In this document: in pieces, positions 1 to 64,000 of the stretch
Layout of the letters: every line of letters begins with the position of its first letter
Position numbering within the stretch: position 1 is the stretch's first letter
NCBI RefSeq assembly: GCF_009914755.1
Contig: NC_060940.1
Direction: 5' to 3' (one strand)
DNA: 64,000 nt
Source of the DNA: the human T2T-CHM13v2.0 reference genome, Homo sapiens
Notes under the pieces: generated by a model
What the model was told of the DNA's origin: nothing
The model's database searches: none
What the model saw: only the letters and a program-made list of their open reading frames with translations
Made by a program: the position numbers and the translations under genes

Positions 1-830
1 CACTGGAAGGCAGGGAGGGATTGACAATGCGGCAAAAACACACGCCAGGTCATTTTTGTGAGGGACAGGCACTACTGAGAAAACCACACGATGTAGGCAC
101 AGGTGGCTGTCAGGGAGGGCTTCTTGGAGGAAGTGATCTTTTTGTCTGGGTCTGATGGATGAGATGGAGTTCACGAGCGAAGATCTAGGGTGGAGGAATT
201 CCAGGAATAGCAACTAAAACGGTCCCGCAGCAGGAATGGGCATTGCGTGGACACTACCGGTGGTGCTGGAGCTGGGAGGGAGGTGGGGGCTGCAGAGAAG
301 CAGGCAGGGCCAGCCCACCAAGGAGAAAGCCTTCAACGGGTGGGGCGGGTGGCGTGGACACTAGGACCTCGCCACGTGGCTGCCTCGAGCCAGAGCACTG
401 TGGGGAGGACCCTCCCTTCTGCATCGCCGGTGCCACAGTGGGAGGAAGGTTTATCCACCGAAGTCCAGGCCGGCCCATCCCCATCCCGCCCCTTCCTGGT
501 GCTGCTCCAGCTCCAGAGCCTGCAGCTCCCCAGTCAGCACTTGGGGGTCAGACCCTGGCCCAGGCCACGTTTGCCCCCACGGCCCCAGGATGCCCGGTCC
601 TTGCCTCCCTGGAAAGCCCAACCCTCTGCCCGCCCCTCGGCCAGCAGAGCCTTTCACGGAACTGGAGGACACCTGGCTGAGCTGCCTGGAAGGTCTGCAG
701 CTCACAGCCTGAGGGGACGCCTGGAGCTGGCTCAGCACAAAACAGGATGTGCCTGATGCTGAGTTCGCAAAACTGCGCATGAGCACGGGCGGCTGAGAGC
801 AGCAGGAGGACCGGGGCCGTGCAGGGGGGC

Positions 831-1426
831 GGTCAGGGACCCCTCGGGTCAGCCTTGGGGCCGTTCCGGGGGGTGTTCAGGGACCCCTCGGGTCAGCCTT
901 GGGGCCGTTCTGGGGGGTGGTCAGGGACCCCTCGGGTCAGCCTTGGGGCCGTTCCAGGGGGGTGGTCAGGGACCCCCTCGGGTCAGCCTTGGGGCCGTTC
1001 CGGGGGGTGGTCAGGGACCCCTCGGGTCAGCCTTGGGGCCGTTCTGGGGGGTGGTCAGGGACCCCTCGGGTCAGCCTTGGGGCCGTTCTGGGGGGTGGTC
1101 AGGGACCCCTCGGGTCAGCCTTGGGGCCGTTCCAGGGGGGTGGTCAGGGACCCCTCGGGTCAGCCTTGGGGCCGTTCCGGGGGGTGGTCAGGGACCCCTC
1201 GGGTCAGCCTTGGGGCCGTTCCAGGGGGGTGGTCAGGGACCCCCTCGGGTCAGCCTTGGGGCCGTTCCGGGGGGTGGTCAGGGACCCCTCGGGTCAGCCT
1301 TGGGGCCGTTCTGGGGGGTGGTCAGGGACCCCTCGGGTCAGCCTTGGGGCCGTTCTGGGGGGTGGTCAGGGACCCCTCGGGTCAGCCTTGGGGCCGTTCT
1401 GGGGGGTGGTCAGGGACCCCTCGGGT
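831..1426. repeat. Minisatellite, 44-45 bp unit, ~13.5 copies
   Basis: Unit GGTCAGGGACCCCTCGGGTCAGCCTTGGGGCCGTTC(C/T)GGGGGGT; copies start at 831, 875, 919, 964 ... 1408. Confidence 0.97.
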
Positions 1427-2954
1427 GGGTCTTAGGGACCGTGCAGGAAGACAGTCAGGGACAAGCGATGGCTTGGTACCCTCCGTAGCCCGAAGCCGGC
1501 CGGCAGGGAGCTCTGGGCAGCTGTCCACAGACCTGGGGGAGCCCTGTCCTAAATGGACAGCGGGGTCCCCGCCAGGCCCAGCTCCCGCCTCTCCCAGGCC
1601 TGGGGGCAGTGGGCAGTTGGCCACTTCAGCCGCTTTGCTGTGGTCCAGGCAGGCGGGGACCCTCAGGGCCCCAGCGGGGCATCAGGGTGTTCGGGAGGCG
1701 GCGCCGGCTGTGAGTGGGGCCCTGGGCCGGCGGTGGCGGGGGCGCCGGTTTTCTCGGCATTAAGCCTGGCTCCGCTCTGCCGGCTGTGGAATTCCTGGTC
1801 TGATCCGTCTCCAGATTGGCCCTGGAAGAAATTGGGGGAGAATCGATTTGTGCCACGTTCTAGCAGCACGGCCTCATCATGACAGACGCCAGGCAACCAC
1901 GGGCAGGGAGCCCCCCGCCCTCCTCCTGGGACCCCTGGGCTCCTCGCTCCCCTGCCCCACCCCCTTCCCGCCCCCACGCCCCTGGCCGGCCTGCTGGCGC
2001 CTGGGAAGGGGAAGAGGGGGTTGCCGCTTGCCGGGAGTCACGCGGCACTGCCCAGAAGCTCAGCGGGGTCTCCCGGGCGGCACTGCCCAGAAGCTCATCC
2101 TGCCCCATGCGGCCCAGAAACGAGAGTGTCCCCAGCACAGGGACACCCGCCCGGGGCCGCCTGGGGGGCCGAGGTGGGGCCAGGACAGCTCCGGGCCTCT
2201 TCCTCTCCCTTGGCCTCCTTGCTCCAAGGCTCCTCTGGGAGCCCAGGGAGGAGAGGGAGAGGCCTCAGGAGGGCTTCCCGGAGGAGGTGGCCCTGAGCTG
2301 GTGCTGGAGGAAGCCCTCACGTGGCCCGGAGCCTGGTTCCGGCATCGGTAAATTACACGTCCCTTTCCGGCGCCCAGTGGCGTCAGGCACTGCCTGTGGC
2401 TCCGCGAGGGGCGTCCGCGCGTCGTCGGGCTGAGTGTTCTCAGTCACCTAGAGCTGCACCCCCTAACACCGGCTTCCCCAAGCCCCCGGACAGCCCCACA
2501 GCTGGCATGGTGCTCACAGCCCCGAGCGGAGCCGCCAGCCCCAGGTGGCCTCTTTGGCCTCCCAGGCCCAGGGCTGGGTGGGGCCGGGAGGAGCCTGGAG
2601 GGGCGGGGTTCGCTTTCAGAGCCAAGGCTTCCGGCCTCTCCCGGCCACTGGACTGTGGGTGCCCTGCGTAGACCCTGCCCTGCCAGGCAGCTGGGAGGCA
2701 CAGAAGCCTCTCCAGGGAGGGACAGAGGGGCCTGGGCGGGCCAGGGCGTCCGCACTGCAGGCGAGGGCTGGGCCTCAGCTTCCTCGTCTGCTAAGTGGGG
2801 CCCCCTGGGCTCTGGTCAGCCTCCCAAGGCTCCTCACCACCTCCGGGAAGCCGCCTGGATTGCTCTGCTCAGAATGGAAAGTGAGGGCCAGAGCCAGGGA
2901 CTGCAGCCTGAAGGCGCCTGTGCTCCCTGCTCAGCCCTGCCCGCTTGGCCGTGG

Positions 2955-4272
2955 CCGTGGCTGGGGCTGCAGCTTCACAGCTGTGCTGAGGGGCCCCGCC
3001 GACGGTGGGGTCCAGACCTGGTCCCACCCAGATGTGGCAGCGCTGAGGCCTGGGGAGTGGCTGGAAGCTCACACAGGGCCAGAGAGGAGCCGCCACGGCC
3101 GGCGCTGGGTCCAGAGTGCTGCTGGCCGGCCCTCCACAGACACAGTCCGTGCTCCACCCTGGCCCTGTGCCCCTGTAGGCACCGAGCTGCCGAAGGCTGG
3201 GCCGCTGCCGCCATGACGATTTCGCATCCACCCTGCTCTGGGGGCCCAGGGAGCGCCAGGCCCAGCCGAGCTTCATTCTGACACAGACCCTGTGGTGGGG
3301 GCCGAGTTTTTGTCACCTCCTGATGACAGCGAGGGACACAGCACTAACCGGGACAGCCTCTTGCTCAGGGGAGCAGCTGCACCAGCACCGAAGCCCAGGC
3401 CGGGTGGGGAGGGAGGGGCACGGCCTGCCCTCCAGGTGCTCCCGGTCTGCTGGGGACGTGGGAGGAGTGTCCTGGCCCTGGGCCCCATCGTGAATGAAAG
3501 GGGTCCAGCGTCTTGTTGCCGGGCCGTCCAGCCAGCTGTTCGTACCTAACACTGCTGCAGGGAGGGGTCCTGGGGACTTGGCATCTGCCTCTACGTGTGT
3601 TCCCAGCCGGCAAGCGGGGTCCCCCGCCTTTGCCAGAGCGGGCTGCCCAGGGCCCCGGGCGGCCACTCTGCACCACTCGGGGTGGGGTGGGGTGGGGTGG
3701 GTCTCGGGCAGGGGCCGGAAGAGGGGCTGCTGGGACCCAGCTAGCTGAGGAGGGCGGCTCGGGGAGGGCTGGGTGGCCCAGGGGAGCCGGGAGGGCAGGC
3801 GTGTGCTGGGCGTAGTTCCAGCTTGTGACTGGGCTCTGAGAGGAGTGACCATGGAGGGGTGGCCCTTGTTATCCTCTCAGCTGCTAACAGGTTCTGCCAC
3901 CCACTCCTGGCCACAGATGGGGAGACTGAGGCACACAGCAGGGCCGTCAGCAGCGCGAGGCTGCAGGCAGCCAGTGGTGTGGAGGTTACCCAGGAGTCAC
4001 CCAGCACGGCGGGGTGGTAGGTTCGGGCCGCCCCAGCGTGAACTCTCCCGCTCCCGCCCTGCTCCTGGGCCCGTGGTCTGGCTCTTCCTGCTTCCTCCAC
4101 CTCCAGGAAGCCACCAGGATTGCTGTGCTCTGAACCAGCCCTCCGTGCCCAGCCCAGCCACTGCTCAGCCACAGCGATGCCACATCCGAGTGCAGCCAGA
4201 CCCTGGCCTGGGGCCCGTGGTGGGCAGGGGCCGCCTCACCACAGCTGTCCAGGCTGCAGCCCCCAGCCACGG
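2955..4272. repeat. Old inverted duplication: arms 2955-3064 and 4154-4272
   Basis: ccgtggctggggctgcagc...cagctgtg.tgagg...gatgtggca.cgctg.ggc...agtggctgg is shared in opposite orientation, roughly 70% identical. Confidence 0.7.
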
Positions 4273-5079
4273 CGGAGCAGGCGGGGCTGGGACCGGAGAA
4301 TAGACGCCTTCATGCCACAGCCCCTGGCTCTGGGCTGTGCCTGGGCCCCACCCTGGCCCCCGTGCTCCCCCCACCGTGCCCGCGGTGCCCTCCTCCGCCC
4401 GCGCGGCTGGTGGCAGGGCCTCCCCGTGTGGGACCGGGCAGCCACCTGCTGCCCACAGCCACAGCCGCACAATGGGCCCTTGTGAGCCGGCGGGCAGCGG
4501 GTGGCGGGCAGCGCCTCTCGGCCCACCCCGGGCTCAGAGCCCCACTGTGTGAGGCGGCTGCCCTGACTGAGGATCACGGAGCCGGCCAGGCTGGCCCCAC
4601 CCACCCTCAGCCACAGGGACGGTGGCTGCTGCCCCCACCCTCTGTGGTTCCTGCCCCGGCCTCCCCTTGGGAGAGGGTGGTCTGCCTGCCTGAGGGTGGG
4701 GGTTTTCCAGAGCAGGAGTTCCGTGCCAGAGGCCACCTCCCTAGGGTGTCTCGGGCAGCCTGAGGCTGAGCGGTGGCTGGTCTGGGGGTCCAGGAGCCAC
4801 TGTCCCCTCCAGGCCTCCACATGGCCAGGGTGTGGCAGGAAGTGCGTTGCAAATGCTCAAGCCATCCCAGGCACTGTCCTGCTCCAGGGAGAACTGAGCT
4901 GCCCCAGAGCTGGGCAGGAGAGATGGGGCCTCTTTCCCGGGGAAGCTCAGTGCATCGGGGAGGCCCTGTCCGTGGGACAGCGAAGGCATAGAGAAGCCAA
5001 GCTGAGCAGTGGGACAGGCGGGAGAGCCAAGTGCCTGGATCCAGCCATGCCTGAAGCCATCCCTCAAATTCATGACTGA

Positions 5080-5381
<302 letters not shown>

Positions 5382-8300
5382 CGTGGGTTTTAGTTGAATG
5401 GGGACACTGGTGTTTGTGTGGTTCACCTCAGAGGCCCTCGAGGTTTTGTGTGGACCCTGGGTGGGAGGCGCTCAGGGAGAGCTCAGAGGCGACCTCCTTC
5501 CCGCCCCTGCTCCTGGGCGCCCAGGCTTGTGTGGCACAGGTCAAGCCTCGGGGCACTCTGGCCTGGCAGAGTCTCTGCCCACTGTGGGGCCACTCAGGCA
5601 GTGGCTCCTCCACGGGGACCAAAGACAGGGCCCTCTCCCATCAGGGCAGCGTGTCCGGCCTGTGCCGCGGCTAGGGGCTCCTGGAAGACGCCTTTGAGCA
5701 GCGGGACCCGCTGGGGTGTCTGGGCAGGGGTTTGCCCCTCGTCCAGCTCTCCGGCACACGGTTCTTGACCTCGAGGCCCCAGCTGACCACGGCCTCACAG
5801 GCCCCAAGGATGGCTCCAGGGCAGCTGGGGGAGGGGCCACACTGACTTCTCCCACCCCACCTCCTCCCTCTGTCTCTGGCTGTGCCCTGAACCCTGAGTA
5901 GCAAAGGTGGCTCAGTGACAATTCCAGACGGGGCGTTTCCTTCAAGGGGAAGGTGGGAACACTCACCCCTAGGTTGGGGGGCCTGGGGCCCTGTGCAGGG
6001 TGAGAAGTCACCTGTGGATGGTGACACAGGCCCCATGACCAGGTCCCTTTGGTGGGTGGAGGGCAGATCCCTGAGCTCAGGGGTGCAGTTCTCCTAGTGG
6101 GGGTCCCTGGGGAGCAGCTCCTGCCCTGCCCCCCTTAAAAACCATGCCCCCAGCCAGGTCCCATCCAGGGTGGGAGAGCAGCCCCGCCCTGCCTCCCCAG
6201 CTGCGCTCCCTCCCAGCTGTTCCAGGCGCACTCCGAGTCCCCAGGGCCTGTGCAAAGCCAAGGATTTCCTCGGAGCCGGAGCCGGCGCAGCTGCAAGCAC
6301 ACGTCGGGGGAGGGGCCGGGCAGCAGAGGAGGCGGAGTCCCGCACTCACAGGGGCGGGCTGGGCGGGGCTGGGCCGGGGAGGCGGGCTGGGGCCACAGGA
6401 TCCTCCTGCCCCTCTGCCTGGGAACCTGCTTCTGGGGCTGAGGGGTGGGGCGGAACTGCGGGACACAGGGCTGGTGCCCCAGGTGGGCCGTGGGTGCGGG
6501 CAGTGCCGAGGGTGGACGGGGCCTGCACGTGGACACTTCCTGAACGCGTGTGTCCGGCCCTGGACTGCAGGCCCAGGTCAGAAGGTGGGGCCTGAGGAGC
6601 CGGGAGCCCATCCCCACCCCCGGGGCTCAGCAGCCTCAGGCAGTTACCCTTGGTCCACACCGCCTGGGGCTCGGTGCCCTCGGAGTTCTCAGGGCAGGCC
6701 GCAGCTGCTGCTGTCTTACGAGACAAAGGGGGCAGCTCCATTGTGTTCCCCGATGAACCCTCACCCCTGGGAGAGTCAACAGAGCCAGAGATGCCCGGGC
6801 CACCCCGCCCTCCTCGGCCGCCTGCTGCACCGCTGCCAGCCTGGGTCCTCCGAATGTACCAGGTCCCAGAAGCCCCGCCATCCACTCTGCCGGCCTCACA
6901 GAGCCTCTGCTCGGCCCTGGGGACCTGGGCAGGGGCAAGGCCGGGCCGATCCGGGGCTGCTCAGCAGGGGAGAGAGGGACACCAAGTGCCCCCAGGATCA
7001 GCGCAGCGCCCAGTGTCCTGAGTGTGACTCACAGGGTCACCGCCAGGCTACACGAAGTTAAGGACCCCTGCCCTGGAGGTCACAGAGCCAGCACTGGGGG
7101 GTGGCCCTGGCTGCTGGTTTCAGGACCCACTTGGATGGTGCTTGGGCAGCATGGCGCTGGGCTGGCAGGTGGGGGACCCTGAGACAGGGACGGTCCCATC
7201 CTGGGCCCCTCAGACCCATGAATGCAACACTCCGGCCCGCCCCTCCTGCCCTGCACGGCTTGCGACTCCCACAGACCTGCCCTGTGGACCTGGGCCAAGT
7301 CCAGCCCCAGGGGCCGCTGGGAGACACTGTGGTCAGTGGGGCGGGGGGCTCAGGCACTTGTCCCCAGATCTCCGGCCACCTCAAGTGACAGGAAGGGGGG
7401 CCAGTGAGGACATGAACAGTGGCCGCCCCCACCCTCAAGGGCTGGCCTCACTGCCCCTTCATCTCTGCCTGGCCCAGCAGCTCTGGGAGCAGCCACCCTG
7501 CAGCCCATGCGTGTGGGGACCCTGCCGTGCCCTGAGCTGTCGAAGCAGCCTCCCACTGGGTGCTGTGCTGGGCCCCTGTCCCCATCCTGCAGGGAGGAAG
7601 CACAGCTGGGGGAGTGGCCCCCCGAGGGCCCCTGGGAGCTCAGATCCTACCCCTGGAGGCAGCCCTGGGGAGGCCCGGTGGAGACTCTGCTCTTCTGCTG
7701 AAGCTGCTGCTGAAGAGTGACAGGCCTGCCCAGCGCCGGGGGAGACCCGGGACTCTCAGAGGGAGTGCAGGACAGGGCAGGGCAGGGCAGGGCCATGATT
7801 CCCGGTGACGGCCAGGCTGCCATGGGCCGAACTGCCATCTCTGGGCCTGCGGGCAGGCGCTCAGCTCCCCAGGCCTCATTTTCCTCACCTAAGGAATGGG
7901 ACACGCACACCTTCGCCCCCGGGTTGGTGCAGAGAACAGGACGGTGCCTCCGAGCAGTGCCTTCAACGCCGTCTGGGGCCTGGGAACGCACCAGGACTTG
8001 ATAAATAAACACCAGCTCTCAACACCTCGCCCTCTGCAAGGAGAAGGCCAGGAACGTCCCGTTTAGAGAGAAGGCGAGTCCACGAGCAGCAGACAGTCGG
8101 TGCTTAACAGGTGCTCGCTCTTCTTCAGAGCCTTAGGGTGCCAGCTGGCCAGAGTGAGCCTCGCTGACCAGGGAGCTGTGGCAGCCAGCCGGGGGTCGGC
8201 CCCTGGGGCAGGTGGGATGCCTGTGGGGCCGGCGTAGGCTCAGGCTTTGTCTGGGAGTGCCCTGCCCCGAGCACTGGCCTGGACACCTGAGCTGAGCCTC

Positions 8301-9589
8301 AGACAGGCGTTTCGGGGCCGACCCGGCAGGAGCAGCCGCTATCCCCGGGCAGCTGAGCCCAGCAGCGAGGGCTGGTAGAACGATCTAGACGAAACACTGA
8401 ACTTAATAGCAAAACCACTTCTTTCGAGGGAAAACACGATCCGCAGCCAGCCGGCGTGTACACATGGGGCCTGGAAAAGAAGAGAATTCCGGAGACACAA
8501 ACGGCCCTACGCGTCGCCGCCTCGGCCCGGCTGCTAAGTTATTAAACTCCTGCACAGGGAAAAGCGATAAAGTAAACATCCACCTCTCCCGTCGCTCTCA
8601 GAAGTGAAAGGTTCCTGAGATGGGAAATGCAGACGGCCTGCAGAGTGCTCCATCCAAATAAAATCATCAGATGCTTGAAGACCCTGGGAGAAATGGGCCC
8701 AGATGAATCACCTGCGCAAAGCCACTTAGCACTTCGCAGGGGCCCCGAAGCCCGGTGTCGGCAAGGTGTCCGTCGCTGGAGCAGGGGTGGCTGATGGATC
8801 TGGTGCGGGGTGGGCGGGAGGAGTCGCAGACTCAGATGTAGGAGGTTTGGTGGGGCCACTGATTCACGTCTGGCCCGGGGCTCTGTCCCTGGGGTCGGGA
8901 GGGGACCAGGCTGGGGAAGTTGGGGAGGGGGTTTCTCCCTTCTCTTTCCCAGCTGCCAGGCCGTCAGTGGGAGACACAGGTCTTGGGGACCAGGCCCTGC
9001 AACCCCTTCTGATCCCGACGTCTGAGACTGGCCTGGTGCTGGCTCTGAGGCCCCTGTGCAACCTCAGCTCGGGCTGGCTGCGGAGGACCTTTGAGGGTTT
9101 CCCGGCAAGGCCTTCTCCCTCTCAGCTGGCCATGGCACATAGGACCCCACTCCTCCGTATGCCCAGGGCAGGCATCGCTAATCGAGCCCTGCACTCCCTC
9201 CAACCCTTTGCATCAGGGCCCACCAGGCCCACCCACTTCTGTGCCCAGACCACCTGGCCGATGGGCGGCCCTGCCCCAGGAGGAACAGGGGTCTTCCTGC
9301 TTCCCCAGAGCTCCCGCTCTGGGTCCTGCATCCACGTCTCGGATGTGCCGCCCTCCCCACACCTGGGAGCCACGCCGACCCCCTCTGCGCTTTCCTGGGG
9401 AGACACCTCTCTGCACCAGAGATCGGCCCCCCGGGGTCTGGGCGTGGGGGCGGGGATTTGGATGTTGGGGGTGCAGAGGCCATGGCCTCGTCATCTTCTC
9501 TGACTCTGCCATGAGAGCATGACCAGGGCCTGTTGGCCCCCTGGGCCCTGACATCCCCGGGCCCGGCACCTCCCTGGAAGCCCTACCCA

Positions 9590-10109
<520 letters not shown>

Positions 10110-11961
10110 TTACCCCTGGCAGGTCCCCCGGAGCCTGGCCCCTCCACCATGGGGCGGGGGCTCCAGTTACTTCCCTGGGGGAGTCCCTAACCTGAGGTCT
10201 CCTGTGCCGGGGTCTAGTCAGGGTGGGGGCTGCACCCCATCCCTGGAGCAGGTATGCTGGGCCCTGATAGCAAGCTGGGGAGGGTTCCAGGGCCAGAGGA
10301 GGACTCAGGGGCTGAAGGCAGTGATGGGTCCAGCAGGCAGCAGGGAGGGCAGGGCAGGGGAGGGGTGTCAAGGCCCATAAGCGAGAGGAGGCAGGAGGGA
10401 GGACATGGTACCCACAGCTGTGGTGGAGGAGGGAGGGTGTCCACAAGGTGGGTCCCCAGTTTGGAGTCTCAGGCACCCTCCGCTGTGGCCACCGACTGCT
10501 GGGGAATTGATCAGCCTCATAGCATGGCATGGAGTTGGGCCAGGCAGGGCTGGATGCCCGCCAGGGGCACTGCAGGTGGGCTACCAGGGGCTGGCCTGGG
10601 GTTCAGCTGTCACCCAGCTGACACGGGATCACCAATGGCTGCCATGGCTCAGGCATCCCTCTCCTGCCACGCTGGGGACACTGTGACACAGGCTCTCAGG
10701 TCAGTGAGGACAGTGTGGGTGTCGGAGCCTGGAGGGAGGGGAGTGGCATCGGGGAGGCCCCCGCCGAGCCTGGACGGTGGGGCAGGTGGAAGGGTGTGTG
10801 CCCGGCCGTGCACTTTGGGTCTGGTGAGCGTGGCCGAGGGGCACAGCTGCTCTTGGTCGGGGCTGCAGTGAGTGCTCAGCCCACTTGGCCACAGGCTGGC
10901 CACCAGGGACTTGGCGTCTGCTACCCACAGGACTGAGGACTCCAACAGCAGTCCCAGCCCAGGCCCCGAAAAGTTGAGCAGAGAAGGGCAGGAGGCCCCC
11001 GTATCCCTGGGACCCATCCTTGGCAGGCTGGGTTGGGCTGTGGGGGACACACCTGCTCTGGGGGATGTGGGAGGGGGGCGCTTCCGGGCCTGCAGCTGTT
11101 GGCCCCGAGGACAGACGCAGCCTCCTCAGCAACAGCTGGGCCGGAGGCTCGGGAGCCAAGAGAGACCAGAGCCCAGGCCAGCCCGGCCCCCACCAGGGAT
11201 CAGTTACCTCGGCTACAGATGCCAGCAGGGGGGACTTTCAGGGGGTGGGCACCAGGCTGGGGTGGGCAGCTGGGGTGGGCCGGGGCTGCAGTGCTCTCCC
11301 ACCCAGCCTTGGGCACAGGACGAGCCAGCCCCCACCTCTGTCCACTCAGCACTCCGCAGGGGCTGCTGTCTTGCTGAGTGCAGGACGCTGACCCCAGGAT
11401 GTCACCATCTGATGCTGCCCAGGCTCTCCCCTCAGAATACCTGCTTAGTGACCACAGCCACCCCAGCCCCTCCCACTGACCCCAGGCAGAGCAAGGGGCC
11501 CCACCTGCACCCAGCAGGTGCAGACTGGGCAGGGCAGGGTCCCAGGAGGGTGCATGCTTGGGGAGCCCCCGCACGCAGACAGTGGGGGGCCAGGGAGGAG
11601 CCACGTGCTGGGCACAAGGCAGTTTCCGCAGGCCCCTTGCTGGGTCTGTCTCAGCACGGAGGGACCGGCAGCACACAGTAGGTGCTCAGCAAATGCCGGG
11701 GGGCGGGGATAAGCGAGCACCCACGGGGGGAAGCACTGGCTGCGGTTTCGCCACCTGCCTTGGCAGCACCCCCACCTAGGCCCTGGATGGGCGGCGACCA
11801 CCGCCTCTCTGCTCCTGGGGCTCTGACTCCCAGCATCCGGCAGCCGGGGACCCGGCCTCCCCCAAGGCCTGGGAGCAGCCAAGTGGCCAGGTATCAAGTG
11901 GCAAACTCAGGCCAGGGTTGGGTGCCGGCTTGGAGGGCCCCTGTGGCAGCTGAGCCCCGCT

Positions 11962-12058
11962 CCTCCTGGTCCTGCCCACCCTCCTGGTGCTGCCCACCCT
12001 CCTGGCCTGCACACCCTCCTGGCCTGCACACCCTCCTGGCCTGCACACCCTCCTGGCC
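11962..12058. repeat. 17-bp tandem repeat, ~5-6 copies
   Basis: CCTCCTGGCCTGCACAC units. Confidence 0.88.
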
Positions 12059-13835
12059 TACCCAGGCTGCCACTGGCCCGAGGGTCCCATTGAGGATGAG
12101 CCGGAGATGGACACTGAGGGGGTTGACGGGCCTGGGGCAGGCTGGCCGGGGCAGGGGGGCTGGGCCTGTCCAGCGGCCGCCTGCCCTCAGAAGAATGACA
12201 CCCTGCTTTCTCCCCTGCCCGAGGAGGTGGGGTGAGGGTCAGACCCCAGCACCCATGTCTCTGTTTTTCTTTCTCCTGAAAAGCCTGCAGACCCTCATCT
12301 GAATTGCTCCAGCAGAGCCCAGGCGGGGTACCACCCCCACCCACACACACAAAGGGCTGAGACAGTGCAGCCTGGCGTGTGAGCAGCCCTGGTGTCTCCA
12401 GGCTGGGGTGCTGTCCGCCTGCCCACCTGGCCACGGTCCCCAACAGCCGGTTCAGCAAAGGACAGGCAGACCCTACGGGCCAAGGATGCGCTGGCCTGGC
12501 CGGTGCGGGGCCAGGCGGGCAGCTTGCCAGGATTTGGGGATTTTGAGCCAGCTGCTGCAGCAGGTGTGGCCGGCCCAGCCAGGCAAGTCCTGCTGCCGGG
12601 AGGGTCGCCCACCAGCTGCTGGAGGGTGTGGGGCGGCCGGGCTGGCCACTCGCCGGCAGCAAAGCCAGCAGAGAGTGGGTGGGGCTGGGGGAGGCGGGAG
12701 GGTCCCAGTCCCACCCCCAGGGTCCAGCTTCCCTGGGCCCTGCAGCCAGGCCAGGAAGGTCAGCTGGGCTGGTTCTGGGCCCTAGGTCTTAGCCTGGAAA
12801 CCAGGGGTTTCAATCTTGGCATGAGAAAGCCCTCGCCACAGGGCAGGAGGAGCCCCACATAGAACCCCCAACCCCTGTCCTTGGGCCTGAGCCTGGCAGG
12901 ACTGGACGCCGGACACCGGCGCTGCTGGGAGCCTTGAGAACTGCACGTGTGCCCCCCAGTGGCCAGCGCCGGCCGTGCTCCGCCTGATTCTTCAGGCCCT
13001 GATGCGGGGTCCTGGGGCTCAGGGAGCCGAGGCCCGGGGTGGGGGCTGCACGGTGGTGTGGTCCTCTCAGATTGCAGGATCAGAGGGCAGTTCTGAAAGT
13101 CTCCTTGGTCAGGGAGCTGGTTTGCAGAGCTGAAGGGGAGGAGGGGGCCAGGAGGTTGCTTGCGGCCGTGGTCCTGAAAATCAGGCCCTGCCAAGGGTCT
13201 CTGAGGGCCAGCTGGGGAGGGAAGGGCACACAGTGTGTTCAGAGCAGGACCCCAGGGCGCTCGGGCTCAGCGCTTCTGGGGACAGAGGGAGATGGAGCAG
13301 AGGGGCCTCAGGGAGGCCCGCCCCGTGGTGGTATAAGAGCCACTGCGAACACCCTGCTTTGGTGAGGCTGCGCCCCAGGTGTTAACAGCCACACCCCAGC
13401 ACACCAGGTGCAAGCCACTCTCCATAGGCCCCAGCCTGTTACAGGAACCCTAAGCTCCAGGCCGGGAAGGAATGGGCAGGGCTGCCGTAGGGACTGTGGC
13501 CTTGCGGGACGAGGGTTTGTCAGGGGTGCTCAGGGGACAGCGGGCCGGGACGTACTGGGGCTGCTGTAGGGACTGTGGCCTTGTGGGGTGAGGGTTGGTC
13601 GGGGTGCTGGGGCTGCTGTTGGGTGGCCAGGCCCTACCTGAGAGCCTGGCCATGGGACCCAAGGTCAGAGGGTGGCCGAGCTGAGGGTTGCCTGCTTTGG
13701 GGGGGTCCCTGGCCCCAAACCCATCTACCTGGGGGGCGGCACTGGGGCAGGTCCCCAAGGGCAGACAGGGGAGTGACCTGGTAAAGGCAGCCCTGTGTTG
13801 CCCCTCCTCTCCCGTCCATGCCACGCACACCCCAA

Positions 13836-14918
13836 TGAAACAAGAAATTTTCCTTGACCCCTTTGTGGGCCTGGTGACAGCGGTATCTTGCTTAGCCCAG
13901 AGCTCTCAACCCCTCGAGGCAGCAGGAGCACGCAGGTGGGCGGGTGCAGGAGCTGGAGTGAACACTTCTGGGCACAGCAGGAGCAGAACTCCGTGCAGTC
14001 CTGTGGCAGTGTCTAGGGCAGTGCCTGTGACCCGTGAAGCCTCAGAGGGTGTGTGTTACAGTGCTTTTAGCTTTGCTGTCCAAGGATGTCTGGAGTGTTT
14101 AACAGCTCAGTGGACCCTCTGCCTTTTCTCGAGGGCAGAGGGTCAGTGTGACAGCTTTCTGTATCCCAAGCTCTTGTCCAGCATCCAGGAAATATCAGGT
14201 TGCATGAAGAAATTGAAGGATAGTAAATGCAAGGGATTTTATGGCCGATGGAGGGAGGGGGACCTGGAAAGGGGGGTGGAGGGGGAAGGTGATGGAAGAG
14301 GCTCTCAGAGGGAGGGAGAGCTGGAGAGGGGGTGGAGGGGGAAGGTGATGGAAGAGGCTCTCAGAGGGAGGGGGAGCTGGAGAGGGGGTGGAGGGGGAAG
14401 GTGATGGAAGAGGCTGTCAGAGGGAGGGGAGCTGGAGAGGGGGTGGAGGGGGAAGGTGATGGACGAGGCTCTCACGGGGAGCGGGAGCTGGAGAGGGGGT
14501 GGAGGGGGAAGGTGGTGGAAGAGGCTCTCAGTGGGAGGGGGAGCTGGAGAGGGGGTGGAGGGGGAAGGTGATAGTCCCCTGAAGTCCTGCCGTCTCTACC
14601 AGACTCTTCTCCAAAGTCCTGCTGTCCAGCTGTCCCTCTGAGGTCACGCTGCTCCTCTCTGATGTCAAACTGCCATCTCCGATGGCCAGCTGCTTCTCCT
14701 CTCCTTGCCTGCTCTGTTCTCTGCCAATAAGGTCAGGAGTTTTTATGGGTACAGGATGGGGGTGGGGCGAGGCAGTGGTGGTTTTGGAAAAGGCAGCATT
14801 GGAGCAGGGAAACTGGAATGCGTGTTCTCACTCAGGGCTATGCTTCCAGGCTTGAGGGTGGGGTTCCTCAGGAACCCCATCTTTTTCTACCTAGAATTTC
14901 TGTCTCCTGTCCCTATCA
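13836..14918 (-). mobile_element. Solo ERV1 LTR (MER52/LTR27/LTR28-like family) with an internal 56-bp tandem repeat
   Basis: TG...CA termini. Minus strand begins TGATAGGGACAGGAGACAGAAATTCTAGGTAGAA...CCCCACCCTCAAGCCTGGAA...CCTGTACCCATAAAAAC, resembling this LTR family from memory. Confidence 0.7.
14250..14572. repeat. 56-bp purine-rich tandem repeat, ~5.7 copies
   Basis: GAAGGTG recurs at 14285, 14341, 14397, 14452, 14508 and 14564. Confidence 0.93.
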
Positions 14919-16101
14919 CTGAGGGCCCGTGAGGCTGACAGTACCCATCCCCAAAGAAGGATTGGCCTGGGCAGGGCTGTCAGGAGCACCAGGGCAGGGC
15001 CTGCCAATCCAGAGGTCCCCGAGGAACAGATTCAGGCCTGGGAACGGGCCCACGGCAGGGCTTTCCTGGAAATGCCTGGCAGAGTGGGCAGGGGACGTCA
15101 TTGTGACCCCGTATTGCCGGGGACACCAGGCTCAGAGGGGCTGACTGACCAGCCAAGGCCGCACAACAGAGCTGCTGGGAGCGGGTCCCTGCCAGGCCGT
15201 GGGACACAGGGACCCCGGCTCTCGCTGCCTCTGCCCCAGCCCCAGTTCAGGACCCACTGTGGCTGTCACTGAGCTCCAGCCTCAGAGCCGCCCACCAAGC
15301 CCGACCTCACGCAGGGCCCACTGTGCCCACCAGAGGGCGCCAGAAGCCGGCGGTCCCGACACCGCGGTTCAAACGCAGGGACCGTCCGGTGGGGGCTGCT
15401 GCAACCCCCCCCCCGGCGTGTCCAGGCCCCTCCTCGAGGGTCCCCAGGGTCGGGGCCTGGTCGGGGAGAGAACCAGGTGTGGTGGAGCTGGGGAGTCCGG
15501 CGCTGGGCAGTGGGCGGCCTGTGCCTGGGGACCCCGGTGTCACCCGCCAGGTGGCAGGGAGGCTGGTCCCCTCCAGGAGCCCCCACTTTCTGAGGTGGCC
15601 CTAAGCCCCTGCTGCTGTCCCTTCTGCCCCACGCCCCATCCCCCTGTTTAATTCCCCCGACAGGGTCCGGGCAGGGACGAAGCAGGGTCCCCCCACCCTG
15701 GAGCTGGGAGGAGGGGGGTGGGGGCGTCACCAAGCATGGGGTCCAGGCAGATTCAGTTCATGGGGGACATGGGGGTCCCAGGGTGAGGACCCCTGGGGGG
15801 CTGGTCGGGGGGCGCTCAGAGCCCACGGAGAGCGGCCTGGTGGGGGAGGCCTTGCCAGCAGACCCTCCCTTCCCCCACCCGGAGTCCCGGCTCCCATCAG
15901 CCCCCACTTCCTGCTCAGTGTCCGGCCTCTGCCTGCCCCTGGTCAATGCTGCCATTTGTCTCTTCAGCCAAAGATCCCATGTCCACGTGACATGATCATG
16001 ACAGGAGCTGTGGGGGGTCCCAGGGAGGCCGGCGCTGGGCTTGAACTTGCCCCGTGAAGGCCCCGAGCCCCCGGCTGCCGCATCCTGACTGCTTCGTGTG
16101 A

Positions 16102-16674
<573 letters not shown>

Positions 16675-16677
16675 ATG

Positions 16678-16969
16678 TTTTTGAGACAAGGCCTCGCTCT
16701 GTCCCCCACACTGGAGTGCAGTGGTGCCATCACGCCTCAAGGCAACCTCAAACTCCTGGGCTCAAGTGATCCTCCCACCTCAGCCTCCCCAGTAGCTGGG
16801 ACTGCAGGTGTGTGCCACCATGCCCCACAAGTTTTTTAATTTTTTGTAGAGATTGGGGTCTCGCTATGTTGTCCAGGCTGGTCTCTTGAACTCCTGACCT
16901 CAAGTGATCCTCCCACCTTGGCCTCACAGAAAGTGCTGGGATTACAGGCGTGAGCCACTGCGCTCAGCC
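16678..16969 (-). mobile_element. Alu (AluJ-like)
   Basis: Antisense Alu consensus, tandem to the previous Alu. Confidence 0.9.
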
Positions 16970-17129
16970 TAGGGTTAGAGGTTTTTTTTTGTTTTTTTTT
17001 TAATGTGTAGGTGTTTCCTGATGTCTCCCACCCTCTTTGTTGGGTCTGGGTCTCGATTCATTTTTCCGATGTTCTGAGCAGGGATTGGAGAGTGTCTTCA
17101 ATGTGAAAACACTGGCCTTTCTGCAGCTT

Positions 17130-17692
<563 letters not shown>

Positions 17693-17742
17693 TATAATCT
17701 CTTAATTGTTCTATTATTATTTCTGGTTCTTAAGATACTATT

Positions 17743-18049
<307 letters not shown>

Positions 18050-19440
18050 TTAGAAGATGGTGCCGTGTCTGCCAGTCCCTCGGGGTGTGAGCTCACCATT
18101 GCGGGCCATTTCTTCTATGGAGCCCAAGCCCCAGGGGGACATATCCCCACGGAGGGTGCATGTTTGCCTTTGCTGGAGCCTGGGTGGCCTCTAGGTCCTG
18201 GAACCAGACTCCATATCCCCCACCCCGCCCACTGGCTGCCAGTGGTGCCCCATCCGTGTCCTGGTGACAGAGGCAGCGCCCCGGGGGTACAGGCACCGGC
18301 GTCAGCTTTGAGTCTGAACCCCAGCCCGGCCCCAGTCAGCTGCATGGCTGAGGGTGGGTGGGGGATGCCCCTGCCTTGATCCCCCACATCCTCACCTATA
18401 GTGCAGCCTCACCTCCCTCACAGGAGTCGGAGGGCCACATGGGAAAACAGGCATGGTAGACGTAAAAGGCCCAGTGGAAATGCCGGTTCTCCTTGCTGCC
18501 ATTACTGCATTTATCTGGCAACCCCGCACCACAACCCGAGACCTAGAAGACCCTATGCCCCAGGCGGGGCTGAACAGGACAGACCTCGAAGAGCCGGTCC
18601 CCAGATCGGACCGCCAACAACCAGGCCGGATTCCGCGCCTCCAGCCGGTCAGTGCCTTGGCAAGGCAGGAGCGGGTGAAACTCCCAGCCCTCCCAGGGAG
18701 CAGTCAGATGATGACACATCCACACCCGTCCACAGGGAGGGAGTGCGACAAGGCCTGTGGCTTTCTGCGCGAGAATCGGCCAGTGTCCTTTGGGGCCCGG
18801 GATGGGGTTTCAGCACCCACTCTCACTACCGGGGCTCGGGAGGGAGGGCTGGAGAGCCTCCATCTGGTGCCGTCGGTGGCCACTCCTCAGACAGCGCGGG
18901 CGGGTTCGCAGGCCCTGGGCAAATGTGGTGTTGCCACAGCCCCGCCCTACAGGGACAGCGGTCAGCAGCTGCCCCTGGCCCCGCCGTCCCTAATGAAGTT
19001 ATAGATGGCAGCTCTTAAATGTCTCCAGAAATGGCAGAGAGGCTCCCAGAGCTGACGTGCAAATAAATTGCTTCTCAGGCTCGGACCACACAATTCTGCT
19101 GGGACCAAGCACAGGCCTGGGCCCTCCGGCTGCCCCTCAGGGCCTGGCTCTGCTGAGAGGAGGAAGCCTGGCTCTTGGGAGGGGGTCTCAGGTGCCCCCT
19201 CCATGGAGCCCAGCAACCTGGCAGGTGGGGGTGGGCACCGCCCCTCCCCCGGGACTCCATCTCCCCGGCAATCAGCTGCCTCTCCCTTCTCTGGGGCCCC
19301 AGGTGGTCCTCATGGAGGGGTGGGTGGGACTGAGGCCTGAGCCCCGGGGAGGAGCTGGCTGGTGAGCCATGTATCCCAGTGGTCACTGCGGCCAGCCGGG
19401 GAGGTTGAATCCCAGGCCCCAGCACTCAGAAGCTGGTGGA

Positions 19441-19842
19441 GTGGGTTGAATTGAGCCCCTCCAAAAACGTATGTCGAAGCCCTGACCCCGGGTACCTGCG
19501 AGCACTGGAAATGGGGTCTTTGTGAATGATCGAGTTAAGATGAGGTCGGACGGGGAGGGTCCCAAAAGCAACGACCGGCACCTTGTAAGGAGGCTGCTGA
19601 CAGCAGGGAGAAGTCGGGCGCGTGACGTCAGAGGCAGAGACTGGAGAGAGGCAGCCCAGGAACACCACGGGTGGCTGGCAGTGCGGAGCGGTAGGGCCCT
19701 CCCCTGGAGGCTTCGGAGGGAGTGTGGCCCTGCGGACACCTCGATCTCAGGCTTGCGGCCCCAGGGCTGGAGGGGTCGCGTTTCCGTGGCTTTAGCTCCC
19801 AGTTCGTGGCTCTTTGTTATGGCAGCCCCGGGAGACTCACAC
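19441..19842 (+). mobile_element. MLT1-family MaLR solo LTR
   Basis: gggttgaattg...ccaaaa..tatgt.gaagccct...gttaagatgaggtc...tttgttatggcagccc...actcacaca. Confidence 0.75.
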
Positions 19843-20801
19843 AGGCGGTGACTGTGGACAGGACCCCTGACCTCCGGGCCACAGTTTCCCCACCGGCCCC
19901 TGCCACGGGGTAAATAGGTCTGGGGTGGTGCTTAGGCCGGGGAACTGCCCCAGCTGCCTGCCGTCCTTGCTGTGGCTGACGGGGTCGTCCCGGCTGCAGC
20001 TCCGGCCCTGGCTCCTTGAGGCCTCGCACCCTTCCTGGCACCCACTGGCTGGGCTCTCGGGGCCTCTGGTCACCCCGTGGGTGCTGATTGAATCGGGACA
20101 AACGCTGTGTGCAGCTAAGGGGTGACTCAAGGCCGGCCAGGCCCAGAGCTGATCCCAGGCCGGGAACAGCAGCAGTGATGGTGTCGGCATCCACCGTGTC
20201 CCTCCCAGGGCCCGGCCGTGGGAGCCGAGGGGACGTGTCTGTGGCCTCTGTGGTCTGAGTCTGGAGGTCAGCGCCCAGCGGTGTGGCACCTGGGCACCTC
20301 TGTCACCTGCCTGCAGCCAGTGTGTCCTCGTGGGGGGCAGCGAGGTGACCGGGTCTCTGTTGGGTGCCCCTGGAAGGCTCAGAGGCAAGGATCTTCAGGC
20401 AGAGAGTTTGGGGGTGGCCCCAGGAAACACCCGTCATTGAGGGGGTGCTGTGAAGGGAAGGGGTGGGTGCCAATGGGCAGTAGTGAGCAGGTCACCGCTG
20501 TGGGCAGACCCCAGGAGGCAGCACCCCGGAGCTGTCCCTACCATAGGGAAGTGGCCAGGCTGTAGTGGCTGTACCCCAGGGCATGGACTCACCACACTCC
20601 TGGCCGTTCCCACGCCCAGGCCAGGCCTCCTGTGGTCAGAGACGGCCAGAGTCACAGGGGTTGCAGGAAGTGGCCGCAGGCATGGTCAGGGGCAGGTGGC
20701 ATCTGCTTCGAGGGCCTGCACGTGGCTTCCCTGCCCCGCCAGCCTCTGCCATGTGGGTCCCGGGAAATTGGCGCCCAATTCCATGAGCAGCCCTGGGCTC
20801 T

Positions 20802-20990
20802 GGGGCCTCAGATCCCCCAACGCTGCCGTGTCCGTAGGAGGTGCTCCGGGGCCTCAGATCTCCCAATGCTGTCGTGTCCGTGGGAGGTGCTGTGGGGGCC
20901 TCGGACCCCCCAACGCTGCCGTGTCCGTGGGAGGTGCTGTGGGGGCCTCAGATCCCCCAACGCTGCTGTGGCCATGGGAGGTGCTGTGGG
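20802..20990. repeat. ~47-bp tandem repeat, ~4 copies
   Basis: ggggcctcagatcccccaacgctgccgtgtccgtgggaggtgctgtg units. Confidence 0.88.
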
Positions 20991-22133
20991 CAGGGCTGAC
21001 CCCGGGGCCCAGCTGGTTCCTCCCCGCCTAATGCTAGAGAAGGGAAGTGCTGAGTGTTTGAGGGGGATCAGCAGGGGAAGGGGGTACAGTCAGGCTCATG
21101 GGGTGACCAGGAGCAGAGACCCCACCCCACCAAAGCACACACACTGGCTGCGTCTGAGGGGAAAGGAGCCCAGGGAGGTGGATGAGGTGGGCAGGGGGTG
21201 CCCGTCGCTGGCCTGGACGCCTAGGGGGGCACCTTACTGTCTTTGGGGCTGGCAGGCTCCAGACCCCCTAAGCTCACGGTGCCAAACGTGACCCCCCATA
21301 CCAGGCGGCAGCGGCTACAACTGTGAGGGGCAGGCAGTGGCTGCCTGGACGGGGACGTGCTTGTCCTTTGACGAGGAGTTTGCGCCTCATTCAAGTCCCC
21401 TACCTGCATCCCTGGCGGGGCATCTGCAGTCCAGCCTGGCAGGGACCCTGAGTTTGGGTCTGTGGGGGTGTGGCCTCTGGGGGAGGGCAAACCCCGGTGG
21501 GCACTGGTCACCGGTGAGCCGGCGTCGTGGCCACAGCCTTCACACTCCCAGCCGCTGCAGGTCCCCGTTTCCGTACGTCACCCAGCGCCACGCTTCTGCA
21601 CCCACGCAGAGCCACGCCCCACCTGTGCGTTCATGCTGACTTATTACCGACTCTTCTCGAGTGAGGAGTTCTCTCCAAACGCCATTAGGCTTTCAGCTTC
21701 CAGATGAAATGAAATGGCTGATGAATCACTATATTTCAACATATTAGGAAAGATGGACCTATTTGCATCCGATGAGCAAAATGCACTTTTTTATTGATTG
21801 AAAAGTTGATGAGGCAAACAAATCAGGGAAAATGGCTCCCTTTTCATTTCCCTCTGAGCAGCAAATTAAGCGACTTAAAAGAGCTTTGAATGAGTCAACA
21901 ACAAAATGCCCCTAAATGTGGAAATGTGAAGTGCAAACATTTCAGCCTCACTGTCAGTGCCCACCGAGGACACAGCCTGCCTCCCGCCCTGGGAAGCTGG
22001 GGGCTGTGGAGGACCCCGGCCACTTGGACATCCAGCCACATCCCAAAGTCTCCAAGGGGAGATGGGGTCCCCAGCAAGCCTGTCCGGATTAGCCAAGATG
22101 AGGGGCTTCAGGAGTCAACACAGATGGAGCTGC

Positions 22134-22461
<328 letters not shown>

Positions 22462-22464
22462 CTA

Positions 22465-22878
22465 TTTCAGCGTCCTGGGGCTGCTGTAGTGCAGGCTTAC
22501 AACATCAGAAATTTATTCTCTCCCAGTTCTGGATGCCACGAGTCCAAAATCACGGTGTGGGCAGCACGCAGCACACTCCTTCCGGAGGCCCTGGGGAGGA
22601 TCCCTCCCTCTTCCAGCTCTGGGGGCTCCACGCCCCTGCTGCGGCCGACGCTCCAGTCCCTGCCTCTGTCCTCACAGGGCCTGCTCTGTGCATCTGTCTC
22701 TATTCTGCTCTGCTCTTCATGGAGGAACACCAGTGACTGACTTGGGACTCAGCCTCAATCCAGGGTGACCTCGTCCCCAGATCCTTAATTACATCTGCAA
22801 AGCCCTACTACCAGGGAAGGTTGCATTCTGAGGTTCTGGGCGGACATGAATTTTGGGGGCAGGACACTGTCCAGCTCA
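22465..22878 (-). mobile_element. MLT1-family MaLR LTR
   Basis: cagaaatttattctctcccagttctgga...ccttaattacatctgcaaa...tgaattttggggg. Confidence 0.75.
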
Positions 22879-23279
22879 GTGCCGGGCGCCGCTGTGGGCC
22901 AGGCCCTTTGACTCTTGCAAGCCCACGATGGCTACAGAGCTCCAAGGAGGAGGCTTCCTGGAGGAGGCGGCCCAGCTCATCAGAGAACCAGCATGTCTTC
23001 CCCTTGGGTTCTGGGACCAGCACTTTTAACGATAAGTCCTTTTGGACCACGCTGATCCGGGCTGAGACCTGTCGCCTGCCGCGCGCCTTGGGCGGAGGTT
23101 AGACAGGCCGCGCACCTCCAAGCTTTGACACGTCCTTCCTCCAAAGGGTGGAGGCCCCACAGGGTGAGTGCAGGTTGGGGATGGGCCGTGGGGTTGCCGG
23201 GAGGGGACCAGTGGGGGCTTGCAGTGTTCTCGGGAGGGCCCGGGGCTGGGGGCAACCGAGACCTGCTTCGGTGGGTGAG

Positions 23280-24170
23280 TGGAGAAGCATCTGGGGGGTT
23301 TCCTTCAGCGCTGGAGAGAAATGGGTGATGAAGCCTGGGAAAGGCGTGGGGGGCCCGAAGCGTGCACCACGGTGAGAAGGCTGCGCGTGGTCGGATTCCA
23401 GCTCCCCCGCGTCTGCGAAAGGCTGAGCTGCGCCGGCCGGGGGAGGGTCGGAGGCTGCCGGGGGTTGGGGGATGAAGAGCCGGGGGCAGTTTAGGGCAGC
23501 GCATCCTCCGCGGAGGCAGGAACGGCAGGCGGTGCGATTCCCACCAGGACCTCTGCCATCGGAACCGCGGGTTTCTGCCGGGCCAGAGGCGCCTGAGAGA
23601 TCTCCGCGGAACGGCGCGTGAACCTGCGGCCGCGGCGGCGGGTCCGGATGGAGATGGACGCTGGATGGGCTGTTTCCTGAGTTTGGTTCCCGTGGCGGGG
23701 TCGGCCCCTCGCCCCTGCATTTGGCAGACCTGATGCGGAGCCCGAGGGTGGCTGTTGGCCTGGGGCGGGGAAGGGGCTCTCTAGATCGGGGGTCCCACCT
23801 GCTGGGCTTGGGGAGCCCATTTGGCCTTCTCTGATTGGTCTGGAGTTGCGGGTGAGGCCACCTCAGGAAGCTGCTGTATCTGAGGGAGCCCGGGCCGCCC
23901 TGGGGGGACGCTGGGGTTTGACTTCTGGGGCTGGGGGCTGCACGGGTGGGTCGGGGTCTGTCTGGGTTGGGGTCCGCGGCCGCGTGGGGTCTGGATTGGC
24001 GTCTGCCTGGCTTGGGGGTCCTCAGCCGCATGCAGTTTGGGTCGAGGTCGGGGGTCCGCGGCCGCGTGGGGTCTGGGTCGGGGTCTGCCTGGCTTGGGGG
24101 TCCTCAGCCGCATGCAGTTCGGGTCGGGGTCTGCAGCTGCGTGGGGTCCGGCTCTCATGGCCCCTGTGCC
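23280..24170. promoter_or_regulatory. CpG island, including ~2.5 copies of an ~80-bp repeat at 23950-24150
   Basis: High CpG density with several NotI sites (GCGGCCGC); unit ggtccgcggccgcgtggggtctgg...ggtcctcagccgcatgcagtt. Confidence 0.6.
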
Positions 24171-24420
24171 TGGACTTCGCTCTCCAACCATTTCCTCTGC
24201 ACGTTTCCCTGGAAAAGGACATGGGGTTCAGGGTGGTGGATGTGGACACCCCCTGAAACCCACCAGCCCTGGTCTGTGATGCCTGGATGGAGGGGCCACA
24301 GCCACGCCGGCTCCCAGCCTCTTCCCAGACACCCTAGCCCCTGGAGGCAGGGTCCCCCCGTGAGGCGTATCATCCCTGAGCGCCCCACACGCCTGCTCCT
24401 GGGCATCCTCCTGGGTGGTG

Positions 24421-25141
24421 GTGTGGTGCGGCTCTGCGTCCCCACCCAAACCTCACATGGAAATGGAGTCTGCAGTGTGACGGTGGGGCCTGGTGGGGAG
24501 TGACTGGGTAGCAGGGGCGGATTTCTCGTGAATGGCTTGGCCCCGTCCCTCCTGGTGCTGTCCTCGAGATTGTGAGTGGCCATTTAACTGTGTCCCGCAC
24601 CTGCTCTGTCTTTCTCGTTCCCGCTCACGCCATGTGAGACACCTGCTCCCGCTTCGCCTTCCACCACGGTTGGAAGCTTCCTGGGGCCTCTCCAGAAGCA
24701 GAAACACCTGTGCTACAAAGCGTGAGCCAATCAAACTCTTTTCTCTATAAATTACCCAGTCTCAGGTTTTTTTTTGTTTGTTTGTTTGTTTGTTTTGGTG
24801 GAGGCGGGGGTGGACAGCGTCTCTCTCTGTCGCCCAGGAGGGAGTGCAGTGGGGCGATCTCAGCTCAATGCACCCTCTGCTCCTGGGTTGAAGTGATTCT
24901 CCTGCCTCAGCCTCCTGAGTAGCTGGGATTACAGTTATGTGCCACCATGCCTGGCTAATTTTTATACTTTTAGTAGAGACGGGGTTTCACCATGTTGGCC
25001 AGGTTGGTCTCGAACTCTTAACCTCATGATCCCCCTACCCCCAACGCCCCGCCTTGGCCTCCCACAGTGTTGGGATTACAGGCGTGAGCCACCACGCCCG
25101 GTCGTGGGTATTTTCTAGCAGTGCAAGGACAGACCACCGCA
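24421..25141 (+). mobile_element. MST-family MaLR LTR interrupted by an Alu
   Basis: ggctctgcgtccccacccaaacctca...gccatgtgagac...tataaattacccagtctcaggt [Alu] attttctagcagtgcaa. Confidence 0.75.
24768..25102 (-). mobile_element. Alu (AluS-like)
   Basis: (TTTG)n tail plus antisense Alu. Confidence 0.9.
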
Positions 25142-25424
25142 CCTGGTGAACGCCCCTGACGGCAGTAATGAGGCACACCTGGGGGTGCCCCGTGGCAGAC
25201 ACACCTGAAGGTGGTTGGGGTTGCCAGCGAGGGAATCTGGGAGGAGCCAACCGGAGACCCAAGTCCTCTCTATGAGAAACATCTGAGCCCTGGCCCGTCC
25301 TGTGGAACCCGGGCCATGCTGGGGATTGAGATCCTCTGTTTTGGGTTCAACGGAGGCTGCGGGTGGAGGTTGTTGGGGGAGGGTGCTAAGTGAAAATGCT
25401 GTAGGGAGGGCGTGCTTCTGGCGG

Positions 25425-25556
25425 GGGTTGTGGTTTTGTGGTGGTTGTGGTTTTGTGGTGGTTGTGGTTTTTGTTGTGGTTGCGATTTTTGCGGTGGTTG
25501 TGACTGTGGGTTTTGCGGTGGTTGTGGTTTTTGAGATGGTTGTGGTTTTGCAGTGG
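25425..25556. repeat. TG-rich degenerate repeat (~17-18 bp, GTGGTTGTGGTTTT)
   Basis: Seen directly; contains six TGTGGTT. Confidence 0.85.
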
Positions 25557-26509
25557 GTGTAGTTCTCCCACCCCACCTGCTGCCGCTGGACCCTCTCCCC
25601 TGTGTGTAGCCCCCGCTAGGACCCCATGTCTGGATCCTGGCTCTGGGTCTCTTCTCTGGCCTCGTGAGACTGGCGCCATCTCCACTGGAGCCAATAGGCG
25701 TTCGGCACAGCTACCCCCAGCTCCCTCTGTCTCTGGACGAGTTGGTGGCTGCTCCCACGCAGGAATGCCGACGGCCTTTGGCATCACACAGGGTCAGGAT
25801 CCTGGCTGTGACCCCTCCCCTAGTGACTTCCTGCGGGACTGATGGCCAGAGAGGGGGCCTGTCGGCCCTGCAGTGCCCCTCCCACCATCAGCCACACTGA
25901 GTTCTGGGCAGGAGTCCCCTGGCCTTGGTCCCACCCACCCCAGGAGGATCCAGTGAGTCCAGTCTCCACCTGGGACACCGCAGAGGTCAAGCCCACCACT
26001 GTGAGGCTCAGTGGGTGCCGGGAGCCATGGCAACTCCGCAGGGATGGTCCTCGGTCCCCTCTCCAGGGACCCCACCCTAGCTGTGACCTGTCGTCCCACG
26101 GCACCTGTACCGTGACACCCTCCTTGCTGTCCATGTGGCTATGAGGGCTGCCCTTTGCACGTCCATTCCCGAGCCCCAGCCCTAAAGCAGTGCTGGGCTC
26201 ACCAGGCCCCTCTGTGGACGCCGCCTCTGTCTGTGCGGTGGGATGTTAATAGTCTCCGCGTCATGTGGCTGTTAATTTTGGAAGCTCGCCCCCTTCCTCC
26301 TCCCCCCGCTATGGTCCTGCCTTCACACCCCGCTGCCTGAGTCAGCGCCCACGGCTGCACCAGATGCTAGGTTTGGCCCCAGCTGAGGGGCTGGTGTCGC
26401 GCACGCAGGCAGGGGGCCTGGTAATGGGGCTATACCATCTGCATGAACGGCTTTGCTACTTCCCCCTGCCCTGCCCAGCACAGGCTGAGTCCACAGCCCA
26501 GACAGCAGT

Positions 26510-26635
26510 GCCCCGAGAGCTGCCTGGCACACCCCGGAAAGAGGATGAATCTTGCCGTATGGGGAGGCTTTGGCCCCGAGAGCTGCCTGGCACATCCCGG
26601 GAAGAGGGTGAATCTTGCCGTATGGGGAGCCTTTG
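26510..26635. repeat. 63-bp direct tandem duplication
   Basis: gccccgagagctgcctggcaca...gaatcttgccgtatgggga occurs twice. Confidence 0.9.
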
Positions 26636-26947
26636 GCAGGAGTGGGGCTGCCTGGTGACCGCGTGAAGCACCTCCCGGGATGAACCAGGGCCCTGCCAAA
26701 GCTGAGGCTGGGCCGGGACTCCTGGGGCCTCATTGTCTGGGATGAGGCGGGTCCCAGCTGGGCTGCGGCAGGGGCCAGGAGGTACCTGCATCTGCCCTGA
26801 TCTCCCTCCTCACACCTGCAGAGCCCCTCCACTCACTGAAAAGCAGGGTGTCCTGGGTGGGCCCCGGCCTGAGCATCCAGAGACTCAGCTCCAAGCCAAG
26901 CCCTTTACCCTCTCTGAGCCTCAGTTTCCCCATCTTCAAATGAAGAT

Positions 26948-27102
26948 GCCCAAGGAGAGCAGGCCCCGCCCCCCAGCTGGACCTATCAGAGTGCACAGAG
27001 GTGCCCAGGAGAGCAGGCCCCGCCCCCCAGCTGGACCTATCAGAGTGCACAGAGGTGCCTAGGCGAGCAGGCCCCGCCCCCCAGCTGGGCCTATCAGAGT
27101 GC
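26948..27102. repeat. 54-bp tandem repeat, ~2.8 copies
   Basis: gcaggccccgccccccagctggacctatcagagtgc at 26959, 27013 and 27067. Confidence 0.9.
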
Positions 27103-29719
27103 TGCTGCAGGCCTGAGGCCTCACCTGGGTGGTACAACCTGCTGGCGGAGGAAAGAGCTGCCGTAGCCCAGGTGGGACTGGGGGGTCCCCATGATCCCCC
27201 AGGAGGGTGGGGGTCTTGTGTGGGAGTCTCTCACCAGCTCCAGACGCGGTTTCCAGGGCATATTCACTCAAATTCCTCATCCTCACCTTCCCCCAAGTGC
27301 AGGCCCGGCAGTGGCTTCTACGTGGGGCTGGGAGGGGGCAGGTCTTTGGTGCTCATGGGACGTCACTCCACACTGGGCACTGGTCCAGGTGCCAGGGGAC
27401 AGAGTGGGCACCCCAGCGGGTTGTGTGGGTGAGGGCCTCAGCACTGCCCCCACCTCCCATCCTGAAGGCTGGAGTAGCCTGGGAAGCTGCATTTTAATGA
27501 GCACCCCATTTTAACAGAGTGCCCACTGAAGCTCGAGACCACGGCCAGGAGGGTCAGCCAGGGCCCCAGGGGCGGGACTCAGGCCCCTGCAGAAGGCCCC
27601 ATCCTTGAAACCCTTTGAGGGTCTCCCTGTTTCTCTCTGGACCCCGGGCCACGCTCTGCCCTTGGCAGCTGCAGCCTGCATCTCACTCCAGACGCCTTGG
27701 TGGGAAGCCCCTGCTGCCGGGTCCCCAGGCTGGAATCCGCAGGATGTCAGGGCACCCTGTGCTCTTGGGGACGCTCTGCGGTAGCTCCCTGAGGCTCTCA
27801 GACACCAGGACACCCTCCCAGCCCAGTCCCAGCGACACATGCCGGCAGCGCCTGCGCCAGTGTTTTCTTCTCCTGTCGGGAGGCTGGTGACCCGCTGTGC
27901 TGCCCCGGTGGGGGGCTGATCTCTGACCTCCTGTCTGGCGGGCTGTGCTGCACCAGCCAGGGCCGGGAGGTGCACGTGGACCCGTGTTTATTGGAATCCT
28001 GCTGTGATCAGACCCGGGGGCGACGTCGAGACCCACCAGGCCCCGTGGCCTCCTGTGAACATCTGCAGGCTGTTGGGGGCAGCGGTCGACGGAACAAGTG
28101 TGGGGCGGCCCGGGCTTCCCGGAGGAAGCGTTGCTTGAGCTGCCAGGGGAGTTACCTGCAGAAAGGGAGGTGGGGTGCACCAGGCAGGGGGGCAGCCAGG
28201 GCAAACGCCTGATGCTCAGAGGGTGACAGTGGGCAGCGGGGCCCTTTGGAGGAGCGGAGGGAGGGCCCTGTTGGCTGCAGGGCAGAGTGCCCCACACTCC
28301 TCCTGGCCGCCACCCCCAGGGCCCAGCCCAGTCCGGGGACTAAGACGAGAGGCCTCTGGGGTGTTCCAGGTGAGCTGGAGTCAGCCCCTGTTGCTTTTGA
28401 ATAATTACAGGGGAGTCAGCCCAGTGACCAAGCCTCTGCCTGGTGGGGGAGGGGCACGGGCTTTGTGTCCGGGAGCTGCTGTCCTCAGCCTCAGGAGAGG
28501 GGGTGTCACGGGCCGTGGGACAGGTCACAGTTAGGGTGGGGTCCCTGGAGAGGGGTCTGAGGACCGTCCCTGCGGAGTCCATCCAGCCACCATCGGTTGC
28601 CATGGCTACTGGCAGCCCCTAATCCTCACGGTGCTGGGTTTGACCTCTGCAGCGTCCCAGGCGGGCATGACCTCATTTGATCCTCCTGGGGTGGGTGGGA
28701 CTGAGGCCAGGGGACTCCTGCCCAGAACTCAGGGTGGCCGATGTGGGGAGGGGCACTGTGGGGCCGACAGGTCCCCTCTCTGGCCATCAGGCCCCCAGGA
28801 GGGCCCAGGTGCTTGGAGGTGGGGGGTGTCCCAGCTTGATGTTGGGGATGTGAGTAGATCCAGCGCCCACCCACCCGCAGGGCTGAGCTCCCACTGGGCG
28901 CTGGGCCGTGACTCGCACACCGGACCCTGCACCCCTGGGGCACCCAGTGATTCCAGAACAGTGGGACCCCAGAGGCTTCTCAGGGAGCCCCAGAACATGA
29001 CAGATGGGGGCCCAGGTGCGAGGCAGTGGGAGCTGGAGGAACACAGCCAGGGGCTGAGGCGAGAACCATGAGGATGGTGGGCAGAGGCTGAGGGGAGGGG
29101 CAGCAGATGGAGATGGGGGAGGCGTTAGGGGTCACAAAGGGGGTTCTCAGAGGATCTGCCTTGGGAAGCCACTGCTGTGGGAGGGTGGGAGGGATACAGC
29201 CCAGGTACCTCCAGAGAGGATGGAAAGGCTTATGGGGCGGATTCTGGGCAGGGGACCTGGGACCAGCCTGCAGCCTCCCCTGAGGGCCTGGCCATGGCCG
29301 CAGGCTGGGGAGGAGGGGAGGGGACCTTGGGGCCAGGTGCCATGGTCCTCTAAGCACTCTTGCTCGATGGTAAACATAACACGCGCTGCTTGCAGAACAT
29401 GTGGAAACACTGAAACGCTTAAAGGAGAGAACATGGTCCCGGTACCCGGCCTTCAAGGGAGCTGCTGGCGCCTGTTCAACAGGAGCCGACCCCACCTGTG
29501 AACAGACGGCAGGCGGCTGCTCCCATGTCCCCTCAGAGAGGGGCCCTCCGAGTTCTGCTGTCACCTGGGGGCGCCTCACTTCATTCAGCCAGTGGCGGGG
29601 CTCCCTGGGTCGGCACAGAGTCAGGGGAGGGGGCTGGGGGACCTCCTGGTGGGAAAATGTCCGGTGATCCCCAGCCTCCGCGCTCAGCGGGAGGAGGCGC
29701 TCACGGCGGGCCCGGGGAT

Positions 29720-29850
29720 CAGCATCCCGGGAGCTTCTCAGGAATGCAGATTCCCAGGCCCTCACTGCCTGGGGAGTCGGGGGCCCAGCTCGAGGCCCAG
29801 GAATCTGCTTTGAGGACCCAGGTGACTCTACTGCCTGCCTGAGAACCCCA
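29720..29850. mobile_element. MER5-like DNA transposon fragment
   Basis: gcagattcccaggccc...gcccaggaatctgc...caggtgactc...tgagaacc. Confidence 0.5.
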
Positions 29851-30279
29851 CCTTAGGTGAGGGACTAAGGTGTACCCATGGATTCATTTCAGGGGAAATA
29901 AAAAGAACAACTTAGCAGGTAGTCTATGCTTAAATATGTGTAGGATCCACAAATAAGGCATGGATAAAACCCGAGTGGAGTGTCCTGGAAATCCCACGAC
30001 CACGGACCCCCCTCGCTGGGGCTGCCTGCCGCCCCCACCAGCCTCCACACACCCACTTATCTCCACAACCCCAGCCCACCCCTCAGAGACGTCTGCAGAG
30101 CCCCTGACCCTCTCCCCTTGAACAAGGACCCTCCACCCTCTTCAGACTCTCGACGAGGGACCCCCTGGACTCCTGCTGGCGGCAGGACCCCCACCCCAAG
30201 CTGGGGTCTACCACAGAGCGGACAGCAAGAAAATAGGGTGGGGGCGCAGGCGATCATGGGGTCACTGCCAGTGGGACCA

Positions 30280-30700
30280 GGGCTGTGGGCGAGTGCGCCA
30301 GGGTTCCCGGAGGCGAGACGTGGGACCCGGGAGTCGAGCAGGTGAAGCGGCCCTGCCCCGCCCCCACCAGGCACTGGCCCCGCCCCCGCCCCGCCCCGCC
30401 CCCTCCCAGCCGGCGCCCGGGAGCCCGGAGCCAGTGCCGCGCGGACATCGGGGCTCCCCCGTTCAGAGGGCGCCGCCGCCCAGGTGAGTGCCGCCCGCCC
30501 CTGTCCCCCTCCCGCGCAGGCACCCCCTGCCCTCGGCTGTTATCCCCACTGGGGGTTTCACCCTGTGTGCGCAGCCCCGGCCCGGGGTCCCGCCGTGCGC
30601 CCCCAGCCCGCTGCACGCACTGTCCCCCACGCGCCCTCCGCACACCCGCGGGGCTCTCCTGCCGCCGCCGGGGGTCCCTCCCCTCCCGTTCCATCCACTC
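30280..30700 (+). promoter_or_regulatory. CpG island / distal SSTR5 promoter with tandem Sp/KLF GC boxes
   Basis: High CpG density; repeated GCCCCGCCCC at 30355-30402. Confidence 0.75.
30400..30483 (+). other. SSTR5: Probable SSTR5 non-coding exon 1 (start approximate)
   Basis: Consensus donor CAG|GTGAGT (GT at 30484) in a CpG island after stacked GC boxes. It pairs with the acceptor tcccttcttctcttgcAG| (AG 36597-36598), 27 nt upstream of the ATG. Fits my recollection of a two-exon SSTR5 transcript with a ~6 kb 5'UTR intron. Confidence 0.7.
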
Positions 30701-32477
30701 CCAGCAGCTCCATCCCTCCCATCTCCTGCCCCCACCCCACAACTCACCATCTGCAGGCACCCCGTGTGCCAAGGTCAGCCCAGAAGCCACAGGGGACCCA
30801 GATGGCCCCACTCTGCCCACCGCGCCGCTCCCGGCCTCTCCTCCCCACGACGGGGGCCACAGCGGGGCTGGCTCCTGGAGCTGGAGGAGGGTGGGTAGGG
30901 CTGGGGAGGGCTCGGAGCCTGGGGCTGGGGGCCGGAAGTGGCACTCAGGCCACAGGGAACCACTGGGCCACGGAAGGAGGGTCCCAGGGTGCCCGTGGCA
31001 CCCAGCGAGGGGAGGATCCGCAATTTGGGTGCCGCGGGAGGCAACTGGTGCCTGCGCGCAGCTGGGTCGGTGAGCTCCTGGAAGGCAGCAGGCAGAGGCC
31101 AGCACCCAGGGGCCCTGTGACCTGGCACTCACAGATGGGTTCCCTGAAACCCAAGACTGGGGAGGCTGGGGTGCCACCCCGCCCGCTGCGAACAGAGCCC
31201 CCTCCTGTCCAAGGCACCGCGTGTACCTGGAATCCTCCTGGCGTCTTCACCCTCTCCAGAATAGAGAACACGCCACTGGGGTGTGTGCCCTTGGCCCTCC
31301 TCCCCCACCCCAGACCCACCCACGTGCCCGACCCGCTGTCCCCAGCCTGCCAGCCTGCCTGGGGCCCCCTCAAGGGCAAGAGAGCGGAGTGCATGGTGAC
31401 AGAAGTTGGGGATGGTTCCAGCGAGGCTGAGCCCTTTCTGAAGGGAGTGATTCTGGACTATGTAGGTGGGGACTGCCAGAGCCTCCTGGGCAGAAACTGG
31501 TCAACAGCACCAAGGACAGGCGCCTGGCGTTGATTTCCAGAGCGAGACCCAGCGAGGCTGTCAGGAGGTGCCTGGTGTGGAGGGTGCCCCGAGAAGCGTT
31601 CGCGGAGCACGCGGGACCCCTGCTGCTGCTGCTCCAGGCTGGCCCACACCTGCCTCAGTTTCCCTCTCCTGGGGAGGGTATGTGCCCCTGGCCACAGGCT
31701 GCCGCAGGGACAGGTGGCGTGTATGTGGGGGACAGGCAGGGGTGCCATTGGCTGCACTCACAGAGCTGGACCCCAAGGGGGCAGTGGCCTGCCACCAGGC
31801 CACCCTTACGACAGAGGAAACAGGTCAGAACGCTTGTCCTGGGAGCACAGGCCTGGCTCCGGGGCCTTTGGAGGGGCTGGGGCCTGTAGTCTTAGCTAGG
31901 GTGTCCCCCGACGTTTGCCCCTGCCCAGCACACATTGGAGGAGCCCGGGTGGGTCTGCAGCCTCTCCAGGGTGCGGCGTGGGCCCCGGCCGTGTGAGCCG
32001 CTGCCTCCCCGAGCAGCAGGTTCCGCAGCCCCTCCAAACTGCAGCCGCATCGCTGCCCCCCGTGAAGGAGCCGACTCCCCGACCTCGTGCTGGGTTAGCC
32101 TGGAAGGAGTTGGCAGGGTGCAGGCTAGACCTCCACCCAGTCATGGAGGACTTGGTGCTGAGGCCCCACCTCTGGTCCCAGGCCCCTGTGAAGACTGCCC
32201 CCTTCTCCGAGGAGCCCAGCGGCCTCCTGGATGCTGGGGAAATGCTGGGCTGCTTAGGGCAGCTTGTGGGAGCAATCGTTGAGCGCCCAGTGTATGCCAG
32301 CCCCGCTGTGGTCCCCGTCGTGGGGAGGTGAGGCCGGGAGCGGTGCTGTGGGCAGACTGGGGCCATCTGGGTCCCCTGTGGCTTCTGGGCTGACCCTGGC
32401 ACACCGGGCACCTGCAGATGGTGAGTTGTGGGGTGGGGGCAGGAGATGGGAGGGATGGATGCTGCTGGGAGTGGATG
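30692..32477. repeat. Inverted duplication: arms 30692-30872 and 32296-32477
   Basis: Reverse complements with about 10 differences in ~181 bp. Confidence 0.95.
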
Positions 32478-33023
32478 CACGCAGCACCCTGCACACAGAA
32501 GCTCACTCAGTTTCATCAGCTCAGCAACCCTACAGTTTGCAGGAGTTGCCTATCCCAGAAGCTGGGCTCAGAGAAGCCCGTGACTTACCCCAGACCACGC
32601 AGCCCGTGTGGGGAGTGGTCAGGGGCCGGGGTCTCTCCCAGTGCCATGTCAGGCTGAGCAGATCCCTTCGTGGCCGAGGGCTCGGGATCAGAAAGCTCCT
32701 ACTGCTGGCTCCCCCTCCAGTGAATCCCCCACCCACAAGGGACAGGGCCACCGGGACAACTCCCCGTGAGTGCGTAATTTTATGATTCAGAGGATACTGC
32801 TTCCAAATAACGGCTCTTGCAGAATTATGTTCCAAGAGTCAGGTACAGCAATAATGGTCTATTTGTGTCCTTTGCTGCTCTGAAGTCTAACTCCGGAGGT
32901 GGAGCACTGGGGGCCGCAGAGCCGGGGACCTGGCAGCCTGTGGAGCCCCTCGCTGGGCTCTGGGCATGGGAGTGGCCTTGGAGGAACCCTGAGGCTCCTC
33001 TGAAGCTAAGAAGCTACAAAGAC

Positions 33024-33143
33024 AGGGAGGCTGAGGCAGGAGGATCACTTGAGCACAGGTCGAGGCTGCAGTGAGCTGTGATCACAGCACCACTTCGATC
33101 CAGCTCGGGCAACAGAGCAAGACCCCATCTCGAAAACAAAAAA
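33024..33143 (+). mobile_element. Partial Alu (right monomer)
   Basis: gggaggctgaggcaggaggatcacttgagc...gggcaacagagcaagaccccatctc. Confidence 0.8.
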
Positions 33144-33496
33144 TCAAACAGGCATTTGGGAACCACACGTGCTGGGGACCCAGGGCCTGTGTTGGAGATG
33201 GACCGGAGCCCGACAGCCGCCCTCTCCCTGTCCCACCATCGGTGGCTCCTCTGTCCCCTCCACCTGGCCTCCTTGCTACGGAGGAATGGGCCGAAAGTGC
33301 CTCCCCAGGGAGGGTGCAGCTCAGAGGCCTCTGCACCTGGGCCGCCATCCCACCCACCTGGACTCCCACGCAGCCCGCGGGCTGTCTCCAGACCACTGTC
33401 CTTCCGGAATGCATGCTCCACAGGCAGCCAGAGGGAGCCGCAAACATGGCGTGTTGGATTTCCATGCTGGTCCCTGGGGAGCGGAGAGCCACAGGC

Positions 33497-34108
33497 CTCT
33501 TCCCCTCCCTCTCCCTCTCCCTCCCTCCCTCTCTCCCCCTACCCTGTCTCTCTCTCTCCCCCCCCACTCTCTCTCCCTCCCTCTCTCCCCCCACCCTGTC
33601 TTTCTCTCTCCCTCCCCACCTCCCCCTCTCTCTCCCTCCCCCTCCTCCCCTCCCCCTCCCTTTCCCTCCCTCTCTCCCTCTCTCCTCCCCGCCTCCCCAT
33701 CCCTCTCCCTCTCCCTCCTCTCTCTCTCCCCTACCCTGTCTTTCTCTCTGCCTCCCCGCCTCCCCTTCCCTCTCCCCATACCCTGTCTTTCTCTCTCCCT
33801 CCCCGCCTCCCCCTCCCTCTCCCCCCACCTTTTCTCTCTCCCTCCCCACCTCCCCCTCCCTCTCCCTCCCCCCTCACCTCCCCTCCCTTTCCCTCCCTCT
33901 CTCCCTCTCTCCTCCCCTCCCCCTCCCTCTCCCTCCCTCTCTCCCTCTCTCCTCCCCGCCTCCCCCTCCCTCTCCCCCATACCCTATCTTTCTCTCTCCC
34001 TCCCTGCCACCCCCTCCCTCTCCCTCTCCCTCTCCCTCTCCCTCTCCCTCCCTCTCTCCCCACACCCTGTCTTTCTTTCTCCCTCCCCACCTCCCCTCTT
34101 CTCCCACC
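33497..34108. repeat. CT-rich low-complexity polypyrimidine tract (~600 bp)
   Basis: Almost only C/T on +, with a recurring accctgtctttctctct core. Confidence 0.95.
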
Positions 34109-35009
34109 CCCGGGGTCTGCGTGGAGGCCACTGCTCCGTCCCTGCTGAGGATTCTGCTGCACTCTGGCTCCTGCCTGTGGGAATCCGTCCTGTCTCTCTG
34201 GCTGGTGTCTCTCTGGCTGGCGTCCCTGCCCAGATGCCGCAGCTTGATGGGGATGCTCTTTCATTCCTTTATGCTGCTTGGGACAGGTGCGCTCCCAGAA
34301 GGGATCCTGTCGCCAGTTCTGGGGGAGCCCAGCCATGCTCTCCCCCTGCCCACCCCACAGAGCCCTCTCTGGACCTTGTGCCAGCACCCTGCTCCAGTGA
34401 ATCTTTCAACCCTCTTCCCATTCACCAATTCTCTCTTCAGTGCTGTCCACACTGGAGTTGGTTCTGACCACTTTTGTAGTGTTTTTTTCCACTTAAATGA
34501 TTGTATTTTTTACATCCAGGATTTGTAATTTTTAAAAATAGATGCCTGTTCATTTTACTCCTTAGACAGAAGCCAAATGTATTTCCTAACATTTTATCCA
34601 TGCTGTCTCTGTGGATCCTGCACATATTTAAACATAGCCTAAGCGTACCTGTTTGCTCGTTATTTTTATCTCCCTGAGATGGATCCATGGGTCCACTGGC
34701 CCTGTTGATTTTCTGAGTCGTATTTCTTAGTGTGTTTGGGCCATGCGAGCTTGGGGATGTTGATTTCTAGGTTTGTTGGGGACAGAGGGCTTTCTCTTTG
34801 TGCTGTCAGCCTTGTGTTCTGGGCTCCCCCGTCCCCAGCTCTCCTTTCCTTGTCTACCAGATTTCAGTGGCCTTGGCCCAGCCCCACAGCCCCCAGCCAG
34901 GACTGTGGCCTTTCCTGGCAGCTGCTGGGGTCGTCCTGTGCTCTGAGGTGCCTCCAGGGTCAGGGCCGGTCAGCTGAGCAGCCCCAGGGCTCCAGACGGC
35001 ACATGCTGA

Positions 35010-35500
<491 letters not shown>

Positions 35501-36419
35501 TGATTTCAAACATGCAGAAAAATACAAAAACAATATACGAGGTACACACGTGCCCATGGCCTTGGACCCACAGACGTCACCATTCCCAGCCCACCCTTCT
35601 CCATGGACACCCCTCCCTCCCCTCCCCCAAGTCTCCCCTGTTCTCTCTCTGGGCCACAGTGGGGGGTTCCAGGGCCTGGGAGGGGGCTCAAAGCTCCGAT
35701 GGGACTGGGCAGTGTCAGGTGGCTGCAGCCCCCATACGCTATGCCTCTGACCCGCCCACACCCCCCACCGCGGCTTCTCCTCCGGGCTGCAGGGTGTGCA
35801 GCCCCCGCCCGCAGTCCCCCCTCCTTCGCCCTGTGTGACTCCTGGGGCTCCGTGTGACCACTCTGTGTGGTTTGTGTGTTTGCTTCTCTGCAGCCGCCCC
35901 GTGGGGAGGGTGGTGTCTCTCTGGCCCTGTGCTGTGCCCCCGCCTGGGTTTACAGATGTCTGTCATTGCTGTGGGGGTGACGGTCCCTGCGCTGGCCTGG
36001 AGAGAGGTTCGGGGCCAACGGGCAGCGGGCACCCCGGTGAAAGTCCCTCGAGGCTGCGGTGGCGACACCACGTCCAGCCACTTCTCAGGTCGTCCTAGCC
36101 AGGTGCCATTCATCCCAGGCGGACAGGGGGCCGACCACCGGCCCCATCTCTCTCCACTGCCACCTCTCCCTGTGTGTCCCGGGAGGGGCCGCCCGCTGGG
36201 CCTCGGCTCCTTACCTGGTAGACGAGGGCAGCAGCACTGCAGGGCAGGCTCTGAGGGGCTTCAGGGAGACGCAGGTGCTGGCCTCAGACTCCAGGATGCT
36301 GCGGCCAGGCCAGGCGCCATCTGGGTGCAGGGGCGGCCACAGGGCAGCTGTCGCCATATCGACAGCAGCCGTCCGTCTGGGCTCCCGGGGCCACCTGCCC
36401 GCCGCTCCTTCCTCTCCTG

Positions 36420-36500
36420 GCTTATTTTCCAAACAATTTGCTTAACGTGATTCCCGGCCAAGCTAAACATGACTAATCGTGTTTACCCGGTGATCCCGCG
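36420..36500. promoter_or_regulatory. Putative bidirectional proximal promoter (SSTR5 short form / SSTR5-AS1)
   Basis: Short AT-rich patch in GC-rich DNA with forkhead-like TAAACA (36464-36469), TGTTTAC (36480-36486) and TAATC. It lies between the antisense donor (36214) and the SSTR5 coding exon. Confidence 0.55.
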
Positions 36501-36625
36501 CCTCCTGGCAGGCGGGGCTGGGGCCCAGGAGGAAGGAATGCCTGCATGTGCTGGTTCAGGGACTCACCACCCTGGCGTCCTCCCTTCTTCTCTTGCAGAG
36601 CCTGACGCACCCCAGGGCTGCCGCC

Positions 36626-37720
36626 ATGGAGCCCCTGTTCCCAGCCTCCACGCCCAGCTGGAACGCCTCCTCCCCGGGGGCTGCCTCTGGAGGCGGTGAC
36701 AACAGGACGCTGGTGGGGCCGGCGCCCTCGGCAGGGGCCCGGGCGGTGCTGGTGCCCGTGCTGTACCTGCTGGTGTGTGCGGCCGGGCTGGGCGGGAACA
36801 CGCTGGTCATCTACGTGGTGCTGCGCTTCGCCAAGATGAAGACCGTCACCAACATCTACATTCTCAACCTGGCAGTGGCCGACGTCCTGTACATGCTGGG
36901 GCTGCCTTTCCTGGCCACGCAGAACGCCGCGTCCTTCTGGCCCTTCGGCCCCGTCCTGTGCCGCCTGGTCATGACGCTGGACGGCGTCAACCAGTTCACC
37001 AGTGTCTTCTGCCTGACAGTCATGAGCGTGGACCGCTACCTGGCAGTGGTGCACCCGCTGAGCTCGGCCCGCTGGCGCCGCCCGCGTGTGGCCAAGCTGG
37101 CGAGCGCCGCGGCCTGGGTCCTGTCTCTGTGCATGTCGCTGCCGCTCCTGGTGTTCGCGGACGTGCAGGAGGGCGGTACCTGCAACGCCAGCTGGCCGGA
37201 GCCCGTGGGGCTGTGGGGCGCCGTCTTCATCATCTACACGGCCGTGCTGGGCTTCTTCGCGCCGCTGCTGGTCATCTGCCTGTGCTACCTGCTCATCGTG
37301 GTGAAGGTGAGGGCGGCGGGCGTGCGCGTGGGCTGCGTGCGGCGGCGCTCGGAGCGGAAGGTGACGCGCATGGTGTTGGTGGTGGTGCTGGTGTTTGCGG
37401 GATGTTGGCTGCCCTTCTTCACCGTCAACATCGTCAACCTGGCCGTGGCGCTGCCCCAGGAGCCCGCCTCCGCCGGCCTCTACTTCTTCGTGGTCATCCT
37501 CTCCTACGCCAACAGCTGTGCCAACCCCGTCCTCTACGGCTTCCTCTCTGACAACTTCCGCCAGAGCTTCCAGAAGGTTCTGTGCCTCCGCAAGGGCTCT
37601 GGTGCCAAGGACGCTGACGCCACGGAGCTGCGTCCAGACAGGATCCGGCAGCAGCAGGAGGCCACGCCGCCCGCGCACCGCGCCGCAGCCAACGGGCTTA
37701 TGCAGACCAGCAAGCTGTGA
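36626..37720 (+). CDS. SSTR5: Somatostatin receptor type 5, class A GPCR, 364 aa, single coding exon
   Basis: ATG in strong Kozak context (gccgccATGG) at 36626. Translation [15 protein letters not shown]...GLMQTSKL*. Seven TM helices with GNxLV, LAVAD, DRY, CWLPFF and NSCANPVLY motifs. The track ORF starts 26 codons early at a GTG upstream of the splice acceptor. Confidence 0.99.
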
Positions 37721-39188
37721 GAGTGCAGGCGGGGGGTGGGCGGCCCCGTGTCACCCCCAGGAGCGGAGGTTGCACTGCGGTGACCCCCACCCATGACCTG
37801 CCAGTCAGGATGCTCCCCGGCGGTGGTGTGAGGACAGAGCTGGCTGAAGCCAGGCTGGGGTAGACACAGGGCAGTAGGTTCCCCACCGTGACCGACCATC
37901 CCCTCTAACCGTCTGCCACACAGCGGGGGCTCCCGGGAGGTAGGGGAGGTGGCCAGACCGGTGGGGGGCTCCGCCATGCCGTGCAAGTGCTCAGGGCCGC
38001 CTCACCCTCCATCTGGCCCCAGCCCATGCCGGCCTTCCCTCTGGGGAGCGACTTTTCCAGAAGGCCGGCCAGGCGAGAGGGTCTTCCTGACGGCGGAGCT
38101 GACCTGCCCGGCCCACCAGCTGCATGTCAGCTCCGAGCCACCGGGTCCCCGTCCAAGGCTGCTCTGCTAAGTTAAAGACACCCGAAAGCGCTTGACTCAG
38201 GTCCCCGGAGTCCCTGGCCAGGGCCCCAGCCCCTCGCTTGCCCTGCACTGTGTGGACTCTGGGGATGCAGGTGTAAGGGGAGTGTGGCTGGGCAGCCCCT
38301 GGTCAGCCAGGGTCACGCCTGTCCTGGGGGCCCCACCCTGCTGCCCGACACCCCCCATGGGAGGCTGCGGGCGGCAGTTGCTGTCTCAGAGAGGGGAGTG
38401 TGGGGGCTTGGGCGCTGGCCTAGCCAGGGGCGAGGTGGGGAGGCGGCTGGTGCAGAGGAGAGCTGGGGGCTGAGGTTGGGGTGAAGGCTGCAGCCCTCCA
38501 GGCTGCTGGGGGTGCAGATGGCTGTGCCGTGCTGAGATTGGCTCTGTCTGGAGGGGTCCAGTGTGGGGTGCCTGAGGGCACTAGGGAGAGGTGCTCCTGC
38601 TGCAGGAGGACCTGAGGGTCAGGGCTTGGAGAGGACAGGGAACCTGCGGCCGTCTCTTCTGCTTTGGGGCAGGGGCTCTGGCCCGGGAGAGGGAACGGGG
38701 ACAGGAGCAGAGGACGGTCATCCAGGCGCAGCGGGGAGCTGCTCCCCAGGCCACAGCAGACAGCACTGCTGAGAGGCAGCGGCCGCGCGGGTGACGCAAA
38801 TGGCAGGCCCTGGGAATCCCGCCGCCTCCCACCTAGAATTGTCCTACCTCCCCCACCCCAAACACCAGCTTTTCCTGGCGCCCCAGGCCCAGAACGTGGG
38901 CCCAGAGAGCCTTGCTGGGGTCTCTGGGGCACCTTGGTCTTGCTCTGAGGCTGGAAGGAGAAGGACCAGGGTGCGGCATCACTCGGCCTCAGGGACCCCT
39001 CTGCCCTGCCCAGCACTGGCCCCGACCCGTGCTCCCGCCGTCTGCCCAGAGCAGGACCTCAACCTCCTGGAGGGCACAGGGAGCGGCTGAGTGGGCACAA
39101 ATCCTGGCAGGAGAAAGGCCCAGGCTGAGGCCAGGCCTGGGAAACATCCGAGCAGTGAGGACACGCGTGTTTGACAACTGCTCCCCTG

Positions 39189-39194
39189 AATAAA
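39189..39194 (+). terminator. SSTR5: SSTR5 polyadenylation signal AATAAA
   Basis: AATAAA ~1.47 kb after the stop, followed by a T/GT-rich downstream element (tgtttgattcttt). Confidence 0.8.
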
Positions 39195-41886
39195 TGCGAG
39201 GATAAATGTTTGATTCTTTCCCCGAGCAAATATTGTCCCTGGAGCCGAGTGCAGCCAGCGCAGAGTGAGCTGAGCCTGGGCTCCCCCGAGGCCCGACACA
39301 GGGCCCGCCCCCGGCCCCAGCCCCGCTGAGCCAGACAAGGCCGGGACGGGGGCGGCCAAATGCCCAGCAGGAAGCGGGAGGCGTGGAATTCGTGAACAGG
39401 GTGAAAAATGATGGAAGCTGCCTGGGGTCTTAGGCTGGAGCTGCCCCTCACAGCTTCTTGACAGCTCTGGGCGGGGCAGGGTGGGCTTCTGCAGGGGGTC
39501 CACAAATCTCTGCCTCTTGAGTCACCAAAGAGGGGTGCATCCAGGGTGCACTGGGGGAAACCGAGGCCCGTTCACACCGCAGCACCCCCCTCGACCTGCC
39601 TCCCCAGGGATTTGGGTGCCATGTTCACCCTCTCACAAGGCTTTGGGGACCGAGCAGATGGCTCGGAAATCCCTGCCAAGATCAATTTCTCCAATTGATT
39701 TGACACCGGGCGCTCTCCCTGCAGGGCCGGCAGCCACGAGGGGCAGACAGAGGCGCCAGTGCCCTCACTCTCGGGTGAAGACGCCCTTGACCCCCAGCCC
39801 ATTCGACCCGGCCACAAGCCTCGGGCCACCCTGCTCCCCACCTTGTCCAGCCTGAAGCCCCCAGGACCCCGGTCCCTGTCCGTCCCAGGCCCCAGCCTCA
39901 TGGCCCTGCCGAGCTCCCCAGTCTGGTCCCGGCCACCCACAGCCCACATCTGTGCCTTTGGTCATAGCCTCGTCCCCATCAGGTGCACACCCTCCCCACA
40001 AACCAGACCTGCCGGCACAGCCTCTTCTTCCCTTGACCCCCAGGACGCTGTCACGCTGACCTTCTGGGGACGGTGGGCTCATGACGGCAGCCCCACAGCT
40101 GGGCCTAGGACTTACTGCCCTTGACCCCCTGGGCTGGCTGAGCCCTGAACACGTGTCTCCATCGGACAAACACACCTGCAGGGCACCAGCATGGGGCTGG
40201 GTCGTGGGATCAAGGTTGAACCGGAAGAGCATTCCAGGCAGAGGGAACAGCCTATGGGAGGGCTCAGAGGCAAAGGGGCACAGGGGGGTTAGCTGTGGGG
40301 GTCAATTCAGAGAGAGGAGCAGATCCAGGCCCCTCAAGTTCTGCCCCCATGCTGCCCCAGGGAAGGACGAAGCTGCGCTCACTCCAGCTTGAGAGAGGAG
40401 ACTGGACGAGAGGCGGGAAGAGGCACACACAGGGAGTGTGCGGAAGCTGTGAGTCATCCAGAACACGCAGCGGCCTGGCCCGGGGCCGGGGCCCCAGGGG
40501 TGCTCACGAGGCAGGGGCAGCCCCTGTCCAGGCCTGGAGAAGGGGGCAGTGGCACCTGGCTGGTTCCTGCTTGGAGCACGTGGGAGGACAAGGCCCCGGG
40601 GTCTGATGGCCTCAGTGGGCTGAGAGGGCTGAAGATGTCTGGGGAGGTCCCAGGCAGCCCATGGACCAGGCTGGGCAGAGCCACGGGGAAGAGGACAAGG
40701 CCTGGATGCCCCCAGGGCACCAGCATGAAAGGCCGGGTGGGGTCAGGTGAGTGTCTGGAAGGAGCATGGGCCCTGGACCCCTACATCCTCACCTCCCGGG
40801 GCAGTGGGGGCCTGTGGGTGGCAGGGGCCGCGGAGCCGAGACCCCTTGCAGGCCACCGGAGAACCCGGTGGGGGTGGGGGGTGCGGCGCGGAGCAAACAT
40901 CCTGGGCGGGGTGGCTTCCCGGCCCGCGCGCATCACTGGGTTTTATTGGCTCTGGGCTCCAGCGACTCCAGTGACCTTGCTCAGGAAACAGGCCCGGGCA
41001 GGACGAGGAGGGCGGGAGGGATCTGTTTGCCTGGCAGAGTGGGTGTGGGGAAGACGGGGCCAAGGAGAAGCAGCCCCCACAGGCAGGAGGAGGTGTCGTT
41101 AGCTCCACAGTGAGGGAAACTGCGGCCGGGCCGTCGTGGATGCTGACAGACCCCAGCGGGCCGACCCTCATCCCAACCCAGCCCCATCAGCAGGGGTGCC
41201 CTGGGGCGGGATGTGGGGGTCTGTGGAGGACCTGGAAGGCCTCCTGGGGAGGGAAGGGGGCAGAGGCGACCGGCAGCCATGGGGCCCCCAGAAGCAGCCA
41301 CTGGCCCAGGGCCCCGGGGAAGCCGTTTCCTCCCACCAGACGAGACCCCAAGAGAGTGGGTGGGGTGGGGACGGGGAGTGGGACCAGCTGTGGGGTCTCA
41401 GGGAGGCAGTCTGGGGGAAGACTGCCCCTAGGACAGGCCCCTCTGCCCTCCCAAGGCCGGGTCTTGGCAGCACAAGCAACCGCTGTGGGTGCAGCAGAGG
41501 CGGGCGCTGGCCACGCTGCCCCGTGGAGGCCTGGAGCCACCTCGGGCTCTGCACTCCTGTGGGTGGCAGGAGCCGCCCAGGGCCCCTGGCAGGCTGTTAG
41601 GTGGAGTCAACCTCCTGGGTTCATTCTCTTCTGTCCCCACCCTGGCTCGGCCACAGCAGCCACCGCCTCTGGCTACGTCTCCCTCCTTACTCCCAACCCC
41701 ACCTCCACTTCCAGCCCCATTTTATCCCAAACACAAATCTGTTCATGTCCCTCTGCTGCTCACGAGCCTTCTGTGGTTCCCACTCCTCAACCCACGCTTC
41801 CCAGGGCTCTGTCCCCGTCCTGGGAAACGGGTGTGATCACGTAGTGTGGTTTGAGGAGGGCTCACAAGGATACCGTCAGGACCAGG

Positions 41887-42166
41887 TGCCAGGTGCAATG
41901 GTTCATACCTATAATCCCAGCAACTGCTGAGGCTGAGGCAGGCAGAGAGCTTGAGCTCGGGGGTTTGAGGCCAGCCTGGGCAACATAGTAAGACCCTGTC
42001 TCTACACAATCTACAAAAATTATTCAGTGGTGCTGGTGCATGCCTGTCGTCTCACATACTGGGGAGGCTGAGACAGGAGGACTGCTTGAGCCTGGGAGGC
42101 GGAGGCTTCAGTGAGCTCTGATCATGCCACTGCACTGCAGCAAGACCCCGTCTCAAAGGAAAAAAA
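41887..42166 (+). mobile_element. Alu (AluJ-like)
   Basis: Sense Alu consensus. Confidence 0.87.
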
Positions 42167-43299
42167 GGCCCTTTGTGAAGTGAGGAGTACAGTGCCCTGG
42201 CTGACACCTTGGCTTTATCAGCCTAGAGGTTCAAGGTTTGGGGCAGGGTCCTCAGAACCCGGAGATGAGACGGCTGGGAGAGGAGAGGCTACCTGTGGAG
42301 CAGAGACAGCCAGGGCCTGCTGGACTCCCCAGTTCTCCCTCCCAGGGCCTGCTGGACTCCCCAGTTCTCCCTCCCGGGGCCTGCTGGGCTCTCCAGTGGC
42401 CGAACGCAGCTGGAAGCTCTTGGTTTTGTCTATAGTGGTCGGCAACTCATGTAGAGCAGTGGGATGGGTGAGATGGGGCTGTGGAACAGAAGACACTGGC
42501 CCCTCCACCTGAGTCCCTGTTCTGATGTTCATCGCCCCAGAGAGGGTGGCCGGAGAGTGAGGGGATGCCCAGGATCTGCCTTTGTCCCAGTCGGAGCTCC
42601 TGCCTCTCACCGCACTCTGGTGCCCAGGTCCTGCCCATGGGTGCCTCCCTCCATGGGGGCTTGGAGCTTCAGGAAGGCAGTGCTGGCCATGCCTGTGCCC
42701 TCAGACATGTCCTCTCACTCCTAACTCTGCCTCCAGGAATCATGGTGGGGGCAGTTCCCTAGAGCGAGGCAAGGATTCCATGGCTGCCAGTGCAGTGGGG
42801 AGAGGTTCACAGGAGAGGGAGGTCTGGCTGCTGTTCCTGTCCACCTGGCTATGGCTTTGCCCAGCTCTCTGTACACTGGGTCTGCCTACTGTGATCCCCT
42901 GCCAGGCCCTGCCCATGTGTTTCCTGAGGGACACGGACGATGGTAGTGACCAGGCAGCTTGGAGATGCCTGTAAGCCACACGAGAATATCTAGACACTGG
43001 CACTCATGATGGTGTGAATCCACGATGATTTTTCATTCCTTCCTGTATCTTCCAAATTCTCTATTTCCTCTCAAGTTTTCCTCCTCCATCTGTGCAAGAC
43101 CCCTGCAGGGCAGGAAGGCCGTCCTTTGCTGTCTATGGGACAGCCCTTCCTAGGGTCCCATGTTTTAGTTTCAGGATTGACACAAAGTAGAATGTTTTAC
43201 TTTCATGAAGTCCAACCTATCATGTATCTACTTGGAAAATTATTCTGCTTTTTATCAGTGGGAGGTTTTTCCCCATTCACAGATTAGCCAAATGTCCCC

Positions 43300-43760
43300 A
43301 CGTATTTTTTAAAATTTTGGTAAAATACGTATGACAGATTTTTACCACCATAACCATTTTTGTGGATGGTCCTATGGCATTAAGGACACTTACACTGTGG
43401 TGCAACCATCACCCCCATTTATCTCCAGAACTCTTCTCAAAACCACAAACTGAAACTCTGTCCCCATTAAACGACTCCCTATTCCCACCCCCAGCCCCGG
43501 CACCTGCCCTTCTACTTTCTGTCTCTATGAATTTGAGTCCTCTAGGTGCCTCGCGCAATTCGAATCAGACAGCATTTGTCCTTTTGTGACTGATTATTTC
43601 ACTCGGCGCACTGCCTTTGAGGCTCATCCACGGAGCACGTGCCAGAATTTCCTCCCTGTCTGAGGTTGGCCACTGTCCCCGTGCATGCGTGGACCACATT
43701 TGGTTTTTCCATTCATCATCAGCAGACACCTGGGCGGTGTCCACAGTCTGAGTCCACTCC
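43300..43760 (-). mobile_element. L1 3' end (L1MB-like)
   Basis: tgtggtgcaaccatcacc...ctccagaact...aaactgaaactctgtccccattaaac...tctactttctgtctctatgaattt. Confidence 0.7.
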
Positions 43761-43777
43761 TGCTGCTGTCATAGAAT

Positions 43778-45069
<1,292 letters not shown>

Positions 45070-45305
45070 TGAAAAATACCCCTCCTTGTGGCTGCCTCTG
45101 CCTTCCTGGTATATTTCCTGGTATATGGGGCGCCCTCTTGTTCTTTGGGGGCGAGGAGCTCTGGCAGTCTGGTGTCTGCTTGGTGGCCACTGTGTTATGA
45201 TATCTAATAGGGAAAGTCTCCACCCACCACTGAGCTGAGCTAAAATTGTTTAGAATCCTATCCATTCTTTCAGGTTCTCTTCAACACTGCTTTTACAAAA
45301 ATTTA

Positions 45306-45617
<312 letters not shown>

Positions 45618-45619
45618 TG

Positions 45620-45990
45620 GAGTGTTTACAGAAATGTTCATAGTAGCATTATCTATAACCCATAATAGCCAAAAGGTAGAAACAACCCAGGTGTCCATCA
45701 ATAAACAATGGACAAACAAATGTGGTCCATCCACAGGACAGAATATTACTTGTGTGACTCCATTTCCATGAAATGCCCAGAACGGGGCCGTTCACAGACA
45801 CAGAGAGGAACAGTGGCTGCCAGGGGGTGGATGGGGAGCGGGGAGTGACTGCTGAGGGGTGCCCGTTTCTTTCGGGGGGACGGAACCGTTTGGGAACTAG
45901 ACAGAGGTGACGGCTGAGTGTGCAGTGCCATGCAACTGTTCACTCTCGAATGCTCAATTCTACGTAATATGAATTTCACCTAAACATTTA
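45620..45990 (+). mobile_element. Old L1 3' fragment
   Basis: aatgttcatagtagcatta...aatagccaaaaggtagaaacaacccaggtgtccatca...tatgaatttcacct. Confidence 0.7.
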
Positions 45991-48900
45991 AAATTGGATT
46001 TTTACTGGAATTCCACTAAACGGATAAAGTTACATGGGATAAGCTGCCTCCCCAGCCCGATGCTTGCCTGGAATGTCACAGGGATGTCCCCGCGGGAAGC
46101 CGCGTTCCCCAGTCCCTTCCTGTGCGGTTGACTCATGATTAAAGCCAGCACGGGCCGACCACGGGGGTGCCCGGTGCGGTTCTGATGGGGTGGCTCCCCC
46201 TTGTCTCCTAAGTGGCCAGGGCAGCACGAGGCTGTCGCTGCTTTTCGTGTCTCTGGCCTCTACCAAGCATCCCTCTTTCCGCTCCCACCTGGCACTGGCA
46301 GCGTCCCTCAGGCTTTTATCACTTGGCAGAGAATCGTGACCGTATCTTATCTCACTTTCAGTTCTCAGTCATTGTTTTTTAAACAAATAAACCTGGAAGG
46401 TTGGCGGGATGCAGGTCCTGCTGTCTGAGGCTCTCACAGGCATCTCCCCACCCCGGTTCTCTGAGAACCAGGGTCGCCACTGGCATTCATTAGACACCCC
46501 CGCCAGCTTCCAAGAGACCTTGCACCCCTGCCCGCCTGACCCCTGCTGCAGCCCGACCCCTGCCCGCCTGACCCCTGCTGCTTCTTAGTATCCGCAGCTG
46601 CAACTACCTATAGGCCACGGCGACGTCTGTGCGGGGAGGTCCAGCCTGTCCCTCGGAATAAGCGCCTGGCTTCGGGGCTGCTGTGGTCACGTCTGGGTCC
46701 TTGGCTGGGCCTGGTGACGGGCACTTTCTGAGCTCCCTGGTGCAGGGGCTGGCGTCTTCCCGGGACTCTCTTCCTCAGGACCACCTGCCACCCTGGCAGC
46801 ACAGGCTCACTGGAATCACAGAGGCTGGAGACCCCAGGGCAGCCGGGCCAGGGCCAGGGCCAGGGAAAGGAACGGTTGTCTGGGATTCTGGGGTGCTTCC
46901 CCAGCACAGAACAGGCAGCCTGCGAGAGGAGATGTCCTCCCTGGCCCTGGGGTGGTCCGGACCCCTGGCTCCCATCTCCCATCCAGCCCTGCTCTCTCAC
47001 CGGGGCCAAGAACCTCTGCATGGCCAGCCGGGACCCCCACCCCCAGCAGCCCATACCCCCCACCTCTGGTTCTTCAAGCACCTGCCACACTTGACCCCAA
47101 CAGGCTCCTCCTGGGGATCCCCCCAAGCAGGAACCCCTGGAGCCGTGCAGCTGTCCTCCGGGGCCTGGACACCAAGGGCTCGGCTCTGGGCAGTGCCCAC
47201 TTTGGACCTGCAAGCCCAGGGCCCCTCACAGCTGCTCTGGGGTCCCCGACAGAGGCCTTTGCGCACCCCCTGCTGCACGGGAAGCTGAGGCGACAGGCAG
47301 AGCTGGCAGGGACACGGGCTCTGTGTGGGGTGGGCGGGACGTGGCTGCAGCCTGGCTCTGCCTGCGTGGCACTGGGTGTCCTCACTTGGGAACGGGCTGA
47401 GTGAGCACAAGGCTCCCCAGAGTGCTGACCAGGCGCCCTGCTGCTGCAGCCAGGACCAGGCTGTGGGCTTCTCTCCTGGCACCTCTTAGCGCCACCGGCC
47501 GTCAGCACACGGGGTAGGGCTGGGGGTGTCCCGGTCGGGGTGGGAGGCCTGGGGTCTGCCAATCTCCCCTCGGCCCACCCCTTCCTGTTCGGGCGCCTTT
47601 CTCTCTAAGGCGGAAGCCTCTGTGCCAAGGCCCCGTGAGTGCCCGGAGATGGCTCCGACCCCTGCCGGTTGCCGGGCGCCCTGGGTGTGTCCCGCTATCC
47701 CAGCCAGGAGCAGACTCAGGCCCTGGGCCAAAGTGCAGCCTGAGGCCCCGCCCACCTCAGTGTGGGGCGAAGGAGAGGGAAGGTTCCGGGTCCAGCCCCA
47801 GCGCCAGTGCCCCTCCTGTCTCTAGCAGGGCCAGGGTTCACCAGCCACGGCCACCGGCCCCAGCCCCTCCTGTCCTTGGTTGTCACCACACTTCCAGAAG
47901 CCCTGCTACCGCCCCCCCACAGACACACAAGGTGGGACTTGAGTACGGGGCCACTTGGGGGTGCTGAGGGGCAGCCTGGCCCCAGGGACAGCCTCAGGGA
48001 AAGAGGTGGATGCCGGGCGACTTGGGAGGCAGCAGGCTTGGGCAGTGGGTGGGGGTGGCGCAGCCGGGACAGAGCCCCTCTCCCTGCAGAGGGGCCATGT
48101 GTGCACAGCAAATGGCGGGCCCCTGTAGCCGCCCCTCCTCCTGTCCTGCGCTGTTGGGGGCCACGCTTGTTCCCCCGCCTGCCTGGGGAGTGGCTCCAGC
48201 ACACACACGCGGGTTCTGCAGACTCTGGCCGGGCCTCGGAGCACCATCTCCCAAGGGCAGGGCACCCTCTGTCCCAGGACAGGAGTGAGGCGAAGTGGAG
48301 AGGCGGGCGCGCCAGCCGGGGCTCCCAGAGTCCCCACAGGCGGACGTCTGTCTGTAAGGAGGGGACGGCACTTCCTGAGGGTGGGGCTGGGAGGTCCGGA
48401 GTCTTCACACAAAAACGGCGGCTGTGTTGGGAGATGGCCCCTGACCCCCATCTCCTGCCACCCTGCCCCCTCCTCCCCCGGTTCCTTTGCCCGACGCCCA
48501 CTGCCGGTTGCCCCCAGGCCTGGCCCAGTGGTGGGTGGTGGGGATGACTGAGCAGCCCCTCAGGCTGGGGCCCCACAGCAACAGGGAGGGTCACTGTTCC
48601 CAGCTGCTTCCTCCCAGCCAGTGTGTGCTGCCAGATGGACAGACAAGGTCCCCCTGACCTGGGGGCTGCAGCCCGTGCCCTCCTACCTCCCTCCTCGGCT
48701 GGCCCCACCCTGCAGGGTGCACCCTGATGTTGGGGGCTGTCCTCTCACAGACCCTCCTGGGGCAGGCTGTGGGCCCAGCTGCTCAGAGATTGGTCAGTAC
48801 TGGTGGGGGCCCCTGTGGGGAGGGAGTGGGGGCAGGGCAGGCCCTAAAGAGGGGGATGGGCGAGCCGGGCACTCCATGGGCCGGGATGTCCCAGAGTGGA

Positions 48901-50002
48901 CAAGGATCAAGGGGCCGTGGGGGCACCTGGGACCCCGCATCCCTTCATCTGTTCGGCACCCATGGGCCCCCATGAGCCCACGCTGGGTGCACCTGTGGGG
49001 GCTCTCCTGCCCCCACCCGGGGATGCTTTATGGAAGGCCTTGTGAGGGTTCCAGGCAGCATGGCTGAGCTGCTCCTGATGCTGCTCCTGCCCGGGCCCAG
49101 TGGCCGCGCTGCCACAAATAGCACACCAAGGAGGAGGAGGCGGTGCGTGGGAGGCTGGGCCGGAGGGGCTGGGAAGAGGGGGAGGGAGGCCCAGGTCAGG
49201 TGGAGGTGGTTCCAGAGACAAGTGAGCACGTGGCTGGGAGAGCTTCCGGGAGGGGCCACAGCTGCTCCAGCCGGGGAGGGTAACAGAGGCTTCCAGTGAC
49301 CAGAGCTGGGCCAGCCTCTTGCCTGGAGGGACCGACCCACCCACACTCCCAAATGGGGCCCTCTCTGCCCCCACAACTGCAGCCAGGCCATGTGGACCTG
49401 ACTTTCATCCCTGTCTAAGCATAAGGCAACTCCGTGGGGGTCTGAGGCTTCCTCCGGCTCTGGTGCCCATCAGGGTCCAATCTTCCTCCAGCCCCCACAC
49501 ATTCAGACAGACTGAGGACCCATGAGCCCCCAAAACTGACCCCCTGCGCTCAGCCGCGTGTTTCCTGCCAAGGACAAGCCACCACTAGAGCAGCCCCACC
49601 CTCCCGGCCACCGTGAGTGCTGGGTGCCCCTCACACCGCCTGGAAGTGACCGTCTTCCTTCCACCCTTTTGGCCTCCCCTGGGTCCATCCACACCGGGCA
49701 GGTGCTTGGCAAATACGCAATGTCGAATGAATGTCTCCTCAGCAAGGGTGCCTGGCACAGCTTTTATAAGCAGAATGGCCCCTCGGCCGTGAGGGCGAGT
49801 ACCTGGGTGAGCAACCGGGCTCCGACCACCCCATGAGGAGGCACCCAGCTCGCTCTACCACCTGGCTACGCCCACCGCACACCCAGTACCACAGGCCTCC
49901 GTCCATGTGGCTTCATGTGGTCCTTTCCTGTGCGCCAGCCCCTGTGAGGGCAGGTGCGGGTCAGACTTGCTCCCAACACACCCAGCACTCCACATGGCCC
50001 AG

Positions 50003-51675
50003 TCCCTGCACACAGTCGGCACTCAATCAATCCCTGCACACAGCTGGCACTCAATCAGTCCCTGCACACAGTCGGCGCTCAATCAATCCCTGCACACAGT
50101 CGGCGCTCAATCAATCCCTGCACACAGTCGGGGCACAACCAATCCCTGCACACAGTCGGCGCTCAATCAATCACTGCACACAGTCGGCACTCAACCAATC
50201 ACAGCACACAGTCGTCGCTCAACCAATCACAGCACACAGTCGGCACTCAACCAATCCCTGCACACAGTCGGCGCTCAACCAATCACAGCACACAGTCGGC
50301 GCTCAATCAATCCCTGCACACAGTCGGCGCTCAACCAATCCCTGCACACAGTCGGCGCTCAACAAATCACTGCACACAGTCGGCGCTCAACCAATCACAG
50401 CACACAGTCGGCGCTCAACCAATCACAGCACACAGTCGGCGCTCAACCAATCCCTGCACACAGTCGGCGCTCAACCAATCCGTGCACACAGTCGGCGCTC
50501 AACCAATCACAGCACACAGTCGTCGCTCAACCAATCACAGCACACAGTCGGCACTCAACCAATCCCTGCACACAGTCGGCGCTCAACCAATCACAGCACA
50601 CAGTCGGCGCTCAATCAATCCCTGCACACAGTCGGCGCTCAACCAATCCCTGCACACAGTCGGCGCTCAACAAATCACTGCACACAGTCGGCGCTCAACC
50701 AATCACAGCACACAGTCGGCGCTCAACCAATCCCTGCACACAGTCGGCGCTCAACCAATCCGTGCACACAGTCAGCGCTCAACCAATCACAGCACACAGT
50801 CGGCGCTCAACCAATCACTGCACACAGTCGGCGCTCAACCAATCCGTGCACACAGTCGGCGCTCAACCAATCCCTGCACACAGTCGGCGCTCAACAAATC
50901 ACAGCACACAGTCGGCGCTCAATCAATCCCTGCACACAGTCGGCGCTCAACGAATCCCTGCACACAGTCGGCGCTCAATCAATCCCTGCACACAGTCGGC
51001 GCTCAACCAATCCCTGCACACAGTCGGCGCTCAACAAATCACAGCACACAGTCGGCGCTCAATCAATCCCTGCACACAGTCGGCGCTCAACCAATCCGTG
51101 CACACAGTCGGCGCTCAACCAATCACTGCACACAGTCGGCGCTCAACCAATCACAGCACACAGTCGGCGCTCAATCAATCCCTGCACACAGTCGGCGCTC
51201 AACGAATCCGTGCACACAGTCGGCGCTCAATCAATCCCTGCACACAGTCGGCGCTCAACCAATCCCTGCACACAGTCGGCGCTCAACAAATCACAGCACA
51301 CAGTCGGCGCTCAATCAATCCCTGCACACAGTCGGCGCTCAACCAATCCCTGCACACAGTCGGCGCTCAACCAATCACTGCACACAGTCGGCGCTCAACC
51401 AATCACAGCACACAGTCGGCGCTCAACCAATCCCTGCACACAGTCGGTGCTCAACAAATCACAGCACACAGTCGGCGCTCAATCAATTCCTGCACACAGT
51501 CGGCGCTCAACCAATCACAGCACACAGTCGGCGCTCAACCAATCACAGCACACAGTCGGCGCTCAACCAATCCCTGCACACAGTCGGCGCTCAACAAATC
51601 ACTGCACACAGTCGGCGCTCAACCAATCCCTGCACACAGTCAGCGCTCAACAAATCACTGCACACAGTCGGCGCT
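50003..51675. repeat. Minisatellite/VNTR, 28-bp unit, ~60 copies
   Basis: Unit CACACAGTCGGCGCTCAA(CC/TC/CA/CG)AATC(CCT/ACA/ACT/CGT)G. The 28-aa periodicity in all three + frames confirms a 28-bp period. Confidence 0.98.
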
Positions 51676-51691
51676 GAAGCTCCGCTGCCCG

Positions 51692-51786
51692 CCCACCCCA
51701 CCACACCCACACCCACCCACACACACACACCCACACCCACCCCCACACACACACACACAGACACACACACACACGCGCGCGCGCGC
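51692..51786. repeat. (CCCA)n/(CA)n/(CG)n microsatellite
   Basis: cacccaccc...acacacacac...gcgcgcgcgcgc; alternating purine-pyrimidine tract. Confidence 0.9.
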
Positions 51787-51817
51787 CCGGTGCTCAGCCG
51801 CGGGGCCCCTCACCCGG

Positions 51818-52368
51818 CTACAGCTCGGCGGCCGGCTTGACCAGGTGGCCGCTGAAGGTGATGTAGAGGTCTCCGTGCTCGCCGTAGATGGCGTTGTCCC
51901 GGTCGCGCTGGAACATGCGCACCCAGACGGCGTCGCCCGCCGCCAGCAGCAGCATCAGGCTCTGGGCCTGCATGACGCTGCGCTCGCTGGGCTGCGCGTA
52001 GAGCACGGCCGCGGGCCGCCGGTTCAGCATGATGTGCAGGTAGGTCTCCTTGTAGTTCCAGGTGTGCACGTTGAGGCTGAGGAAGTAGACGCCGGGCACC
52101 GTGCAGAGGAAGCGGCCCGCGGCCAGGTCGAAGGCGCCGTCCAGGTTCACCAGCTCCGTGTCGAAGGGCACCGCCTGGAAGTGGTCGGAGCTGTGCAGGC
52201 CCTCGCGCCGGCCCACGGAGAAGGCGGCGTAGGCACGTCGGCACGCGGCGCCCGGCGGCCCCACCTGCCCCTTCTGGCCTCTGCGGCCCTGCAGGCCCCG
52301 GGCGCCTGGCGGCCCCTCTTTCCCGCTCCTGCCGGCCCGACCTCGGACGCCGGCCTCACCCTTCTCAC
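51818..52368 (-). CDS. C1QTNF8: C1QTNF8 second coding exon (Gly-X-Y collagen repeat and globular C1q domain)
   Basis: Acceptor cccctgcAG| at 52370-52369. Translation [16 protein letters not shown]...AYAAFSVGR...[12 protein letters not shown]...[14 protein letters not shown]. 208+551 nt = 252 aa plus stop. Confidence 0.97.
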
Positions 52369-53031
52369 CTGCAGGGGACAAACGAAAGCCACGGGTCGGG
52401 GCCGGGCTGGGCAGGCCTCCCCCATTCCAGCACCCAGGCCAGGGGCTGGGGCTCAAGGGTCACTGTAAGGACACACTCTTTGCAAGTGACGGCCCCTCTC
52501 CCAGTCTCCGCGTCCACGTCTGTAAGATGGGGAGAAGCCGTTCTCCAAAGGTGTGGCTAGACCAAGGCCTGTGGCAAGGCCGTCCCCACCGAGAGGGTGG
52601 GGACATGGGTGGTCAGGGCCAGCTACGGTCTGCGTTGGGTGTTAAAGAATGAGAAGGCTGGGAAGGTCCTACCCAAGCCTAACCTTAGTACAGCCTTCGG
52701 GACAGCGCAGCCGTGTCAAGGGGTCTCAGAGCAAGCGGGCTGCCCAGGCTCCCTTCCCAAGGGGCTGCTACTTTGGGGATCTCAGGAACCCTGGCCCCCT
52801 TCCCCAGGATCCTCAGCACCCCACTTTGGTTCATGGGTCCCTCCCCAAGCCAGGCTTCTTCCTGCTTGCGGGGGGAGCCCAGGGGTCCCTGTGCAGGGAG
52901 CGCTGCCAGGGCAGACACTGGTGCTCAGCGTGCCCCTCCCGCCCCTCCTCCCAAGCCCCAGGTGCTCCCCACTCCCTGTGGGCTGTTGGGTCCTGGTGGG
53001 GGAGCATGCAGGCAGCACCCACGGGCCTCAC

Positions 53032-53239
53032 CTTTGAGGATTTCGATGTCTATAGTGGGCCGTACTCGAGGCAGCCCCCTCCACAGGTCCCCCCTCCACA
53101 GGTCCCTGTCACTCACCCGGGCATAGGGTCCAGGGGGCCAGGCCGGGCGGCAGCAGTGCACACAGGGCCTCCTGGGCAGCCCGGGCCAGGCCCCCACGGG
53201 CAGCAGCAGTGCTAGGAGCAGCAGGGCGGGGGCTGCCAT
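53032..53239 (-). CDS. C1QTNF8: C1q/TNF-related protein 8, first coding exon (signal peptide and Cys-containing N-terminal region)
   Basis: Translation [34 protein letters not shown]...DIEILK(G). Upstream acceptor cctctttcctctcccccAG| (exon starts 53250). Donor AAAG|GTGAGG at 53031. 208 nt, phase 1. Confidence 0.96.
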
Positions 53240-56200
53240 CTTGGCCAGGGCTGGGGGAGAGGAAAGAGGGGAGGGACTGAGAAGGAGGTGCCCCAGCTGG
53301 AGCCCCCAGACCCTACGGCAGCCCGGCCCTGCCCCCGTTGGGAATACAGCCAGTGGAGGCGGGAGCTTCTGCCTGGGCACGGACGGTCCTGGCCCAGTGG
53401 GTGAGGCCAAGGCCGAGGCTCAGGGGCTGCTACACTCTGGGCCGCACCAGGCACCCTGCACACCTGGAGTCGGGGAGTCCTGGTCCCCAAAGCTGGGGCC
53501 CCCACACCCGGCAGATGGTGGGGAAGCCGTTGTGGGACACAGAGGTCTCTGAGACAGCCCTCTAAACTCAGGAGCGGGTAGCCGCCCAAGGCCCCACCCA
53601 CTGTGGCTGGGCAGAGCCCTGGGGCGTGGTGGCTGGTCTGCTCCAGGGAAAGGCCCCCCAAGGCTGGCCTGGGGTGGGGGGCCCTGCACAGTGCACAGAG
53701 GCACCGTCTCAGCCAGGCCCAGAGAGCCTCTCGTCCGGAGCCCCCAGGGCAGGGCCTGCAGGGGCCTCGGGAGGCCACTCCTCTGCCTCCCCCAGACTAG
53801 GGAAGGATGGTCCCACCTTGGTGCCGAGGGGAAGCCAGAGCCAACCTGGGTCCCCCTGAGCAAGGTAGGCCCCCTCCCAACAGCAGCTGCCCCAACAAGC
53901 CTGGCCCCCCTGCCAGGTGGGCCTTGCCTACCCCACTCCCCTCACAGCCACATCTGGAGGCTTGGCCAGGAGTGTCTTCCGCTAGGGCAGGTGCACGGGT
54001 CGGGATCCTCAATATTCCCTGAAGATGGGCTCTGCTGGACAAAGATCTAGGCTGCCTCCTTCAGGAAGCCCTCTGGGATTGTAGCACAGGGCAAGGTCCT
54101 TCCTCCTGCAGTGGGTCATTCCAGGTGGGTGGAATGTCTCTGGCAGTTGAGACACCCTCTGCCTGCCTCCCCATGAGCTCAGCAGACCCTGACTCACCCC
54201 CTGGCCCCACTGGACACCACAAGAGCCCCCCTGGACTCCTCCGGCAGAGGGAGCCTGGCAGGAGTGGGTGTGTGCATGCACGGAGGCCTGCAGGAGCCCC
54301 CACGGAGTTCCCGGCCGTCCCAGCCCCTGGCCCTGCCTGGCAGACAATCAGGGCTGGATCATGCTCCGCTGGGGTTCAGGGGGAGCCCGACCTGCCCAGG
54401 GCGGCTGTGAAGACTCCCACAACCAGCCCCAGGCCCTGTGCTTCCTGTTACCGTCTCAGGGATGCTCCCTGCCTGGCCGGCCGTCTGTGTTACTGTCCCA
54501 GCAACCCAGCCGTCAAAGAGCCCTTTCATGCCCGCCTGGGCGCCCGTGGCTTCCTCTGGGCTGTCCAAGAGCAACAGGCCGAGAGGCCAGCTCCGCCGAG
54601 CCCTGGACAGGATCCTGGCAGGGCCCCTGTGTCCACTGCGAAGCCTGCCTCGCGGCCCCAGGGTCCTCCTGCCAGCCCCGTGCCCATGAGCGGGGCTGGG
54701 GCCCGGCGTCTTGGCCGGCTGGGTTGGGGGATGGTGCCGTGGGCACGCAGCTCTCCTCCATCGGGAAACCAAGCCTGCTGCCCGCCTGGGGTGCGGCGCC
54801 CTGAGGAGAAGCAGGCAGATGGAAGCTGTGGCTGGGCGGGCCCGGCGGGGGGGCTGTAGGCCGAGGCCCGTGTTCGGGGCCCAGACCAGGGCCTCCATGC
54901 TGCACGGGGCCCCCATGGCCACCAAGCCACCGGGTGACGCACAGCCCTCATGCTGCTGGCGGGGAAGCCAGGCTGGATGGAGCCCAGGAGCGCAGCCTCC
55001 CCAGGCTCCGTGGGGTCTCTTCATTCCCTCATGACACCCCTGGGGAGGCCCCGCACCAGCCCCGCCTCTCAGCGGATAAGGACTGGGCCGGACGACTCGC
55101 GGGAATGACTTCTAGGCCTCCCAGGCCTCAGCGGGCGGGGGCTCCATTCTCTGTGGGCCCCAGGCCAAGCCCACACAGCACCTTGGCCTTGTCCCGCTCC
55201 GACCCTGGGCCTCTGGACACGGACACGCGGCCATTCCCCACAGGTCCTTCCTCCACAAGCCGGCCCCTGTTGTGGGAGGTGCTGGACGTGGCAGGAGAAT
55301 TGTGGCGGCCTTGCCTGAAAGCAGGCTGTGGGCGGGGAGGGGCCCCGAGCTGGCTCAGTCCCCTCGGCAGATTTGTGTGCGACCTGGGGTCCCGCTCTCC
55401 CCGCAGCCCCTCAGCTTGGCCTGGCCCTCAGCACCCCCATGCTAAAGACCGAGGAGGAAAGGAGGACAGGAGGTGAGGGGAGACCAAGGGGTCCCCCCTG
55501 TGGGAGCTTCGTGTGCCAGGCTGCGGGCAACGGGCTGGGGAGGGCTGTGGTGGGGACCGCACCAGCTGTAGCCGGTTCCAGGCTCCCCCCTCCAGGTGGC
55601 CCTGGGCGGTGACAGCTCACCCTTGGCAGCGGCACCCACTAGGCCCAGCGGCCCCCTCTGGGGACAGCCATCTTCACCCTGTTGGCTGTGGTGACACAGA
55701 TGGGGTGTGAAGACCTGAGCGCCTGTGACTATGGCACCTGCATCCGACCGAGCCGGCTCAGCGTGGCTGTGCCCTGGGCGGCGAGAACACAGCTCTGCAG
55801 ATGTGTCCCAGTGGGACAGTGTGCTCCTGGGGCTTGCAGAGAAAGACGGGCGGACGCCCACACTCTGCTGTGCCCTGGGTCTGAGCCTCAGCCTCCCATG
55901 CCCGTGAAATGGGCACCCATGGAGCTCAGAAGTATCCAGAGCGTCCCTGAGGCCTAGACACAGGGAACCCTGTGCCCCTCAGTGCCCCCCGACGCCAGCA
56001 GAACTGCCCCCTAAAAAGAGAGGCATGTTCCTGACAGTCCCCCTTGAGGGCAGGTCCCAGAGCCTCCCCACGCACAGAGCAGGGTGGAGGGAGGCTGAGG
56101 GGTGGGTGAACGGCCCGGGAAGGGTGCCTTTGGGTCCCTTGGGTTCGGGTGGCCCGGGATGACCCGTCCTGGGGAGAGTCCGTCTGGGCAGGCGGCTGGC

Positions 56201-59200
56201 AGGGCCGATGCCTGAACTATGTGGCACAGAAGCTGCAGGCCAGGCCTGAGTGGGGTGGGCAGGGAGCGCGGGGGGTGACTCAGTGGGGCAGGACAGCATG
56301 TCTCCTGGACAGAAATAGCCCTGGCCAGGCATGACCGCGGCATTGCCGTGGCGACGGGGGAGCGGCTGCTGCCGGGTGCCCTGGGGCCCACCCCCCACAG
56401 ACACCCAGCAGCGTCCCAGGCGGGCCCCGGGAGGGCCGCCCCCTCTCCGTGCTGCGGGGCGCTTGTGCCAGTGAGGTGCGGGTGGAGGTGCCAGGCACTG
56501 GGGGAGGGGGCCTCAGCAAGACCCCCGACTCCACCCCTCTCTCCCAGCCTTCAGCTCCCTGCTGTACAGACTGGGGGCTCCTGGACGCCTGGGCTCACTC
56601 AGCCCCCGAGAGGAGTGGATGATCTTTCTAAAGGAAGGCGTTTGGGGTCCACCCAGAAAGTGGGGAGGGCTCCATCCCTGGGTTTCAGGATTTTACTACT
56701 AGACTGCGAAAGTCTGGGCCTCCTTTTTCAGCACAAGGCGGGCGGCCCCCGCGTGCCCTAGTCCAGTGGTCTGCCTGCACGTGGGGGAGTGGGGAGGTCA
56801 GGAAATTGGGGGCGGGGGTGTTGGCCCCTCTCCAGCCGGGGAGTCGCCCCCATTGCTGCAGCCATCAGCCTGGCCCTGACGTGGGAGCACAGTGGGCGCA
56901 GGGACCCCTGGGCTCAGTGTCCCCAGCTGTAAAGTGCACGTGAGGCCTGACATTGGAACCTGCCTTGTGCTCGGAACAGCGCCTGGCTCCGTGTTCCCAG
57001 GCTGGTGCCACCAGCCAGCCTCAGCGACTCCTTCCAGGCCCCCTCCCCCGTGCCCCAACCCTCGGCTTCTCATCAGCCACCCCCTCCCCGAGGGGACATG
57101 CCAGAGCGCTGCCTGGGCCTGGGCAATAATGAGGCCTGAGTGCGCGGCCGGCGCGGAGGGACCATTATCTCCCAAGGCTCTTAATGGCCACTGGCCGAGA
57201 GTACATGTGATGAGCCGCCACAGGAGGTGACAGCAGCCGGCAGCTCCCTGTGGGGCTGGAGCAGACACGGCACGGGGACCTCACCCCAAACCCACACCCA
57301 CGGAGGCTGGCACGGGGTCTGAGTTCCACCCAGAGCCCTGGATGCGGGATGGGGCAGTGCCAGGCCACCCCTCCTGCAGCTGCCACCCACCCACACCCTC
57401 CCCCTCCCTGGCCATGGTGTCCCAGGTGGCAGGGAGTGAAGCCCCCACCCAGGAGCCTCCCGTGGCTCAGGGGCCTTTGAGTTCACCAGCTTCTGCCTGG
57501 CTCCAGGCCCCCCCATGCCAGGGGGACTGCAGAGAGGCGGTTCCTCGTTCCCCCGGCAGGTCACTGCTCCAGACCGTCTGGTGCTCTTGAGCAGCTTTGA
57601 GGGGCTGCGTGCACAGGACATGAGCTGCCTGCAGCCCCCGGGTGAGGCTCCACGCTGGGTCCTCTTCTCTGTTCCTGGCTGCTCAGACCCAGTGGCAACA
57701 GCACCCAGGGTGAATTTTAATGGCCCCAAAGAATGAGAGTCGGGCCCTGGTTGTCGCCGTGGTGACCGGCGGCTCCTAACGAACAACATGGCTTCCGTGG
57801 TGACAGGAGGTGACATTTTCTCTGGAACATCCTGTGCTGGAGAGAAGGTTCTGGAAGCTCTCAGGCCCACCTTTCAGGGTCAGGGTCTGCCCCTCTGGGA
57901 GGGGCCAGGTGGGCAGAGGAATCGTTGCTGCCCGGCAGTGGGGCTCCGAGCTGGTGGGGGGCCCGGTCCGGTCAGCAATGAGCCTATCGCAGCACGGCCT
58001 CTCCCAAATCACAGCAGCTGCCCTGCTCCCTGGGCGGTCCCGGGGCTGCAGGAGAAAGGGCAGGAGGACCCATCCGTGCTAAGGCTTGGAGCTGAATCAC
58101 GTGGCAGGGCCTGGGCTTTCCCGGGCCTCGGCGTCCTGTCTGCAAAACGGGGATAAGTACCCTCTCTCCGGGGTCACCAGCATGGGCTGGGGCCTGGCCA
58201 CTGCCTACATGCAGCTCCCCCCACCACCAGACAGCAGGGGGGACCGCCTGAGTCCATCCCACCTGCTGGGGGTGCCCTCGCACGCCCCCGCCACACACAC
58301 CTCTTCCTCCCACAGGGCCCAGGGCTGAGGGAGAGGGGCTGCCTGGGCAGGCACCCGGGTGAGAGAGCCCAGAGACCTGAAGGGCTTGGCCTCAGTGAGC
58401 TCCAGATGAGGCGAGAGGCCCAGCCCTTGTACCTTGGCCTGTGCTGTGGAAGTCAGGCCCCCTCCTCCAGGAAGCCCTCCCTGCCCCACCTGCTCACACA
58501 CAGCCTCGCCCAGATTTCTCCCCGTGCAGGCTCCGCCCGCCAGGTGACCGTGCTGGCAGTCAGCACCGTCCCCTCCCCACAGCAAACAGCAGGAGACTTG
58601 GGGTGGCGTTTTTCCTCTCCAGCAGTGGCCTCTGCAGGGGGTGTCAGCAGGTGGGGGAGAGAGGTCCGGTAGCCCCACTTGAAAGGCGCCCCACTCTCCT
58701 CCCAGCGCCCCCCGCGCAGCATCTTCCACCTGCTGATCTCACCCAGCTCACAGGTGTCCCAGTGGGTGGTTGAGGCAGAGGGGCTTGTACCTGTTACCTC
58801 CCCGTCCCCTCCAGGCTGGTATAGGAGCCCTATGGGCCTGGGTCTTGGAGACGGCACCCCCACCTACATGCTCTCCGGGTGGGCCCCATCCTGGGGGGTG
58901 CGGGAGGGACCCCCTGCCGATCTGCCTGTCTAAGTCTGGGAGTCCTGGGGACAGTGGGGCTGCGGAAGGGGGCAGTCTGGGTGGGACCCACCTGGAGGAT
59001 CCTCCCAGCTGGTGCACCAGCAGTGGGAGGAGCTCCGGGCAGAGCGAGTGCCCAGTCTCAAAGGATATGAAGTTGAGGCTGGGGGCCTAGAGGTGCAGGG
59101 GGAGGAGGTGGGGAGGCGCGGGGGGAGGGGGCGGGGAGGTGCGGGGGGAGGGGGCGGGGAGGTGCAGGGGTCCCAAAGGATGTCCCAAGGCCCCAAGACT

Positions 59201-59518
59201 CTGGCGAAAGGACGGAGGAGCCAGCACTGGTGGGGGAGCGGGGAGGCGAGCAGGGAGCGGAGCCGGATGGCCAGGCTCTGGGCTGGACACGCCATCCGTG
59301 GCTGGGCTGTGCTGTGGAGCCCCAGCCCTCACCTGCTCTTGTCCTGCCCTCTGAGGCCCGGGGGCTCCTGCTCCTGGGCTCTGACACCAACCCTGTCATC
59401 CCACGGATGAGTCCGTGGGTAGAGCTGCCACACGGGGGACTGAGACTCCAGCCCAGACGGACAGTGAGGGGAAGCCCCGCCCTGGCGCACACGCCCCGTG
59501 TGGAAAGCTAACGTGCTC

Positions 59519-59524
59519 TTTATT
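59519..59524 (-). terminator. PolyA signal of the TEKT4-like pseudogene
   Basis: Minus-strand AATAAA ~50 nt downstream of the ancestral stop. Confidence 0.75.
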
Positions 59525-59574
59525 TGGGAGACGGGACAGAAAACGCAGGACGGCGCCTGCACGGTGCCAGATAC

Positions 59575-59789
59575 TCACTGGCAGCCAGGCGCAGCTGCAG
59601 GACCGTGGGGTAGCGGCGTGGTGGCCATGCACGCCTGGCGGTCGACATAGAGGCTGTTGGTCTTGACGGCGATGTTTTTCTCCAGGCTCCTGCACGTACT
59701 CCAGGTTGCCCAGCGACTGCTCCACTTCTAGAAGCTTCTCCCGCAGCACCACCAGGGACGCATGCAGCCCCTCCACCTCATTCCCCAGC
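59575..59789 (-). pseudogene. TEKT4-like exon 6 (terminal) remnant
   Basis: ccctcAG|, then LGNEVEGLHASLVVLREKLLEVEQSLGNLEYVQ / SLEKNIAVKTNSLYVDRQACMA / RYPTVLQL / GCQ* (TGA 59577-59575). Matches the tektin-4 C-terminus ...RYPTILQLAGYQ*. Confidence 0.93.
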
Positions 59790-59949
59790 CTGAGGGTGCG
59801 GGGCATGAGTGGGGCTGCAGAAGGGAGCAGCAGGCACCTTCCAGTCTGGGAGGGACAGGACCCAAGGCTCACAGGCTGGGACTGGGGCAGCAGGAGGTCC
59901 TGGCAAGACCCCGTGAAGGATCCCTAAGGGAAGTCCACCAAAAAAAGCC

Positions 59950-59973
59950 CCGGTCTGTGATTTTCCGCAGCGT
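59950..59973 (-). pseudogene. TEKT4-like exon 5, 5' stub only
   Basis: ctgcctgcAG|, then TLRKITDR versus TLREITDQ. The rest, including the tektin RPNxELCRD signature, is not found and is presumably deleted. Confidence 0.7.
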
Positions 59974-60662
59974 CTGCAGGCAGCACAGTGCCTGTGGGCC
60001 TACACCTGGGGCAAGCAGGGTGCTGGCGTCCCCGTGCCCCGGTGTGTGGGCCGGGCCAGGCCAGCGCTGTTCTCCTTCACCAGCTCGGTCACCGGAACCC
60101 CAGCCAGAGGCACCCAGCCCCTGGGGCTGTGTCGAGGGCGGCTCTGTCCAGGGCCCAGGGGAGGTGCAGATGAAGGACCGTCGTTCATGGCCACCCAGCC
60201 TTCCCGGGGCACCCAGAGGGGTCCGGAGAGTCAGCACAGCCTGTTGCCCCGCAAGCTCCAGCCCCAGAGCCCCCAGCCCCCAAGACCCCAGCCCTGCTCA
60301 AGGACTCAGGGGACTCAGGCAGCCGAGGCCACGCTGAGACCCTAGTCAGAGCCCTGTGGCTGGGCCAGGATGGCTGGGGACAACCACGGTGGGTGGCCCA
60401 TGCTCCCTAAACCTCCTCCTGCCCCATCCTCCCCCACACCCCATGCCCAGCTGCTCAGTCGAGGGTGGAACACCTGCCAGCCATGCCCAATGTCACCTGG
60501 TTTCACATCCTTGGAAGGGGAGCCCAGAGAGGTGGGGCCTCTGCTTCTGGAGTCCCTCGGGGTGGGCAGCCAGGGGACGGGAGGTGCTGGGGGCTCAGGC
60601 CAGGTTGTGAGGGGGCAGAGTGGCGGCCGGCCTCAGGGGTCTGGGAGTTTAGGGCGCCCCAC

Positions 60663-60790
60663 CTGGAGCAGGCAATGCTGCACCTGGTGCCACATGACCT
60701 CTAGGTGAAGCCGCAGGCCCAGACACTGTCGCACAGGACGCAGTCACGGCACCGCCCAGGTCCTCCTGCCAGAAGCTGGCTCCTGGCCCC
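60663..60790 (-). pseudogene. TEKT4-like exon 4 remnant with internal deletions
   Basis: ASFWQEDLGGA / DCVLCDS..LRLH / LEVMWHQVQHCLLQ|GTGGGG versus AKFTQDNLCRA / DCILRDTSEDLRLQ / LEDARYKLHHHLHK. Acceptor not recognisable. Confidence 0.72.
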
Positions 60791-61650
60791 CGGCACCCCC
60801 AGGCCTCGAAACCCCGCGTCCCGCCCACGACCCCGCCCTGCGCCCCTCGCAGACCCACGCACCCCTTGTGCCTTCCTTGACTCCGTGGCCCCGGTGGTCC
60901 TTTGCCTCCCACAGCCCCCCACCGCCCACCCTTGCGCCCTCATGCCCTGCCTCCCTGTGGTATCCAAACCCCCCACGGTCCCCACGCTGCAGCCGCCCCC
61001 AGCGCCCCGCCTTCCCGCAGCCCCCCTCACCTCCCACAGCCCCCACCTCCCTCCACAGACCCCCGCAGCACTCACCGCCCCCCAGACGCCCTCCCCCAGC
61101 CCCCCTCACCTCCCACAGCCCCCACCTCCCTCCACAGACCCCCGCAGCACTCACCGCCCCCCAGACGCCCTCCCCCAGCCCCTGCCGCCCCCCTACAGGC
61201 CCTCCTAGTCTCCGCACCCCCCCCCCCGGCCCCCCTCCCGGCTCCCTCCCCGGCCCCGAGTTGGCGACGCTGCCGTGGGCGGTGGGCGCTCGCCCTCTGC
61301 CGGCCGCGCGCGGAAATGCGGTCTCGCCGTTGCCTGGGACTGACCCCGCCCCGCCCCGTCCTGCTCCGGGCAGCCCCGCGGGTGAGCTGGGTGCGCGCTG
61401 GGTGCTTGGGGTCTGGCTCGCTCTCCCATCCCCGGGCAGACAGCTGCACGGGTGGCCTCGTGGTCCATGGCCTCCGGCTGGGCCGGGGAAAGCCGTTTCG
61501 CGGAGCACGCCCGGCGGGTAAGGTGAGACCACAGCCAGGGCCGGGGCGGGGCAGGCAGGCGGGGGCCACCTCTCCTGGCAGGCGGTGGACGGGGGCCCTG
61601 CGCCTCGTGCTCTGGCTGGGAGCGCGCAGAGCTCCTCCATGCTGTGGGCG
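60700..61650. promoter_or_regulatory. CpG island inside intron 3 of the TEKT4-like pseudogene
   Basis: Dense CpGs at 61200-61560, GC boxes (CCCCGCCCCGCCCC ~61344) and GCGGAAAT. Confidence 0.6.
61018..61180. repeat. 79-bp tandem duplication
   Basis: cagccccctcacctcccacagcccccacctccctccacagaccccgcagcactcaccgccccccagacgccctcccc at 61018 and 61097. Confidence 0.9.
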
Positions 61651-61700
61651 CCACATTGTCCGACCAGCCCCGACTTCAGGTCTTCTTGTGCAGGCTCAGC
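61570..61700 (-). pseudogene. TEKT4-like exon 3 remnant
   Basis: AG|, then LSLHKKT*SRGWSDNV / AHSMEELC / SQST / STACQE|GT versus LNREHKETCEMDWSDKMEAYNIDETC...SQST...STTFQES. Stop at 61678. Confidence 0.85.
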
Positions 61701-62028
61701 CTGGCGTTGGGGGGCAGTGGTGGGGTCCCCTCCCCACCGCGGGCTGGACCCGAGTCCTGCTTCAGGAGGCAGCTCCGAGCCTGTCCCGGGAGGCCCCTGT
61801 TAGCAGAGCCCGGGAGCACGGCCAGGCTGGGAGGCTGCAGGTCAGGGGCGGGGCTGGTCTCTAGCCCCTCAGGCCCCCAGGCTGGGCCTTCGGAACCTGC
61901 GCCACCCAGCCCTTCGCTCTGCTGTGACCTGGGGCAGCCCCAGCTGTTGTCCATGTCCTGCCTCAGGGCCAGCCGGGGGTGAGGGTCAGGGGCCATCCCC
62001 TGGGCAGCCCTCAGGTTGCAGGACCCTC

Positions 62029-62098
62029 TGGATCTGTTTCCGGCTTGCACGGTGGGCCTTTCCAGCAGCTCCGGAATGCTCCCGATGAGCTCAGCTTC
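62029..62098 (-). pseudogene. TEKT4-like exon 2 remnant
   Basis: Acceptor ctcctcatccAG|, then EAELIGSIPELLERPTVQA..QI versus TEKT4 EAELIRNIQELLKRTIMQAVSQIR. Donor degenerate. Confidence 0.88.
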
Positions 62099-63295
62099 CT
62101 GGATGAGGAGGCGCCCCTGAGCCCCAGACCCCGGAACCTGCCAAGGGTCCCAGGAGGCCCGGAGGCTGCAGGCCTTGGTCAGCACTAGCTTACTCGGGAG
62201 GAGCAGAGTGTGGGGCCTGAGTCCTGGCTGGGTGTCCGGGCCAGGCCCCACTTGTTCGCCCTCAGGCCTTTCCCCTGGAAAGTGGCACACAAGCCCAGCT
62301 CCCTCCTCGGTTTATTCCGGGCTTTTGGATGTTCTTGGTGGGTTGGAAGTGGGGTGCTTTCCTCCAGGGGCCTCTCCGGGCTGCTGGGAGGGTCCCCTCA
62401 TGGTAGTTCCCACGCCCCAGGCTTTGGGGGTCATACCTGCCGTTCCCCGTGGTTCACCTCCCTGTTCCTGCACTGGGCAGGCAGGGCGAGCGAGGGCTGG
62501 GCCCGGGGTCTCTGGGCTCAGGGCGGAGGGGTTAGCACGGGAACCACAGGAGTTCTTGAACCACTGAGGGGGTGCAGAGGAGGGGCCTGGGGAGGGGAAG
62601 GAAAGGGGAAGGGAAGGCCTGGGGAGGAAGGAGGGATGCGAGGTCCTGAGCTCGGGGGTGCAGCAAGGGAACCCTGAGGCTCCTGCACCAGCTGCCCCCA
62701 CCCACATATTTTGCTCATAGACCTAACAGTGCGTTCACAGGGAGGCCCCAGGCTCTGAGAGGTGGCAGAATTCTCCAGAGCGAGCACTGGGGCCAGGATT
62801 GGTAACCCCCTCACCCTACGGGGCTGCTTCACGGACAGGTCGTGCTGGATTCGGAAGGGACAGAGCGTTCGGAGGAGAGGGCACTGGGGGTGCAAATCTT
62901 TGAGGTCAGGGCTCCATACAGGATGAATGGGTACCAGTGGCCCCCAGCGCACTCTTCCTGTCCACACCTGCAGCACTGACCTGGGTTCCCAGCTCGGGAG
63001 CAGTTGTCCCAGCAAGAGATGCCTTTGGGGAGGTGCCCTGTGGCTCAGCCCCGGGAGCTCAGGGCTGAATGTGCCTGGACTCAAGGGGGCAGGAGGAGGG
63101 GAGGGGCCCAGAGGAGACACAGCTGCTTGCAAGCCAGGTGCCCCTTGGGGCAAAACCAGCTTCTGTGGTTAAGGGGCCAGATTTCGGGACTCAAGGGTCT
63201 TGTGTGCCTGTAGCAGCCACGTAGCTTGTCCACATGAACGGCCAGGCTGCTCCTCTCCGTGGCTGCACGTCCTGGCCACCCCGAGGCCGCAGCAC

Positions 63296-63810
63296 TTTCA
63301 GCAGCTCCGTCTCCACGTAGTCGCCCACGAGGTAAGGGTGCCAGCATTGCTCGTGGTACTGCAGGTTGTTGGTGGCGATGGAGAAGGGCACGGTCATGGT
63401 GTCCGAGGCATGACACAGCTGCGGCTCCGGGGCCAGCAGCAGGCGGGTCTCAGCGGCGGTGCTACCACCTCCCACTCAGGCTCCAACTTCCAGCCGCGCG
63501 TGTCCTACGGCTGCCGCCCACCCTGTGTGTGTGGAGTCCCTTTGTGTGCACTGTGCCGCGGCCTCGGTCTCCGCTGCCCACTGCTGGCTCTCATGCTGCT
63601 GCTATGCCAACGGTTCGAAGGTGATGGTGGCCGGCGTCATGGTTCTGGAGCCACTTGTCCAGCAGGTGCTAGGCCACTGGGAGCCAGCGGTGGCCAGGCT
63701 GGAGGACGTGCAGGCACCTGTGTTTCAGGCCACGTCGCACAGCTTTGGGGGACAACTGGAATGGTCTGTGGGGCCGGCTGCTTGGTCAGGAGCGTGTCCA
63801 TCTGTGCCAT
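63296..63810 (-). pseudogene. TEKT4-like exon 1 remnant
   Basis: Starts gacaccATGG. Blocks: MAQMDTLLTKQPAPQTI / CDVA*NTGACTSSSLATAG / *HLLDKWLQN / *QQHESQQWAAETEAAAQCTQRDSTHT / *DTRGWKLE / AAETRLLLA...VPFSIATNNLQYHEQCWHPYLVGDYVETELLK|GT. Stops at 63727, 63671, 63604 and 63507. Confidence 0.93.
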
Positions 63811-63909
63811 GGTGTCCACCAGGGCCGGGGGAGTGAGGGGTGGGGTCAGCCCAGCCAGGTCAGTGGGGAAGCTCCAGCCACTCAGTCCCAGAGCAGGATG
63901 CGGCTCCCA

Positions 63910-63921
63910 GTTGCCTGGTAC
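63910..63921. promoter_or_regulatory. Degenerate RFX X-box upstream of the TEKT4-like ATG
   Basis: GTTGCCTGGTAC lies ~100 bp upstream of the pseudo-ATG. X-boxes are typical of ciliary gene promoters. Confidence 0.4.
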
Positions 63922-64000
63922 ACACCGACGGCCTCCATTACTGGGCACCAGGGATCCCCCCGAAGTGGCTGAGAGAGGCGGCATTCAGGGTGGGCAGAGC

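What the first reader, a model, noticed from the sequence alone, without database searches (positions are those of the whole stretch)
59519..63921. Cryptic dead tektin-4 gene at the apparent ancestral locus
Seen in the sequence: no long ORF, but frame-switched minus-strand translation gives six collinear blocks matching tektin-4 from start to stop (63810-63296, 62098-62029, 61700-61570, ~60790-60663, 59973-59950, 59789-59575). Many AG/GT sites survive, along with a strong Kozak ATG and AATAAA. There are at least five premature stops, many frameshifts, and most of exon 5 (with the RPNxELCRD signature) is lost. Recalled: mouse Tekt4 lies between Sstr5 and Cacna1h, while functional human TEKT4 is at chr2q11 with pseudogene copies elsewhere. 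Inference: this is the parental copy, which died after duplicative transposition, so the gene relocated. I do not know whether this relic is already annotated.
Basis: partly seen in the sequence, partly recalled or inferred. Interest (0 to 1): 0.9.

Follow-up and report, generated by a model that had tools for sequence, protein, structure and literature searches.

The report
Dead parental tektin-4 gene relic
This stretch of human chromosome 16 is the decayed remains of the original tektin-4 gene, still in the place where cattle and mice keep their working copy, while the working human copy is an old duplicate next to the centromere of chromosome 2.

Summary
Window 63810-59519 (minus strand) holds an intron-bearing, heavily broken copy of TEKT4. 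All six exons lie in order. It has the ATG in a GACACCATGG context, the terminal TGA and an aligned AATAAA. Seven of 10 splice dinucleotides survive. There are five premature stops and many frameshifts. A deletion of about 0.8 kb removes most of exon 5 with the RPNMELCRD signature.

The similarity covers more than the exons. A 10.6 kb block (window 55820 to 66424) runs collinear with a 12.1 kb block around functional TEKT4 on chromosome 2. Identity is 79% over ungapped noncoding sites.

Cattle and mouse papers place TEKT4 beside SSTR5/C1QTNF8, so the chromosome 16 site is ancestral and the chromosome 2 gene is the transposed daughter.

A protein tree puts the relic inside Euarchontoglires, near primates and outside crown anthropoid TEKT4, but the date is loose. 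dN/dS of 0.58-0.74 suggests the parent decayed early.

This is a clean case of a known process. RefSeq does not annotate it, and I found no paper on it in the library searched. Interest is moderate.

The parts
55820..64000 (-). Part inside the window of the block paralogous to the TEKT4 locus on chromosome 2. The block continues to window coordinate 66424, beyond the window's end.
   Evidence: Twelve collinear BLASTN pieces link window 55820-66424 to C2 95387706-95375633. Outside the block only Alu-sized matches appear.
63296..63810 (-). Relic of exon 1. The ATG at 63810-63808 sits in GACACCATGG. Four premature stops and at least six frameshifting indels.
   Evidence: tblastn E 4e-23 with human TEKT4. 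Horse residues 1-18 match at 15 of 18. 359 of 484 ungapped bases are identical to the chromosome 2 exon. The donor GT is kept.
62029..62098 (-). Relic of exon 2. The acceptor AG is kept. The donor GT has changed to GA at 62028-62027. One 1-base deletion.
   Evidence: 56 of 70 bases identical. tblastn E 0.037.
61570..61700 (-). Relic of exon 3. Acceptor AG and donor GT are kept. Premature TGA at 61678-61676. Four frameshifting deletions.
   Evidence: 101 of 131 bases identical. Lesions. P0002 tblastn hit at 61717-61559.
60663..60895 (-). Relic of exon 4. Recognisable from about 60790 to 60663; the first part aligns poorly. The donor GT is kept.
   Evidence: Local alignment is 58% identical with gaps, 138 of 195 ungapped. 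P0002 tblastn hits at 60789-60654.
59949..59973 (-). Stub of exon 5: the first 25 of 155 bases, with the acceptor AG kept.
   Evidence: 21 of 25 bases identical.
59925..59948 (-). Deletion junction. Here 24 bases stand in place of about 811 bases of the chromosome 2 gene: the last 130 bases of exon 5, the exon 5 donor and most of intron 5.
   Evidence: The exon 5 alignment ends at 59949, which corresponds to L009 6641. The next collinear piece starts at 59924, which corresponds to C2 95382952, i.e. L009 7453. RPNMELCRD is absent from the relic.
59575..59789 (-). Relic of exon 6. The acceptor AG and the terminal TGA (59577-59575) are kept. Three frameshifting indels.
   Evidence: 171 of 212 bases identical. 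Three tblastn pieces in three frames, joint E 8e-12. One fragment gives a Pfam Tektin hit at profile positions 355-377, 20 bits.
59519..59524 (-). AATAAA polyadenylation signal, aligned with the one in the chromosome 2 gene.

Best explanation
Window 59519-63810 (minus strand; T2T chr16 about 1,113,519-1,117,810) is the non-processed, long-dead remnant of the original mammalian TEKT4 gene. It lies in its ancestral position between C1QTNF8 and CACNA1H.

A DNA segment of at least 10.6 kb was copied into what is now the duplication mosaic beside the chromosome 2 centromere. The segment carried the gene, about 2.6 kb of 5' flank and about 3.7 kb of 3' flank. The daughter copy kept the function. The parent drifted neutrally from early on and picked up stops, frameshifts, a lost splice donor and a deletion of about 0.8 kb that removed the tektin signature. 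The chromosome 2 copy was later copied again, at 91-93% identity, to the acrocentric short arms and Y.

Shown here: the anatomy, the paralogy and the lesions. Taken from papers: the ancestral position. Inferred: the direction, the order of events and the date. The date is most likely within primates and before the crown anthropoids.
For: Identity as tektin-4:
- A PDB sequence search with one exon 1 fragment found 5 sequences at E<=1. The best four are tektin-4-type chains of 435-447 residues, led by 7ung_D0 at 2.6e-11.
- tblastn scored E 4e-23.
- In the tree the relic sits among mammalian TEKT4.

A DNA-level duplicate rather than a retrocopy:
- All six exons are in order, with introns. Seven of 10 splice dinucleotides are kept.
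- Twelve collinear pieces cover window 55820-66424 and C2 95387706-95375633.
- Noncoding identity is 79.1% over 6697 ungapped sites, K2P 0.249.

Dead:
- Five premature stops and more than 20 frameshifting indels in the guided alignment.
- The exon 5 deletion and loss of RPNMELCRD.
- The whole-genome Pfam Tektin scan listed 53 matches and missed this locus.

Ancestral position:
- The cattle order on BTA25 is SOX8, SSTR5, C1QTNF8, TEKT4, CACNA1H (PMC12071107 tables; PMC7500205 passages).
- Mouse Tekt4 lies 19 kb from Sstr5 (PMC3008721 passages).

The chromosome 2 site is derived:
- Neither flank of the chromosome 2 block matches chromosome 16.
- Both flanks are 87-95% identical to segments on chromosomes 9, 20, 7, 8, the acrocentrics and Y.

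Early death of the parent:
- Exons are no better conserved than noncoding DNA (76.6% against 79.1%).
- Pairwise dN/dS is 0.74 over 331 codons, or 0.58 over 280 codons without exon 4.

Age:
- The relic and P0002 form a clade (100/100). That clade sits inside Euarchontoglires (96/92), with lemurs and anthropoids (93/88), and outside crown anthropoid TEKT4 (93/100).
- Of 12 columns that changed on the anthropoid stem, the relic has the ancestral state in 5, the derived state in 3, another state in 2 and no data in 2.
- P0002, a prediction from another genome, carries the same exon 5 truncation.
Against: - Pfam hits on single fragments are below the curated cut-off (18.9 and 20 bits against 34.3), and 9 of the 11 fragments scanned gave no Tektin hit.
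- Exons 3-5 were not detected with the human protein.
- The first part of exon 4 aligns at only about chance-like quality.
- The date is poorly fixed. The AU test does not reject a clade of relic plus catarrhine TEKT4 (p 0.246).
- The raw divergence (K2P 0.25, dS 0.37-0.42) would, at genome-average rates as I recall them, point to an age older than primates. A faster local rate has to be assumed.
- The two AU rejections (p 0.0135 each) are modest. They involve a very long branch, and the groups were named after the tree was seen.
- The synteny evidence rests on two species read from papers, not on alignments made here.
- No other primate genome could be examined.
Confidence: 0.87

Rival explanations
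1. Same nature but a much older history. The duplication predates the primate-rodent split; rodents and cattle then lost the chromosome 2-type copy and primates lost the chromosome 16-type copy (reciprocal loss).
For: The divergence is high: K2P 0.249 in noncoding DNA and dS 0.37-0.42. That is more than I would expect for a primate-age duplicate at average rates (rates recalled, not computed here).
Against: The tree puts the relic with primates (93/88) inside Euarchontoglires (96/92). AU tests disfavour the relic outside Euarchontoglires (p 0.0135) and the relic with rodents (p 0.0135). The relic shares 3 of 10 scorable anthropoid-stem states. The region is 62-78% G+C, and CpG-context changes make up 24-39% of transitions, so a raised local rate is plausible.
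Confidence: 0.06
2. Same nature but a recent history. The duplication happened within catarrhines and the parent then decayed unusually fast.
For: The AU test does not reject relic plus catarrhine TEKT4 (p 0.246).
Against: The relic is about 21% diverged from the chromosome 2 copy in noncoding DNA, whereas the acrocentric and Y copies are only 7-9% diverged from it. The free tree puts the relic outside a crown anthropoid clade that includes Cebus (93/100). Five of 10 scorable anthropoid-stem columns keep the ancestral state.
Confidence: 0.05
3. The chromosome 16 copy is the derived duplicate and chromosome 2 is the ancestral home.
For: None from sequence alone. A two-copy comparison is symmetric.
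Against: Cattle and mouse TEKT4 lie next to SSTR5/C1QTNF8. The chromosome 2 block is bounded on both sides by unrelated duplicated segments shared with many pericentromeric and acrocentric sites. The chromosome 16 block sits in unique sequence between conserved neighbours.
Confidence: 0.02
4. The relic is dead as a protein gene but has a present role, as a non-coding transcript or a regulatory element. This could hold alongside the main explanation.
For: The hub's RefSeq table lists a silencer at 61216-61435, inside relic intron 3. The promoter-side flank, the ATG context and the AATAAA survive.
Against: The exons show no sequence constraint. No RefSeq transcript is listed in the interval (hub table). 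Expression could not be tested with these tools.
Confidence: 0.1

Closest known systems
Human TEKT4 (chromosome 2, G000:C2:95378107-95383297; protein P0003, 435 aa)
   Same: The six-exon structure, exon order, stop-codon position and polyadenylation signal are the same. Introns and flanks are paralogous over 10.6-12.1 kb.
   Different: TEKT4 is intact; joining its exons gives P0003 exactly. The relic has five stops, many frameshifts, a lost exon 2 donor and no exon 5 signature. The relic keeps the longer N-terminus of the 447-residue form (15 of 18 residues match horse). Human TEKT4 lacks those 12 codons.
TEKT4-like copies on the short arms of chromosomes 13, 14, 15, 21, 22 and on Y (TEKT4P2 is the chr21 name used in PMC8997349)
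   Same: Non-processed copies of the same gene that keep their introns.
   Different: The two copies fetched (chr21 and Y) are young daughters of the chromosome 2 copy, 91-93% identical over about 9.8 kb. The chr13, 14, 15 and 22 copies were not aligned here. All lie in duplication-rich DNA. The relic is about 79% identical, sits in unique DNA at the ancestral locus, and is the parent rather than a daughter.
Gene relocation by duplicative transposition followed by loss of the parent copy. One mammalian example is the sex-chromosome-to-autosome transposition in PMC4446799 (search listing and start of abstract only).
   Same: A gene persists only at a new site after a copy was made and the original was lost.
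   Different: Here the carcass of the parent can still be read exon by exon. The move was DNA-mediated, autosome to autosome, into a pericentromeric mosaic.
Unitary pseudogenes (definition recalled)
   Same: A broken gene at the position where other mammals have a working one.
   Different: A functional paralogue exists elsewhere in the genome, so the function was not lost and the label does not apply.

Membership tests
Tektin family / TEKT4 lineage | Significant match to the Pfam Tektin profile PF03148 | tested here: inconclusive
   Two of 11 fragments hit Tektin, at 18.9 and 20 bits, below the 34.3-bit cut-off. The genome-wide scan missed the locus. P0002, a prediction from the orthologous relic, carries a precomputed PF03148 label.
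Tektin family / TEKT4 lineage | Closer to tektin-4 than to tektins 1, 2, 3 or 5 | tested here: met
   The best four of 5 PDB matches are tektin-4-type chains. Exon-by-exon DNA alignment to TEKT4 is 71-84% ungapped. The relic sits among TEKT4 orthologues in the tree. No other tektin paralogue was put in the tree.
Tektin family / TEKT4 lineage | Signature nonapeptide RPNxELCRD | tested here: not met
   It lies at residues 351-359 of P0003. No remnant was found in the three minus-strand frames of window 59001-64000, because the region is deleted.
Tektin family / TEKT4 lineage | Open reading frame able to give a full protein | tested here: not met
   Five premature stops and many frameshifts. There is no long ORF.
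Non-processed (duplicated) pseudogene, parental copy | Introns and flanking DNA shared with the functional paralogue | tested here: met
   Twelve collinear pieces over 10.6 kb, including all introns and both flanks.
Non-processed (duplicated) pseudogene, parental copy | Lies at the position the gene occupies in outgroup species | tested here: met
   Read from papers only: the cattle order SOX8, SSTR5, C1QTNF8, TEKT4, CACNA1H and mouse Tekt4 19 kb from Sstr5. No outgroup genome was aligned here.
Processed pseudogene (retrocopy) | Intronless copy of the mRNA with a poly(A) tract | tested here: not met
   Introns are present and alignable to the TEKT4 introns.
Segmental duplication as catalogued (at least 1 kb at 90% identity or more; definition recalled) | At least 90% identity between the copies | tested here: not met
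   79.1% over ungapped noncoding sites, and 64-76% with gaps. By this recalled threshold the chr16-chr2 pair would fall outside such catalogues. The chr2-chr21 and chr2-Y pairs fetched here do qualify at 91-93%.
Unitary pseudogene | No functional paralogue in the same genome | tested here: not met
   An intact TEKT4 lies on chromosome 2.

The most novel reading that the evidence does not exclude
TEKT4 would be a fully traceable, so far undescribed case in which a flagellar and ciliary structural gene changed chromosomes in the primate lineage. The parent at 16p13.3 was copied as a block of about 11 kb into a pericentromeric duplication mosaic. The parent died almost at once (dN/dS about 0.6-0.7). 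Its carcass can still be read exon by exon tens of millions of years later, at an identity too low for duplication catalogues, and it is absent from RefSeq. The only working human TEKT4 would then live in, and depend on, one of the least stable kinds of genomic neighbourhood.
Probability: 0.4. Interest if true: 0.55.

Novelty: new member of a known kind. Interest (0 to 1): 0.42.

Why it matters
The finding explains why human TEKT4 breaks the otherwise conserved gene order of 16p13.3. It also identifies which human TEKT4 copy is the parent and which are daughters.

It gives a dated-in-principle example of gene relocation by DNA duplication followed by loss of the parent. The lesions (five stops, a GT-to-GA donor change, the exon 5 deletion) can be mapped on the primate tree to time both events.

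In practice, the interval deserves a pseudogene annotation. The old predicted protein gs85 (P0001), which stitches relic pieces to neighbouring frames, should be treated as an artefact. Beyond that it is ordinary genome decay, with no sign of a new mechanism.

Tried and rejected
- The Pfam scan of 11 stop-to-stop fragments gave only two weak Tektin hits and one irrelevant SPATA3 hit at E 0.058. It was too insensitive for this degree of decay.
- The genome-wide Pfam Tektin scan found 53 matches but not the relic.
- tblastn with human, macaque, Cebus, Otolemur and horse TEKT4 found exons 1, 2 and 6 only.
- The first protein-database search, with a 94-residue fragment, found only two proteins, P0001 and P0002. 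A later search with P0002 found no further relic-derived predictions among the 120 proteins listed of 140 hits. The relic therefore could not be traced to named species.
- I did not use the protein-tree branch lengths for dating. The relic stem is 1.17-1.29 changes per site, which a protein model inflates for a neutrally drifting sequence.
- Callithrix P0027 was dropped from the careful tree and the AU tests because one search flagged it as a long, odd row. It was kept in the alignment used for the diagnostic-column count.
- The processed-pseudogene, different-tektin and chr16-as-daughter readings were rejected (see the rival explanations).
- Literature: TEKT4+16p13.3 gave 2 papers from their titles on CNV and karyotyping, not opened. 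TEKT4P1/P2/P3 gave 24 papers, none containing TEKT4P1. TEKT4+pericentromeric gave 2. tektin+16p13.3+pseudogene gave 1, which is about TEKT5. TEKT4+segmental duplication gave 3. TEKT4+synten gave 3. Judged from titles, abstract starts or the passages read, none describes this relic or a relocation of TEKT4.
- One search was badly framed: it did not force TEKT4, and it told me nothing about TEKT4.

Full report
**What is there.** Stop-to-stop frames on the minus strand of window 59.4-64 kb contain short stretches that read like tektin-4, but there is no long ORF. One 94-residue fragment (63475-63191) was searched against all PDB chain sequences and matched five sequences at E<=1. The best four are tektin-4-type chains of 435-447 residues (7ung_D0 2.6e-11; 8i7o_D2 5.4e-10; 9cpc_3T 5.5e-10; 7rro_D0 3e-08). 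The fifth is a 462-residue tektin at E 0.27. Pfam was much less sensitive. Two of 11 fragments hit Tektin PF03148, at 18.9 and 20 bits, below the 34.3-bit cut-off.

tblastn with human TEKT4 (P0003) against the whole window gave five collinear minus-strand hits:
- exon 1 at E 4e-23;
- exon 2 at E 0.037;
- exon 6 in three different frames, with a joint E of 8e-12.

It also gave one spurious plus-strand hit at E 0.74. Horse TEKT4 additionally matched the first 18 residues from the ATG at 63810 (15 of 18 identical).

**Comparison with the working gene.** A six-frame Pfam scan of the window's own genome found 53 tektin matches. Intact TEKT4 lies at C2:95378236-95383267. TEKT4-like copies lie on C13, C14, C15, C21, C22 and C24 (Y). 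The other tektin genes are on C1, C16 (10.7 Mb) and C17. The relic itself was not found.

I fetched the chromosome 2 locus (L009) and defined its six coding exons. Joined, they translate exactly to P0003. Each exon was then aligned to the relic, with these results:

| Exon | Relic coordinates | Identical bases (ungapped) | Splice sites and lesions |
|---|---|---|---|
| 1 | 63801-63296 | 359 of 484 | Donor GT kept |
| 2 | 62098-62029 | 56 of 70 | Acceptor AG kept; donor GT changed to GA |
| 3 | 61700-61570 | 101 of 131 | Acceptor AG and donor GT kept |
| 4 | ends at 60663 | 138 of 195 | First part poorly aligned, acceptor not alignable; donor GT kept |
| 5 | 59973-59949 | 21 of 25 | Acceptor AG kept; only the first 25 of 155 bases remain |
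| 6 | 59789-59575 | 171 of 212 | Acceptor AG kept; terminal TGA in place |

About 811 bases of the chromosome 2 gene are represented by 24 bases in the relic. The missing part is the rest of exon 5, its donor and most of intron 5. That stretch encodes RPNMELCRD (residues 351-359 of P0003), and nothing of it is left.

Read in the TEKT4-guided frame, the relic has five premature stops (63727-25, 63671-69, 63604-02, 63507-05, 61678-76) and more than 20 frameshifting indels. The indels in exon 4 are uncertain because that alignment is poor. The ATG context GACACCATGG and an AATAAA at 59524-19, aligned with the chromosome 2 signal, survive.

**Not only exons.** BLASTN between chromosome 16 (the window plus 10 kb beyond it, L014) and 40 kb of chromosome 2 gave 12 collinear pieces. 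They run from window 55820 to 66424 against C2 95387706 to 95375633, which is 10.6 kb against 12.1 kb. Everything else was Alu-sized repeats.
- Over 6697 ungapped noncoding sites, identity is 79.1% (transitions 12.3%, transversions 8.6%, K2P 0.249).
- Over 898 exon sites, identity is 76.6% (K2P 0.288).

The copy was therefore made at the DNA level and carried introns, about 2.6 kb of 5' flank and about 3.7 kb of 3' flank. It stops about 1.2 kb short of the C1QTNF8 start at 54623 (hub table).

**Which copy is the parent.** Sequence alone cannot say; gene order in outgroups can.
- Tables in a cattle GWAS paper list, on BTA25, SOX8, then SSTR5, C1QTNF8 and TEKT4 within 31 kb of one marker, then CACNA1H (PMC12071107, passages and tables). 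A second cattle paper maps one BTA25 marker to C1QTNF8, SOX8, SSTR5 and TEKT4 (PMC7500205, passages).
- A mouse paper states that a Tekt4 coding probe lies 19 kb from an Sstr5 probe on the same 84 kb fragment (PMC3008721, passages).

This is the order of the human window with the relic in TEKT4's place.

Conversely, the DNA on both sides of the chromosome 2 block has no chromosome 16 match. It is 87-95% identical to segments on chromosomes 9, 20, 7, 8, the acrocentric short arms and Y. The chr21 and Y TEKT4 copies that were fetched are 91-93% identical to the chromosome 2 copy over about 9.8 kb. The history that fits is as follows: the parent sat at 16p13.3, a daughter was inserted into a pericentromeric mosaic on chromosome 2, and the daughter was later spread further.

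**When, and how soon the parent died.** The exons are no better conserved than the introns. Nei-Gojobori dN/dS between the relic and TEKT4 is 0.74 over 331 codons, or 0.58 over 280 codons without exon 4. A value near 0.6 is what I would expect if one lineage were neutral throughout and the other constrained. That expectation is my own reasoning, not a fitted model.

The decay therefore predates that split.

In a careful maximum-likelihood tree of 37 rows, with Callithrix dropped as a flagged long row, the placement was as follows:
- the relic and P0002 form a clade (100/100);
- that clade sits inside Euarchontoglires (96/92);
- within that, it sits in a group with lemurs and anthropoids (93/88);
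- it sits outside crown anthropoid TEKT4 (93/100).

AU tests disfavour the relic outside Euarchontoglires (p 0.0135) and the relic with rodents (p 0.0135). They do not reject the relic with catarrhines (p 0.246). These groups were named after the tree was seen, and the relic branch is very long.

Of 12 alignment columns that changed on the anthropoid stem, the relic shows the ancestral state in 5, the derived state in 3, another state in 2 and no data in 2.

The raw divergence (K2P 0.25; dS 0.37-0.42) is high for a primate-age event at the genome-average rates I recall. The region is 62-78% G+C, and CpG-context changes are 24-39% of transitions, so a faster local rate is plausible. My best estimate is a duplication within primates, before the crown anthropoids. 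The brackets are wide.

**Known or new.** The hub's RefSeq table lists no gene in the interval. A human database protein named gs85 (P0001, 639 aa) strings relic pieces together with neighbouring frames. An old gene prediction therefore touched this DNA without recognising what it was. I recall the source as the 2001 annotation of terminal 16p but did not see it.

Six targeted full-text searches returned no paper that, judged from titles, abstract starts or the passages read, describes a TEKT4 relic at 16p13.3 or a relocation of TEKT4. TEKT4P1 occurs in none of the 24 papers holding a TEKT4P name. I could not consult GENCODE, Ensembl or HGNC tracks or subscription journals, so prior annotation cannot be excluded.

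The process itself, duplicative transposition followed by loss of the parent, is well known. This is a clean new example of it, not a new kind of thing.

**Verdict.** Confidence in the main reading is 0.87, novelty is 'new member of a known kind', and interest is about 0.4.

Noticed in passing
window 61008-61202: A 79-base tandem repeat of 2.2-2.5 copies with 92-97% matches. It lies in a 78% G+C, strongly C-skewed part of relic intron 3, just beside the RefSeq 'silencer' at 61216-61435. This part of the intron does not align with chromosome 2.
   Followed up: no
P0001 (database protein named gs85, human, 639 aa): This is a predicted protein that joins relic exon pieces (1, 2, 6) to unrelated neighbouring frames. 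It looks like an obsolete gene-prediction artefact still kept in protein databases.
   Followed up: partly
L009 2608-2650 versus window 63810-63750: Human TEKT4 (435 aa) lacks 12 N-terminal codons that the 447-residue forms of Old World monkeys and other mammals have. The relic keeps the long form (MAQMDTLLTKQPAPQTIP matches horse at 15 of 18). The human, bonobo and gorilla entries are 435-444 aa.
   Followed up: partly
G000:C2:95365500-95375499 and 95387800-95395400: Functional TEKT4 on chromosome 2 is flanked by duplicated segments 87-95% identical to sites on chromosomes 9 (several), 20, 7, 8, the acrocentric short arms and Y. There is also a 76-78% match at C2:110.08 Mb.
   Followed up: partly
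G000:C13:23153151-23154934 and G000:C2:130752605-130753295: Further partial matches (64-71%) to the 3' flank of the relic block, away from any TEKT4 exon hits. They may be fragments of the same duplicated segment.
   Followed up: no
window 59090-59170: A G-rich 23-base tandem repeat (3.5 copies, 89% matches) about 0.4 kb downstream of the relic's AATAAA. Similar G-rich repeats elsewhere in the genome gave the many short 75-85% hits.
   Followed up: no
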